Source of the DNA: Octopus vulgaris
Taxonomy: Eukaryota
NCBI GenBank assembly: GCA_951406725.2
Contig: OX597821.1
Location: 72,354,001-72,418,000, forward strand
Reading direction: 5' to 3'
Length of the DNA stretch: 64,000 nt
In this document: positions 1 to 64,000 of the stretch, piece by piece
Layout: each line of letters starts with the position of its first letter
How positions within the stretch are numbered: the stretch's first letter is position 1
Notes under the pieces: model-generated
What the model saw: the letters and a program-made list of their open reading frames with translations, nothing else
Database searches by the model: none
What the model was told of the DNA's origin: nothing
Translations under genes and position numbers: made by a program

Positions 1-587
1 ACCCTTGTGTGGGCTGGTTGTGAGTACCAGGACTAAAAGTATATGGTCAGCAGGACAGACCTGAATGGCCATACAATTCATAACAACACCCCCACCCCAC
101 CCAGACAACTGTGCTATTCTGGAGCTGCAAAAGCCAGAAGAGAGGGAGAAAGTAGTGGACAGCCATAGAGCCAACAAGAGGAGCAGATCCTAGAAACTAC
201 TTCCAGGGCATCACTGGTCACAGTTCCAACGATAGCCAAAGAAATTCATCTTGCCTTGAATCACAGAAGGTAATAAAGAAGCCAAGGAGTCTGCTTCCAG
301 TTGTATTACTCCATCATCTTGTAACAAGACAGACTAGGAACAGGTGGTGCAAACTTCCACAGACCATAAAAAGACGAAGGGAAAAAGTAATCCGCCGCTC
401 CCCCCGCCAAAAAAAAATAAGTGAACTTATGGGAAAGACTGGCAAAATGTCCTAGGATTTTCACTGGGCTTTGTATAATAAATGAAGACAGTTCTTTGCA
501 CAGCAAATGAAGAACTGATGAAGGACTTAAATAACACAGGAACATTTAGGGAAAGAAAACGCTCAGATATGGAAGATAGGAAACTTG

Positions 588-852
588 GGCATTCTTTCGA
601 TAGAACTCGACAAAATCAAAACATTTCACTTTCGGTATTTCCGTGGGTTGTGGAGTATAGCGAGATTATGCCAGCAATGTCTCATTTTAAACTTGAAGAA
701 AAAAAAGCCTTGCATATTTGTTACCTGTTTCATGTGTGTATGTAAAATCCGCAAATTTCCAAGCAGAAAACAGAATCGAACTGTCATTTGCTTCCACGGA
801 AATACGCGAAGTGAAATGTTTTGATTTTGTCGAGTTATATCGAAAGAATGCC
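588..852. mobile_element. Non-autonomous DNA transposon (MITE), GG-ended long TIRs, 8-bp TSD (Merlin-like)
   Basis: Ends GGCATTCTTTCGATAGAACTCGACAAAATCAAAACATTTCACTT / AAGTGAAATGTTTTGATTTTGTCGAGTTATATCGAAAGAATGCC are near-perfect inverted repeats. Exact flanking duplication GAAACTTG at 580-587 and 853-860. Confidence 0.85.
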
Positions 853-1338
853 GAAACTTGAAGATAAGCTGCTCATAAAAAATATCGTTTGTGGGTTACA
901 ACAATCACAAGAGACGTAGGCCCTTTCTTGCCTATTCTAACACGGGTATTTTCATGGAAAATAGTATTCAGTACGTAGAAGAAATGCAAAAGGGAGATGC
1001 TCAATGATGTGGAAAAACTTGATCCCACCCAGGAGGGAATGAATCTCTCCTAAATTCCATCTCTTTTGTGTATATGTACAATCATTTAACTAGTGTAATT
1101 TCTTTGGAGACGTCTTCCTTAATTTTTTAACATGCCAATTTGTCTAGTATAATGTCTTTACTGTTCCTCGTTTTTCTATAACTTTCTTTTGCGTATCCCC
1201 ATGTATTTTGTAACACTGTAGACGCTTTGATGCAAGAATGAATGAGCCTGGGTGGTAAATAAAACTGAAACAATGTAGTAATAGTAGTAGTCTGCTCCGA
1301 TTACTGAGGTCGGTCGGAACGTATCCGAACGGGTTTAC

Positions 1339-2573
1339 CTATAAGAGCACCGACGGCCTCTTCTGTCCAAAAGTGTTATTGTCCTACGAGGAACAACTAC
1401 TTTAAAGTTCGATTCGAGCCTTCGACGAGGAAGCCAAAACATCTTCAATTTGAAATGAACTGCAGCGCGTATAAGTTTTTTTGTTGTTGTTGTTTGTCTG
1501 CTGTATAATGCGTTCTTACACAGACGAATAAAATAAACAAGAAACATTCAAATCAGAGGGAAATATATGGAACATACGAGTTGAAATTGCGAACGTTAGT
1601 GGAGAAAGCTTAAAATAGTCTCCTTTGACTTAATACTTAAATTGTTTATAACCGATTCATATAATAAAACTGCCACATCACAACTTGAAAAAAAAAAGCA
1701 GAAATTAATTAAAAGACGTCTATGTGTCGGACGTCGTTTCGACTTTTTAATTTTTCTTTAATAAAGCGAAGTTGTTGGCAACTTAAAGTAAAAACTTCAC
1801 TTCAACATTGGCAAATCAGATGATTATGTGGAGTGTATTTTTTTTACCTGAAATGTCTATAAAATGATATCTATAAAGGAAAAAAATACGGACCACCTAA
1901 AGGTAAACTCTAGCAAAAATAAAAAGATAAATTGTAAGTTTTTTTTAATAAATTCCTGTATTTTTACTTATTTTAAGTTAAATACTTCACTTTGAACAGT
2001 GAACATCTAAATAATGTACAGCTATTCACATAAGACAAGCAAAATTCAGCACCTTAAGTTTTTGTGAACTTTGGCCGTGATAACATACAAAATTCGAGCA
2101 GGTCCCCACCCTAAAAGCTCAACCCCAAAATGGATCAGGAAACTGTCAAAATAAAAGACTTTGAATATTATTAAATGTTTAGCACATTAAATATATTAAA
2201 CTCCAAGATGCATGTGTGAATGTATGAAGGTATATCTGTTTGCTAATTTGAGGAGATTCAACGAGAAACATGAAACAACTGGGAAATTGGAAACAGGAAT
2301 AAAAAGCGAGAGGTAAAAATTAGGACATAAATAAAAAGTTGGAAGAGAAACGAGCTACAAACATTTATTGTAGCCTGGTTCTTGTTGATTTTCGTTTAAC
2401 TGTCAGCTTTAGGTCAAAGTTAAAAGACAAGCTTGTCAGCAGAAATAATTAAAAGATAGCGTAGATGAGTTAGAAACATGATCGGGGAAGCGAAGAAAGA
2501 GTGGAATAAAAATAAACGCAATCGGATTTGGGTGAAATATATTGACGAATACTTTTCCTACCTTGGTTGCCAT
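1339..2573 (-). other. Candidate 5' exons of a divergent gene, head-to-head with RPS20 (2573-2562, 1870-1848, 1500-1339)
   Basis: Minus strand reads ATG GCA ACC AAG|GTAGGA, then TTTTTTTCCTTTATAG|23 nt|GTAAAA, then TACAG|162 nt|GTAAAC. Phases 0/2/2 join to MATKISFYRHFSRQTTTTKKLIRAAVHF... No homologue recognised. Confidence 0.3.
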
Positions 2574-2595
2574 CTTGACTATAACGTGGTACATA

Positions 2596-2603
2596 TGACG
2601 TCA
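2596..2603. promoter_or_regulatory. Palindromic CRE/ATF site in the region between RPS20 and the divergent candidate
   Basis: TGACGTCA about 390 bp upstream of the RPS20 pyrimidine tract. Confidence 0.35.
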
Positions 2604-2984
2604 CAACCGGTATTTGGGAAGAAAATTATTCACTTTGTTCGTTAAAATTTATTTAATTTTATCATCGTCGTGTATTTTTTTAATTCTGTGTTTAAACCTT
2701 CGAGTTTAGATCCTTTTGAGGGTATTTAATATTTTTTAATATAACGTCAAAAGGGATACATAATGGACTCGTCCATGAGGATGCAGAGTTAAATAAAATA
2801 TATTATAAATACTTCAAATTTGATACAGAAAGAGCGAATGAAATTTAAATTTCTTTTAAAATGTTTTAATTGTCATGTTATAAGTGATATCTATGCATTT
2901 TATAATATTTGAAAGCTAAGAAATAAATCTGACGTCCTTTCACCCCCATTTTTGGTACCGAGTTTAGTAACTGCGCAGCTACTA

Positions 2985-2997
2985 TTCTTTCTTTCCC
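2985..2997 (+). promoter_or_regulatory. TCT initiator / 5'-TOP oligopyrimidine tract of RPS20
   Basis: TTCTTTCTTTCCC about 95 nt upstream of the RPS20 ATG, as is typical of ribosomal-protein transcription starts. Confidence 0.7.
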
Positions 2998-3089
2998 AAG
3001 TGAGCTTCGCTCGTAAAAGACGTTTCCTGGCTCACCGCTGATCTTAGAAAGTCTTTGATTAAGTCGGCCGGCATAGAATATTCTTAAAA

Positions 3090-3092
3090 ATG
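3090..3092 (+). CDS. RPS20: 40S ribosomal protein S20 (uS10), exon 1 (initiator ATG only)
   Basis: AAAAATG|GTATGT. ATG is followed directly by a donor site and is in phase 0 with exon 2. Confidence 0.8.
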
Positions 3093-3503
3093 GTATGTAG
3101 AAATTAAATTTATGTTGATATTTTCCATTTTGTTTACAATTGTTATATTTAATGAGTAATTTCTGTTTGAAAAGTCCTCAATTAAATTCCAGCATGTGGG
3201 CGCCATGTTTCATCTCCATGCGGTCTTTAAAGGAAATTATTATTAAATTCATCGGTTTTTATGATGTTGGCTCTTTTGAAATGGATTCAATTCATCGCTT
3301 TCCGCATTCTTCATATTCTCGTCTTAACCTTTATGATCTGTTTTAGCAAATGTCCCAACGTTGACTCCACAGCAATCACTTATTTCGTTGTGGTCGGGGT
3401 GGGAGTTACTATTTGTACACGTTTCATTCGGTCCGAGAAATTAGTTTTTTCGGACCTTTAAGGGTCATACCGTTGGAGAAGAGTTACACAGGAAACATCC
3501 CAG

Positions 3504-3698
3504 AGTACTACTTTAGTTCAGTGGTCCCGGTGCGCGTAGTCGCGCATCCGCGCTAGCTAGTCATGACTAGTCGATCCTACGACTACCTAACAAAGTAAAT
3601 AAAACACAAAATAAATATTTTTTTTACACAAAGTAAATAAGGATCGACTAGTCATGACTAGCGAGTGCGCGCACCGGGACTACTTCTCAAGTAGTACC
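3504..3698. mobile_element. MITE in RPS20 intron 1, (G/A)GTACTACT TIRs, 8-bp TSD
   Basis: Inverted arms include GTCCCGGTGCGCG...CTAGTCATGACTAGTCGATCCT / AGGATCGACTAGTCATGACTAG...CGCGCACCGGGAC. Flanks are CATCCCAG (3496-3503) and CATCTCAG (3699-3706). Confidence 0.75.
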
Positions 3699-4476
3699 CA
3701 TCTCAGTCACATTTTACCACTTACCACCAATTCGTTAAACATTACGATTGTCGAAATATAATTATTTATCTCTTCATTATAATCTACTAATTTTTCAATA
3801 ATTGCCCATATTAGAAGTTATTCTTGGGTACTTGTGTAACTCTGGTAAATCCTGATCGGATCTAGGTCACGAGATCGATGAGATCCAGATCGCCAAATCA
3901 ATCTGGCTTGCTCTGTCAACATGTGGTTAACTATGTGTTATGTATTATGAGAAGCTTTGGTGCATTTTGTCCATCTATATAGGTTCTGATTTAATTAGGG
4001 TCAATCGCTTTTTATGATTCACAGCTGCTCCAGTATCCCTTAAATAGTATATATATATGTCACTCTTTAAAAGATTTCCCGGCATCATAGGACATGATTA
4101 GGTTGATGCTTCCACTCAATTGTTCTTCATAACTGCCTGGAAAATGTTTCCTACAGATTTATCCAAGGATTTATTTCTAGAATTGGGGCGAGATTACAAT
4201 TTGTGCTTATAAATTCTACGAAGAATAATTGGCGCGAGTTCTCTCCGACTTTGTTGTTACCAATTTCCGTAACTGAGAGTGCTTGCCTGTTCATAATTAT
4301 TGATGTAGGTCAAGAAACTGGAGGATAATTTTGTGATATCAACCTGGTTTATTTTATTTAGGAGTATACGAATGATTTACATAGATATTGTATTTTCTGA
4401 AAATATGGAAATGATGTGCTTGGTTTCCTCATTGTTTATATTGTACATATCTGCCTACATAACCTGTTGTTTTCAC

Positions 4477-4601
4477 TGCACTAACTAAGCCGGCTGTGTA
4501 CTAATAATTAGTATTTAGTGGTATACGGTGCAAATATAAACTTGCTGGCACTAAACAGTGGTTGTTTTCACAATTTGCAATTAGCTGTCAGCATTACATT
4601 G
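4477..4601 (+). ncRNA. Box H/ACA snoRNA, copy A (RPS20 intron 1)
   Basis: Hairpin 1 closed by TGCAC/GTGCA. H box ATATAA at 4534-4539. Hairpin 2 closed by TGCTGGCA/TGTCAGCA. ACA at 4596-4598. About 125 nt, with a paralogue in intron 3. Confidence 0.8.
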
Positions 4602-5118
4602 ATGTCGGATCTAACCTTTTTATTTTCTGACCCTGTTTCAAATGAAGTACAACTCTACCTGATGTTCCGACTGATTCAAAAATTCAGGAGTTTTAGTTTA
4701 GAAATTATTTTTGTTTTGATAAAATTACGGTAGACGATTGGAGTTTTAAAATATCAAACGCATGGTTGTCGCACTGAATGAATATTCTGTCTGCTCTGCT
4801 GATCACCTTCATGGATTAGTGATGTGTGTCTGTATTTACATGTTTGCCCACATGCTTTGGCTCTTGTGGGCAGTTTACATTTCACATTAGTACAGCGATG
4901 AGACAATGAAGCCCCTTGCTTATAAATTGTCAAATCGATCTTCACCCACACACCATGCCGTCTTTAATACATTGGATTGTGTGGAGTATCTTTGTTCAAT
5001 AAACACTGGACTTGAGCTGAACTAAGGCTGTTACTTATTGAAACCCTCTTAATTCACCATACAAATTGTTAGTGCTTTTCTCTCACTCTATTCAATTGAT
5101 TGAAATTTTTCAATTCAG

Positions 5119-5221
5119 GCTCATTGCGCTAAAGACACTGGTAAGGCTCCAGTTGAAGATGTTCCAGTTCACAGAATCCGCATCACCTTGACGAGTAGGA
5201 ATGTAAAAAGCTTAGAAAAGG
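5119..5221 (+). CDS. RPS20: 40S ribosomal protein S20, exon 2
   Basis: TTCAG|GCT...AAGG|GTGAGT. Encodes [34 protein letters not shown]. Confidence 0.95.
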
Positions 5222-5512
5222 GTGAGTATTTCTGTAAATTAAGATTGTTTTGGAGTTTGTTTTGTTTGTTGTTTTTTTGTGGTGGTGGGCGGGGGGGTAT
5301 GCCTATTGGAATATATTAACAGAAATATATTGTACGACAATGCAAAGTGAGCACGGCCTGAAGGTGATTTCTTTTTTTGGTGGAATTTGTGTTTAATTGT
5401 TTATTGACATTTTGTCATCTGTAAGGAGGATGTATGTGCATAATTCTGATTTGCTGGATCAAATATGTTGCCTGGTGGTTAATGTTTTTAAATGCCTTTT
5501 CTTTCATCTTAG

Positions 5513-5712
5513 TGTGTGCTGATCTGATCAGAGGAGCCAAAGAGAAACAACTAAAAGTTAAGGGTCCTGTTCGTATGCCTACTAAGATTCTCCGTATCAC
5601 TACAAGAAAGACCCCTTGTGGAGAAGGATCCAAAACATGGGACAGGTACCAGATGAGAATTCACAAAAGAATTATTGATCTACACAGTCCATCAGAGATA
5701 GTAAAACAGATT
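5513..5712 (+). CDS. RPS20: 40S ribosomal protein S20, exon 3
   Basis: Encodes (V)[70 protein letters not shown] boundaries. Confidence 0.97.
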
Positions 5713-5776
5713 GTATCCTTTTTGTATTTTTGTTTTATAAACAGTGTTTGGTGGAGTGAAAGGGTTTAAATTATTG

Positions 5777-6151
5777 GGCATTCTTCCGTTTTAACTTGAA
5801 AAATCATAACAAAACTCGGTAATTTCCATGAGCACATGTTGCCTTGTTAAGTGTCAGTTGATGTATCGGAATGGAAAGCGAAAGCTAATGGGTTGTGCAT
5901 GCGTGTTTGTCCCTCTGTGTTGTGGAGTGTAGATATAACGAAATTACACTGATAATGTTGCGTTTAAAACTTGAAGAAAAGAGCGCGCTCAAACACAGAA
6001 ATAGACGTGCATGCACACACGCAGAAACAGGCACCCATTAGCTTTCTCTTTCCATTTCAATATGTCAACTAACAGTTAACAAGATAACACGTGTTCACGG
6101 AAATTACCAAGTTCTATGTTATGATTTTTCGATTCAAAACAAAAGAATGCC
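5777..6151. mobile_element. MITE related to 588-852 (GGCATTCTT...AAGAATGCC), in RPS20 intron 3
   Basis: Imperfect TIRs of about 115 bp. Flanks are AATTATTG (5769-5776) and AGTTATTG (6152-6159). Shares internal motifs TTGTGGAGT(A/G)TAG and AAACTTGAAGAAAA with 588-852. Confidence 0.8.
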
Positions 6152-6272
6152 AGTTATTGTTGGGTGTCTGTGATTTACATTGGGTTGTGGTGTGAACGTC
6201 AAATTCCTATTCATACAAGGTAAAGGGGATGAGGAGCAAATGTTTAAATAGAAAGTACTCAATAATCATCAC

Positions 6273-6396
6273 TGCACTAACTAAGCCGGCTGTGTACTAA
6301 TAATTAGTATTTAGTGGTATACGGTGCAAATATAAACTTGCTATCACTAAACAGTGGTTGTTTTTACAACTTACTTTAGTTGATGGCAGCACAATT
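6273..6396 (+). ncRNA. Box H/ACA snoRNA, copy B (RPS20 intron 3)
   Basis: 5' hairpin identical to copy A. H box ATATAA at 6330-6335. 3' stem TGCTATCA/TGATGGCA shows compensatory changes relative to copy A. ACA at 6391-6393. Confidence 0.8.
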
Positions 6397-7236
6397 TTAT
6401 TGTTTCTGACATATTGGGTCATTGATTTTAGTACATTGTATTGGCCTTGATGTATGTAAATAGTAAATAAGTTATCAATTTTTCTTTCTCTCTCCCACCA
6501 TCCCTTGTAGTGATGTTTTACCAAGCATAGAGCCATGTTGTGAAATTAGACAGTTTTGGTAAGCTTCACACTGGCCGTCTTTGTGCTTTGGTAATATATT
6601 GTGATCTCTAGTGTCACTCTAGGTGTGTCTATTCCTTTCTCGTACAATACTATACACGTCTGTCTCTCAGTTACTGACAATTTTAATTCTCCTTGTATGT
6701 GAGAATGCTTCAATCCCAGTCTGCCTGTCACTTTTGCTCATGAAAAAGCTTGATAGAATTGCTTTTAGCTTTCACATCTCTCAGAATCATTTTGTGACAT
6801 TGTTTCACTCATTAGGCTGGGATGCTGCTTTGAAGTTTTTAGTTGAATGATTGACCATTGCACTTAATTTTTTTGTTAATTGCAGGTACTTGTTCTGTCA
6901 GGTCTACCAAATCCACTCACAAAGGTTTTGGTCGGTTAATTAATATTGATTTATTTCATTAGAATAGTTTGTGCAATTTGCAAGAGTGTTTTCTGATCTT
7001 ATTTCTAATGTCAACTTCAAAAATTGGCTGTGATGGCAGCTACATTAGGCTAATTACTGGTGCAAAGGAGCCTTTTATGTGCCCGCTTGGCTTACTAGTT
7101 GTGAAATCTTCCTCCAAGCTACCCTGGTGTCCTTTCAGGGACATATTAGATAAAGTGAGCCTAGGTTTACTGTCATCAAGAGAGTTTTTGCTGTTCTTTT
7201 CTGTGTATAATGGTTTTCCTTAACAAGATCTTTCAG

Positions 7237-7293
7237 ACATCTATCAGCATTGAACCTGGTGTTGAAGTTGAAGTTACAATTGCAGATGCATAA
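7237..7293 (+). CDS. RPS20: 40S ribosomal protein S20, exon 4 (terminal)
   Basis: TTTCAG|ACA... encodes TSISIEPGVEVEVTIADA*. Joined protein is 120 aa. Confidence 0.97.
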   Translation, partial: TSISIEPGVEVEVTIADA

Positions 7294-7309
7294 ATCATGG
7301 ACATTTTGC

Positions 7310-7315
7310 AATAAA
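7310..7315 (+). terminator. RPS20 polyadenylation signal
   Basis: AATAAA 17 nt after the stop codon, followed by a GT/T-rich downstream element. Confidence 0.8.
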
Positions 7316-8899
7316 GGGTGAATTTTATTCTTGTGTTGTTGTTTGTTACTTCCTTAGCCCGTTAATGCGTTAATTTGCCGAAAAAATAACTGATGTGCAT
7401 TGGCTTTTTATAGTTGATTTGGGGTTGATGGGTTGTTATTGACTCTTGTTGAGAGTTACTCGATTCCTAACTGGGTCATGGGTCACATTTTGCATGTCTT
7501 ACCTGTTATTACTTTTGTTAAGGTGTACTTGATGCAAGAGATCCTCACTGGTACCAGACATATTGACTCTTCTCTTCCCACCCACCCCTTTCTTTGCATT
7601 GTTTACATTTATTTCATTCTTTCTCACTGCTGAGTGAGAAGAATTGCGATGATGGCAATTAAGCAAGAACATCTCTCTCATCCCCTGGCGAAGATGACTG
7701 GTCTTCAAGAGTCTGGTGCCAGTGCAATGTAAAAAGCATCCAGCTCCCACCGGAACCTGGTTTTACAGAAGTTTGTGTTTTTCATTAGGAAGGAAAACTG
7801 ATTCTCTGCACTTTGAAAATATGCAAGTATCTTTTTGGAATATAATTCTACAGCAGCAGAATGGTCTTAGCATGGAAGCAGCACCTTTTCTTTTTGCTTT
7901 ATAGTTTTATCCACAGGTTGAATCATAGTTCAGAACTGCTACATTAATTTGGTTTATCTGAAAATGCTTTTCCATTGGAACTTGGGTTCAAGAGATCATT
8001 CTATGTTCTTTAAGCTTTTCATGTTTTAGTTTTGTATTAGTTAGCTTTATGGCATTAATGTAGCATCTTGGATTTCTTTATCCTTTGACCCAGCTACATT
8101 GTTGAGATGGAAAAGAGTGGAATAACTGAGATAAGTTTAAGTTACTTCACATGTAACTTAACTGGTTTCTAATGAATGAAACCCCAAATGTGTCTCTTAG
8201 ACAAGAGATGTTCTTGGACGAGATAAATACGTGCTGCCTACTGTTTGGTGACAGCACTGTCCTCTACTATCTGGTTGCTTTTAAGAAAATTGGATGAATT
8301 ATTTAAGAACTGTGTTAACTATGCTCAAAGATGAACAAGTTCTATGTGACCTACAACATGTACAGGGCAATCAGCATTTTGATACTCAGTAGATATCTAT
8401 TATAATCATAACTGAAGAATCTTAAGATTGGTTGTCTGTGAACTGCATGCTGATGATTGTTAAATCGAAGATTTTGAGAAGTATTTCCAGGTGTGGGAGC
8501 AAAAATTCAAATAGAGATGACTCAAAACTATCCATGAGCAACAGATGTTAAATGATGATTCTGCTGATAATATATTGGTCGTAGGGTTAGATGCAATGGG
8601 ACTGAAGTTGAAATGTTTTATTTAGTATAACAAGACTTGCTACCATCAGTGAAATGATGGATTGATATGCAGAAGTGGGGTAGATAAATCCATGGAGTGT
8701 GCCAGAATGTAAATGCAGGACGTTCACAAATTCATGAGGCACTTGTACAAAGAGAGCTACCAGTTGCTCAGAAGTTTCGTAGAAACAGTTGGTAACTCTT
8801 CTTAGGTGACCTCATTGGTAGTAAGCGGTGAAGAGCCAGCTGGGGTTCTCACTTTGAGAGAAGAATAAATTGTATGAAGTGTAGTATTGCATTGTTGTA

Positions 8900-9725
8900 A
8901 ATGCCAGTCAGTGGGCATCAACCACATTTGGATGGTGCTTTTTATGTGCTGCTGGCGCAGGGAGCCAGCCATGACCACAATTTCACTTGAATTCAAACAG
9001 GTCTTCTCATGCACAGCATGTTGCCTGGCAATTCAAGGGTACTTTTATATGGGCTGGTTATGCAACTGTGGTATTGGCCACAGCTGCAATGTCACTTGTT
9101 GGGTCTTCTCAATCAAAGCATATTTCCAAAGGTCTCGGTCTCCTGCCATTGCCTCTGTGAGGCCCAACGTTTGATGGTCGTACCACCTCATCCCATGTCT
9201 ACCTCTTCCACAGGTTCTCTCCACTGTTAGGGTGTGATATTTAACAGCTGTCCTCATCAATATGCAATCATCTCTTGCACACTACATCTGATGCTTCTTA
9301 TGTCCAACTTTTCTCTCAGGGAGCTTACAGTCTGTTGTGTGTGCACACTGACATTACACATCCAGCAAATCTTGCTAGCTTCATTTCTTCCAGGCCTATG
9401 CATATCCTCAGCAGTCATGACCGATGTTTCACTGCCTTGTAGCATAATTGTTCACACACATGCATCATACAGTCTACCTTTCACTCTGAATGAAAGGCCC
9501 TTTATTACCAGCAGAGGTAGGAGCTTTTTAAACTTTGCCCAGGCTATTCTTATTCTAGTGGCAACGCTCTCTGAGCATCCACACTCACTGCAGACTTGGT
9601 CACCTAGGTAACAGAAGCTATCGACTACTTTTCATTTCTCCCCCTGGCATGTAATGGAATCTGTTTTCTGTACATTTTTGGTGTTTATTGCCCCTGTGCT
9701 CTGCCACACACAAAAACTATCTTCT
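8900..9725 (-). mobile_element. RTE-clade LINE, decayed 3' fragment
   Basis: Minus frames give DSFCYLGD, RIRIAWAKF, MLQGSET...RNEASKICWMCNV and DRDLWKYALIEKT, running into the 3' UTR repeat. Confidence 0.85.
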
Positions 9726-9784
9726 CAAAATAAAATTGTACAATTGCCTTCTTGGTGGCTGTGAAGGCAAATGAAAGCTGATCG

Positions 9785-10083
9785 CAAGAATTATAGGAGC
9801 TTGGTTCAGAAGTGATTTCACATCCACCATAACTCTGGCCTTGCAACATCAGATTACCATTTATTTCAAAGTTTGCAAAATTCTTTGAATAGTAAAACTT
9901 TCAATAATGATGACCAGAAATCACACTTGCTTCAGTTTTTGGCTGTTAAGGACCAGAAGTTCTATGAGTGCAGAATCATGAAGCTCCCAGAAAAGTGGAA
10001 AAAATGTAATTGATTAAAGTTCATTCTTTGTATGAAGGAAAAAAAGACTTCTTTCAGACAAAAATTACTTGTTAATCCAATGT
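9785..10083 (+). mobile_element. Mariner transposase C-terminal relic with degenerate 3' TIR
   Basis: EVISHPP*/SGLATSDYHLFQSLQNSLNSKTFNNDDQKSHLLQFLAVKDQKFYECRIMKLPEKWKK matches the mariner HPPYSPDLAPSDYHLF...GIxKLxERW region. Confidence 0.85.
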
Positions 10084-10087
10084 ATAT

Positions 10088-10884
10088 ATCATCATCGATT
10101 AATATCCGCTTTCCATGCTAGCATGGGTTGGACGATTTGACTGAGGACTGGCAAACCAGGCTCCAATCTGATCTGGCAGAGTTTCTACAGCTGGACGCCC
10201 TTCCTAATGTCAACCACTCCGAGAACGTAGTGGGTGCTTTTACGTGCCACCGGCACGAGGGCCAGTCAGGTGGTGCTGGCAATGGCCACGCTCAAATGGT
10301 GATTTTTACATGCCACCTGCACAGAAGCTAGTCCAGCAGCACTGGCAATGACCTCGCTTGAATGGTTTTTCATGTGCCAGTAAGGTGACACTAGTAACAA
10401 TAACGCTCAAATGGTACTCTTTACTTGCCGCTGGCACGGAAGCCAGTTTACTGCTCTGGGAACAATTACGCTCGGATGGTGCTCTTAGCGCTCAACTAGC
10501 ACGGATGCCAGTCATCAACTTTGATTTCGATTTCACTTACAGGTCTTCACAAGCAGAGTTTAGTGTCCAATGAAGGAAAGTTGAATGTTTTTTCATGTGC
10601 CAGTAAGGTGACACTAGTTACAATCACACTCAAATGGTACTCTTTATGTGCCACCGGCACGGAAGCCAGTTTACTGCTCTGGGAACGATGGTGCTCTTAG
10701 CGCTCAACTGGAACGGATGCCAGTCATCAAATTTGATTTCGATTTCACTTACAGGTCTTCACAAGCAGAGTTTAGTGTCCAATGAAGGAAAGGTACGCAT
10801 AAGTGGGCTGGTTACACCCCTGGCATAGGCCACAAGGTTATGGTCTCATTTGGCTTGCTGGGTCTTCTCAAGCACAGCATATTT
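10088..10884 (-). mobile_element. RTE 3' UTR/tail copy with internal ~220-bp tandem duplication
   Basis: (CAT)n tail, then TTCCATGCTAGCATGGGTTGGACG...CTGGACGCCCTTCCTAA. 10357-10580 is repeated at 10582-10792. Joins the end of the ORF. Confidence 0.8.
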
Positions 10885-11939
10885 ATATATATATATACAC
10901 ACACACACACACAGCAAAAATTAACTATGAAAAATAGAATGGCCAGTGTCTTCGATTTAGATAAGAGAGATGAAGAAAGGGGTAATAAACATCTGACAAG
11001 ATAGAATCTTGATTTATTGAAATAATGCTTCAAGAGAAGGTATGCAAACCCCCAGCTGCAGGTACAACTAAGAAGGAGAGATAATCTCTAGTAATCAACA
11101 ATTAATCTTTTGAATTAATATACCATTGCTTTGATTTTCTGGAGATAATAAGACTTGTGTACATGTTTCTGCTTCAAAGAGTATCATCAGCACAGCGTTG
11201 TCCTACTTTGAATTCAGCCAGACATATCAAAAAAAAAAAAATAAGAGTACACAACATTTAAGGGTTGGGTAGTTTGCTAAAGAAACTTCTGACTCATTCA
11301 TACATAAAGTTCATGATTGTTTTATGGATTCGATGGAATTTGTTACAGCAAATTTTCTATAATGGGATGCTCTGCTTTTCCTACCATGAACTTTCACCTG
11401 TTTCCAAATAAGGTAACATTTCCCCTTGACCAGACAGTGATATTGGTTTACAACTGTAGGTGCAGTTACCTCCCCTGACGGTAGCTGTCTCAGTAGCTTG
11501 CAGCTAGGTGGAGTAGCTTGTAACTTTGGAATTCCGGGACTTCTCTTTTCCACTGTGGCTGACAGGAGCAAGACAGGACTGCCTCAGTTCTTAATCTCAC
11601 GTTGGAGAGATGCACAACCATGGGACAAGCAACAGCAAATAGACATTAAGCCACCCTGACTTGGGTTCAACAAAAGATGAACAAGGTCTTCACTTGTAAA
11701 TGTTTTGTATAACTTATTCTACTTGTACATATCTGAGAGTCGTGAGTAAAAAAACTACAACTTGGTTCTCAGATGTTCAATGCACACGGTGTTCTTTCTT
11801 GACAAAGCAATATCTTCTGAGTGGAGCTGTTATTTAGATGGTTCTGCCACAGCACATCTAAACAACCATCACATGATGCCAAGACAAGGAGACAGTAACA
11901 CACACACACCATGGCTTCCTTCAGTTTCTGTACTTTGAA

Positions 11940-13125
11940 ATCCACTCTCACAAGGCTCTTTGATTCTAAACCTAGCTTCCACACCCGAAATTTCTTTTGT
12001 AGAGGAGCTCCCACGCGCAACCCGTCTTGAATTCTTCTGTTATTGCCTGGAGGACTACGATGAATAAAATGGGGCTGAACCTTGGTGACCCCTACTTCTA
12101 CCCGGAATTCTTCACTATATTCGTTGCCAATCCTAACCTTACTAACGGCCTCTCTGTATAGGGCATCTACAGCCCTTATTAGCCATTTGTCAATCTCCAG
12201 TTTCTGCATTGCCCACCAGATAAGGGATTGGAGGACCCTGTCAAAGGCTTTCTCCAAGTACAAGAAAGCTTAGTAGAGGGGTTTTTCTTTAGCTAGGTAT
12301 TTCTCCTGCAGTTGTCAAACCAGGAATATGGCATCAGTGGTGCTTCTACCCAGAACAAAACCGAACTGCATCTCATCTAAGCAGACTCTCTCCCTAATGA
12401 GATAGACTATGACCTTCATCACCTGATCCAGCAGTTTAATACCCCTGTAGTTATTTCTATCTAGAGCATCACCTTTACCCTTGTAGCAGTTGACTATGGT
12501 GCTGCTATGCCAGTCGTTGGGTATGGCTCCATCATGAACTACCTGATTTACAATGGGGGTGACTAGGCCATAGCCCACACCACCAGATGTTTTAAGCATC
12601 TCAGCAGTGATTCCTGATGGGCCGGGGGCTTTTCCTGGCTTCACATACTACTAGGGAGCTGGTCCCTCTACTGGGTCAACATTTGGCAGGCTCTCCTCCC
12701 ATTCATTCTCCAAATTCGGCAGTCTTTCATAATGGCTTCTCCAAGCTTCTTTCTTTACAGAAACATTAAAAGCAAGTGCACCATCATCCATGCGGATGCA
12801 TTTCTCTCCTATGACATCACAATTTTCTCTCACACACTGTCTAGCAATCCGAAATACCTCAGTTCTTTGGTCCTCACGACGCTGGACATTGGCAATTTTC
12901 TTCTACTTTTCCCTTGGCTATGTATGCCAGCCGCCAAGCCTCTCCTTTGGCTACCCCCATCCCTCCATTCTTTCCAGGCTTGTTTCTTTGCTCTAATGGC
13001 CTTGTCTACCGTACTTTTCCACCACTACGTAACTCCAGGTCTGGAAGGGACTTTGCACCATCTACAGACTTGGTCTGTGGCACTCAGCCAGCTGTCCCGT
13101 TGGAATTTTCTGCTATTTCCATGCT
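11940..13125 (-). mobile_element. RTE-clade LINE reverse-transcriptase fragment (pseudogenic)
   Basis: KAPGPSGITAEMLK, NYRGIKLLDQVMK, QFGFVLGRSTTDAIF and YLEKAFDRV in minus-strand ORFs, with frameshifts. Confidence 0.92.
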
Positions 13126-13189
13126 TATTAAATTATAGGATGTCACTTAATCGACATCACTATAGAATACACTTATCATAATCAGCTAA

Positions 13190-13835
13190 TCATCATCATT
13201 TAACATCTGCTTTCCATGCTGGATGTGCCACCAGCACAGGTGAATCAGGAGGCACTGGCACTGACCACACTCGAATGGTGCCTTTTATGTGCCCCCGGAA
13301 CAGGAACCAGACATGGAGCACTGGCAATGGCCTCACTTGAATGGTGCCTTTTATGTGCTATCAGTACAGGGGGCACTGGCAATGACCATGCTCAAATGGT
13401 GCTTTTTATGTGCCACCTGCACGGGATCCGGTCAGGGGTCACTGGCATTGACCACACTTGAATGGTGCTTTTTACATGCCAGTCAGGAGGCACTAGCATC
13501 ATACTTTTTATGTTCCACCAACATGGGAGCCAGTCAGGAGGCACTGGCATTAACCATGTTTGAATTGTGCTTTTTATGTGCCACCAGCATAAGGGGCACT
13601 GGCATCAACCACACTGAAATACTGCTTTTTACGTGTCATCAGCATGGAAGCCAGTCAGGTGGAACTGGTATCATGCTACTGGCACGGGGGCCAGTCAGGA
13701 GGCACTGGCATCGACCACACTCGAATGATGTTTTTTATGCTCCACTGGCATGGGGGCCCATCAGGTGGCACTGGCATCGACCACATTCGAATGATGCTTT
13801 TTATGTGCCACTGGCATTGACCACATTCAGATGTA
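13190..13835 (-). mobile_element. RTE 3' UTR copy with expanded internal ~55-60 bp repeat array
   Basis: About 10 iterations of GGCACTGGCA...AATGGTGCTTTTTATGTGCCACC. Confidence 0.75.
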
Positions 13836-14499
13836 TGTTGAATAGTCAGCAGCAGCAGTATATGGCGTGGAGACAGTACCAAGAGAGCAGTAAGTTCTAT
13901 CATGAGTAAGACTGGACGGACCAGTTGCCGTGGTGTAGAAGTCACATTTACCCCTCTGAAAGGGACACCAGTCAGTCACAGTTGAGTGAACTGGAACAAT
14001 GTTTAAATGAAAGGTTTTGCTCAACAACTCAATGCACCACCCAGTGTTGGGAATCAAAACCATTTTGTGATGATGGACGCAACATCCTAACCATTAAGGA
14101 GAGAGAATGAATATTTTCAACTCGGCAAATTTGATTACGCTCATAGTAGGAGTAGTGTTCTAGTGAAACCTTTCTTTAACCACATCAACAACACTACTAC
14201 TACTACTACAACCCATACAGTGAGTACATTCATACAAATGTCTCAACTTTGCTGAATAAAAGGTGATTCATTAACAAGTGGAATGAATTTGATCTTTTGT
14301 TAACCAAACAGGTTCAGTTATTACATTATGATGAAATCACATTTATGTTACTAAAATGTCATTGTTGTGAGGACAATTGTAGATCTGTGTCATGTGAATA
14401 CGGACTTCGTTTTGGTTTTTGTGCTTTAGTTGTAAATTTTATAAGCTTTGTATGGCTGAAGCCATCACAGTTTGTAGTAGGACACACACAAATAATTTC

Positions 14500-15070
14500 T
14501 GTTATCTAGATGGCCTAATTTGCAGTGGAGGGGGATATACTGAGAGTATGGTTGCTAGAATAAGAATATGATGAAGAAAGTTTGCAGGACTATTATCTCT
14601 GTTGGCAACAAAAGGTCTCTCTTTCTCTCCTAGAGTGAAAAGCAGATTGTATGATGCTTGTGTACAAACAGCAATGCTACATGGCTGTGAAATATGGGCC
14701 CATGAATGCAGAGGACCAGTGAAGTTGGTTTACTCCATTGGATGTGCGATGTTAGTGTAGAACAAATAGAGTACAAATGTGTTGAAAGAAAATTATGCCT
14801 AAGAGGAATCAGATGTAATGTGCAAGAGAGAAGAGTGTGATGAGGACAGTTGTATAAAGAAGTAGCAGTTACTTGAAGTGGATGACACTTATGAAAGTGG
14901 GAAACCCAGGAAGAGAATAGGACAAGGTAGTAAAGGCTGATCTAAAGATGCTGTGCCTCACAGAGGAGATGATTGGCAATTCGCTGTGCTCAGGAAAAAT
15001 CCAACTGTTATGAAAATGAAGTCCAATGGGCATTTTGTTTATGCCTATACATGCTAGGCCCTGGCCCATC
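14500..15070 (+). mobile_element. Old, heavily diverged RTE 3' ORF fragment
   Basis: Recognisable RLYDACVQTAMLHGCEIW and IRCNVQERR remnants. Confidence 0.65.
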
Positions 15071-15229
15071 TCATTCCCGTGACACCCATCCCTCTTTGAA
15101 CTATGACACTTCTCAGCTGTTGTTATCATCAGTGAGCGAAATTAGCACATACTTCATCCCTCCCCACCTCCGTTGGAATGCAAGAGCGAAAATGGGTTCC
15201 CTGGGAAAATAACATTACAACATATTCTT

Positions 15230-15609
15230 TTCTACTCTAGGCACAAGGCCTGAAATTGGGGGGTGGGGGGCAGTCAATTAGATCAACCCCAGTATGCAAC
15301 TGGTATTTAATTTATCAACCCCGAAAGGATGAAAAGCAAACTCAACCTCGGCGGAATTTGAACTGAGAACGTATTGGCAGACGAAATACCTATTTCTTTA
15401 CTACCCACAAGGGGCTAAACACAGAGAGGACAAACAGATTAGGTCGATTATATCGACCCCAGTGCGTAACTAGTACTTACCTAATTGACCTTGAAAGGAT
15501 GAAAGGCAAAGTCGACCTTGGCTGAATTTGAACTCAGAACGTAGCGGCAAACAAAATACCGCTGAGCATTTCGCCCAGCGTGCTAACAGTTCTGCCAGCT
15601 CGCAGCCTT
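15230..15609 (-). mobile_element. Dimer/chimera of tRNA-derived SINE (octopus OK-like)
   Basis: Minus-strand head GGCTGCGAGCTGGCAGAA...GTTCTGAGTTCAAATTC (A/B boxes) and body GGTCGACTTTGCCTTTCATCCTTTC. Two different tails. Confidence 0.8.
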
Positions 15610-16329
15610 AATGTTATGACATATTACAAAAGTAAATTTTTATAAGATGTCCACAGACCAGACATGATTGATTGCCTGGCAACCTAATACTATCTTTAGA
15701 AACAATTCTACAAGAAATCCTATTACACTAGCAACCTTGCCACTTTGGAATTCCTTACCGTTTGTAATGTGACATTTTTTTGTTTTTTTAACATAAAAGT
15801 CTTCAGTACAATCTCAGTCATTTAAGTGAAGGCAAAGAAAACTGGAAGACTTTAGTTTTGACTTCCCTCATTTTCATTGTCAATGCCAGCGCCACCTTGA
15901 CTGCCTTCTGTGTCGGTGGCACGTAAAAAGCACCAACCGATTGTGGCTGCTGCCAGCCTCCCCTTGCACCTGTGCCAGTGGCATGTAAAAAGCATCCACT
16001 ACATCAACGGAGTGGTTGGCATTAAGAAGGGCATCCAGCTGTAGAGACATTGCCAGATCAGACTGGAGCCTGGTGCAGCCTCCTGGCTTCCCAGACCCGT
16101 GCTAGCATGGAAAACGGACGTTAAACGATGATGATGATGACAATGATTCTATTTAACAGTCTCTACAGTTGATAGGCAATGCACACTTTCTGTGCATTTA
16201 AAAGACATTTCACATTTAATGTTGTTAATATTTATTGTCAATTAATTTTTCATGAGATTTTTTTTAATGATTGATTCCAGTTTGCATTGATCCTGTCCAT
16301 GAACAATTTCAGAATTATAAGAATAATCT

Positions 16330-17077
16330 TTTCTCCTCTAGGCACAAGGCCTGGAATTTTTGGGGAGAGGGCCAATTGATTAGATCGACTGGTACTTAAT
16401 TTATTGACCTCAGTGGAATTTGAACTCAGAATGTAAAGACAAATGAAATACCTATTGCTTTACTACCCACAAGGGGCTAAACACAGAGAGCACAAACAAG
16501 GACAGACACATGGATTAAGTCGATTACATCAACCCCAGTGCGTAATCGTTAGCACGCCGGGCGAAATGCGTAGCCGTATTTCGTCTGCCGTTACATTCTG
16601 AGTTCAAATTCCACCAAGGTCGACTTTACCTTTCATCCTTTCGGGGTCGATTAAATAAGTACCAGTTGCACACTGGGGTCGATGTAATCGACTTAATCCC
16701 TTTGTCTGTCCTTGTTTGTTCCCTCTGTGTTTAGCCCCTTGTGGGTAGTAAAGAAACAGGTACTTAATTTATCGCCCCCGAAAGGATGAAAGGCAAAGTC
16801 GACCTTGGCGGAATTTGAACTCAGAATGTACAGACAGACGAAATACCTATTTCTTTACTACCCACAAGGGGCTAAACACAGAGAAGACAAACAAAGACAG
16901 ACAAACGGATTAAGTCGATTACATCGATCCCAGTGCGTAACTGGTACTTATTTAATCGACCCCAAAAGGATGAAAGGCAAAGTCGGCCTCGGCAGAATTT
17001 GAACTCAGAATGTAAAGACAGATGAAATACTAAGCATTTCACCCAGCGTGCTAACATTTCTGCCAGCTCACCGTCTT
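16330..17077. mobile_element. Nest of at least 4 tRNA-derived SINEs, one inverted (16545-16760, +)
   Basis: Repeated GAATTTGAACTCAGAA and CCCACAAGGGGCTAAACACAGAG blocks in both orientations. Confidence 0.8.
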
Positions 17078-17638
17078 AGAATTACAAGAACATTGCATTG
17101 CTCTGGCCCCTGTGCCGGTGGCACGTAAAAAACACCCACTACACTCACGTTCAAACCGAAAAGATCCCACATCGCATGTGCACACACACACACACGCGCA
17201 CGCAAAACGAAGAAATTTTGAAAAAAATGTGTCAGTATGTATGTGTGCAAAGCCACTATCGTAATCTTCACCATCAGAAAAGTATTTGTAGAAAAGAGCA
17301 TTAAAAAACACGAATTTTCGTGAAAATTAATTTCAGACGCAAGTGTGACTCAGTGGTAAGAAGTTTGCTTCACAACCACATGGTTCCGCGTTCAGTCCCC
17401 CATAAGTGGATTTCATAGGCATGTGTTTACGTGTCCATGACGTAGTTGTTCGTTAAAACAGACCGATAGACTAAGTACCAGGCTTTAAAACAGTAAGTCC
17501 TGGGGTCAATTCGTACGACAGAAATACTTCAAGTTGATGCTGAAGTATGGCTGCGGTCTAATGATTGAAAACAAAGACGCTATAGGGAGGCAGATATTTT
17601 CCCCTTCATTCTTTTCAGCTTTATTGTCTGATAATAAC

Positions 17639-17868
17639 CCGTTTCTTTACTACCTACAAGGGGCTAAACACAGAGAGGACAAACAAGGACAGACAAAGGG
17701 ATTAAGTCGATTACATCGACCCAGTGCGTAACTGGTACTTAATTTATCGACCCCGAAAGGATGAAAGGCAAAGTCGACCTCGGTGGAATTTGAACTCAGA
17801 ACGTAACGGCAGACGAAATACGGCTACGCATTTCGCCCGGCGTGCTAACGTTTCTGCCAGCTCGCCGC
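17639..17868 (-). mobile_element. Full-length young tRNA-derived SINE with ~20-bp TSD
   Basis: CTTTATTGTCTGATAATAAC at 17619-17638 and 17869-17888. CpG-rich intact head GGCGGCGAGCTGGCAGAAACG. Confidence 0.9.
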
Positions 17869-17900
17869 CTTTATTGTCTGATAATAACATGCTTACGAAG

Positions 17901-17913
17901 ATTGCCGGGCAAC
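17901..17913. promoter_or_regulatory. RFX X-box candidate in the presumed CPLANE1 promoter
   Basis: ATTGCCGGGCAAC (reverse complement GTTGCCCGGCAAT) fits GTNRCC-N0-3-RGYAAC with one mismatch. Lies in a CpG-richer unique patch ending at the donor CAA|GTAACT (18078/18079). Confidence 0.55.
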
Positions 17914-19283
17914 CGTAACACAATGGAAACAGTCGAAGAGCGGAAAGAATCCAAAGTCGGTCGCGCACTTTAACCAAGGGACCAAAAAGGGGAAATAACT
18001 CTTATTTCGGATGCATGACGGGAGAACCTGTAGAGATTTAAATATGGAGGCGAGACATTGTTTACTTTCGGTTGGCAAGTAACTACAAACTATTTCTGAC
18101 TTTTAATATATTTTGTTTCTTTTATTTGAAACGACCGTAGATATTATTTATTCAATCATATTAACTTGTTAGGCTTACTTTTGTAACTTTCTCTTTATTC
18201 TTATGGCATATAGATATTTTAAACGCCTCTTAAATCATTAAATCCACATTTTCTACATTGTATTACAGCTTTGTATTTCTGTTGCTAAGAACCATCACTC
18301 GAAGTCTCAGTGTGTGTATGTGCAGATATGAATATATATATATATATATATATATATGATATGATATGGTTTAAATATACACATTGTTTATTTTATTTAA
18401 TAGATTTTAGAGGAAAATTATAAGTTATTGAAACAAAATTAGAAGTTCTCTTTTCGGTTGCTACACTACAATCTCTGAAATTATTTCATGCTTAAAAAAC
18501 TATAAATTTGTTTTTACCCAGAAAACTTTCGAAGTGCACACACACACTCGCACGCCTAACATACATAATACACATATAAATAACGTACACACACATATGT
18601 ATATAACGTGTATACACACACACACACGCCCACATATTTTGGGAGAAGCCGCTAACTTAGGCTTTTGTGTATCGACCGCAAGTTAGCTTGAAAGCGTCCA
18701 TTGTTCAGTAACATGTTCAGACTCGAAGAACGTTTGTAACTTAATGAAACACTTTTTTCGTACAACATTCTCAAACCTTACAGTGCTGAAATGTACCAAA
18801 TTCCAGTGCCTGTTTAGCAACTGTTAGAGTTGTTTTGTACCGGTTTCAGCCCTGATCGAACAGACCTACGATCCAAGTTTGTGCAACCGTGACCGTCCCC
18901 TCTCATTTTCTGAAGTAACTCTTCTAGAACTACATTAGCCAATATATTCTCTCTTTAAAATAGCCAGCTGTTATTCTACAGCAGTTTAGCTACTATGTCT
19001 AGTGTGTCAAACCACTAAGCAGAAGCTCCTTCGTCCAGCTCACTTTACAATTATTACTTTGGTGTGGTGCGGTCACTCATGTTACAATAGCAATTTCAGA
19101 TAACACACAGCAAGCAAAGTCTTGCGTAAAATACCTTTTGAAAACCAGCTTCTTATAAATGTGCCAAGAAAGTGAAGCGTAAGGCAAATACTGTTCTATC
19201 TCGGCATGTTTCTCTCATTCTGGAACTAGCGTCTTGGACTAGGGTCAATGAAACTCAAAAGCCTCAGAGCCTGGGAAAATTGC

Positions 19284-19609
19284 GAATTTACCCCTAAAAC
19301 ACAGGACCTAGAACCTGAAGAATTTACCCCTAAAATATAGGGCCTGGAACCTGAAGAATTAACTCTTAAATCACAGGACTTAGAACCTGAAGAATTTACC
19401 CCTAAAACATAGGGCCTGGAACTTGAAGAACTTATTCCTAAAACATAGGACCTGGAACCTGAAGAATTTACCACTAAAACATAGGACCTGGGACCTGAAG
19501 AATTTATCCCTAAAACATAGGACCTGGGACCTGAAGAATTTACCTCTAAAACATAGGACCTGGAACCTGAAGAATTTACCCCTAAAACATGGGACCTGGA
19601 ACCTGAAGA
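19284..19609. repeat. 36-bp minisatellite, about 9 copies
   Basis: Unit GAACCTGAAGAATTTACCCCTAAAACATAGGACCTG. Confidence 0.95.
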
Positions 19610-20623
19610 AATATAATCACTGACATGATTACTCTCTAAATCAACAGTTTTAGAAGCAAAGCAGCATCACAAACCAATAATTTTCTTATTCTCACCCTGC
19701 AACATTTCATGTCATAAACCCACACAAGTCTTTCTCCAAATTACAACATTGATTCAGGCCAAACTCTAATCCACCACACTTTTCACAAACCTGGTAAAAA
19801 AATACATGATGCTTCATCCTCCGCACCACACCCACCATTCACCACAAACAACAACAGCAACTGTCATGAAGTATCACCAAGTCCTTTGTGAGCCGTTCTG
19901 CCAGATCAGATTGGAGTCTGGTGTAGCCATCTGATTTGCCAGACCTCAGTCAAATCGTCCAACCCATGCTAGCATGGAAAGCGGACATTAAACGATGATG
20001 ATTATGAATAAATGCTGGCCAGCAAATTACTTTCCTGGTTGCCCTGTCTGTAGATAACAACACACATAGAAGCAACAATTTTGAATGGAATACTCCAAGG
20101 ATCTATCCTCCAAGATTCTTGTGGTTTACCATTTTTAGCCTATATCTCCATGATGATTATGTTCCCATAGTCCACTTTTCCTTTATACAATTCTTCCAAC
20201 CACTTCAAAATCTGGTGCAAAAAATAATAGACCAGCATCTTCCAAATCCCCCCCCTCCCCGCATCCATTAAAAATCAACAATACCAAAGATTATCATTTC
20301 CAAACAACATTCTCAATACACAGAATTGCAATATTCCCAATAAATGGGGAAATATTGGTTTCAAATTTTGGCACAAGGCCAGCAATTTATGGAAAGGTGC
20401 TAGTCAATTACATTGACCCCTGTACTCAACTGGTATTTATTTTTTCAACCCCAAAAGGATGAAAGGCAAAGTTGACCCCAGCAGAATTTGAACTCAGAAC
20501 ATAAAGATGGATGAAATGCTGCTAAGCATTTTGTCTGGCAATGGTAACAGTTCTGCCAGCTTTCTACATGTGGAAATATTAAAGAAAGAAAGAGCATTTA
20601 TGCTCAGGAGACCTTGTATGAAA

Positions 20624-20675
<52 letters not shown>

Positions 20676-21110
20676 TGATGATCATCATCATTGTTTAACG
20701 TCCGTTTTTCCATGCTAGCATGGGTTGGACGGTTCGACCGGGGTCTGGGAAGCCAGGAGGCTGAACCAGACTCCAGTCTTATCTGGCAGTGTTTCTACAG
20801 CTGGATGCCCTTCCTAACGCCAACCACTCCATGAGTGTAGTGGGTTCTTTTTATGTGCCAGGGGAGGCTGGCAACAACCACATTTGGATGGTGCTTTTTA
20901 CATGCCACCGGCATGGAAGGCAGTCAAGGCGGCACTGGCATTGGCCACATTCGGGTGGTGCTTTTTACGTGCCACCAGCACAGGGATCACAACTACAATT
21001 TCCATTTGATTTTATATATATATGTAATATGGCAATTATATTTTCTTTATTTTAACAGGTAGGAAACCAGTAGTAAAATGTGAAATATATATTTAAGAGC
21101 CGAAGTCAAT

Positions 21111-21203
21111 ATGGTAGAAGACCTAACTCTTCATCTGAATGTTATTGCTTCTACAAACATTAAAAGAAAGAAACCATGGTCAGAGATTCTTTGGATTGGA
21201 AAG
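21111..21203 (+). CDS. CPLANE1: CPLANE1 (C5orf42/JBTS17)-like, coding exon 1
   Basis: MVEDLTLHLNVIASTNIKRKKPWSEILWIGK|GT resembles the vertebrate CPLANE1 N-terminus (LEILTSTGIKQKKPWPRVSWLGK). Acceptor at 21058. Confidence 0.85.
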
Positions 21204-23359
21204 GTAAAGCATTTGATTTACTTTGCTGTCAGTTTGTATTTAGGAGGAAAGACAACAGTACTGGGGGTGGGTGGCATGTTCTGATGGTGAATAGTTCCTG
21301 TGGCTTAAGTTCTGCTCTGTTGAGATTAAATGAAAGAGATTATCCAGGATGGAGAGGAATGAAGAAATGCTGTAATGGGCACTGGTACCAATAAGAAAAT
21401 CAGACCCTAAAATGCTAATGATTCTAGCCTACAATCAGGCCAAGTTTTAGCTGTTAGGAAAGGTTCTTATGTATATATTTCTAGTAGAATTTCATGGAAA
21501 TGTGTAGAATCAATAATGTCATATTTTCTCTGCTAAAATTAACATTAAATCCTAAATTTTAAGAAATTGCATTGTAATTTTTATAATTTGAACTGTCATC
21601 TTATTTTGCACTAATTCTCATAAATGGAAAACCATTTTTTTTTTCTGATTATAATTTTTTTTACTGTAAACCTTATGTTTAGAGGTGAAACGTTTTTATT
21701 TATATAACACCATGCAAATATATAAAATATATCTACAGATAAATATTGATTTCAGATTCTGGCACAAGGCCAGCAGTTTCGAGGTGGGGTCTAAGTTAGT
21801 TACATCGATTCTGGTGCTCAGCTGGTTCTTCTTTCAGGAAAAGGATGAAAGGCAAAGTCGGTTCTGGCAGCATTTGAACTGAGAACCTTAAAAGCCAGAA
21901 AAAATGCTGCTAACCATTTTTGTCTGCTACAATAACAATTCCGCCAGATGAACACCTTATATCTGGAGATCATCATCATCATCGTTTAACATCTGCTTTC
22001 CATGCTAGCATGGGTTGGATGATTTCACTAAGGTCTGGCGAACCAGACTCCAATCTGATCTGGCAGAGTTTTTACAGCTGGATGCCCTTCCTAACGCCAA
22101 CCACTCTGAGAGTGTAGTGGGTGCTCTTATGTGCCACCAACACGAAGGCCAGTTTGGTGGTACTGACAACAGCTGTGCTCAAATGGTGCTTTTTATGTGC
22201 CACCTGCACAGGAGCCAATCCAGCGGCACTGGCAACGACCTCACTAGAATGTTTTTTTTCACGTACCACCAGCACAAGTGCTAGTAAGGATACGCATGGT
22301 TTGAAATATGTGACACCAGGCCAGCAATTTCAAAGTAGGGAGTAAGTTGATTACATTGACCTCAGCACACAACTGGTACTTATTTTATCAACCCTGAAAG
22401 GATGAAAGCAAAGTTAATCCCAGCGGAATTTGAACTCAGAACATAAACGCATACAAAATGCTGCTAATCATTTTACCCAGCATGCTAATGATTCTGCCAG
22501 TTTACCAACTTAATCAATATCTAGGTTGTTGCCAGTACTGCTGGACTGACTCCTGTGCAGGTGGCACATAAAAAACACCATTTTTGAGCGTGGACGTTGC
22601 CAGTACCACCAGACTTGCCCTCGTGCCAGTGGTTGCCCTCAGAGTGGTTGGCATTAGGAAGGGCATCCAGCTGTAGAAACTCTGCCAGATCAGATTGGAG
22701 CCTGGTGCAGCCATCTGGTTCACCAGCCCTCAGTCAAAATCGTCCAACCCATGCTAGCATGGAAAGCAGACGTTAAACGATGATGATGATGATGATGATG
22801 ATCAAATGATGTTTAATTATCATCGTTTAACAGCCCTGTTCCATGCTGGAATGGGTTGAACAATTTGACAGGATTTGATGAGCCCAAGAAGTACATCGTG
22901 TTGCAGTGTCTGTTTGGCATGGTTTCCTGACGCTTCACAGCACGTACAGGGGCTTTTTGCTACCACCAGCTCTAGTGAGGTCACCAAGTAACTAACCTCA
23001 AGCGAAGAGCAGGAACTTTATACTAGGATTCACTCACAAGACACTGGTTGGTCAAAGTACCATGCAGTGGGACTGAACCCATAACCATGTAGTTACAAAG
23101 TCAGCTTCTTAACCACATAGCCATATCTTGAACTTATAGGGAACACTTTTTAAATCCTTTCTCTTTGAAAATTTTCAGAGGAAACCAAACCCAATCACTC
23201 AAAACTTATTATTTACTCTTGTTTATTCTAATTCAATGACAGAAAGACTAATTGATATGAAAAATGGGAAGAAAGAGGGGAAAAAAACAATGACAGACCA
23301 AATGAAATAAGGCTATTTTGCCTGAATATAATAATGAACAGTAATATAAGACAGAAAGA

Positions 23360-23582
23360 TGGGTAGGTAGATAGATTGATAAACGGATAGGTAGGTAGGT
23401 AGATAGATAGATAGATAGACAGGTAGGTAGGTAAGTAGATAGATATAGACGGGTAGGTAGATAGATAGATAGACGTGTAGGTAGGTAGGTAAATAGACGG
23501 GTAGGTAGGTAGATAGATAGACAGAAGGATAGGTAGGTAGCTAGGTAGGTGGGTGGGTGGGTGGATAGATAGACAGATAGAT
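23360..23582. repeat. Compound (GATA)n/(GGTA)n microsatellite
   Basis: Directly visible tetranucleotide runs. Confidence 0.95.
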
Positions 23583-23982
23583 TTTTCTTGTATTTACCTG
23601 CAATTAAAGTATTTCTGAGACAAATTCTATAGCCTATTTATAGAAGAACCTTTTGTTATATATGAAATGCTAGTTTAATATATCAATGTTAAAAAAGGTA
23701 AATTGTTTTTACAAAATCAGTCTAAAATCAGCATTTGATGTCTCTTTTCCGCATGCTAACATGGGTCCGGATGGTTTGACATGAACAGAGGCGCCAGATG
23801 GCGGCACCGACTTTCAGCGTCTGCCTTGGCATGGTTATTACCACTTTCCTCCTAATGCCAACTATTTCACCGTGTGTACTGGGTGCTTCTTTTTTTTTTT
23901 GTGTATGTGTGGTACCAGAACTGGTAAAGTGGCCAAGTTCCTACAAGACAAAACCCCTCAACAGAGTGAAGCATAATATTAA

Positions 23983-24204
23983 CCCTTTCGTTACCGTATT
24001 TATTTTGAGATGCTCTGTGTTTCAATCAATTAATTTTAAATATAACAAAGAATTTAGTAAAAGAACTTAGTTATCATTAAGTTAGTGTTGGGAACATAAA
24101 TTGTGACTAAGGTTTAGTGGAAGATTTTAATTCAATACTTATGAAAACAAGACATTTGTACTACAGAGCCAGAGGCGGTTTTGGTCGGGTTGGTATCAAA
24201 AGGG
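23983..24204. mobile_element. piggyBac-type MITE
   Basis: TTAA|CCCTTTCGTTACC ... GGTATCAAAAGGG|TTAA. Confidence 0.85.
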
Positions 24205-24347
24205 TTAAGGGATATGAAAATTTGACAGAGACAGAAGCAGGTGTTGTGTTGAAGAGATGGATATATGGCTTCCTCAAAGATATGATTATTTTAGAATTTA
24301 GAAATAATTAATGTTTTTTTTTTTTTCCTTTTATTCTCCTTCTGCAG

Positions 24348-24483
24348 GAAGAAGAAAGCCTCATTCTTTTGGATCCAAAACGAATAAGTCTGCTGTACCT
24401 TCCAGATGGGAAGACAAAGAAAACTATTGCTAAAGTATCACCCCTTGTGGCTGACAGCATTTCTGTAAATTGCTCAAACAATG
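24348..24483 (+). CDS. CPLANE1: CPLANE1-like coding exon 2
   Basis: EEESLILLDPKRISLLYLPDGKTKKTIAKVSPLVADSISVNCSNN. Phase 0 to 1. Confidence 0.85.
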
Positions 24484-25084
24484 GTAAAAGTTCATTTAAA
24501 GAAATTTCTTTTGTTTTGTTGAAATAATCTCCAAGAAAAGATAGCTTGATCATATTTTGAAATGTCCATTGTGAAGACATTTGACAATAGAAGTTTATTT
24601 ATTGGTTTGGATTAATTTTGTCCTGGTTGGATCTTCACTGCTTTGAATTCAAATCTTGGCATTCACACAACATTAAAGCTGATGTCATGGTGTGAAGGAG
24701 ATGAGCAATAAGTCTCTCACTCTGGATAAGACGTTGGACTGTTGCTGATAAAATCCCCAGATGATCCAGACAAACTGAAACAATATTGGATATCATGGGT
24801 TCAAATCTTTTGCAAATATTTCAGTCCATATCTTTGTGACTGAGTGTTGTATGTATGTGTTGTCTCCGTATGTCTGTGAAGTACTGCTCATGCAGTCTTT
24901 TCATTTCCATGTCATTCAGAATTGGCAGAAAATATTCCTTACATTTTGGTAAAATAATGAACAAAATTCTTTTGTTTTCCAGATTTCTAAGGGCAGATTC
25001 CTTTGAAATTTTTAAATGTTCAAGTTATAGTCTTTTTTTTAGATAATATACATAAAATATATATGAAATAGAAAATTGGATTCA

Positions 25085-25848
25085 GAGTGAGACCTTTGGA
25101 AATATGCTGTGCTTGAGAAGACCCGGAAAGCCAAGTGAGACCATAACCTCATGGCCTATGCCAGGGGTGTAACCAGCCCACTTATGTGTACCTTTCCTTC
25201 ATTGGACACTAAACACTACTTGTGAAGACCTATTGAGGCAAGTGAAATCGAAATCAAATTTGATGACTGGCATCCGTGCTAGTGGAGCACTAGGAGCACC
25301 ATCCAAGCATAATTGTTGCCAGAGCAGCTGACTGGCTTCTGTGCCGGTGGGCATGTAAAAAACACCATTTGAGCATGGCTGTTGTCAGTACCTATTTCTT
25401 TATTACCCACAAGGGGCTAAACACAGAGGGGACAAACAAGGACAGACATAGGTATTAAGTCGATTACATCGACCCCAGTGCGTAACTGGTGCTTAATTTA
25501 TCGACCCTGAAAGGATGAAAGGCAAAGTCGACCTCGGCGGAATTTGAACTCACAACGTAACGGCAGACGAAATACCGCAAAGCATTTCGCCCGGCGTGCT
25601 AACGCTTCTGCCAGCTCGCCGCCTTACTGTTGTCAGTACCGCCAGACTGGCCTTCGTGTCGGTGGCATGTAAAAGCACCCACTACACTCTCGGAGTGGTT
25701 GGCATTAGGAAGGGCATCCAGCTGTAGAAACTCTGCCAGATCAGATTGGAGCCTGGTGCAAACATCTGGTTCACCAGTCCTCAGTCAAAATCGTCCAACC
25801 CATGCTAGCATGGAAAGCAGATATTAAACAATGACGATGATGATGATG
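25085..25848 (+). mobile_element. RTE ORF end plus 3' UTR, interrupted by a full SINE (25393-25626, minus strand)
   Basis: RDLWKYAVLEKTRKAK* runs into the UTR and (GAT)n tail. The SINE is flanked by the TSD CTGTTGTCAGTACC (25379-25392 and 25627-25640). Confidence 0.88.
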
Positions 25849-26204
25849 AGTATCAAACAGAATTCACAGTAAGCATTCTGGCTAGAAACTGGTTATCAGT
25901 TCATAGAGTAATTGAATTATGATGTAGTTTTACTTGTCCATGCAACCTAAAATCTAGGCTATAAAGTAGTATATATTTCCACAAGGAGTAAAGAATAAGT
26001 ATAGAATGCTAAATGTACATATTAATGTAAAATGTATGTATCTAATTTGGAATGTTAAAATTTATACAATATGGAGAAGGTTCTGAAACAGTTGTAATCA
26101 CATGGAGATAATAAATCTGTATTCACTTCTCATATCTCCTGATTCTATTCTTATATATATGTGTGTGTGTGTGTGTAAAATTCTTTTTTTTTTTTACTCT
26201 TCAG

Positions 26205-26324
26205 GATTGTACTTAGCTGGTTTGCTCCAGAATGGGTTAGTATTTCTTTGGAAAAAAGATGGCAACAAAGTGTGGATGATTGAAGGGCTTCCTCAGTATA
26301 TTTCAAATTGGGGAACAAACCAAG
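26205..26324 (+). CDS. CPLANE1: CPLANE1-like coding exon 3
   Basis: (G)LYLAGLLQNGLVFLWKKDGNKVWMIEG... (compare vertebrate WLAGVLTTGELFLWNKD). Phase 1 to 1. Confidence 0.87.
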
Positions 26325-26413
26325 GTATGGAAGAAAAAAGGACATTTTTTTTATCTTTAATGTAACCTTTCTAACTTAATTGTAAATGTGTAGCAAATTG
26401 TTTATCAGAACAA

Positions 26414-26452
<39 letters not shown>

Positions 26453-27181
26453 ATATCTGTCTAATCTGGTCTGATCTATCTACTCCATCCATCCAGTAAT
26501 ACAGAACTTGGGACCAGATAATAACAAAGTGAACTCACTATCCATACAGCCATGCTTATATATGTGTGTGTATCATCATTTAATATCCATTGTCCATACT
26601 GACATGTGTTAAGAATATCATTCAACTACAGTAGTAGTTGAATGATATTCTTAAGGCCACAATTTATTCACACCCAGCATCTTTCAGAGCTTGTCGCTAA
26701 TTCAGTTCTTAACAAAATTTAAAGCTGTTAACATTTTTGAAGAGGACTGGTTCCTAGCTACATTTTGGCATAAAAAAATTTCAGATTTGGTCCAGAAGAA
26801 AAAAGGTTTACATCAAAATTTGTAGCAATGTTATAAGAGAGTAACGCCTCCAATCAAGTTTAGATTTAAATAAATTTCTTATTTTAAAAGCAAAATATAT
26901 TTATCTTAGCTTCAGTGATAGAAGAAGGCATGAAGAATTTCATAGTTATGAGTGTTTCTCAAATTTGAAGGTGATAATATAGTTCTATACTTTTTTATGA
27001 ATATAGTTCTATAAAGGAACTTTTAATATATGTCACCGACGCCATTGAGGTAAAGAAACATTTGACACATTATAATTAGCATAATAGCATAGCCTGGAAA
27101 AATCGTGGATTACATGGGAAACCTGGAAAAGTACAGGACAAGTTATTACATCTGGTAAAGTAGAGGACAAGAAAATTACCG

Positions 27182-27499
27182 ATGTTGCTGTAATTTAGCT
27201 CCAGGAGACATCATCTCCAGCTGGCTATACGACATGATCTGTGTCCTTATATTTTCAAACAAGGGAATCTAGCGCCCCAACTCAGCTCAAAACAATATCT
27301 GTGTATCGCGATTTCTGGGTTATTTCTCTTCATCAGCACAGAATAATTGTTCAGGAAATAACCCGGAAATCACGATACACAAATATTGTTTTGAGCTGAG
27401 TTGGGGTGCTAGATTCCCTTGTTTGAAAATATAAGGACACAGATCATGTCGTATAGCCAGCTGGAGACGATGTCTCCTGGGGCTAAATTACAGCAACAT
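27182..27499. mobile_element. Palindromic Penelope-like pseudo-LTR element (145-bp arms)
   Basis: 27182-27326 is the near-perfect reverse complement of 27355-27499. Contains a hammerhead motif. Confidence 0.7.
27298..27342 (-). ncRNA. Minimal type I hammerhead ribozyme motif
   Basis: TCTGTG-CTGATGA-AGAGAAATAACCCA-GAAA-TCGCGA-TA-CACAGA: 6-bp stem I, intact core, palindromic stem III, imperfect stem II. Confidence 0.7.
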
Positions 27500-27807
27500 T
27501 TGTCCTAAACCAGGACTGCCATGTTGTTAGCAAACAATCTTTACTCCAATTATTATTATTATTATTTGATAGAATTGTTAGAGTTTTAGGAGCAAATGCT
27601 GGTATTTCTTCTGGCTCTTTACATTCTAACCCTAACACAAATTTCACTGAGGCTGACTTTGTCTTTCGTCCATTTGGAGGTCAATAAAGCAAGTACCAGC
27701 TGAATACTGAGGTTGATGTAATTGATTTTCCCTCCCCTCAAAATTTATGGCACCAAAATCAGAAAAGCTTATTTTTGTTATTTCTTTTGTTTTTGTTTCG
27801 TCTTTAG

Positions 27808-28028
27808 ATTGTTACAGCATTTACGTATCTGATGATGCCACGAAAATATTGGTTGCTGCCAGTGATGGCAGTGTCTATATTTGGCTTTGGTCATCAGTCC
27901 CTTCAGTTTCAATCAAGGAACAAAATGTCATTGGTTGCTGGTATCCAGTTGATATTTCTGAAAGCGTTCAAGATATTTTTAGATTGGCTAATCAATCTGT
28001 AATAACAGCCATCTTTTATAGCAATGTG
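27808..28028 (+). CDS. CPLANE1: CPLANE1-like coding exon 4
   Basis: (D)CYSIYVSDDATKILVAASDGSVYIW...VITAIFYSNV|GTAAGT. Phase 1 to 0. Confidence 0.87.
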
Positions 28029-29022
28029 GTAAGTATCTCTGTCTCCATTTTGCATGAGTGTTATTTGTAGTTTGACTTTGGGTTTGAAGAAATGCAGTTT
28101 TATCATTGGCCATGCATTCTCACCAATCATAAAACTACTGTAATTGAAAATGCACGCCTTCTTTATGTTTTAAGAATTTTAATTTAAATTCTATGGTTTT
28201 CTTCTCTGTTTTTCTTGACTAAAAATAGTCACACAGATAATTATTTTCCCTTTTCTTCATTACGAAATGCTACTCAGCAACATCACTTGCACCCTGTGGC
28301 ACAAAAAGAAAAAAGAAGCAAAGCACTTGCTATACACTGTGAAATGTTTGGTATTAGGAATGGCATCCAATCATGGAAATCCTGTCAAAGCTGACATCTG
28401 AGCTCAACCATAGCTCTGTGGCTCACTGGACCCTGTCAAACCATCCAATCCATGTCAGCATGGAAAACATCATCATCACCATCCTTTAACGTCCACTTCC
28501 CATGCTAGCATGGGTTGGACGATTTGACTGAGGACTGGCGAACCAGATGGCTGCACCAGACTCCAATCTGTTCTGGCAGAGTTTCTACAGCTGGATGCCC
28601 TTCCTAATGCCAACCACTCCGAGAGTAGGTACTTTTACGTGCCACCTGCACGAGGGCCAGTCTGGCAGTACTGGCAACGGCCACACTCAAAAAGGTATTC
28701 TTTACGTGCCACCTGCACAGGAGTCAGTCCAGCGGCACTGGCAACAACCTCGCTCGAATGTTTTGTTCTTGTGCCACTGACACAAATGCCAGTAAGGCGA
28801 TGCTGGTAACAATCATGCTTAGATGGTGCTTTTTACGTGCCCACTGGTACAAAAGCCAGACAGCTGCTCTGGCAGTGATCCAGCTCAGATGGAGCTGTCA
28901 GCGCTCCACTGGCACGGGTGCCAGTCATTGAATTTGATTGGAATCAAATAATGATGTTGATGATGATGGCGTACCACATGGAACATATTAGCCCTCACTT
29001 TCCTATAAATTATATGTTGCAG

Positions 29023-29132
29023 GTTGTTGGCTGCTGTTGCAATTGTTCCTTCTTGTTGTCCGACAAACAAGCTTTCACCATCGTTACACTCTACCTTAAC
29101 TTCTTATCTGCTGCTTTACCTCCCACATCAAG
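29023..29132 (+). CDS. CPLANE1: CPLANE1-like coding exon 5
   Basis: VVGCCCNCSFLLSDKQAFTIVTLYLNF... (compare FGDCCLCSFTF). Phase 0 to 2. Confidence 0.85.
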
Positions 29133-30852
29133 GTAAGATACTCTGTTTTTAAATAATCTTTGGGTTTTTTTTTTTTCAATTTAACTTTTAATGTATTTAG
29201 ACTAGCAATTTTGACCCGTGCTTCGCTCGGGTTTTGGTGGTGTTGTTGTTTTATGAGTGCTGTCTCCTTTTCCCTTTCTTCTTTTGTTCATCTTCTTTAC
29301 CTGGTTATTTTATTGCCCTCTTCTTTACTCCACTTCCCAAAATCCCCCAAATTTTTACACCCACAATTAAACATAACCGCCTTTAGCCGTTGCAGCAACA
29401 CGAAAAGCCACCATTATTCAAACAGTGCAACCTGTCTATCCCATAAATCTCAGTTTTTCCCATATTCCTCACTATGGCAACTAAACGGTAGCCCCGAGTG
29501 ACTTGCAACTCTCCTCACACCATTGCCCACCCCATTTTATCCCCCAGTGTAAATTTTGGTGCCAATCCGACCCCATCTACCACCCCTTAAACCGTTCCCA
29601 TCCCAAAATGAGACAAATAACCAAGAAATCAAACAACTTTTTCGCATTTCAGCTTTATAGAGATTGATTCACAAATAATATCAACCAGTATTTAACTCAT
29701 TTTGCTTCTCTTTTTCTAACTTGACATTTTTCGTTTATTTTTTTTAACAAGACTCTTGCATAACAGCTTGAGATTGTTACGCTGGAGTTGTGTCATCTAC
29801 ATCGGCAGGTGATCCCAGGCAGCTCTAGTATTGAGTACATCAGTAGGTGACTCCAGGCAGTTCTGGTACTGCTTATATTGGTGGGTGTCCTGGGGCAACT
29901 CTTGTATCACAATGGAAGGGGCCAAAGCCTCTTCAGAGCTGCTTCACCACCTGATGAGACATCAGTTCATGCATTTGGAGACAGAATACAACCAGCATTG
30001 TTAGCATGCAAGTGTTTATCCCAAATGAATTTTAAGGCCTCCATTAGTTGGGTCAACAAGGTTGATCTGGATAGGAATTTTCCAAGTCGACCACCTTGAA
30101 AGTTCCTCTTCAAGGTGGTTGACTTGGACTAAACATTTTTTTTTAATGGAAACTGATAGTTGTTCATGCAGCAAGTCTTCCCTCTCCATACTCCCCTCAC
30201 TAGTATTGCTCCAGGGTAAGGCGAGGGCTGATACAGCCCAATACCAATGTTGTCTCGGACAAACCCAGAATGCAATGAACCAGAACAAAAGTCCCGAGGC
30301 ATTTTGTCTGGCAATTCTGTCAGTCCACTGCTCTTGATTTGTATTTTATTTTATCAATTCTGGAAGGATGAAAGACAGAGCTGACCTCAATGTGATTTGA
30401 ACCCAGAGCACAGGTAGTCTGAACAGATACTGCCAGTCCAAACTGAGTCTGAAATATTCCATTTTTATGTCCCATAATGATTTTAATCATGCTCCTCTCT
30501 TATCTTCTGTTGTTGGTTTTCTGTTTGGCTTCTGCCTCAAAGCCTTATGCCACAAGGGGTCTCTCTTGGAACCCTGTCCCATCTGAGTTGATTTGTCAGA
30601 AACAACCTATGAAGAATGTTTTCTAGAAATGGTCAACACATGGATAATAGTCAGAGTTCATAAAGCCTGTTTGCAAACCATTTTTTAAAAATCCAATTGG
30701 ATTGATATTTCAAGCAGGTCAAACAATATTTTCCAAAATGAATTCCAAAGAAAATTCTGGAATTCCAGGAGAAAAAGAATTTATAAAAGAATTTTTTTTT
30801 TCAAAATTAGATTTCATACCAATTTTCATGCCAATTACTTGTTGCTTTTCCA

Positions 30853-31045
30853 TAAAACTTCCATGCTTCATGAGATTCGCCAACACTACACCTGATCTTC
30901 TCCCCTCCATACACACACAAGCATGTATCTGACTCATACACTGTTCGCTTTCCAGACATTTGTACATTACTGCATATGTTTTATACGCACTTTTGACAAG
31001 TTGTGGTGCACTTGAGCACTGTAATAATTTCATTATTATTATTAT
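30853..31045 (+). mobile_element. CR1-type LINE 3' tail (short copy of 37340-37550)
   Basis: AAAACTTCCATGC...GAGATTCGCCAACACTACACCTGATC...(ATT)n. Confidence 0.8.
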
Positions 31046-31247
31046 AAATTCTCTCTTTAAAACAATCATTATTTCATTTAATGTTTTGTTAAATTAAGCA
31101 GGTAGAATTAGACTTTCACTAATTTTTGGAAATCATATAAAAGGTTCCACGTGGAAATAAGTTTTAAAATCCCTGATGGCTTGTGGTGTTGGTGCTGGTG
31201 GTAGCATTGTTGTTGTAATCTAAATTCATTTCTGGTCTTGTTTTCAG

Positions 31248-31490
31248 CTTCTATCCATTTAACTTTGATTGGATGTCTGTTAGCTACAACCAAACTGACA
31301 TAGCACTGAACAAGATGAATGACAAACCAGTGGCTGCCTACTCCAGGGATGGCCAAATACTTGCCGTTGCCATCAACAAGACTGTTGCCAACCAAAACAA
31401 AATAATGTTCTTGTCTCCTTTTACAAATACAACTGTTGTGACAGACATGAAAGGAAATGGTACTAACGAATCTTCATCAACTCATTTCAG
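31248..31490 (+). CDS. CPLANE1: CPLANE1-like coding exon 6
   Basis: ...AAYSRDGQILAVAINK...TDMKG (compare SAFSRDGLTLAVTLNQ). Phase 2 to 2. Confidence 0.9.
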
Positions 31491-32244
31491 GTAACCAAAC
31501 AACATCATTAACAGAACTATTTAAAGATTTAGTGAGAGAAGGAAGGGCAGTGCTTATGACCTTTATTTTGTAGTTTCTCTAAGCCTAGTGAGGGGTAAGT
31601 AAGGAAAACCCTTCAGACCCGAAGCTTGCTTTGAATGCATGCAACGGAACTGAACTTAACTAAAGGCAAACAAAAGGAATAATTAAAAAAAAGAAAAAGA
31701 AAAAAATTCAAGATAATTTCACAGAAAAGGCTTAAATCCCTCCTTGAAGAGATGACCCCACATTGAGGTCCACAATTTTATCTACTTGCTTGATTTGGTA
31801 TTGAACTTAAGAGGACAAAACAAATATTGAGCTGACTGAGGACAAGAGGTAAATACCAGTTGCCCCCACAGGGTAAGAGGTGGCTGTCAGTAAACAACCA
31901 GGGAACTATTGATAAATAAGGGATCACTGCTCAGTAAGTTTGGGCATTCTTTATGTTTTAACTCACTGACAATTTCAGAGGACCCAGTTTGGAGAAGGTG
32001 ATCTGAATGAAGGTAGTCATGGTCATCCCTTGATCACATCTAGGTGGGGACTTTCATCCATACCTTCTTTATTTGTCTTTATTTTTACTAAATTTAAAAC
32101 CTATTTCAGTATAATGTTCAGAGTGTTTTGATCTTCTCTTCATATATTTATTTATTCATTTATTATAACATTGTTGCATATTCTGTTATCCTTTTTGTGT
32201 AACCAATTTTTGTGGCCAGTAAAGAAATGAAATTTATTATTATT

Positions 32245-32536
32245 ATTGCAGTGTGGAAGGTGTTTATAAGCCATTTAAAAACACATAAAAACCATTAGAT
32301 TTACTTCAACATTTAAATTTAACTTGTCAAAATATTTTTCGTCGCTTTGAGACCATGACCTGTTTACTGACAAAATTTCATGTTGCATCTGAGATGCAGC
32401 CCAGAATTTTGTCAGTGAACAGGTTGCAGTCTTAAAGTGATGGAAATATTTTGGCAAATTAAATTTAAATGTTGAAGTGAATCTAATGGTTTTTGTGTGT
32501 TTTTAAATGGCTTATAAACATCTTCCACACTGCAAT
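32245..32536. mobile_element. Palindromic foldback element (~130-bp arms), possibly Penelope-derived
   Basis: ATTGCAGTGTGGAAGGTGTTTATAAGCCATTTAAAAACAC... versus ...GTGTTTTTAAATGGCTTATAAACATCTTCCACACTGCAAT. Confidence 0.75.
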
Positions 32537-32872
32537 TGTTTTTGTTCCAGCACATGATTTCAGATCAGGTCACTTGCTATGCAAGTACATCTCCATAATT
32601 ATTATTATTATTATTATTAAGGCAGGGAGATGGCAGAATTGTTAGCACACTGGATGAAATGCTTAGTGGTATTTCACCTGTTGCTACATTCTGAGTTCAA
32701 ATTCGTCTGAGGTTGACTTTACCTTTCGTTCTTGATAAATTAAGTACCAGTGAGATATTGGGGTTGAGGAAATCAACTTCTCCCTTCCCCCAAAATTGCT
32801 GCCCTTGTGGCAAAATTTGAAACCATTATTATTATTGTTGTTGTTATTTTTATCTTTTTTTCATTTTGGCAG

Positions 32873-33055
32873 TTATTACTGGATCGCTTCTATGAAATGG
32901 ACGTACAACAACTTGTTTGTCGTCTGTATACTCAACTCTGGCTCTGTTTGTATTCTTCCTCGTCTTGGTGAACCTGTACTTTTGAAGACCAATGGATTGT
33001 CCCAAGAAATGGGACCAGCCTTCTTCCTGCCAATTCATCCTGTTATTATTGTAAG
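32873..33055 (+). CDS. CPLANE1: CPLANE1-like coding exon 7
   Basis: YYWIASMKWTYNNLFVVCILNSGSVCILPRLGEP...EMGPAFFLPIHPVIIV (compare YWVGDISWTHDSLF...EFGPAEFIPLHPLI). Confidence 0.92.
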
Positions 33056-34612
33056 GTAATTAATGCAATCTTTTTTTTTTTTTTTTGTTCAGAATACTCC
33101 AAGAATCCTTACAAACTCCTTCCTGTCAGCTGAATAAAACTAGCAGAGCTTGGCAAATGAAATAAAATTTTAAAAAAACACAGCTCCGTCTTTCCAATCC
33201 ATCATCATCCTAACAATCATTGGGGGTGGGGTGGGGGAGAGCATGAAGATAATGATGATGATGATGGTGATCATCATCATAATTTCCATCTTCTTCAAAT
33301 CTGTTTGTCCATTTGTTACTTAGGACTATTCAACAATTGTCATCATGGTACCATTCTCACATCTGACTTTGCCATCTTCAAACATTTTTTGGTTTGTTTG
33401 TTTTGCTTCTCTGTTAGATCCTCATCCACCAAAGGGCTCATGGCACTTTTCCCCCAACACAGATTTCATTTCATTCATCTCCTCCTCCTATTGTGCACAT
33501 TGACAAACATGACTGATGCCCAACAAGTTTTACTTTTCAATCCACCTTTCTTCAGTCATCGTTTAATGTCCACTTTCCATGCTGGCATGGTTTGGACGGT
33601 TTGACTGAGGACTGGCAAACCAGGAGGCTGCACCAGGCTCCAATTTGATCTGACAAGGTTTCTACAGCTGGATTCCTTTCCTAACGCCAACCACTCTGAG
33701 AGTGTTGTGGGTGCTTTTTATGTGCCACCAGCATGGGAGCCAGTCAGGCGGCACTGGTATTGACCATGCTCAAATGGTGCTTTTTGTGTACCACCCAGGT
33801 GGCACTGGCATTGTCCACACTTGAATGGTGCTTTTTACATGCCACAAGCACAGGTGCCAGTCAGCATTAGCCACAAATTGTTGTAACAGGAAAGATTTGT
33901 CAGCTATTAGAATTCCAGCTCAAAAGTTTTGCAATTATTCCAGCTTCTTAACAAACACATACTTCTATGCACCTGGAGTTCACCTTGTTGCCAATAATAT
34001 CAGATCTGGGAATGTTACTTGTGATTGACCAATGTCCTTTCCGTGAGATAATTTTTCTCATCCTCTTAACACCATGACAAGGAAGCTAGGTTCTGATCCT
34101 TAAAATTTCTTTGATTTAAAAGACATTTCAAAAACACCATTTTCGAGCATGGCTGTTGCCAGTACTGCCAGACTGGCCCTCATGCCGGTGGCACTTTAAA
34201 AGCACCCATTACACTCTCAGGGTGGTTGGCGTTAGGAGGGGCATCCAGCTGTAGAAACTCTGCCAGATCAAGATTGGAGCCTGGTGCAGCCATCTGGTTT
34301 GCCAGTCTTCAGTCAAATCATCCAACCCATGCTAGCATGGAAAGCGGACGTTAAACGATGATTTCACATTTTTCAGGTGAAAATTGTTGTTTTCACCTAA
34401 AATTGATATCACAAAGATATTGAATTCCTTAGATTCTATTTATTGTATTTTTCTCTCTTTCAAATATTTTTATCACATTATTTTATACATTAATAAATAA
34501 ACTTTTATTTTATTGAAGTAAAAATATAAAAAATTATTTTATTTAATGATTTTGTAATTTTTGTTTCTCAGTCATTGTTAAGGTTGTTTTTTGTTTTTTT
34601 ATTCTTTCACAG

Positions 34613-35689
34613 AGATGAAAATATATCAAAAGCCGAGGCAAATCAACGAAATGAGATTCTCAATTCTCAAAAGTTCTCAATAAGTACTCATCCACATTTA
34701 CCAATTATTATTTGTAGTGACGGCTTTCTTGTGACTGTTCTTGAACTGCCTTACAATTTGGACTGTTTGTCTCTGGTTCAGAACCTCGTCTCTTGGTCCT
34801 CTCAGAAGCTTTCTTTACTAAGTAAAGAATACAAACTTGATTTTACCCATTCCGAACAGAGCTCTGCTGATGGAATTTTTGTCAAGGAAAACATTAGCAG
34901 CCTTACTTTATTGCAACCTCCCAGATCCTATCACTTTGAAGAGGGAACACATTCAGAAGATAGTGACCAAAGCATTCTTCAAGAGGATCATCTTAATAAT
35001 CTAGATGCTGGAGTCATTACATTTGGTGTTCCTTTAACCAACAACTGCAAATCACAGCCAAAAACTTCTAAAACCCACTCAGAAATTTTGAAAAATATTT
35101 ATCTCAGTTTGCTCTTAGCTTGGAAACTTGAGGTGACATCAGGTTGTACCTGGGATCCAACAAGAGCAAAAATTACCAAAGCGACTTTAGTGAATACCTC
35201 CAAGGTATTCCAGCTTTTTCTTGAGGTGTCATCATTAACCAAGTCTTTAAAGAATGAAATGTCAGATAAATCCTCTCTTTTTCATTTGATTCGAATGTTT
35301 CGGGAATTTCTGCATCTTCTTCATTTTGATTTCTTATATCAACGACATCTCAATGTCATCATTTGTTTTGTTCATAAAATTGTTAAACTTATACTTAATA
35401 ACAAGAACCTTTCCAAATCTGATCCTGCTATTAAAACACTTCTGGGATGTGAAGCTTTACTCAACTTTACTAACCGAATTCTTAGCAAGACTTACACCTG
35501 GTCTTCAAAATATCCACCATCAAAAGCCAGGGGAAGGGAAGATCCTTTTCTGGAAATAAACACAGAATCAGAAGATAATAGTTGGTATGAACCTTCAAGA
35601 AATAGCTCAAAGACTTCGAATTCAAGAAAGAAAGTTCCTAAAAAGAAACCCAATGTTGAGCAAACAATCCAAAATAGTTCTTTACAAGA
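34613..35689 (+). CDS. CPLANE1: CPLANE1-like coding exon 8 (1077 nt)
   Basis: QKFSISTHPHLPIIICSDGFLVTVLEL (compare QRFSIKAHSRLPYLVISDGYMVTTL). GA|GTAAGT. Phase 2 to 2. Confidence 0.92.
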
Positions 35690-36135
35690 GTAAGTTCTTT
35701 GATTCGTTTGTTCTTTTACTTGTTTCAGTCATCTGACTGCTGGCCATGCTGGAGCACTGCCTTTTGTCAAACAAATCGATCCCAGCACTTATACTTTGTA
35801 AGCCTAGTACTTATTCTAGCGGTCTCTTTTGCCAAACCGGTAAATTACGGGGACGTAAACACACCAACATCGGTTGTCAAGTGATGGTACAGGGAGAAAC
35901 ACGGACACACACGTGCAAATATATATATATAAATAAGAAAATGGAGAAACAAATTTAGTTTGTTCATCAACTTTCGGATATTAGAATATTTACCTTCACC
36001 CATTTAATACAATAAATGAGTTAATTGCATTGCAATTAAAAACATTTATGTATTAAGAATCTGGGTACTCTACCAACAGTATATTGGATAAATACTATCC
36101 CATAGTGGGTTACACCCATAACCCCTGTCTTACTT

Positions 36136-36186
<51 letters not shown>

Positions 36187-36612
36187 CAGGCTTTTTTCAG
36201 TTTCCATCTACCAAATTCACTCATAAGGCTTTGGTTGGCCCAAGGTGTCACGCAGTGGGACTAAACCCAGAACCATGTGGTTGTGAAGCAAGTTTCTTAC
36301 CACACAGCCACTCCTGCACCTATATTTACTTTATTTAGAACTGTGGAGTATAAGTTCTTATCTAACTCATCTAAGTTATCTTTGGGCAGCTGGTGGTCAT
36401 TTTTTCCTTTTATTTTAGTTTTATTAATTGTTCAGGCAAGATATTGTAGCATCCCTAAAAACATATTAGTTGTTAATCCTGTCACTGCTAAAATCAATAT
36501 GATTAAGTATCCAATCACTAGAATCAATATGAAACAGTTTCGAGAAACCTGAAACAAAACCTGATAAGCTTGAATTTGTTCCTTGTGAATTTTATTTTAC
36601 TTTTTTGTGCAG

Positions 36613-36821
36613 ATTGTTACCAACTTGGAAGTTGTTGATGAAACATGCTGAGATGGTTGCAGCTGAGGACTTCAAACAAAGACAAAAAAAGTCACCACGC
36701 CAGCAGGAAAGTGAGTTCTCAGAAATACTCAGGGAATTGTTCCAGCGCCTCAACACACTTCTTTTCTCCAATCTGTCCAGCACACAAGACATCAAAGAAA
36801 GACCTTGTAATATCAGCAAAG
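36613..36821 (+). CDS. CPLANE1: CPLANE1-like coding exon 9
   Basis: LLPTWKLLMKHAEMV...PCNISK. Phase 2 to 1, canonical splice sites. Confidence 0.8.
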
Positions 36822-36994
36822 GTATGTATGAAGATAGGTTCAAATGTAGAGATATAGAACAGAGATGAGTAATAAAGTCTTCTGCATAATGACAGATAGT
36901 AGAGAGCTGGTTAAGGATGGAGATGACTGAAGAGTAATAATTTTTGCAAACCTATACAACCCATTCCAACATGGATGTCAAAGGAGGAGTATTT

Positions 36995-37550
36995 TAGTCA
37001 AGTAATAAAGTTTGTAAGAATACAATATACCAGAGAATACCCTCCATCAGGCATTTGCCATATTCTGAGCGCCTTACTTCCCTGGGCATGGACACATTGA
37101 AACTCAGACGTCTGGCAGCTGACTTGGCAGACACCCATAGAATTATTAACCATCTTACTAACAATAACTCTGAGCACCTTTTCAAACTCCACCTGTCTAA
37201 CACCCGTGGACATGTTTACAAAGTCAGAAAACAGCACAGCTCCTTTTATGACTTTCAAAAACATTTCTTTCACGCTAAGAGTTGCTGAAGCATGGAACAG
37301 ACTGCCAGCATCAGTTGTTAGTTGTCGGAGCACTGCATCCTTCAAAACTTCCATGCTTTCTGAGATTCGCCAACACTACACCTGATCTTCTCCCCTCCAT
37401 ACACACAAGCAAGCATGTATCTGACTCATACACTGTTCACTTCCCAGACTTTTGTACGTTACTGCATATGCCTTATACGCACTTTTGACAAGTTGTGGTG
37501 CACCTGAGCACTGTATACAATAATTTCATTATTATTATTATTATTATTAT
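36995..37550 (+). mobile_element. CR1-clade LINE 3' fragment
   Basis: LPYSERLTSLGMDTLKLRRLAADL...NTRGHVYKV...FFTLRVAEAWNRLP followed by an (ATT)n tail. Confidence 0.9.
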
Positions 37551-39326
37551 AATATATATTTTTAGAGTCTCTTATTTTGCCAGGATCTGCAGCTTGAAGA
37601 GTCAATAAGGTGCTGGTCCATTTGTTGGTTCTGTCTTATTGCAAACTCTTCACTGCATCCTTCATAAACATGTTTAAATCTTTATGGTTTTAAATAAGCC
37701 TCGTGAGAAGATCTACATAACAATTATTTGTTTAGCTCCAGATAAAGCCTGATGTTAAGCCACTCTGGAGTGTCTTCACTTCAATTACAGTCTGCAATCT
37801 TCAGTCCATTTGTTTTCAGGAATTCATCACCACCATCATCATCACCAACATCATCACCACCATCATCACCATCATCACCATCAGCAGCAGCAGCAGCAGT
37901 CCATTTTTTCCCTGTGTATCCATAGATTAGGCAGGTCTTCCTTAGCAGTTCTTCTCGCGTATTCCTTGTTCTTCCAATTCTTTCGGCTGGATTGCCTGCC
38001 ACTTGTCACCCTTCCTCTTATCCTTCATGTGCACCACATGTTCTATATTAGCTCAGTTTTTTTTTCCCATGGCCATTGAAGCTGTCTGCTATTTTTTTTT
38101 CCTTGACCTCATTGCATCATTCTCATACCCATCAGCATTAAACACCAAGTGCAGAATGTTTGCTGTATTTCTAGTCAGCCTCCATGCATCATCTTCATCA
38201 TCATCATTAAACATCTGTTTTCCATGCTGGCATGGGTCGGATGCTCCAACAGGACTAGTGATCCAGAGGACCGCACCAAACTCCATTCTCTTTTACACAT
38301 CATCATCATCATCGTTTAACGTCCACTTTCCATGCTAGCATGGGTTGGACGATTTTGACTGAGGGCTGGCAAACCAGACGGCCGCACCAGGCTCCAATCT
38401 GATTTGGCATGGTTTCTACAGCTGGATGCTCTTCCTAACGCCAACCACTCTGAGAGTGTAGTGGGTGCTTTTTACATGTCACCGACACGGGGGCCAGTCA
38501 GGCAGTACTGGCAATGACCTCGCTCGAATCTTTTTATACATGGCACAGATGCCAGTAAGGCGACGTTGCAGCATCTCATTTCCAACACAAGCCTCATACA
38601 AACTACCCTTCGCTCAAAGAGAATTCCTTTATAGTGAACCAATGCAAATAGTTCCTTGAACATTTCCCTCTCTGTATTTACTCTGGTTACTATGGTTACA
38701 CAGAACCTTGCACCATTGCTGTTTGGGTCACTGAGAAACTGTCAGTTACTCTTAAATAGCCACCTCAGGTTTTGGATACTCATATTCTTGACTATTGCTC
38801 TGTCTCTTCTCTATACGAACTCCCCTTTTCATCTGCCTGTGATGCTACTGTGTACACATTATGCATGTGTGTGTGTAGACAGTAGAGCTTGGTACAGTCT
38901 TCTGACTTGCCAGCTCTTGTCAACCCATCCAATTCATACCAGCATGGAAAACAGATGTTAACTGATCATGATCATGGTGTGTGTGTGTGTGTTCTGTTTA
39001 GTGGTTTCAGTTGTAATGTAAACTCTAGATGAAACCACACCTAAGGCTGTTTTCTGTCCTAGTTCAAGCTGTTTCACTTCATTTATGTTGTTAATGCCTT
39101 TGAGAGAAAAACTTTAATATTAGATAATTTCATATTTCTTTCTTGACAAGATTTTATGTAGTATGCTGTACATATTGTACAGCATACTAATTCTACTGTA
39201 TAGGGTGTTCCTAAATACGCTAAAGTCTATACTATAATTATAATATAGATTCAATAGTAATTGATTAAATTCTTCAGCAGTTTTAGCCTAAAAATTTTTG
39301 TTTTTTTTTCTTTTTTTTAATCTTAG

Positions 39327-39401
39327 GTGAGAGATATAGTTTAGAATCGAGACATACTTTGGCTGAGGATGCTTGGAAAGAACAGCTGGCTAAATTAAAA
39401 G
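39327..39401 (+). CDS. CPLANE1: CPLANE1-like coding exon 10
   Basis: Strong T-rich acceptor. (G)ERYSLESRHTLAEDAWKEQLAKLK. Phase 1 to 1. Confidence 0.75.
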
Positions 39402-39859
39402 GTAAGGCTTACAACATTTGGGGGATTTTATGTATCTGTGTCTGTGTGTGTGTCTTTTGTTTTTCTTTTGAAAATCAAATCATAAGATTAAATGATACAA
39501 AAGTCTGTAAAAGTCTTAGAAAAATGCAAATTCTGGTGTAAATATGAGCAATCGATGGTGGGGATTCCACATAATGAATGCCCTTTTAGTAATGTAGTAC
39601 AGCAAGTTGAAAAACTTGTGTGACTATCCTTGAAAATTGGAGACAAATGCTCACACGAGTATTTAAAATCTAAAAGTAAGGGAGCTAATTTCAGTAAGCT
39701 CAGCTAATTGAAATTTTTGAGAAATAAAAATAAGCAGCTTGGAGTGGATCTTTTTTTTTTAATCTTTAAATTTTTACGGACTTATTGGAGTTATGTACCT
39801 TGCTTGTTGTTTTCTGATTTCAAACATATATAGGAGGACATTTATCCACTAAATACATG

Positions 39860-41180
39860 CATATTCTCAGTTAAAGTTTTTTGCTTCATTGTACAGCTGT
39901 CCTCAACTATATGTCCAAACTGATACTGTCTGGTCACTTGTACTCTACATCTGATTTCCCTTCGTGCCCCATTTTCCTCTCAGTACCTTTTTGTGCCATG
40001 TCTGTCAAGCACACTTACATTACATGTCCAGTGCTAGCTTCATTTCTTTCCAGTCTTCTCAAGTCCTCTGCATTCAAGGTTCATGTCTCGCTACCATGCA
40101 GCATTGCAGTTCTAGCACAAGTTTCATATAATTTGCTCTTCACTCTGAGGGGTAAAAGCCCTTTATAGCCAGTGGTGGTAGTAGCTCCCTGAACTTTCTA
40201 CAGCCCATTCTTACTCTGGCTGCTTTACTTTCAGAACAACCACCTCCCCTGCTAATTTTCATTATCTTGGTAACAAAACTCTCAACTACTTCTAATGAGT
40301 CATCTGGACGTAGAGGAGATTCTATTTATGGTGTGTTCAAAGTATGAATTGCTCCATCGCACCTACCACATTTGAAGTTTGCATTCTCAGATAGACTGCT
40401 TGTGGTTTCACTACACCTTTTGTGTCCATTGCTTTCATTGGATGCAGTATATGGAATTTGTACATAATCCTTGCGGATATAGTGAAGAAGAAACAGTCGG
40501 CATCAATGGAAGATATGAGAGGGCCAAGCCCTGTCTTCTTATTAAAACCTCCGCTTTTGTTAAGTTTACCTTAAGACCTTTTGGTTCTAAGCTTAGCTTC
40601 CGCGTTCAGAATTTCTTCTTCTATAATTGCACTATAGATTCAGCAATGAGAATCAGATCATTAGCATTTTGGATGACCAGCAGAGGACTGAGAACTGAAC
40701 TTTGATGTGAACTCCTACCTTCACGCTTAATTTGTCTCTGAAATCATTGTTAACTCTCACTTCACTTCCTGCGTTTTTGTGCTCAGCTGGTGCATCAACC
40801 CCTAGTTTCTTAAGTGTCCACCAGATTATTGTATGTGGTTCTCTGTCAAATGCCTTCTGCAGGTCAATGAAGGCCAGGAATAGTGGTTTACGCTTAGCCA
40901 AGTATTTCTCCTGTATTTGCCTCACTAGGAAGATTGCATCCAAGGCACTTTTTCCAGACTGCATCTCATCGAGATGTACCGTCACGTATCAATTGTGCTA
41001 TGGCTCTCTCCATGATCTTCATAACCGGATTCTTTGATTCCTCTAAGGTTACCTGTCTTTACCTTTGTAGGTATCTCCTTTACCTTTGTAGCAATCAACA
41101 ATGATACTGCTATGCTAGTCATTGGGTATAACACTTTGATATATCTTAGTTAACTCTTTGACTGGTAATCATATATCCTG
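39860..41180 (-). mobile_element. Older RTE-clade LINE RT fragment
   Basis: DAIFLVRQIQEKYLAKRKPLFLAFIDLQKAFDR on the minus strand, with many indels. Confidence 0.88.
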
Positions 41181-41613
41181 CCACATTGCACCCACACTAT
41201 AGGCTCCTTTCAGTTTCCATCTGCCAGATCCAGCCACAAGACTTTGGTTAACCCAGGACTACAGAGTGTGTGTGTGTGTGTGTGCATAAATAAATAAATA
41301 AATATACATACATACATACATACATACGTACATACGTACATACATACATACATACATACATACATACATACATGGTGCCATGCAATGGAACTGAAGCTGA
41401 AACTACATTATTGGGAATCAAACTTCTCAGCCATGCAGCCATCTTTTTACACACACACCTCTATATCCGTACATATATATATGTATGTATGTATACGCAC
41501 ACACTCTTATGTCTCTGTATTTGTACACACACACACACCCACACGTTTTTATACAAACACATTTCGGTCTTTGGCACCACGGTTCTATCATACCTCCTTT
41601 GCTCTTCTTTCAG

Positions 41614-41831
41614 ATGCAACTTATTTCTCGAATACCACTTCTTCCTGTATTCTTCATGCCCTCCTCTACACTTATTTACTGAGAGGTCAGTTAGCAAAAG
41701 CCATGGAAATGGTGGAGACTCTAGTTCTGAAAGATGACATCAAGGCCATCTCAAAAGATCAAATCGGGAATTCACAGGATCTGAATCCACCATCGTTTCT
41801 TACCATCATGAACACTTCCATATCAGCTCAG
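41614..41831 (+). CDS. CPLANE1: CPLANE1-like coding exon 11
   Basis: (D)ATYFSNTTSSCILHALLYTYLLRGQLAKAMEMVE...SISAQ. Phase 1 to 0. Confidence 0.8.
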
Positions 41832-42789
41832 GTACAATTATTGAAAACTTCTTCAGACCAGCTTTATTGTTTATTCTTTATTTTTCTAAAAATTCTTACA
41901 AATATTTAGATTCATGCCTTGATATTTTGAATTTGAATTTCTTCTGGTGATATTTTCTTCAGCTTTTATCTTGCTGGGTAATAATAAAATATGGACTTGT
42001 CCTGTCAGTACTAAGATTAATTCTTGACTGTATACTCTTCCCCTACAAATGGGTGGCCTTGAGCTGATGAAAGAAGCTGTTCTTTTGAGTGGTAGAATCC
42101 ATCCGATGTCAGATTAAATGCTCAGCAGGACAAATGCAACAATGACCTTCTGGATTCTGACAGTCGGGAACTCTTACAATTCCCACCAATCTACAAGCAA
42201 GAACCTCAAATTCCAGTGGCCACCAGACTAGTTCACTAGGAAGCCCAGTTTCACAGCATCTTGCATTAGTAAACTTGTATTAATTGCGCTAATGTAGAAG
42301 AAGAACCTGTATTTCATTGAATTATCTAAGTAAATTTAATATTTGTTTCATTTAGAAGTGACCACTCATGGCATGGAAAAATTAGTTATCCAGAATAGCT
42401 TTAGAACCATAGGTTCAGGAAAATTAATGTTGTAACTGTATTTAAACTTGTATCATTGCATTATGAGTTTAAATTGGCTTTTATAAAGTTGCAAAATAAA
42501 TATCAGTTAAGTTTTTCATGGCTGTATAAAACCCTTCCCGCAATAAAATTTGTTTCTTTATTGTTGGTAATCTTTGGTTCTTTACGTTCTGCTAAAGTCA
42601 GCTTCACCTTTCATCCTTCCAGCTCAATAAAATAAAATACCTGTGAATTACTGGGGTCAATTTAATCCACTAAATCCCTCCTCCAAAAGATCAACTTTGT
42701 TTTTCAGTCAAGTATGAGTTGATAAAATAAAAATACTGGGGTCAAGTTGTTCAGTTGACCTCGCCTCCAAATTTGTGGCCTTGGAATGT

Positions 42790-43260
42790 CATCAGGTGCA
42801 CACTGCCCTCTCTCAGTTGGGCAGTGCAGTCGGTAGAAGTTCTACATTAATGATATATAGAAATCTAGTGGTGGATAAGAGTGAGATTTTTTTTGAGAAA
42901 CTTTAGACATTAATGAGTTGATCTGTTTTAAAGAACTTTCAATTCTGGTGCTCCCGTGAACAACTTCCAGAAATCCCTGGTCTGGCAGTGCTAGCAAGGA
43001 GCATTGCCACTTCAAGATCAGCTCTGCAAGTGTGGAATCACTGTCAGTTCAAGATAAGTTGTACAGGTATAGAATCACTGCCAAAACAGGACTGTCTAAG
43101 TTGTGCACAAAGCAGTGAAACCATTCTGCATGCATTTGTCCAGTGTCCAAGCATTGCCAATTTATGGAGTTATGTCAAATAGCTGTTATCACATGTGAGA
43201 TGAATGCAACTATTGATTGAATTCATCCTGGGGATTGTCCCACTGTCCACCTTTAATGAG
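42790..43260 (+). mobile_element. L1/Tx1-clade LINE ORF2 C-terminal (zf-RVT) relic
   Basis: NFQKSLVWQC*QGALP and DCLSCAQSSETILHAFVQCPSIANLW match the CxxC...ETxxHxFxxC...W pattern. Confidence 0.75.
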
Positions 43261-43953
43261 CTGGTAGACTCGTTAACATAAAGACGGACAAAATGACGCT
43301 AGGCATTTTGTCCGTCTTTATGTTCTGAGTGTAAACTGAGGTCAACTTTGTCTTTCATGCTTTCAGGGTCAAAGTACCAGCTGTGCACTGGGGTCAATGT
43401 GATCAAAGGTGGTGAGCTGGCAGAATCATTAGCACGCCAGACGAAATGCTTAGCCGTATTTTGTCTGTCTTTATGTTCTGAGTTCAAATTCTGCTGAGGT
43501 CAACTTTGTCCTTCATCCTTTCGGGGTTGATAAATTAAGTACCAGTTGTGTACTAAGGTCAATCTAAATGACTAGCACCCTCTCCAAAAATGTTGGGACT
43601 TGTGGCTTGGGTAGAAAAGAATGTGATCATCTAGCCTCTCCTGCCAAAAAATTTCAGGCCTTGTGCTTATAATAAAAAATATTATTGTTACTGTTCTTAT
43701 TATTAACAAAGGAATTATAATGTTAAGGATTTGAATTTGGAATGCAAAAGGATTTAAGTAAATACCAAAAGGTATTTAGTTCCATTCTCCCTTTCTGCCA
43801 CTCAAGGAATTGACCTTTCGTAGTCTTCCTAGTTTCTTGTCCCTTGATTTAACTGCACTGTCCCCTTAATAAAGAGGCCTTGCCTTACTTATTTTGCTAA
43901 TTGTTTTTTTGTTTCACTCCTTCAAATATCTCTTTCTCTTTCTCGCTCTTCAG

Positions 43954-44113
43954 CAAAAAGTGCCTTGCATCAAGAATCCAGCAATCCGACAAGTAGTGCA
44001 GACTCTTGCACGTTACATGGCCATGTATTTTTGCAACATGCAGCTGTTTATTTTCCCTCCAAATTCGCCATCACCACTTCCTCATTTATGTCATGCCTCT
44101 CCACATACCTTGA
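43954..44113 (+). CDS. CPLANE1: CPLANE1-like coding exon 12
   Basis: VVQTLARYMAMYFCNMQLFIFPP (compare VVQSMARFMAAYFTNQQLCILPP). Phase 0 to 1. Confidence 0.92.
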
Positions 44114-45151
44114 GTAAGGAATTAATCTATTTGCAGTTTCTTATACCTTCATCTACCATTTCATACATACACACACATATATATATTTATTAACATACAC
44201 ACTTGTGTGTGTATACATATGTGTGTGTGTGTGTTAATTTAGTAAAACAATATATATTTGTGTAACCAGTCCACTAGTGCATGCCTTTCCTTCATTGGAC
44301 ACTAAACTCTGCTTGCGAAGACCAGTTGAGGCAAGTGAAATCGAAATCCAACTTGGTGACAGGCATCCGTGCTAGTGGAGCGCTAAGAGTACCATACGAG
44401 TGAGATCGTTGCCAGAGCAACAAGCTGGCCTTCGTGCCGATGGCACGTTAAAAACACCATTCGAGGTAGATCGTTACCTGTGTCACCAGGCCAGCACTTG
44501 TGCTGGTGGCACATGAAAAAAGCATTCGAGTGAGATCGTTGCCCGTGCCGCTGGACTGGCTCCTGCGCAGGTGGCACATAAAAAGCACCATTTGAACGTG
44601 GCTGTTGCCAGAACCACCTAACTGGCCCTCGTGCCAGTGGCACGTAAAAACACCCACTACACTCTCGGAGTGGTTGGCGCTAGGAAGAGCTGTAGAAAGT
44701 CTGCCAGATCAGATTGGAGTCTGGTTCGCCAGACCTCAGTCAAATCGTCCAACCCATGCTAGCATGGAAAGCAGACGTTAAACAATGATGATGATGATGA
44801 TATCCAACCATCCAACCCGTACATAATTTGTGGTATAATCCAAGTTTTAGTTTAAAAACAGATATTACTAAATATTTCCTAAATTTCATTTTTCATTTCC
44901 TGATGAAGCATAGAGATCATATGATCTTTAACCAAAACTCACTTAAAGTTAGCTAGTCTTGCTGTAAAAATTTTTCTAGTTCAGTTAATCATTTCAAAGA
45001 CTTTCAAATATCAACAATATAATCTACAAAGATGTATTATTTAGTCTTCTTTAGAAATATAATTATGAAATTTGAAATTCTTATTGTACTTTTTTTTTCA
45101 TTTGTATATTTTAATTGTTGCTTTTCTATGATATTTCTGTGTGAATTTTAG

Positions 45152-45377
45152 AAGAACGAATTATACCAAAGTTCCAGCAAGATGTGACTTCAGTCATCAG
45201 CTCAAGTGGTCTGGAAGATATATGGACAGTCAGTCGATGCCTGGAATATCTTCTACTCAGTGGCCTTGTCCCAGAAGCTGCTTGGTTTTCCAACAAAGTT
45301 GGTGACTGGAAAGCTGCTCTTACAATCTCCGCTGCACTCATGAAACACAGGACAATCTTTCCTCTGCTCTATGAAAG
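45152..45377 (+). CDS. CPLANE1: CPLANE1-like coding exon 13 (probable GC donor)
   Basis: WTVSRCLEYLLLSGLVPEAAWFSNKVGDWKAA. 3' boundary inferred as AG|GCTGGT from the phase needed by exon 14. Confidence 0.82.
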
Positions 45378-46224
45378 GCTGGTTATATTTACACATTTAC
45401 AGATAATTGTGGTGGTTGTGGTTGTGGTGGTGGTGGTGGTGGTGGTGACAGTATGCTTAATATGGTCTTTTTCTTTCCATGTTGTTTTCACATTGGTTTC
45501 TTTGAAAATTGATGCCTTTGTTTGACTCTTCAGAACTTTGAGACATGTAGTTTTGTTGCTCTTAGCTTTGGTAAACCTTTCACTCCTGTCTGACACAAGA
45601 ACCACCTAGTTACGGTCTTGTCTATCAACTCCACCTATTTTCAGAATTCCTCATTGCAATAAATACCAACAGAACTGGCACTCGAACCCCGTGCTAGTAG
45701 GGTATTAAGAGCACCATCCAAGCGTGATCATTGCCAGAGCAGGTATCTGGCCTCCGTGCCGGTGGCACGTAAAAGACACCATTCGAGTGTAATCGTTACC
45801 AGTATCGCCTTACTGACACCTGTGCCGGTGACATGTGTAAAGGATTCGAGCGAGGTCATTGCCAGTACCGCCTGACTGGCCCTGTGCCAGTGGCACGTAA
45901 AAGCACACACTACACTCTCAGAGTGGTTGGCGTTAGGAAGGCATCCAGCTGTAAAAACTCTGCCAGATCAAGATTGGAGCCTGGTGCAGCCATCTGGTTC
46001 GCCAGCCCACAGTCAATCGTCCAACCCATGCTAGCATGGAAAGCGGACGTTAAACGCTGATGATGATGATAACTCTTTGACCCAAACTCTGTCAATGCTG
46101 GTTATTTCCTCCTTCCCTTCTTGCTGTCAGAACCAAAAAGTGAATATAATAGTTTGGTTTCTTTCCTAAACATTGAAATAATTTCTATGTACCGTTTCTT
46201 TATTATAATTTTCTCTTTTTTTAG

Positions 46225-46346
46225 AGATTCTTTGGAACTCAGCCTTCCAGAAGATCTTCATCCATCTGAAATCTTGAAGAGGAAACTGTCTGTTTTGTTA
46301 CCTACACATCCAAATACAATGTCTTCCACTTGTAACGAATATAAAG
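46225..46346 (+). CDS. CPLANE1: CPLANE1-like coding exon 14
   Basis: DSLELSLPEDLHPSEILKRKLSVLL... Phase 2 to 1. Confidence 0.82.
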
Positions 46347-47276
46347 GTAATCATACACAGATTCATCTGTGTTACACTGTGGCTTGCCCTGTTGTTGTTG
46401 TTGTTATTGTTATGACGTTACAATGATTTAAAATGTGATCTGATGACCACTAGGGTAGTGGTCACATTTTAAAAAGTAGCTTTAGTTGATTGAAATAGGT
46501 TTAGTTGAAAAAGTAGGTGAGATTGACCTATGGATGTTGAGTCTCATGAAGGAGATGCCAAAGGGTTAAGATGATTGGTAATTTGCTTTGTTTGAGAAGA
46601 CCCATCCATATCAGGACAATTGAAGGTCCTAAAAGCATATCATTTATGTCTGTTTCTCTACACCGAGTTTGTTCATGGCATGTCTCTTCCCCACACCCAT
46701 CCCCCTCCATCACTTTTCTGACCACAGCATTAGTCACTGAATCCCTCCATTATACCTTAACCTCTCAACCAGCACAAAGCCACCTCTTTCGGTTCTACTC
46801 CCTCTCTCAGCCAGGGGGGGTCTTTGTCTTGCGAGTTAATTGATGACCCCACTGGTGTTGGTGCCATGTAAAAAAAGCACCTGGTACAGTCTGTAAAGCA
46901 GCTGGCATTAGGAAGGGCATCCAGCCATAGAAACCATGCCAAAACGCACAACTGGAAACTGGTGCAGCTCCTATCAAACTGTCCAATCCATGCCAGCATG
47001 GAAGACAGGCATTAAATGATGACGATGCTGATGATGGCCGTTTTACATGTTGTTATGGTAGTTGTAGTAAGCTCTGTACTCACAATGATATTATCAGTGT
47101 TCCAATATTTTGACCGTTCAGCCATTGGCTCTCATATGTGAGTGGCAGGAGGTGACTGTCCACTTGTTTCCTTATTTTATTGAATTTATTGTGATGTTTC
47201 TATGTCATCCTTAACTGGAATGCATTTATGTGTATCATATTTAATGCCTCCATATCATTGTCTGTCTCTTTGAAAG

Positions 47277-47497
47277 ATGTATTTGACGTGAAGGATGACC
47301 ATCATCAAATTCAGCTGACCGCAGCCATTGATAGTATATTGACCACCGGGATAGTCTGTGGTGTTGACTTGGTCACTTGGCTTTTCCCTGTTCTAGTTGA
47401 ATCTCTTCAAAATATGGTGAGCAATTTCTCTGCCAGTGTTCCAAGTGATTTCCATCTACCAGCACCTCCATTTTATTTATGGCAGCCTTCTGATTTG
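47277..47497 (+). CDS. CPLANE1: CPLANE1-like coding exon 15
   Basis: ...VPSDFHLPAPPFYLWQP (compare LYLPAPPLYCPQP). Phase 1 to 0. Confidence 0.9.
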
Positions 47498-48465
47498 GTA
47501 AGTAATTTTTAGTTACTCAAATTTTATTTATTATTCTTTTCGTCATCATCATCGTCGTTTAATGTCCGCTTTCCATGCTGGCATGGGTTGGACAGTTTGA
47601 CTGAGGATTGACAAGCCAGAAGGCTGCACCAGGCTCCAGTCTTGATCTGGCAGAGTTTCTACAGCTGGATGCTCTTCCTAATGCCAACTACTCCGAGAGT
47701 GTAGTGGGTGCTTTTACGTGTCTGTCGCAATAAAATATTTGATCCTTATTATATTATACAGCCATAGAAAACGATGCCAAATCAGACTGGATCCTGGCGC
47801 AGCCTTCCAGCATGCCAGCCCAGTCAAACTGTCCAATCCATGCCAGTATGGACAATGGACGTTAAATGATGATGGTGACATACATTAAAGAAATTGATTA
47901 TGTGAAAGGATATTATTTTGGTTTTACAAAAGATCTTTTTGTTCACTAATGATATACTTATTGGTGCCATGATAAAATGCATTCAGTACATCATCATTTA
48001 ATGTCTGTCTTCCGTTCTAGCATGGACGGACAGAATCTGAAGGGCCAGAGAACTGCATCAAGCTTCAGTACCAGCTTTGGCATGGTTTCCATGGCTGGAT
48101 ACTCTTCCTGAAGCCAACCACTTTATAGAATCTAGGGGGTGCTTTTTTTTTCATTCAAGCGAGGTCGTTGCCAGTGCTGCTGGACTGACTTCTGTGCAGG
48201 TGGCACGTAAAAAACACCATTTTCGAGCGTGGCCGTTGCCAGTACCGCCAAACTGGCCCTCGTGCTGGTGGCACATAATAGCACCCACTACACTCTCGGA
48301 GTGGTTGGCGTTAGGAAGCTGTAGAAACTCTGCCAGATAAAGATTGGAGCCTGGTGCAGCCATCTGGTTCGCCAATCCTCAGTCAAATCGTCCAACCCAT
48401 GCTGGCATGGAAAATGGACGTCAAACGATGATGATGATGACTGGCACTAGGGAAGTTCCTGTGTG

Positions 48466-48714
48466 ACTTTACAGCATACACTGGGTTAACTTTGCTGAGA
48501 TACTAACTCTAAAGAAGTCAAGTCCTCAGCAAAACAACACCAAAGGGGCCTTTCATTGCTACATTGCTGCCACTTATTTGCCAACCATTTTGCAGAATGC
48601 TGTGACCAATGTAAAACAAAAGAACAATAAACATAATACATTTATAGAAAATATTATTACAAGTATAATACAATACATTAAACAATTATTATTTTATCAT
48701 CGTTATTCAATTAA

Positions 48715-48746
<32 letters not shown>

Positions 48747-49200
48747 ATGCAAATGGAAAATTTTAAATATTCCCATTTTATAAAATAGACGATTAAAATG
48801 ATGAAGAGGCAAAAAAAAAAAGAAGAGAATACTTTATAAGAATTCTAAATCCGAAATTAAAGCAAAAATAGCCAACATTCCATATAATAAACAGTGATAA
48901 AAGAATATTTATGAGTAACTATGAAAGACAAAGGAAGAATAATTCATGAAAACCCTAAGTCCGAATATAAACTGGAAATAATTCATACTACCATTACTAC
49001 AAAAATAATAACTTCCTTTTTATACATGTATTATGCTTATTCTTTTATGTTTTAAATTGGTCACAGCATTCTGCAAAATGGTTAGCAAATAAGTGGCAGC
49101 AATGTAGCAATGAAAGGCCTCTTTGGTGTTGTTTTGCTGAGGACTTGGCCTCTTTAGAGTTAGTATCTCAGCAAAGTTAACCCAGTGTATGCTGTAAAGT
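48466..49200. mobile_element. 735-bp element with ~185-bp TIRs and AT-rich core (MITE/foldback)
   Basis: 48466-48650 is the reverse complement of 49017-49200 (ACTTTACAGCATACACTGGGTTAACTTTGCTGAGATAC...). Confidence 0.8.
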
Positions 49201-49954
49201 TGTTGGTGTTAGGGTTAGGGTATCCATCCATCTGTACAAGAATAGCTGCAGGGGCACAAAGCAAATGCAAACTGTGCAAGGCCAGTTCCTAGTCTTCGGT
49301 CCCTGCAGACTACCAATGCCTGACCCATGGCAGAGGCTTTTGAGCGTGCACTGGACTGACCAGCCATGCCCTGTCCTCTTCTGCCAGGTCACGTCTTTGG
49401 TCATCATTGACAGTGATAGTGAACTAACACTAATCCTAATCCATCTGTAGAAACCAAGCTAAAACTAGAAAACCTGAAAGAGAGAGGGAATAGCTCTGAT
49501 TAAGGACTGGTGTGGACTGTGATGACCTGTTCCATTCATACAAAACAAACCTAAAAGGATGAGGATGAGTTCAAATGAGAGCCATGATCATAACCAAGCA
49601 GTTACATCATAAAGGATTTATTGGAAACATTCCGTGTTAAAAAAAACATGAATTTATTATTGTTGATATCCTCATTATTTTAATGTTCGTACTTGACACT
49701 GATCCGGAATTGAATAAATTAATGTCAAGAAGAAATTATTTCTTTTGGTTTTTTTCTGTCAATTTTTCGGTCAGATACAACATCTTGAGAGTTGGAATTA
49801 TGTTAAAGAATTTCATTCTTTCCTCACATTCCATCAAAAATAGTTAAGCTTTTTTACCATATTTGGCATGATTTTATAAACGTACACATTTACCGTTTCT
49901 TCTTTCATTGTGGCATTTTTTGTATTGTTTTTTGTGTTTTCATTTATTTCCTAG

Positions 49955-50134
49955 AATGATTCAGCAATAAAGTCTGCTGCTTTAATCCAAGAGAAGGAAC
50001 TGAGACACAAGACTTCAGTTTTGATACGTCTTATATTGATTGTTCTTCAAGGAGCCAAATTGTCTCTGCCATTGGCACAATGGTATATTCAGCAACTGAT
50101 GACAGTCTCCAAGAGATCTGCAAATAAATTTGGA
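49955..50134 (+). CDS. CPLANE1: CPLANE1-like coding exon 16
   Basis: NDSAIKSAALIQEKELRHKTSVLIRLILIVLQGAKLSLPLAQWYIQQL... Phase 0 to 0. Confidence 0.87.
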
Positions 50135-50661
50135 GTAAGTTTAGTTACCTGTCATTTAACCCTATAAATTATTTTTATGTTTCTTAATTACTTTGACATG
50201 AGAACGCTTCAGGTAATGACACTGAAAATTGTACCAATTTCGATGAAAATTTTGGAAAAATTTTTGGGAAAATTTTCGGGAAAATTATCGGCGAAAATTT
50301 TCTAAACATTTTTGTTTAAAATTTTCGAAAAATTTTTGTGGAAAATTTTCGGTGAAATTTTGGGGAAAAGTTTTGGGGAAAATTTTCGGCGAAAATTTTC
50401 CAAAAATTTTTGGGGAAAGTTTTCCATGAAAATTTTCTAAAAGTTTTTGGTGAAAATATTTGGTGAAAATTTTCGAAAAATTTTTGGGAAAAATTTTTCG
50501 AAAATTTTACCCAAAAAATCTTTCGAAAGTTTTCACCGAAAATTTTCCCCAAAAATTTTTCGAAAATTTTCCCAAAATTTTTCGAAAATTTTCACCGAAA
50601 ATTTTACTTTAAAAAGTTTCCGAAAATTTTACCCAAAAATTTGTCGAAAATTTTACCGAAA

Positions 50662-50854
50662 TAAAAATAGATGTTATGGCTAAAAATAGATTTTTATGTA
50701 GCTCTTGCTGCTGCTTTCTGTGTATAGAGTGAATTCTGGTTTAATATTACAGTCAAGATGCCTCACCATCCCCGATACACCAGATTCTGCTTTACACTTA
50801 ACAACTATGACGATATAGACTTCAGCATATGGAGCATATTCGTTATATGGGTTT
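50662..50854 (+). other. Endogenous CRESS-DNA-virus-like ori plus truncated rep, copy 1
   Basis: TAATATTAC at 50742-50750. ATG at 50758. MPHHPRYTRFCFTLNNYDD contains RCR motif I. Confidence 0.75.
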
Positions 50855-51774
50855 TCGAAAATTTTCCCGAAAATTTTACCCAAAAATTTTTCCAAAATTT
50901 TCACCGAAAATTTTCCCAAAAATTTTTTGAAAATTTTTGCCGAAACTTCTCTCCAAAAATTTTTCGAAAATTTTCACCAAAAATTTTTGCCGAAAATTTT
51001 CCCCAAAGATTTTTCGAAAATTTTCACAGAAATTTTACCTAAAAATTTTACGAAAATTTTCCCCAAAAACTTTTCGAAGAGTTCCACTGAAAATTGTACC
51101 AAAAATTTTTCGAAAATTTTCCCTAAAGATTTTTCGAAAATTTTAACCAAAAATTTTACGAAAATTTTCCCCAAAAATTTTTCGAAAATTTTCCCCAGAA
51201 ATTTTTGGAATAGTTTCACTGAAAATTTTACCAAATAATTTTCCGAAAATTTTCCCCAAAAGTTTTCTCCAAAAACTTTTCGAAAATTTTCACGGAAAAT
51301 TTTCCAGTTTTCACCGAAAATTTTAGCGAAAATTTTTCGAAAATTTTACCCAAAAATCTTTCGAAAGTTTTCACCGAAAATTTTACCCAAAAATTTTTCC
51401 AAAATTTTCACCAAAATTTTCCCAAAAATTTTTCGAAAATTTTCACTAAATATTTTCACCAAAAACTTTTAGAAAATTTTCATGGAAAACTTTCCCCAAA
51501 AATTTTTGGAAACTTTTCACCGAAAATTTTCCCCAAAAATTTCACCGAAAATTTTCAAAACTTTTCACCGAAAATCTTCCGCAAAAATTTTTCGAAAATT
51601 TTAAACAAAAATTTTTAGAAAATTTTCGACGATACTTTTCCCCGAAAATTTTCCCAAAATTTTCATCGAAAATTTTCCACAAAAATTTTTCAAAAATTAT
51701 CACTGGAAATTTTTCCAAAATTTTCACCGAAAATTTTACCTAAAAATTTTAGCGGTGCCAAAATCACAAATTAT

Positions 51775-52126
51775 GGCCTTCCATACTTTGTGATTTTGGC
51801 ACTGCTGGCCTTCCATACTTTTTGATTTTGGCACCACTGGCCTTCCATACTTTTTAATTTTGGCACTGCTGGCCTTCCATACTTTTTGATTTTGGCACCG
51901 CTGGCTTTCCATACTTTTTGATTTTGGCACCACTGGCCTTCTATACTTTTTGATTTTGGCACAGCTTGCCTTCCATACTTTTTAATTTTGGCACTGCTGG
52001 CCTTCCATACTTTTTGATTTTGGCACCGCTGGCTTTCCATACTTTTTGATTTTGGCACCGCTGGCCTTCTATACTTTTTGATTTTGGCACAGCTAGCCTT
52101 CCATACTTTGTGATTTTGGCACCGCT
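51775..52126. repeat. 32-bp tandem array, 11 copies, with an inverted leader unit
   Basis: Unit GGCCTTCCATACTTTTTGATTTTGGCACCGCT. 51751-51770 is the exact reverse complement of 52107-52126. Confidence 0.95.
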
Positions 52127-52374
52127 GGCCTTGTGATTTTTCGAATATTTTTACCCAAAATTTTTCCAAAATTTTCACCGAAAATTCTACCCAAAAATTT
52201 TTCGAAAATTTACCGAAAATTTTCCCCAAAGATTTTTCGAAAATTTTCACCGAAATTTTACCCAAAACTTTTACGAAAATTTTCCACAAAAACTTTTCGA
52301 AGAGTTCCACTGAAAATTGTACCAAAAAATTTTTCGAAAATTTTACCCAAAAATTTGTCGAAAATTTTACCCGA

Positions 52375-52580
52375 GCTAAAAATAGATGTTATGGCTAAAA
52401 ATAGATTTTTATGTAGCTCTTGCTGCTGCTTTCTGTGTATAGAGTGAATTCTGGTTTAATATTACAGTCAAGATGCCTCACCATCCCCGATACACCAGAT
52501 TCTGCTTTACACTTAACAACTTATGACGATATCGACTTTTATAGACTTCAGCATATGGAGCATATTCGTTATATGGGTTT
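52375..52580 (+). other. Endogenous CRESS-DNA-virus-like ori plus truncated rep, copy 2
   Basis: TAATATTAC at 52457-52465. ATG at 52473. RFCFTLNN, a 1-bp insertion, then YDDIDFYRLQHMEHIRYMGF. Confidence 0.75.
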
Positions 52581-53462
52581 TCGAAAATTTTCCCCAAAAA
52601 TTTTTCCAAAATTTTCACCAAAAATTTTTCCAAAATTTTCACCAAAAATTTTCCCAAAAATTTTTTGAAAATTTTTGCCGAAAATTCTCCCCAAAAATTT
52701 TTCGAAAATTTACCGAAAATTTTCACCAAAAATTTTTCGAAAATTTAACGAATATTTTCACCGAAAATTTTACCCAAAACTTTTTGCCGTTAATTTTCTC
52801 CAAAGATTTTTCGAAAATTTTCACCGAAATTTTACCCAAAACTTTTTGCTGTTAATTTTCCCCCAAAACTTTTCGAAGAGTTCCACTGAAAATTCTCCCC
52901 AAAAATTTTTCGGAAATTTACCGAATATTTTCACCGAAAATTTTACTCAAAAATTTTTGACGAAAATTTCCCCAAAGACTTTTCGAAAATTTTCACCAAA
53001 ATTTTACCCAAAAAGTATCAGTGACAGAAGATTATTATTATTATCATCATCATCATCATTGTTTAACATCTGCTTTCCATGCTGGCATGGGTTGGACGGT
53101 TTGACTGAGGACTGGCAAGCCAGGAGGCTGCACCAGGCTCCAATCTGATCTGGTAAGGTTTCTACAGCTTGATGCCCTTCCTAATGCCAACCACTCAGAG
53201 AGTGTAATGGGTGCTTTTTACGTGCCACTAGCACAGGAGCCATTCAGGTGGCACTGGCAACAACCATGCTCAAACAGTGCCTTTTGAGTGCCATCGGCAC
53301 AGGAGCCAGTCAATCTTGTGTTAACATGTTACTTTGAGATTTTGATGATGTGATTGTCTTAGAATGACTTTTAATTATAAAAAAAAAACGTATCCATTGT
53401 AGAAAGTGCTGGAAATTTTTTAACCATATTCTCTCTATTTTTTCCATTTTCATTTTATATAG

Positions 53463-53678
53463 AAAGAATTTGATGGTCCAATTATGGAATTTCCAGATAT
53501 ACTTTTGCATCTGGGAAGTGTGAAATCTAATCTTCAATCATTTACAACTAATACCAAATTTTTACCAATATTCTCTTCGTTTCGGAACTTTTGTGGACTC
53601 ACCTGGTTCCTACATGTCCGTGACCAGCTGTCATTGCATAACAGATTGCGAAGATCTTACATAGAAAGGCAGCGCATT
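53463..53678 (+). CDS. CPLANE1: CPLANE1-like coding exon 17
   Basis: FRNFCGLTWFLHVRDQLS (compare FRELCALCWMLHVRDKLS). Phase 0 to 0. Confidence 0.92.
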
Positions 53679-53837
53679 GTAAGTGTTCTTATCTTTTACT
53701 AATTTCATTATCGTCACTGGTAAATTGCTAAACTAAATGCCTCACAGAAATATTTTAAATTTGGCTCTCTTCAAATCTGAGTTCAAATCTCCCCAGAGTT
53801 GTCTGACTATTTAGTTTTTCTGTATAAATAAATAAAT

Positions 53838-54080
53838 TGGGCGTTGTGTGTGTTTATTGAACGAAAACACCTAAAGCTCCACGAGGCTCCAGCAGGGGTA
53901 GTGGCGACCCCTGCTGTACTCTTTCGCCCCAACTTTCTCTCACTCTTTCTTCCTGTTTCTTGAGTAATGCTGCGATGGACTGGTGTCCCGTCCAGCTGGG
54001 GGGAACACATACGCCATAGAAACTGGGAAACCGGGCCCATGAGCCTGGCTAGGCTTGAAAAGGGCGCAAGGAAAAAAGAA
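53838..54080 (+). mobile_element. SINE fragment with V/Meta-domain-like core
   Basis: GCTGCGATGGACTGGTGTCCCGTCCAG...ATAGAAACTGGGAAACCGGGCC with an A-rich tail. Confidence 0.5.
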
Positions 54081-55171
54081 AGATTGTGTAATGTAAGTGT
54101 GTATGGAGAACTGAGCAGGGATGAGGTAAGAGGGGAAAAAGGACATCAGATAAATTAGTTGTAGAGTACAAGAGAGAAGACTGCTGAACCGTTATGGACA
54201 TGTGATGCCTGTGAAAGATGACATGAGGTATTGAAGAAGTCTCAGGCGACCAAAGTGGAAGGAGCCTGCAAAAATGATCAAAGAAGTGCTGAAGTCTCAT
54301 TACAGGTCTTAGATTTCCCAATGGAAATGACAAAGAGCCTGCAACAAATGCTGTGCCAAAATGAGGAAAAAAAGAAACGTAATGTGACGATGATATATTC
54401 TGAGTAAAAACTCTAAGATGGCCAACTTTGCCAATCGCCTCCAAGGCTGATAATATAAATATTTGACACACATTATGGATGATTTAATCAACTTCAACAT
54501 TAATGAAATCTGCAGAGTGTAGAATTTCAATATACGTATCCATATTATGTCTCAGTTGGTTTGATATCAAATCACAAATGAGTGCCTGACACTGAATTTT
54601 TTGACTGAAGACTAGAAATATCATCATCATCGTTTAACGTCCGTTTTCCATGCTAGCATGGGCTGGACGGTTCAGCCGGGGTCTGGAAAGTCAGAAGGCT
54701 GCACCAGGCTCCAGTCTGATCTGGCAATGTTTCTACAGCTTGATGCCCTTCCTAACGCCAACCACTCCATGAGTGTAGTGGGTGCTTTTTAAGTGCCACC
54801 GGCACAGGTGCCAGGCGAGGCTGGTAACAGCCATGATCAGTTGGTGCGTTTTATGTGCCACCGGCACGAAAGCCGGTCATGGCAGTGCTGGCATCGGCCA
54901 CGTTCGGATGGTGCTTTTTATGTGCCACCAACACAGGTATCACAACTACAATTTCCATTTGATATTTATTTTGATGTTGATGTACCTGACTCAATAGGTC
55001 TCCTCAAGCACAATTACTGATAAGTAATTTTAGATGTATAATAATTGGCACAAATCATCATCAGAAAGGTATAATTTGGTCGGTGTTTCATGTCATTTAG
55101 CGAATTAATATGTAATTTTTACATTTACTGACTAAATTTCAAATTGGTTACAATTTTGCAAATTGTTTACA

Positions 55172-55578
55172 GGCGCAGGAGTGGCTGTGTGGTAAGTAGC
55201 TTACTTACCAACCACATGGTTCCAGGTTCAGTCCCACTGCGTGGCATCTTGGGCAAGTGTCTTCTACTATAGCCTCGGGCCGACCAAAGCCTTGTGAGTG
55301 GATTTGGTTAATGGAAACTGAAAGAAGCCCGTCGTATATATGTATGTGTGTGTGTGTGTGTGTTTGTGTATCTGTGTTTGTCCCCCTAGCATTGCTTGAC
55401 AACCGATGCTGGTGTGTTTACGTCCCCGTCACTTAGCGGTTCGGCAAGAGAGACCGATAGAATAAGTACTGGGCTTACAAAAGAATAAGTCCCGGGGTCG
55501 AGTTGCTCGATTAAAGGCGGTGCTCCAGCATGGCCGCAGTCAAATGACTGAAACAAGTAAAAGAGTAAAAGAGTAAAA
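55172..55578 (+). mobile_element. Full-length tRNA-derived CORE-like SINE (octopus OR-like)
   Basis: A box GTGGCTGTGTGGT, B box GGTTCAGTCCC, core CTTGGGCAAGTGTCTT, internal (TG)n, (GTAAAAGA)n tail. Partial copies near 17336, 23030, 36185, 41200 and 63800. Confidence 0.8.
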
Positions 55579-56096
55579 TGTACTTTTCATTAAACCAGAT
55601 TTTTACTCAAGTAAGCAGTGAGTGTAGAGTTTCCTCCCTTGTGCAGCGATTTCAATCCAAGTGTCGGGCATTGAAATTCTATTTTTGGTTTATCCATGTA
55701 TAATCCCCATCCTGTATTAGCTTCCGGATATTTAGAAAGGAATGGAATACAAAGCTACATGGTTCCAAAACGATCTGTGGTCACTTAACCACGCCTACAT
55801 GGATGTGTACAGAGTTTCAGCCTCGGACAGCAATGACTTTAGCCTCCACTGGTTTAGGGAATGAAGACATTACCCCTATTAAAGGCACCAGGCAAGGGAT
55901 AAAGTCTCCTAAACAATAATAATGAGCTTGGTCAAGTGAAATCTTAGAGCAGAAGACATTTATCCAAAGTGTCACATAACCACAGAGCTGCAAAGTAAAC
56001 TGAGACCACTTTTTCTTGCACCGCCATCTTTTTTTCCTGTCTTCTATTGGTCAGTCCACGGTACATTTAATACCTCCCCCCAGTTTCACCCTTTGA

Positions 56097-56316
56097 CCCC
56101 ACTTTGCATTCAGATTACTTTTAAATGTAATGTTTATTTATTCAAATTGTTTTGAGTTAATCTCGTGTTAACCTGTTACTTTGAGATTTTGATGATGTGA
56201 TAGTTTATTTTTAGAACGACATTGTAGGATAGGTGTGAGAGACCAGATCTGTTCAGTTTGAACATAAAACTGGAAGACTATTTGGGCCAAATAGGGCTGG
56301 TTTAAATGCAAAAGGG
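56097..56316. mobile_element. Second, older piggyBac-type MITE
   Basis: TTGA|CCCCACTTTGCATTCAGA ... TTTAAATGCAAAAGGG|TTAA. An internal piece recurs at 53311-53370. Confidence 0.55.
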
Positions 56317-56635
56317 TTAAGCATCCCTGTCCTTCAACACCATTTTATGTCCACTTTTCCATTCCGGCATCGGTCAACTGGTTTCACTGGGTCTGTCTTC
56401 TAGGATGCCTGTGTTCTTGGATGCCCTTTTGTGTTGCCAACCCTTTTAGTTGCCTCTTACAACTTGCAGGAACAGAATCTACCTTCTCTAAAACTAGAAT
56501 ACACTTGCTAATCTCTCTTTAAACATATTAAAATTACTTTTTTCCCTAATTTATTTTTTAGAAATAAAAAAAACTCTGTTTTGTTTGCTAAGCATTAAAT
56601 ATAATTTTCTGTATTCATTTTATTTACTTTTTAAG

Positions 56636-58251
56636 AAACCATCTACATTAAAAGATGAAGAATGGTGTGCTTTGTGTGAAGTTTGTCTTACCTGGAATGT
56701 TCATTTCATCCCATTCAGCCATTATTTAGCTGATGAAGAATGGTCTTACAAAGTTCTTCTCTCAGTTTTATCAGAATTGGAACCTTCAGTTTATACAGCT
56801 CAAATCCTGGCAACTTTCTGTCACGATGTGGAACAGCTTGATTCTGAAGTTCAAGAAAAACTGGAAATTTTGTTGAAACGATGGCAAACATTTCCAGTTA
56901 TCAAGGTCCAAAGTATTAAGCAAAAAAGTGGCATTATCAGAAGAAGTTCTTCATCTGAGAAGTCTTTGTCAGTATACTTCCAAGAATATTGCAGTTCTGT
57001 GGAGAAGACAATGGATAAAAAAAAGAACTACTTTGGAAATTACTGTGAGTTTATGTTTGATTCCAAAACCGCCACAGAACATAGTATTAATGTTGGTTCT
57101 TTCCCATTTGAAACATGTGAATCATATGGTAAATTCTTGGATATGTTTTATGACATTTCCTTTTCAAAACTTCTGGAAGAAGAGAGATCACAATCAAAGT
57201 CATTCTCCCCATTGCTTGATGTATTCACGGAAGAAATTGTTGCCATGCAAATGGAATCCATGCCATTTCGAACAATGACAGGTCGACATCCTAAACAGAG
57301 TCTGCTTATTTTATCAAAGCCATGCAAAGAAGCGACCAATTTCCAAGATTCCAGTAATATATTGGATCCAAGTTTTGGTTCAGTTAATCAACAAACTCCT
57401 AAAAAAACCAAAGGTCTTTTTAATCGGAGTCATTCAGCCGATGCCTCATGTCACTACTCTGCTACAAGTCCTGTTAGTCAAATGACTGCAGTTGAGAAAA
57501 GACAGTTGTGGAGCCAAGCTAAAAGGAGGCAGGACAGATGTAGAGAAACGACGATGCCACGGAGTAACAGATCAAAATCTTTGGATAGTATTTCAGACAA
57601 ACAAAATATTCTGTGGTCATTTGATATTGATTTTGGTTCTCAGTATTTGAAACTGAACCAGTTGGTTGATTGGCTGATTATGTGGGCTAAAAAGAACCAT
57701 ATTCTCATTTCTCAACTTGAAGAGGAACAAAAAGATGGAGATTCTGCCATGCATGCCATTGTCCAGCCTCAGTTGTTGGTTCTTGCTTTGTGGCTTTTGG
57801 AACAGAAGTATTATCCTTTAACTAATACAACTACAGATAACCATTCAGTCCAGTTTCCTTCCAGTCTAAAAGAAACCTCCAAGAAACTGACTTCTCAGAG
57901 TTCCAGAAGTCACTTAGAAAAGAAGAAAAGAAAGAAAAAGAGTGATTCTTCATCTCTGTCAAAAGACAAAGAACCTTCGCTTCCTCCAGCTCTTTCATTT
58001 GACAAAGAAGAATTTAGAAAATGGTTGAGAAGTTCAGAGAATGGAATTGAAGCCAGAAATGAACAGGAAACTCAGTCTTTGACATCAAATAAAATTGGCA
58101 GCAAAACTAAGAAAAAAAAGAAAAAACAAAAACAGAAAGTGGTATGGAATCCTTTGGAAACGATGAAACCTCTCAAATTTAAAAACCTGGAAGAGGAAGA
58201 ACAAGAAGAACGTGAAGAAGTGAATCAAGCGTACGAATACGTTCTCCACAC
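56636..58251 (+). CDS. CPLANE1: CPLANE1-like coding exon 18 (1616 nt)
   Basis: 556-codon ORF including PFSHYLADEEWSYKVLLSVLSEL, YGKFLDMFYDISF and LNQLVDWLIMWA. AC|GTGAGT. Phase 0 to 2. Confidence 0.9.
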
Positions 58252-58904
58252 GTGAGTAAATTGGTTGTTGTTGTTGTTGTTAATTAGTCTTTGATTGGCT
58301 CTGATCAAAGATGGCCATCCTGTTGTGTTTTAGACATAATTGTGTATGTAGAACTAATTATCCAACATGTTTGCTTATCCTTTTAAAACAGCTGGTTGTG
58401 AGTCCTTCCTCCTGATTAAGCTAGAGAGAGAGAGAGAGATATTTGGCTGCTATTTTTTGCAGGTTAAGTGACCATGTGAAGATTCCCTTACTGACTTAAT
58501 TAGTAATTTTGTGTTTGCAGCTGTGATTACCAAACATCATCATCATCATTGTCATTTAATGTCCATGTTCCAAGCTGGCATGGGTTGGATGGTTTAACTG
58601 ACTTTACTGGGCTCAAACACGGTCTTGTACTCCAGGGTTTCTATGGCTGGATGCCCTTACTAATGGCAGTCACTTTACAGTATGTGCTGAATGCTTTTTT
58701 TCATGCCACTGACACTAGTAAGGTCGCCATGCAGCTTGCAAGGTTGTGAAACCCAAGGGAGCAGCTTGTTAGGAGAAGAGGAGTTTAAAGTATGGGAAGA
58801 TCTGTTTACTGCAAAACACTTTAGATGCTAGTAACTAGTCCAAACATTACAATTAGCCCTGGTGAATTGAAAACTTAATCAAGTTGTAATAAATTTAGTA
58901 GTGT

Positions 58905-61420
58905 TTACAAATTTCCTGTGAATGGACAGAGATTTAGAGACGTGTTACTTGAAGCTTTTGATGAAAAAAAGGAGGACATAGCATCACATAATGTGGAAAA
59001 AAACTGGAGGTTCCTATGGGACAACCTGTTGAGGGCTTCTGACCAGATTTGGGGATGGTGCAAAGTCCCATCTTGGTCTAAAGTAACGTGGTGGTGGAAC
59101 AATGTAGTTGACAGGGCCATTAGAGAAAAGAAACAAGTATGGAAGGACTGGAAGAACAGTGGTAGCAGGGAACTGTGTCAGATTGCCAGAAGAGAAGCTA
59201 GGAGAGACAGGTTTACTTAGCAAGAGGGGAGGCAGATAAGAAAATATTTGCCAGTGTTCTGCATCGCGAGGACCAAAGACTTGAGGTGTTTTGTGTTGCA
59301 AGACAGTGTGTGACAGAGAATCAAGATGTCATAGGAGAGAAATGTGTCTGCATGGATGACGGCTCACTTGCATTAAATGAGGCTGCAAGGAGAAAGACCT
59401 GGAGACGCCACTATGAAAGGTTGCTAAAGGAAGAGAATGAATGGGAGAAAGAGAGCCTGCCAAATATCGACCCAACAAAGGGACCAGCTATCCAAACTGA
59501 CAGTACTTTGGTAGATAAAGCAATTAAAGGTATAAAGACAAGGAAAGCCCCTGGCCCATCAGGAATCACTGCAGAGATGCTTAAAATATCTGGCAGTGTC
59601 GGCTATAGTCTAGTTACCTGTATAGTCAATCAGGTGATACATGAATCAGTCACACCCAATGACTGGTGTAGCAGCACCATAGTCAACTGCTACAAAGGTA
59701 AAGGTGACGCCCTAGATACAAATAATTTCAGAGGTGTCAAATTGTTAGATCAGGTGATAAAAGTCATAAAGAGGGTCATAGCCCAACTAATTAGGGAGAG
59801 AGTTAGTTTAGACAAGATGCAATTTGGGTTTGTGCCAGGGAGAAGCACCACTGACGTCAATATTTCTGGTAAGATAGCTGCAAGAGAAATACCTAACCAA
59901 AGATAAACCCCTGTACTTGGCTTTTGTTGACATGGAGAAAGCTTTTGACAGGGTCCCCTGATCCCTTATCTTGTGGTCAATCTAGAAACTAGGGATATAT
60001 GAGTGGTTAGTGAGAGCTGTACAAGTCAGGTACAGGGATGCTGTCAGTAAAGTGAGGCTCAGCAACGAGTATAGTGAAGATTTCAGGGTACAAGTAGAAG
60101 TTCACCAAGGATCGGTGCTCAAGCCCCTCTTATTCATCATAGTCTTCCAGGCAATAACAGAGGAATTCAAGATGAGATGCCCCTGGTATCTCCGATATGT
60201 TGATGACCTTGCTCTAATAGCTGAACCACTATCAGAATTAGAAAAGAAATTTAGGGTGTGGAAGCAAGGTCTAGAATTGAAGGGCCTTAGAGTCAGTCTA
60301 GCAAAAACCAAAGTCTTAATAAGTCGGAAGGCAGACAAACCACAAATCCCTTCAGGTGGATAGCCTAGCTCGATCTGTAGAAAAGGTGTAGGTAGAAACT
60401 CCATAAGATGTACCTAATGTAAGCTATGGACACATAAGAGATGCAGCAATATCAAAGAATGGCTAACTGGGAAGATAATGTTTGTGTGTGGCAGATGCAC
60501 AAGGGCAATAAACACTGAAAATATGCAGAAAACAGCTTCCATCACATTCCAGGAAGAAAAACTAGAAGTAGTTGATAGTTTCCATTATCTAGTCATAACT
60601 ATTAGAGTAAGAATAGCCTGGGTTCAAAGAGCTGCTACCTCTGCTGGTAACAAAGGGGCTCTTGCTCAAACTGAAAGGTAGACTGTATGATGCATGTGTA
60701 CGAACAGCCCTGCTACACTGTAGTGAAACATGGGCCGTGACTGCCCATGGTGTAAGCTTGCAAGAAATGAAGGTAGTATACTCCGCTGGATGTGTAATGT
60801 TAGTGTGCATATACAACAAATTGTAAGCACCTTGGACATAAGAAGCATCAGATGTGGTGTTCAAGAGAGATGACTGCACTGGTATGATCATGTGTTGCAT
60901 ATGGATGAGGACAGCTGTGTGAAAAAGTGTCACACCCTAGCAGTAGAGGGAACTTGTGGAAGAGGTAGACCCAGGAAGACCTGGAATGAGGTGGTGAAGC
61001 ACGACCTTCAAACGTTGGGCCTCACAGAGGCAATGACAAGTGACTGAGACCTTTAGAGATATGCTGTGCTTGAGAAGACTCAGCAAGCCAAATGAGACCG
61101 TAACCGTGACCTATGCCAGTGTCGCATAATCAGCCCCTTTAAGAGTGTCCTTCAATCATTGGGCAATATACTGTACTTGAGAAGACCTGTTGAGTCAAGT
61201 GAAATCATTGTTGTGGCTGATGCCAGCGACGTTTGACTGGTACATAAAAAGCACCATTTGAGCATAGCAATGTCAGTCCCAGCAGACTGGCATCCGTGCC
61301 AATGGCACATAAAATGCACCGTACGAATGTGGTCGGTGCCTGTGCCGTCTGACTGGTCCCATGCTAGTGGCACATAAAAAGCACCATTCAAGCATGGTCG
61401 TTGCCAGTGCCACCTCACTG
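58905..61420 (+). mobile_element. RTE-clade LINE, 5'-truncated ~2.5-kb copy (RT domain, Cys-rich insert, partial 3' UTR)
   Basis: KAPGPSGITAEML, QFGFVPGRSTTD, DMEKAFDRV, VHQGSVLKPLLF and YVDDLAL, with multiple stops and frameshifts. Confidence 0.93.
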
Positions 61421-62257
61421 GCTCTCTTTATTAAATCCATAAGGGTAGAATGTTCCCATTCTGTTGTTCAGACCAAGGGTAATTTTCGTTTAGTTAATCC
61501 CCTAATTGTGATGTCACCGGCTCATTCCACTTGAATTTGAACCAGGGTACACACTGGTTGACTGACTCATAACCACTGAGTAAACTACTATGTTTAATAC
61601 CTGAAAATTTAATCATTATCCCATTCATCATCATCATCATTGTTTAGCATCCGGTTTTCATGCTGGCATGGGTTGAGCGGTTTGACTGGGGACTGGCAAC
61701 CCAGGAGGCTGCACCAGGCTCCAATCTAATTTAGCTAGGTCTCTATGGCTGACTGCCCTTCCTAACACTAACTACTTCGAGAGTGTAGTGGGTGCTTTTT
61801 ACGTGCCACCGGCATGGGAGCCAGTCAGGCGGCACTGGCATCAACCACATTTGGATGGTGCTTTTTATGTGTCACCGGCACAGGAGCCAGTTGTTGGGAA
61901 CTGGCATCAGCCATGTTTGGATGGTATTTTTATGTGCCACCGACATGGGGAGCCAGTCGACTCATGCTTGAATGGTGCTCCAGCAGAAATCTATTCTACT
62001 CCCCACTTTTACCTCTTATTAGCCCTTATTATCTTAGCAAAATATTTGGTTTTGTTTTTTCTTTATGGTTTTGCTTGAAGAAATTTAATGTAAGTTCTAC
62101 GAAATGATGGTTGTTTCAATATAAATATCTTCAGTCAATTCTAAACTAATGTAAAACTATTTAATTCAAGATTTTCTTTTTTATGATTGCATATAAAATG
62201 ATGCTGATGTGTAAACTTTTGTTTTATTATACATAATTTTATTTGCATATTTTTCAG

Positions 62258-62329
62258 TATCAATGAAGGGAGTTTTGCCACAGAACTCAGCAATGTCTCA
62301 GCAGTTTCTGAGACTCAACAGACCCAAGA
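62258..62329 (+). CDS. CPLANE1: CPLANE1-like coding exon 19 (gene continues beyond the window)
   Basis: TTTTCAG|T ATC AAT GAA GGG...CAA GA|GTGAGT. INEGSFATELSNVSAVSETQQTQ. Phase 2 to 2. Confidence 0.7.
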
Positions 62330-62987
62330 GTGAGTCAATTCTTGTCTAAGTTTTTTTAAATATTTCAAAGTCTTACACCCAATGTTGTAAATTAAGCAAC
62401 CATCTGAAGTAGATTAGGTCCTGGCATGTCTGGCACTTGGATTCATAACTTTGAATCCTGCTTGTTTCCTTAGACTTTGAGACTACACCATTTTCTTAAC
62501 ACAAAAATTGGTATATAAAAGCCTGAGGCAAAGGAAACCAGTTATATCCATATTTTTAAGTGGAAGCATCTTATCTTTATGATGGTTTGTTTTCCATCAA
62601 GCATAAATGAATATCTTTTTTTCTCAACCTATTTACATCATCATCAGCATCATCATCATCATTTAGCATCTGTTTTCCATGCCGGCATGGTTTGGCTAGG
62701 ACTGATAAGCCAGAGAGCAGCACCAAGCTCCAGTCTGCTTTCGCTTGGTCTCTACAGCGGGATGCCCTTCCTAACACCAACTGCAGATGCCATATTAATT
62801 TACTCAAATTTGCAGAAATTTTGTAAAATAAGTTAATCTTCCTGGAAAATTTATCTGTATTTATCCTTCCATAGATTTATCTACCATCTGTTTGAATCTA
62901 ATTCTCTGCTCTTCAGAAGGAAATATTTTTTTCCTTTCTCAGACCTCCATATTCTACTTATTTTTGATTTTTGTAGAATTGAATATT

Positions 62988-63450
62988 CATCATCATCATA
63001 CGTCCGCTTTCCATGCTAGCATGGGTTGGATGATTTAACTGAGGACTGGCGAACCAGATGGCTGCACCAGGCTCAAATCTGATCTGGCAGAGTTTCTACA
63101 ACTGGATGCCTTTTCTAACGCTAACCACTCCGAGAGTGTAGTGTGTGCTTTTACGTGCCAGCAGCACGAGGGCCAGTCAGGCGGTACTGGCAATGGCCAT
63201 GCTCAAATGGTGTTTTTTTTTACGTTCCACATGCACAGGAGTCAGTCCAGCGGCACTGGCAACAACCTTGCTCGAATGTTTTGTTCACGTGCCACCGACA
63301 CAAGTGCCTGTAAGGCGACACTGGTAACAATCACACTCAAATGGTGCTTTTTACATGCCACCGGCATGGAAGCCAGACAGCTGCTCTGGCAGTGATCCCG
63401 CTCGGATGGAGCTGTTAGCGCTCTACTGGCATGGGTGCCAGTCATCAAAT
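62988..63450 (-). mobile_element. RTE 3' UTR/tail copy (one of more than 20 in the window, e.g. 15880, 20680, 21968, 22525, 28469, 33555, 34130, 38300, 44262, 45670, 47543, 48155, 53043, 54620, 61625)
   Basis: Shared (CAT)n-CGTCCGCTTTCCATGCTAGCATGGGTTGGA...TTTCTACA(G/A)CTGGATGCC block. Confidence 0.85.
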
Positions 63451-64000
63451 CTGGTTGAAAGATAAATCATCTCCTGTAGAAACAATTAACTTTCTTAATG
63501 AACAGACTTGAATTCAGCATTTCAAGACTCAACAAATCACTCGACAGTTTTGCAGTAGAGTGACTGCCTACAGCAGGGATCTCTACCATCCTGGGGCACC
63601 TAGTTGAATCCAGGTGATTCCAATCATGGAGAATCAAGTGCTACAGCCATGGTCACACTAATGTGCTGATAACAGGATATGAGACTCTGGTTTCTCAACT
63701 GGTTCTCTGGTTCCCCATTAATTTGGACATTTGGCATATGAGACAGGAGAGAAATGGCTTCAAGAAACAGGAATAATTCATTCCTGACACAGATACAGTC
63801 CCACCTTGGGCAAATGCCTTCTAGTATAGCCTTGGGCTAACCAAAACCTTGAGTGGATTCCATAGATGGAAACTGAAGGAAGCCTATAATACATAAGGTG
63901 TTCAGGCTAAATTTGTGTGGGTACAGTTCAGAAGGATACCAACCACTCTGCTTGCAAGACCAAGGCTGAGCTGAAGGCCAAGATGAAGGAAGTGTTCAAA

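Follow-up and report, generated by a model that had tools for sequence, protein, structure and literature searches.

How does a fragment of a viral replication gene come to lie, embedded in satellite DNA, in an intron of an octopus gene and at many other places in the genome, and is it the viral fragment that makes the satellite spread? The window, by which we mean the whole stretch of 64,000 nucleotides analysed (C8:72354001-72418000 of a 2.8-Gb Octopus assembly), has as its main gene one with a 99% match to an Octopus sinensis protein named CPLANE1-like, with 19 exon matches spread over the window. An intronic block of 2.8 kb lies between the CPLANE1 exon that ends at 50134 and the one that starts at 53463. 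The initial annotation read it as a candidate non-autonomous rolling-circle unit that had kept the cis-acting origin of a CRESS virus and was copied in trans by a Rep, generating satellite DNA as it spread. We propose that the block is probably one member of a dispersed satellite family that spreads by a form of copying and reinsertion indifferent to its ends, and that the viral sequence it carries is a neutral fossil.

Anatomy of the block in the CPLANE1 intron

The block starts 85 nt past the upstream exon, as first noted, and is a mosaic of a AAAATTTT satellite, a 32-bp array and two cassettes of about 200 bp. Its features and the flanking exons are as follows:

49955..50134, + strand: host CPLANE1 exon upstream of the block, 60/60 aa matching CPLANE1-like of Octopus sinensis (P0161)
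50220..53023, no strand: the mosaic block in full, belonging to a dispersed satellite family whose members vary in their ends
50240..50508, - strand: G-rich arm of satellite in inverted orientation, which is an inverted local copy of 51401-51680
50509..50661, + strand: AAAATTTT satellite, C-rich strand, with a period of ~12 bp and higher periods of 24/37 bp
50662..50850, + strand: cassette 1, a TATA-like box within ~95 bp of upstream region, followed by the 5' end of a CRESS Rep gene
50742..50750, + strand: the 9-mer TAATATTAC in cassette 1, 7 nt before the ATG
50851..51750, + strand: satellite that includes the inverted arm's partner and has the landmark at 51076
51757..51800, no strand: hairpin where the 32-bp array begins, -18.5 kcal/mol, z -8.85
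51774..52132, + strand: 32-bp tandem array, 11.2 copies, 90% matches
52136..52376, + strand: satellite with the landmark at 52299
52377..52576, + strand: cassette 2, 9-mer at 52457-52465 and ATG at 52473, a local duplicate of cassette 1
52577..53014, + strand: satellite with the landmark at 52875
53463-53678: next CPLANE1 exon downstream of the block

The order first described (arm, satellite, cassette, satellite, 32-bp array, satellite, cassette, satellite) is borne out, and the pairing of the arm with its partner is specific: 50240-50508 scores 401 in local alignment against 51401-51680, whereas six other satellite segments score 142-253, and a core of 154 nt is 93% complementary. The landmark repeat, initially placed at four sites, is complete at three of them (51076, 52299 and 52875), while at 50220, as also at 51217, its last 11 nt stand alone; the higher-order duplication read from it is confirmed, the landmark-centred segments being 89-94% identical across ~168 nt. 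Cassette 1 has its ATG at 50758 and motif I as FTLNN, shifts frame after about codon 20 and contains no origin, and the frame of cassette 2 shifts past motif I; the sole differences between the two are one 1-nt indel and one 10-nt indel. As the arm and its partner pair specifically and the cassettes are nearly identical, the block is the product of recent local duplication and inversion. A hammerhead or other structured RNA was also considered and rejected, as Rfam gave sub-threshold hairpin matches only.

Viral identity of the cassette and its candidate nonamer

The label 'ori/rep' first given to the cassette is half right. Judged by homology, the cassette is derived from the Rep gene of a CRESS virus, of which it has the first ~36 codons and, before them, an upstream region with a TATA-like box; a natural copy elsewhere carries Rep motif I in an open frame of 36 codons. 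A Pfam profile search of the genome revealed a whole HUH domain at C14:64337823 (Viral_Rep, 81.6 bits) in which motif I, HUQ and YxxK are present, and which sits inside a remnant of a Merlin/IS1595-type transposase and ends after about 104 aa. The cassette aligns to aa 1-38 of this domain, with E values reaching 5e-10, and its peptide is 68% identical to the first 34 residues. In database searches the closest relatives of the domain reach 41-54% identity along its length (a single partial protein 79% over 52 aa), and P0010 found no usable match in the ESM Atlas. Relatives in IMG/VR, where 80 of 94 loci were kept, are mostly circles of 2.0-2.3 kb (~2.1 kb). The motifs at C14, together with an origin TAGTATTAC at C15, point to CRESS-DNA viruses (Cressdnaviricota) as the source, and with its Rep homology and its chromosomal integration and decay the cassette is a CRESS-derived endogenous viral element.

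This lineage of CRESS-type ssDNA viruses left several broken fossils in the octopus genome. Helicase-like pieces occur at 11 spots, 10 of them with E below 1e-4, and capsid-like pieces at 5; the six helicase loci that were read and the C14 locus are all broken, with no satellite adjoining them. The C15 fossil has an internal deletion and a frameshift in the endonuclease domain, the C11 piece is without its 5' part, and C14 is without everything past the endonuclease. One fossil is near unit length, with an origin, a Rep and a capsid-like ORF on the opposite strand; an Arg-rich N-terminus is a mark of capsid proteins. Possessing an SF3-type helicase, an origin in a stem-loop and, on the opposite strand, an Arg-rich ORF, the lineage looks viral. 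No intact Rep was found among the top candidates scored in each of the genome profile and homology searches, and the enzyme supposed to act in trans is represented there by broken pieces only; a Rep supplied by a free virus would not appear in an assembly.

The helicase is present in the same Rep lineage at C15, C11 and other loci; a genome search with PF00910 gave 0 matches in 24 scored candidates, which is a false negative, as the C11 piece scores above the cut-off. Replitrons, eukaryotic repeats that likewise involve a CRESS-related HUQ/Y1 Rep, are described in the available text of PMC10288648 as elements of plants, algae and protists that have no helicase but a conserved second domain, and that bear short direct terminal repeats. 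The replitron parallel drawn at the outset was considered while the C14 Rep looked helicase-free; we abandoned it when the helicase-bearing relatives were found, and terminal repeats of that type common to copies were not found in 68 junction pairs.

The 'ori' half of the label fails. In the window TAATATTAC lies at 50742 and 52457, outside any stem-loop (MFE -1.1 kcal/mol, z +0.99), with a stem of 1-2 bp at most; as given in the accessible part of PMC7826260, the CRESS nonamer sits in a loop closed by a stem of 9-11 bp. The fossil of the same Rep lineage at C15 (38.11 Mb) served as positive control for the fold test: there a 9-bp stem (z -3.94) encloses TAGTATTAC at 80 nt upstream of the ATG, and a TATA box comes next. 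Of the related viral circles, 69 small ones were examined and 11 longer contigs left out; in 62 of the 69 a 9-mer is in a stem of 8-18 bp, mostly 35-70 nt upstream, and none of these 9-mers reads TAATATTAC and none lies 7 nt before the ATG.

Nor is the site constrained. Across 110 copies it takes 34 forms, TACTACTAC being found in 51, TAATATTAC in 9 and TAGTATTAC in 2, and its variability is 0.109 against 0.10-0.12 in the flanks. A tree of 101 distinct copies, with a distant outgroup on a long branch, places the -TATTAC forms in one nested group of 12 rows, the window included, with weak support (88/75), and the outgroup has ACTACTA at the site, as cassettes do. The C15 origin has two matches in the genome, both at the C15 place and 2144 bp apart. 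The real origin of the lineage was not amplified, and the cassette that was amplified carries no origin; three marks of an origin-dependent replicon, a stem, a conserved nonamer and unit boundaries at the nick, were looked for and not found.

Dispersal, capture and decay

That the element is dispersed was correctly foreseen. When the C14 HUH domain was used as query, 148 of 150 scored candidates matched (173 candidates in all), two of them longer viral fossils and 146 cassettes, of which most stop by aa 38-41, the handful of longer alignments merely extending into satellite. The cassette is present in at least 146 copies at 37 or more places on 13 contigs, the 37 places having been tallied by hand as a lower bound and about a dozen of the listed ones seen as 3-kb stretches only or not at all. 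Over the 36 stretches fetched, satellite directly adjoins 149 of the 154 full 3' ends of the cassette and 108 of its 109 full 5' ends; at 144 of the 154 full 3' ends it is the C-rich strand of the satellite. Since it is nearly always joined to the satellite at the same two junctions, it was captured once, the event of capture itself being what we infer from the shared junctions. The cassette also adjoins the satellite in contigs of sequencing runs under four other organism labels, and among the loose cassette ends shown for these contigs (193 further ones were not shown) none continues into Rep.

Copies differ from one another by a median of 11.5%. The three codon positions vary alike (0.074/0.078/0.064) and the frame is broken in 43 of 80 scorable copies, so that no coding constraint acts on the cassette; its upstream region is no more conserved than the remainder. 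The decay is neutral.

The satellite is independent of its viral passenger. An exact pattern for the satellite 37-mer gave 171 genome hits and 0 in the control, and the first 100 of the hits fall at 35 places, 8 of which are known cassette places. Twelve of the other 27 were fetched and the cassette was found in none (0/12), five of these stretches covering only part of a longer array. A search with the 32-mer, in which 40 of 327 candidates were scored, listed 24 places, and at the 14 that were new to the cassette searches no cassette was present within 10 kb (0/14). All 26 of the 26 places sampled as new were thus free of the cassette, these stretches having been picked for their absence from the cassette list. 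The linkage holds in one direction: the cassette stays with the satellite, but satellite and 32-mer occur without the cassette. With tandem arrays of ~250 bp to over 7 kb at many unlinked places and no fixed ends, the family, a minisatellite whose ~12-mer is often accompanied by a 32-mer array, is dispersed satellite DNA.

At three places, on different contigs, the cassette is immediately preceded by the inverted 3' end of a Penelope-like element, and at a fourth (L229) such an end joins the satellite array; six other copies of the same element have no satellite array. Penelope-like elements form inverted ends. The fold-back of ~380 bp that precedes three cassettes, at first considered a MITE, is the inverted end of this element (its GIY-YIG match, E 0.0013, falls below the cut-off). 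As the Penelope-like insertion was copied along with the cassette to three contigs, neighbours and passengers are carried.

Block ends and the route of spread

If a Rep nicked the 9-mer, copy junctions would be expected there, as initially suggested. Of 101 internal cassette breaks 70 are distinct, and 2 of the 70 fall within -13..-6 of the ATG where 3.2 are expected (P=0.83). One of these two, in copy L031, is exactly at the would-be nick, right after AATATT, and one block (L043) ends in an 11-nt match across the 9-mer site; both can be explained by microhomology, since AATATT is common in the satellite. By the terminus test 0 of 68 block ends fall at the nick, and the 68 junction pairs, some of which are internal splits of longer blocks, share no terminal motif, the commonest first and last 4-mers accounting for 4 and 6 of 68 ends. 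Termini of the CACTG type, suggested by the two ends of the window's block, were rejected, as other blocks do not have them.

Direct repeats of at least 5 nt flank 8 blocks against a mean of 6.4 after shuffling, and those of at least 8 nt flank 1 against 0.33; one block (L125) has a 14-bp target duplication, which fits retrotransposition better. With this one exception neither target-site duplications nor fixed termini or a tail were found, which speaks against a TIR transposon or a retroposed copy. Microsatellite targeting was likewise rejected (8 of 76 ends against a background of 10.4%, P 0.54). Both flanks fall on one repeat in 2 of 38 blocks in an empty-site test that used flanking repeats, and their offsets are inconsistent. 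The block maps show the order of modules to be scrambled and inverted from place to place; inversions often sit at palindromes, and a fold-back turn similar to the hairpin of the window stands between oppositely oriented 32-mer arrays at other places (e.g. L115, L120).

We propose that a piece of ~200 bp of one CRESS virus, devoid of the origin stem-loop, would have been captured once into a satellite array, pieces of which may then have been amplified through slippage and switches of template, with reversals of direction at the 32-mer hairpin and at palindromes within the satellite itself; the AAAATTTT palindromes presumably favour template switching. Array pieces with arbitrary ends would then enter chromosome breaks, probably either out of extrachromosomal circles or through templated break repair, a step suggested by the junction patterns and by analogy to Tribolium. 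The outcome would be scrambled mosaics of 0.2-8 kb and more, in which the cassette would be a neutral passenger, present in about a quarter of satellite places, and no driver of spread.

The main rival to reinsertion at breaks is an RNA route, by which satellite transcripts, possibly made from the viral promoter, would be reinserted by a Penelope-like or LINE reverse transcriptase. Such a route would account for 5' truncation and inversions, and it is consistent with the TATA-like box kept in the cassette, with the Penelope-like ends beside cassette and satellite, with the several blocks that start within the cassette and with the target duplication at L125. Yet we consider it unlikely, as target duplications overall are at the shuffled level, no 3' end or tail shared among the blocks was found, block ends are not enriched in microsatellites, the other six Penelope-like copies are without satellite and the upstream region is not extra conserved. 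It is conceivable, if quite improbable, that the captured module aids the spread of its satellite sub-family, either as a promoter through Penelope-like reinsertion or as a stemless nick site, which could come into use at times when CRESS viruses infect the germ line; if true, a satellite would here have enlisted a viral component to propagate itself.

A rolling-circle unit that keeps the CRESS origin and makes satellite when replicated by Rep in trans is very unlikely in our view, even though the cassette comes from a virus, is dispersed and is locked in its orientation relative to the satellite, the fossils show that the germ line met the virus lineage, the variants at the 9-mer site mostly fit NANTANTAC, and the L031 break and L043 end fall where a nick would be. 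Reps in vitro cut linear nonamers without a stem and accept substitutions (PMC7826260, in its accessible part). Against it stand the missing stem and a distance to the ATG that is wrong by comparison with C15 and 62 viral circles, the unconstrained site with breaks and block ends that ignore the nick, a real origin that was not amplified, a satellite that spreads without the cassette, and the broken state of every Rep found among the top candidates scored. Least credible of all is the other class initially invoked, a non-autonomous Helentron or Helitron of the HINE or DINE-1 type with central tandem arrays. Inverted repeats and a hairpin do occur in the block, and elements of this type disperse short satellite arrays in another mollusc, Crassostrea gigas, where Cg_HINE elements sometimes hold two types of array (available text of PMC7492417). 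However, Cg_HINE is described there with conserved flanks bearing subTIRs, a 3' palindrome and one fixed orientation, whereas no conserved left or right flanking modules, subTIRs or 3' palindrome were found in the 68 junction pairs, and the modules and arrays of the octopus blocks are scrambled and inverted between places.

The reading that we prefer, a dispersed satellite with a viral fossil aboard, has partial precedents. The closest viral one is that of the geminivirus-related DNA sequences of Nicotiana, GRD2/3/5/53, which with yam EGV1 consist, according to the parts of PMC5014472 available, of truncated, degenerate rep 5' sequence multiplied after integration to many repeats and drifting neutrally. 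The octopus cassette is likewise a truncated 5' part of a CRESS rep, multiplied and drifting neutrally; GRD, however, keeps an origin-like sequence and forms direct repeats at one or two chromosomal sites (same text), whereas the octopus piece is without origin, lies inside an unrelated host satellite and is found, in an animal genome, at no fewer than 37 places distributed over 13 contigs. In Tribolium castaneum, Cast1-9 arrays are found on all chromosomes with no preferred end, and their spread is ascribed to reinsertion of eccDNA and partly to transposons (bioRxiv 10.1101/2023.04.24.538079, in the portion available). The octopus arrays are also scattered and without preferred ends, but eccDNA was shown for Cast1-9 (same portion) and is a putative source in the octopus, and the octopus blocks differ in mixing several repeat modules, in their frequent inversions and in the viral fragment aboard. 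In listings of the open-access literature we found no report of octopus CRESS fossils or of this satellite family, and the accessible part of PMC6011040, searched for viral genes, holds nothing relevant.

The family is not a new kind of mobile element; it behaves as dispersed satellite DNA does, with a passenger aboard. That a viral fragment is present in many copies does not by itself imply that it replicates as a virus does. The fossils point to octopuses as hosts of an undescribed lineage of ssDNA viruses, and the cassette, captured once and now present in 150 or so copies, is a natural tracer with which the jumping, inverting and recombining of a satellite family can be followed across the octopus genome and in related species.

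Endogenous CRESS virus sequences and relatives of the Rep

Viral sequences in the Octopus vulgaris assembly (G000) lie on contigs C15, C14 and C11, and further fragments are scattered over C15 and other contigs.

G000:C15:38111400-38114130 (stretches L215/L222), endogenous CRESS virus, near unit-length
G000:C14:64337730-64338140 (L051), Rep endonuclease domain and its upstream region
G000:C11:25610200-25611650 (L217), second Rep helicase and capsid-like piece
G000 C3:10374663, C30:3380738, C1:220786338, C17:60801642, C15:76333366 and C1:161977533, further CRESS fragments
G000 C12:6093097, C31:6461566 and C31:3477798, further CRESS fragments, capsid-like

The C15 virus carries its origin in a stem-loop, with a second copy 2144 bp downstream, and encodes a Rep in which the endonuclease domain is broken and the helicase is also present, together with an ORF on the opposite strand that has an Arg-rich start. 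The endonuclease domain on C14 is open (~104 aa); it and the region upstream of it take the place of a short internal stretch of a Merlin/IS1595-type transposase remnant. In place of the 5' side, the C11 locus has other-strand sequence reading like a GPCR gene fragment. The further fragments, with identities of 31-71%, imply several integrations of CRESS sequence into this genome.

Two proteins from public assemblies, P0010 and P0012, are members of the Rep lineage shared by the cassette, the C14 domain and the C15 fossil, with identities of 79% over 52 aa and 54% over 103 aa; the relative matching at 54% has a similar start too.

Surroundings of the cassette and ends of the window block

L044:4975-4993, small AT-rich hairpin in the far 5' part of the cassette (z -3.29)
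L044:4580-4960, L042, L091 and L235-L240, copies of a Penelope-like element
L125:4897-5140, lone 32-mer array
Window 19284-19610, unrelated 36-bp tandem array (9.1 copies)

The L044 hairpin, from which the nonamer is absent, lies ~75 nt before the ATG, a position close to that of the C15 virus origin, and its counterpart in the window (50683-50700) is altered. The Penelope-like element, whose inverted ends are formed within TA repeats, is abundant (2043 candidates in the genome search). At three places, all of them no more than 8 Mb from a contig start and close to a 23-bp satellite, one such inverted end forms a fold-back that immediately precedes the cassette.

Both ends of the window block (50220-50230 and 53015-53023) are at CACTGA in opposite orientations, and the right end has 10 nt in common with the Penelope-like end; these features were absent from the other blocks compared. 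A 14-bp target duplication accompanies the lone 32-mer array of L125, which lies inside a common repeat. Elsewhere in the window, the frame at 5425-5769 resembles an exon of ribosomal protein S20.

Cassette variants in organism D

In run X9 of organism D, one of four other organism labels, contigs that together make up about half of the total contig depth show a linked set of differing letters in the cassette, which suggests a separate sub-family expansion in this organism.

Follow-up and report, generated by a model that had tools for sequence, protein, structure and literature searches.

How two short sequences resembling the start of a viral replication gene came to lie within an intron of an octopus gene, and whether they include a replication origin, is the question raised by this locus. 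The window, that is, the whole stretch of 64,000 nucleotides that was analysed (G000:C8:72354001-72418000), belongs to the genome in which all genomic searches were conducted (G000, 2.8 Gb). The product of one related locus is 98% identical to a predicted protein that its source assigns to Octopus vulgaris, which marks the host as an octopus. Sequence comparison within the window revealed two cassettes of ~200 bp on the plus strand, copy 1 at 50662-50856 and copy 2 at 52377-52583, with a spacing of 1715 bp. Each contains TAATATTAC at the same site (50742-50750 and 52457-52465), followed 7 nt downstream by an ATG (50758 and 52473), and each carries its own lesion, 10 bp being deleted from copy 1 and 1 bp inserted into copy 2. 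These coordinates and lesions, described in an earlier note on this DNA, were reproduced. Apart from the lesions, only 2 positions close to the 5' edge distinguish the copies, and they share a common end point, beyond which AAAATTTT satellite begins. The sequence RFCFTLNN is in frame in both. The note interpreted the cassettes as a CRESS-virus replication origin joined to the N-terminus of a Rep protein; the analysis described here leads to the conclusion that they are real, viral and non-coding and have been amplified as satellite DNA, while the origin claim is unsupported.

The cassettes are part of a mosaic satellite block of ~2.8 kb inserted in the intron (50223-53018; the left junction is set by an empty allele and the right edge is approximate). 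The block opens with a palindromic AAAATTTT/TTTTCGAAAA satellite that has periods of 12-13, 24 and 37 and an internal inversion (50223-50661). This is followed by cassette copy 1, AAAATTTT satellite (50857-51773), a 32-bp minisatellite (51774-52132; 11.2 copies, 90% matches), further AAAATTTT satellite (52133-52376), cassette copy 2 and a final AAAATTTT tract that extends to the right edge of the block (52584-53018). Thus, the cassette is not the only complex sequence in the block, as had been claimed, since the minisatellite also resides there and accompanies the cassette in many other blocks. Copy 1 comprises an AT-rich duplicated 13-mer, a degenerate (GCT)n tract, a shortened TATA-like tract, a likely 5'-UTR and the start of Rep. 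On either side of the block are open, phase-0 host exons with GT-AG borders, also on the plus strand, of 180 nt (49955-50134, upstream) and 216 nt (53463-53678, downstream). These exons, attributed to CPLANE1 and numbered 16 and 17 in the note, had no match in Pfam, Atlas (two exons) or PDB. A genome search with PF15392 had no match anywhere, its control included, and so provides no evidence against the name CPLANE1.

The reading frames that follow the ATG in copy 1 (50758-50855) and copy 2 (52473-52581) both include motif I (FTLNN) of rolling-circle replication (RCR) proteins, and both are broken, by the deletion in copy 1 and by the insertion in copy 2, where a stop follows after 17 codons. 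A check against PF02407 (Viral_Rep), which the note had proposed, succeeded in part. This family was the sole Pfam match for three of five peptides, over profile positions 2-28, with E values of 0.004-0.07 that are below the curated cut-off, and the other two, among them the copy-1 frame of the window, had no Pfam match; the set included natural unbroken cassette copies from elsewhere in the genome. A PDB search with one natural 36-aa copy gave 0 matches. A profile of 123 Rep N-termini with the octopus EVEs left out, drawn from a viral set that leans toward this lineage because it was gathered with the octopus EVE Rep fragments L031 and L157 as queries and a motif I filter, gave 27-30 bits for three 36-aa copies and 21.9 and 15.4 bits for the 22-aa and 16-aa frames of the window. 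For each of these five frames (15-30 bits), 0 of 300 shuffles reached the score. Among 125 N-termini, the best match of the three 36-aa copies was L031 (137-142, versus 100-106 for the next, the free virus L045), and for the short frames of the window L045 tied with or slightly exceeded L031. The cassette and L031 share 62% amino acid and 69% nucleotide identity with a pN/pS of 0.33, the pattern expected if two viruses had diverged under selection and only then been integrated.

Beyond motif I, the cassette has neither catalytic residues nor a helicase, and none of the 151 copies examined in the genome reaches motif II. Judged from these sequence comparisons, the frame is the N-terminus of a circovirus-like CRESS-virus HUH Rep, cut before motif II and endogenous in octopus. 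The proposal of the note that such a fragment was truncated and afterwards copied is thus borne out by the profile scores, the L031 match and one shared 3' end. The suggested geminivirus-like character did not hold, as the only Pfam match of L031 (E<=1) was PF02407 and its eight PDB matches were exclusively of circovirus and nanovirus type. The note also recommended a search for longer copies; none was found among the cassettes themselves, but relatives that retain HLQGY and YCQK (L031) or a helicase (L157 and L158) were recovered.

Fossils of the same virus lineage are present elsewhere in the genome. A profile search found one full PF02407 match, L031 (G000:C14:64337847), which is a 104-aa intact HUH domain with the motifs FTLNN, HLQGY and YCQK (PF02407 E 5e-23). 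In the PDB it matched circovirus and nanovirus Rep structures with E values of 2e-14 to 2e-9, a circovirus Rep being closest (E 2e-14). We take 2hw0, 7kii and 5xor to be circovirus Rep HUH domains and 2hwt and 6h8o to be those of nanovirus Rep; all five were matched by L031, whereas the cassette keeps motif I only. L031 (780-2016 of its locus on C14, ~64.34 Mb) is preceded by a TATA tract and belongs to a 412-bp block standing in place of ~39 bp within a single copy of a tandemly repeated, multi-copy Merlin/IS1595-type transposase. A composite Merlin-Rep element was considered and rejected, because the Rep block is found in one Merlin only and in the other copies both sides are joined by the ~39 bp. 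The L031 insertion therefore replaced host DNA rather than duplicating it, a pattern also found in the intron of the window.

A second fossil, L157 (1236-3565; G000:C15, ~38.11 Mb), contains a little over one full ambisense unit of 2,144 bp, with an origin stem-loop at each end. Its Rep is broken in the HUH domain and leaves a 354-aa open frame with the helicase part, and its opposite-strand ORF has 24 R/K residues in the first 60 aa, so that the element has the ambisense ~2-kb layout of Rep, stem-loop origin and opposite ORF of circovirus-like genomes. An SF3 helicase is present in L157 and L158; PF00910 matched L158 over its cut-off (24.6 bits) and did not match L157. A full viral Rep used as query identified eight places in the genome and the opposite ORF six, two of which carry both. 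The lineage has left further Rep-helicase and capsid-like pieces at L158, L160-L164 and L178-L181 (on C11, C3, C1, C17, C15, C30, C31 twice, C12 and C6). A TAGAATTAC variant lies just before the capsid-like ORF of L180, which is a near-duplicate of L178, flanks included.

In a quick tree of 51 helicase regions, built without reference family members, L157, L158, P0011 and the octopus-labelled P0009 formed one group (SH-aLRT 97). P0011, which falls inside this octopus group, and P0006, which is 75% identical to L031 over 56 aa, are unnamed database proteins. The closest free relatives found were unclassified ~2.1-kb CRESS genomes from IMG/VR (L035-L114) and Logan/ENA Reps (P0011-P0017), with 33-50% identity to the L031 HUH domain and 40-55% to the aligned portion of the L157 Rep; the octopus helicases cluster separately. 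The opposite-strand ORF is a putative capsid only. It had no match in Pfam or in the PDB, a profile search of the latter included, and a representatives search returned eight unnamed clusters (one repetitive 18% match was left out of alignment A2). A profile of the octopus capsid-like proteins likewise had no match among 406 ORFs from 80 IMG/VR loci (best E 1.4), and AlphaFold predictions, with pLDDT values of 33 and 32, gave no usable fold.

The cassettes of the window, interpreted in the note as a local two-copy duplication, proved to be two members of a satellite family found throughout the genome. When the cassette DNA was used as query, 195 candidates were obtained, of which 40 were scored and yielded 56 matches; an exact 23-mer of the cassette occurs 64 times, and the two approaches together placed copies on at least 11 contigs. 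In 41 stretches examined, at least 151 copies were counted, 60 of which carry the 23-mer; scaling from the 23-mer gives a total of ~160, and all of these counts are lower bounds. Every copy that has the 3' motif (132 of 132; another 19 copies are without it) runs straight into satellite at the same codon, which suggests that one truncation founded the family. Among 46 ungapped copies, mean identity was 91.5% (84-99%), five had stops and five were without the ATG. Their pN/pS was 0.84, with a codon bootstrap of 0.57-1.38 computed over pairs that are not independent, and by these substitution patterns the copies are drifting neutrally.

In all, 48 blocks of 0.28-14 kb were delineated in 30 regions. 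They are mosaics in which the cassette is combined with AAAATTTT satellite and the 32-bp minisatellite, and they contain inversions. The many degenerate head-to-tail copies, arranged in arrays, non-coding and neutral, are what is expected of a satellite unit, although the arrays are mosaic and irregular and lack a single fixed monomer. The family is also endogenous by the usual indications, as it lies in host chromosomes, is joined to host DNA and was seen in independent samples, being found in runs of three organism labels. Comparison of 94 flanks from the 30 regions revealed no matches across regions other than three MITE-bearing flanks and one simple-repeat/SINE-like pair. The MITE is ~390 bp in length with inverted arms of ~125 bp (L016:1120-1500; L015:1700-2090; L191) and has 1974 candidates in the genome; three loci, all on different contigs, share the same insertion of it in the cassette, and a 21-bp minisatellite lies close to each. 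The possibility that this inverted-repeat element, which lies upstream of three cassettes, is a viral terminal hairpin was rejected, as it is an independent high-copy MITE.

Does the nonamer mark an origin? The accepted test, as given in the accessible portion of PMC6186406, is the presence of NANTATTAC at the apex of a stem-loop. The note described a weak stem around TAATATTAC. This stem is 3 bp in length (-1.1 kcal/mol, z=+0.75), and 159 of 200 shuffled sequences fold as well. The two occurrences of TAATATTAC in the window, both derived from one site by copying, do not by themselves exceed chance, as 0.81 are expected and two were attained in 18 of 100 shuffles. Across the 151 copies this site reads TACTACTAC in 69, TAATATTAC in nine and TAGTATTAC in two. 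Stem and distance to the ATG were measurable in 62 of 80 related IMG/VR contigs, the other 18 having been dropped because of length, no start near motif I or no 6-bp stem. All 62 have stems of 8-18 bp, none closer than 20 nt to the Rep ATG, and TAATATTAC occurs in none of them. The cassette nonamer, at 7 nt, is closer to the ATG than is the origin of any of these viruses.

What an origin of this lineage looks like is apparent from the fossils. In L157, TAGTATTAC lies in a 9-bp stem (z=-4.51, reached by 0 of 200 shuffles), 80 nt before the Rep ATG. L179, on C12, also has TAGTATTAC, and its other strand bears a GC-rich GCT tract, a TATA tract and GACTACTAC, with an ATG 91 nt on that abuts the end of a Rep and is presumed to be the Rep start. 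The lineage's own origin is TAGTATTAC, with a stem of 9 bp and a distance of 80-91 nt to the ATG. Being a minority variant that has no stem and stands at the wrong distance, the cassette nonamer does not qualify as the replication origin proposed in the note. The order of these elements up to the ATG is common to the cassette and L179, and ACTACTA precedes the ATG in L031 as well. The GCT tracts of cassette and L179 agree at 18 of 21 nt, a low-complexity match for which 12 comparisons were made (p=0.005 and 0.021 for two copies, 0.46 for the degenerate copy of the window). The best reading, which leans on this weak match to the L179 EVE, is that the upstream part of the cassette represents a promoter and 5'-UTR from which the real origin has been lost. 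TAATATTAC would then be part of the 5'-UTR and is probably a chance variant of the TACTACTAC site rather than an origin.

The block is polymorphic, being present in this intron in some animals and absent in others. An empty allele was found in the public runs X1 (organism A), X8 (D) and X14 (E), in each of which a single contig follows the window to 50222 and then continues into the same other sequence, for 255, 255 and 111 nt, respectively. The block is present in X4 (B) and X5 (C), whose contigs run 22 and 45 nt into it, while the X3 (A) contig breaks at 50178 and is uninformative. None of the contigs spans the whole block. The start of the empty-allele sequence was found neither in the window nor in the genome G000; host DNA thus gave way to the block, and no duplicated target was left. 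TGACA, which occurs on both sides of the block, was considered as a 5-bp target duplication and rejected, since different sequence follows position 50222 in the empty allele. Replacement of this kind suggests repair-type copying. The absence of shared termini and the scrambled, inverted contents of the blocks fit template-switching repair into a break, or the reinsertion of satellite circles, as judged from established pathways.

Taken together, the cassette is likely a non-coding fossil of the first 36 Rep codons, with a probable promoter and 5'-UTR, that now serves as a unit of a dispersed satellite and probably spreads passively when pieces of satellite are copied into chromosome breaks. 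Its history may have begun with a single germ-line capture of a viral fragment beside a AAAATTTT repeat, at which the real origin would have been lost. Satellite turnover could then have amplified the fragment, and template-switching repair or the reinsertion of satellite circles could have dispersed it, while TAATATTAC may have arisen from TACTACTAC by a drift of two bases in the 5'-UTR. The proposed mode of spreading is deduced from the end structure at one empty site together with the missing shared termini; block edges are fuzzy, and short terminal motifs could be missed.

Other explanations place the cause of spreading elsewhere. In one, the cassette is a working non-autonomous rolling-circle replicon, the nonamer of which is nicked by a viral Rep acting in trans. 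This would account for the perfect NANTATTAC in the window copies, in five C14 copies among the first 69 examined (8/69 in all, from four stretches) and in a few others. Furthermore, the intact HUH domain and the many viral fossils imply that Rep was in the germ line, and HUH insertions usually occur without target duplication, according to the available part of PMC10288648, as in this intron. Replication from the nonamer is nevertheless improbable, given the missing stem, the scarcity of TAATATTAC and TAGTATTAC (9 and 2 of 151 copies) and the longer, more distant stems of the 62 related viruses. The nonamer does not coincide with block ends, and a search of the 110 nt further upstream found an origin-like nonamer in 0 of 151 copies; in contigs of four public runs, C occupies positions 50744 and 50747 in 77-100% of the summed depth. 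An extended form of this model, in which a CRESS Rep of infecting or endogenous octopus viruses nicks the cassette, or else the palindromic satellite, and propagates it by rolling-circle copying, the TAATATTAC subfamily in the intron having recently regained a nick site, is a long shot. Alternatively, cassette and satellite might be internal cargo of a host transposon that does the spreading, whether a Helitron/Helentron, a MITE or a Replitron-like element. The occurrence of one MITE at an identical position of the cassette at three loci, the intact HUH fragment inside a multi-copy Merlin and the likening of GRD3 of Nicotiana to Helitrons (PMC5014472, in the text accessible) all point in that direction. 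However, the MITE is an independent family, a single Merlin copy is occupied, and the insertion in the window removed host DNA. Neither shared defined termini nor a target-site duplication, by which Replitrons, Helitrons and MITEs are recognised, was found among the 94 flanks or at the intron junction, and apart from the MITE flanks and the simple-repeat/SINE-like pair no flank is common to regions. Transport as cargo is thus considered unlikely.

The possibility that selection retains the cassette because it yields an antiviral small RNA or a short peptide would be consistent with a 34-codon frame that is open without a stop in 41 of the 46 ungapped copies, with the retained TATA-like tract and with the siRNA produced from EGV repeats of yam (PMC5014472, as far as its accessible text extends). 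It is very improbable in view of a pN/pS among copies whose interval includes 1, the frameshifts in both window copies and the polymorphism of the block. Hardly any weight is given to an assembly artefact, a contaminant or a chance likeness to Rep. Although no contig spans the whole block and the 36-aa peptides do not reach the Pfam cut-off, copies are present on at least 11 large contigs and in runs of three organism labels, the X4 and X5 contigs pass from the intron into the block, and the profile and EVE matches are far beyond those of shuffles. Passive spreading of a viral fossil within satellite DNA is hence the preferred explanation.

From the accessible portion of PMC5014472, the closest known case is the GRD of Nicotiana, in which a truncated geminiviral rep and origin reside in repeats. 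There, GRD2, GRD3, GRD5 and GRD53 of Nicotiana and EGV1 of yam are described as truncated ssDNA-virus rep sequences that integrated and multiplied as repeats, and GRD copies, like those of the octopus cassette, are described as drifting neutrally (PMC5014472, same portion). The plant elements keep a v-ori-like sequence or a stem-loop and form direct repeats clustered at few loci (PMC5014472, same portion). In contrast, the octopus cassette retains ~200 bp and no stem-loop, alternates with two host satellites, is spread over at least 11 contigs, resides in an animal and is circovirus-like rather than geminiviral. In animals, Rep fragments of unclassified CRESS viruses have been found in molluscs (bivalves and gastropods), as here in octopus, with one to four elements each and no satellite amplification described in the accessible part of that source (PMC6069186). 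Octopus bimaculoides appears in its species sheet, and no octopus row was found in its element sheet, one supplementary file being outside the search (PMC6069186). Replitrons resemble the octopus sequences in having a CRESS-type HUH Rep in a eukaryotic genome, in multiple copies and often without target duplication; as presented in the sections seen, they have a full Y1 transposase with a second domain, no helicase and short terminal direct repeats (PMC10288648). The SF3 helicase, ambisense second ORF and nonamer stem-loop of the octopus lineage argue that it is viral and not a Replitron, and the cassette is without defined ends. No description of octopus CRESS fossils or of such a satellite was found in the literature, as covered by titles and the starts of abstracts, with most subscription papers outside this coverage.

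These findings show a piece of an ssDNA virus gene turned into a building block of animal satellite DNA, present or absent among animals inside a host gene. About a dozen fossil pieces link to octopuses a set of unclassified CRESS viruses, whose capsid-like protein is unrecognised, and reveal the origin, genome layout and host of these viruses. Because the block is polymorphic and has a defined empty site, the spread of dispersed satellites becomes directly testable.

Several other features were observed along the way. Whole satellite blocks have been duplicated in tandem with their host flanks at L185-L189 (G000:C1:20.016-20.056 Mb), L152-L153 and L193-L194, a group that includes the largest satellite clusters seen. 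To the right of the block in the window, a short interspersed repeat of very high copy number occupies 53056-53320, with a summed contig depth in the millions. Open frames of 387 and 585 codons, stop to stop, at 34530-35690 and 56498-58252 on the plus strand had no family match and are probably large exons of the host gene. At 59202-59903 there is a 234-codon open frame, which we take to resemble part of a retrotransposon ORF.
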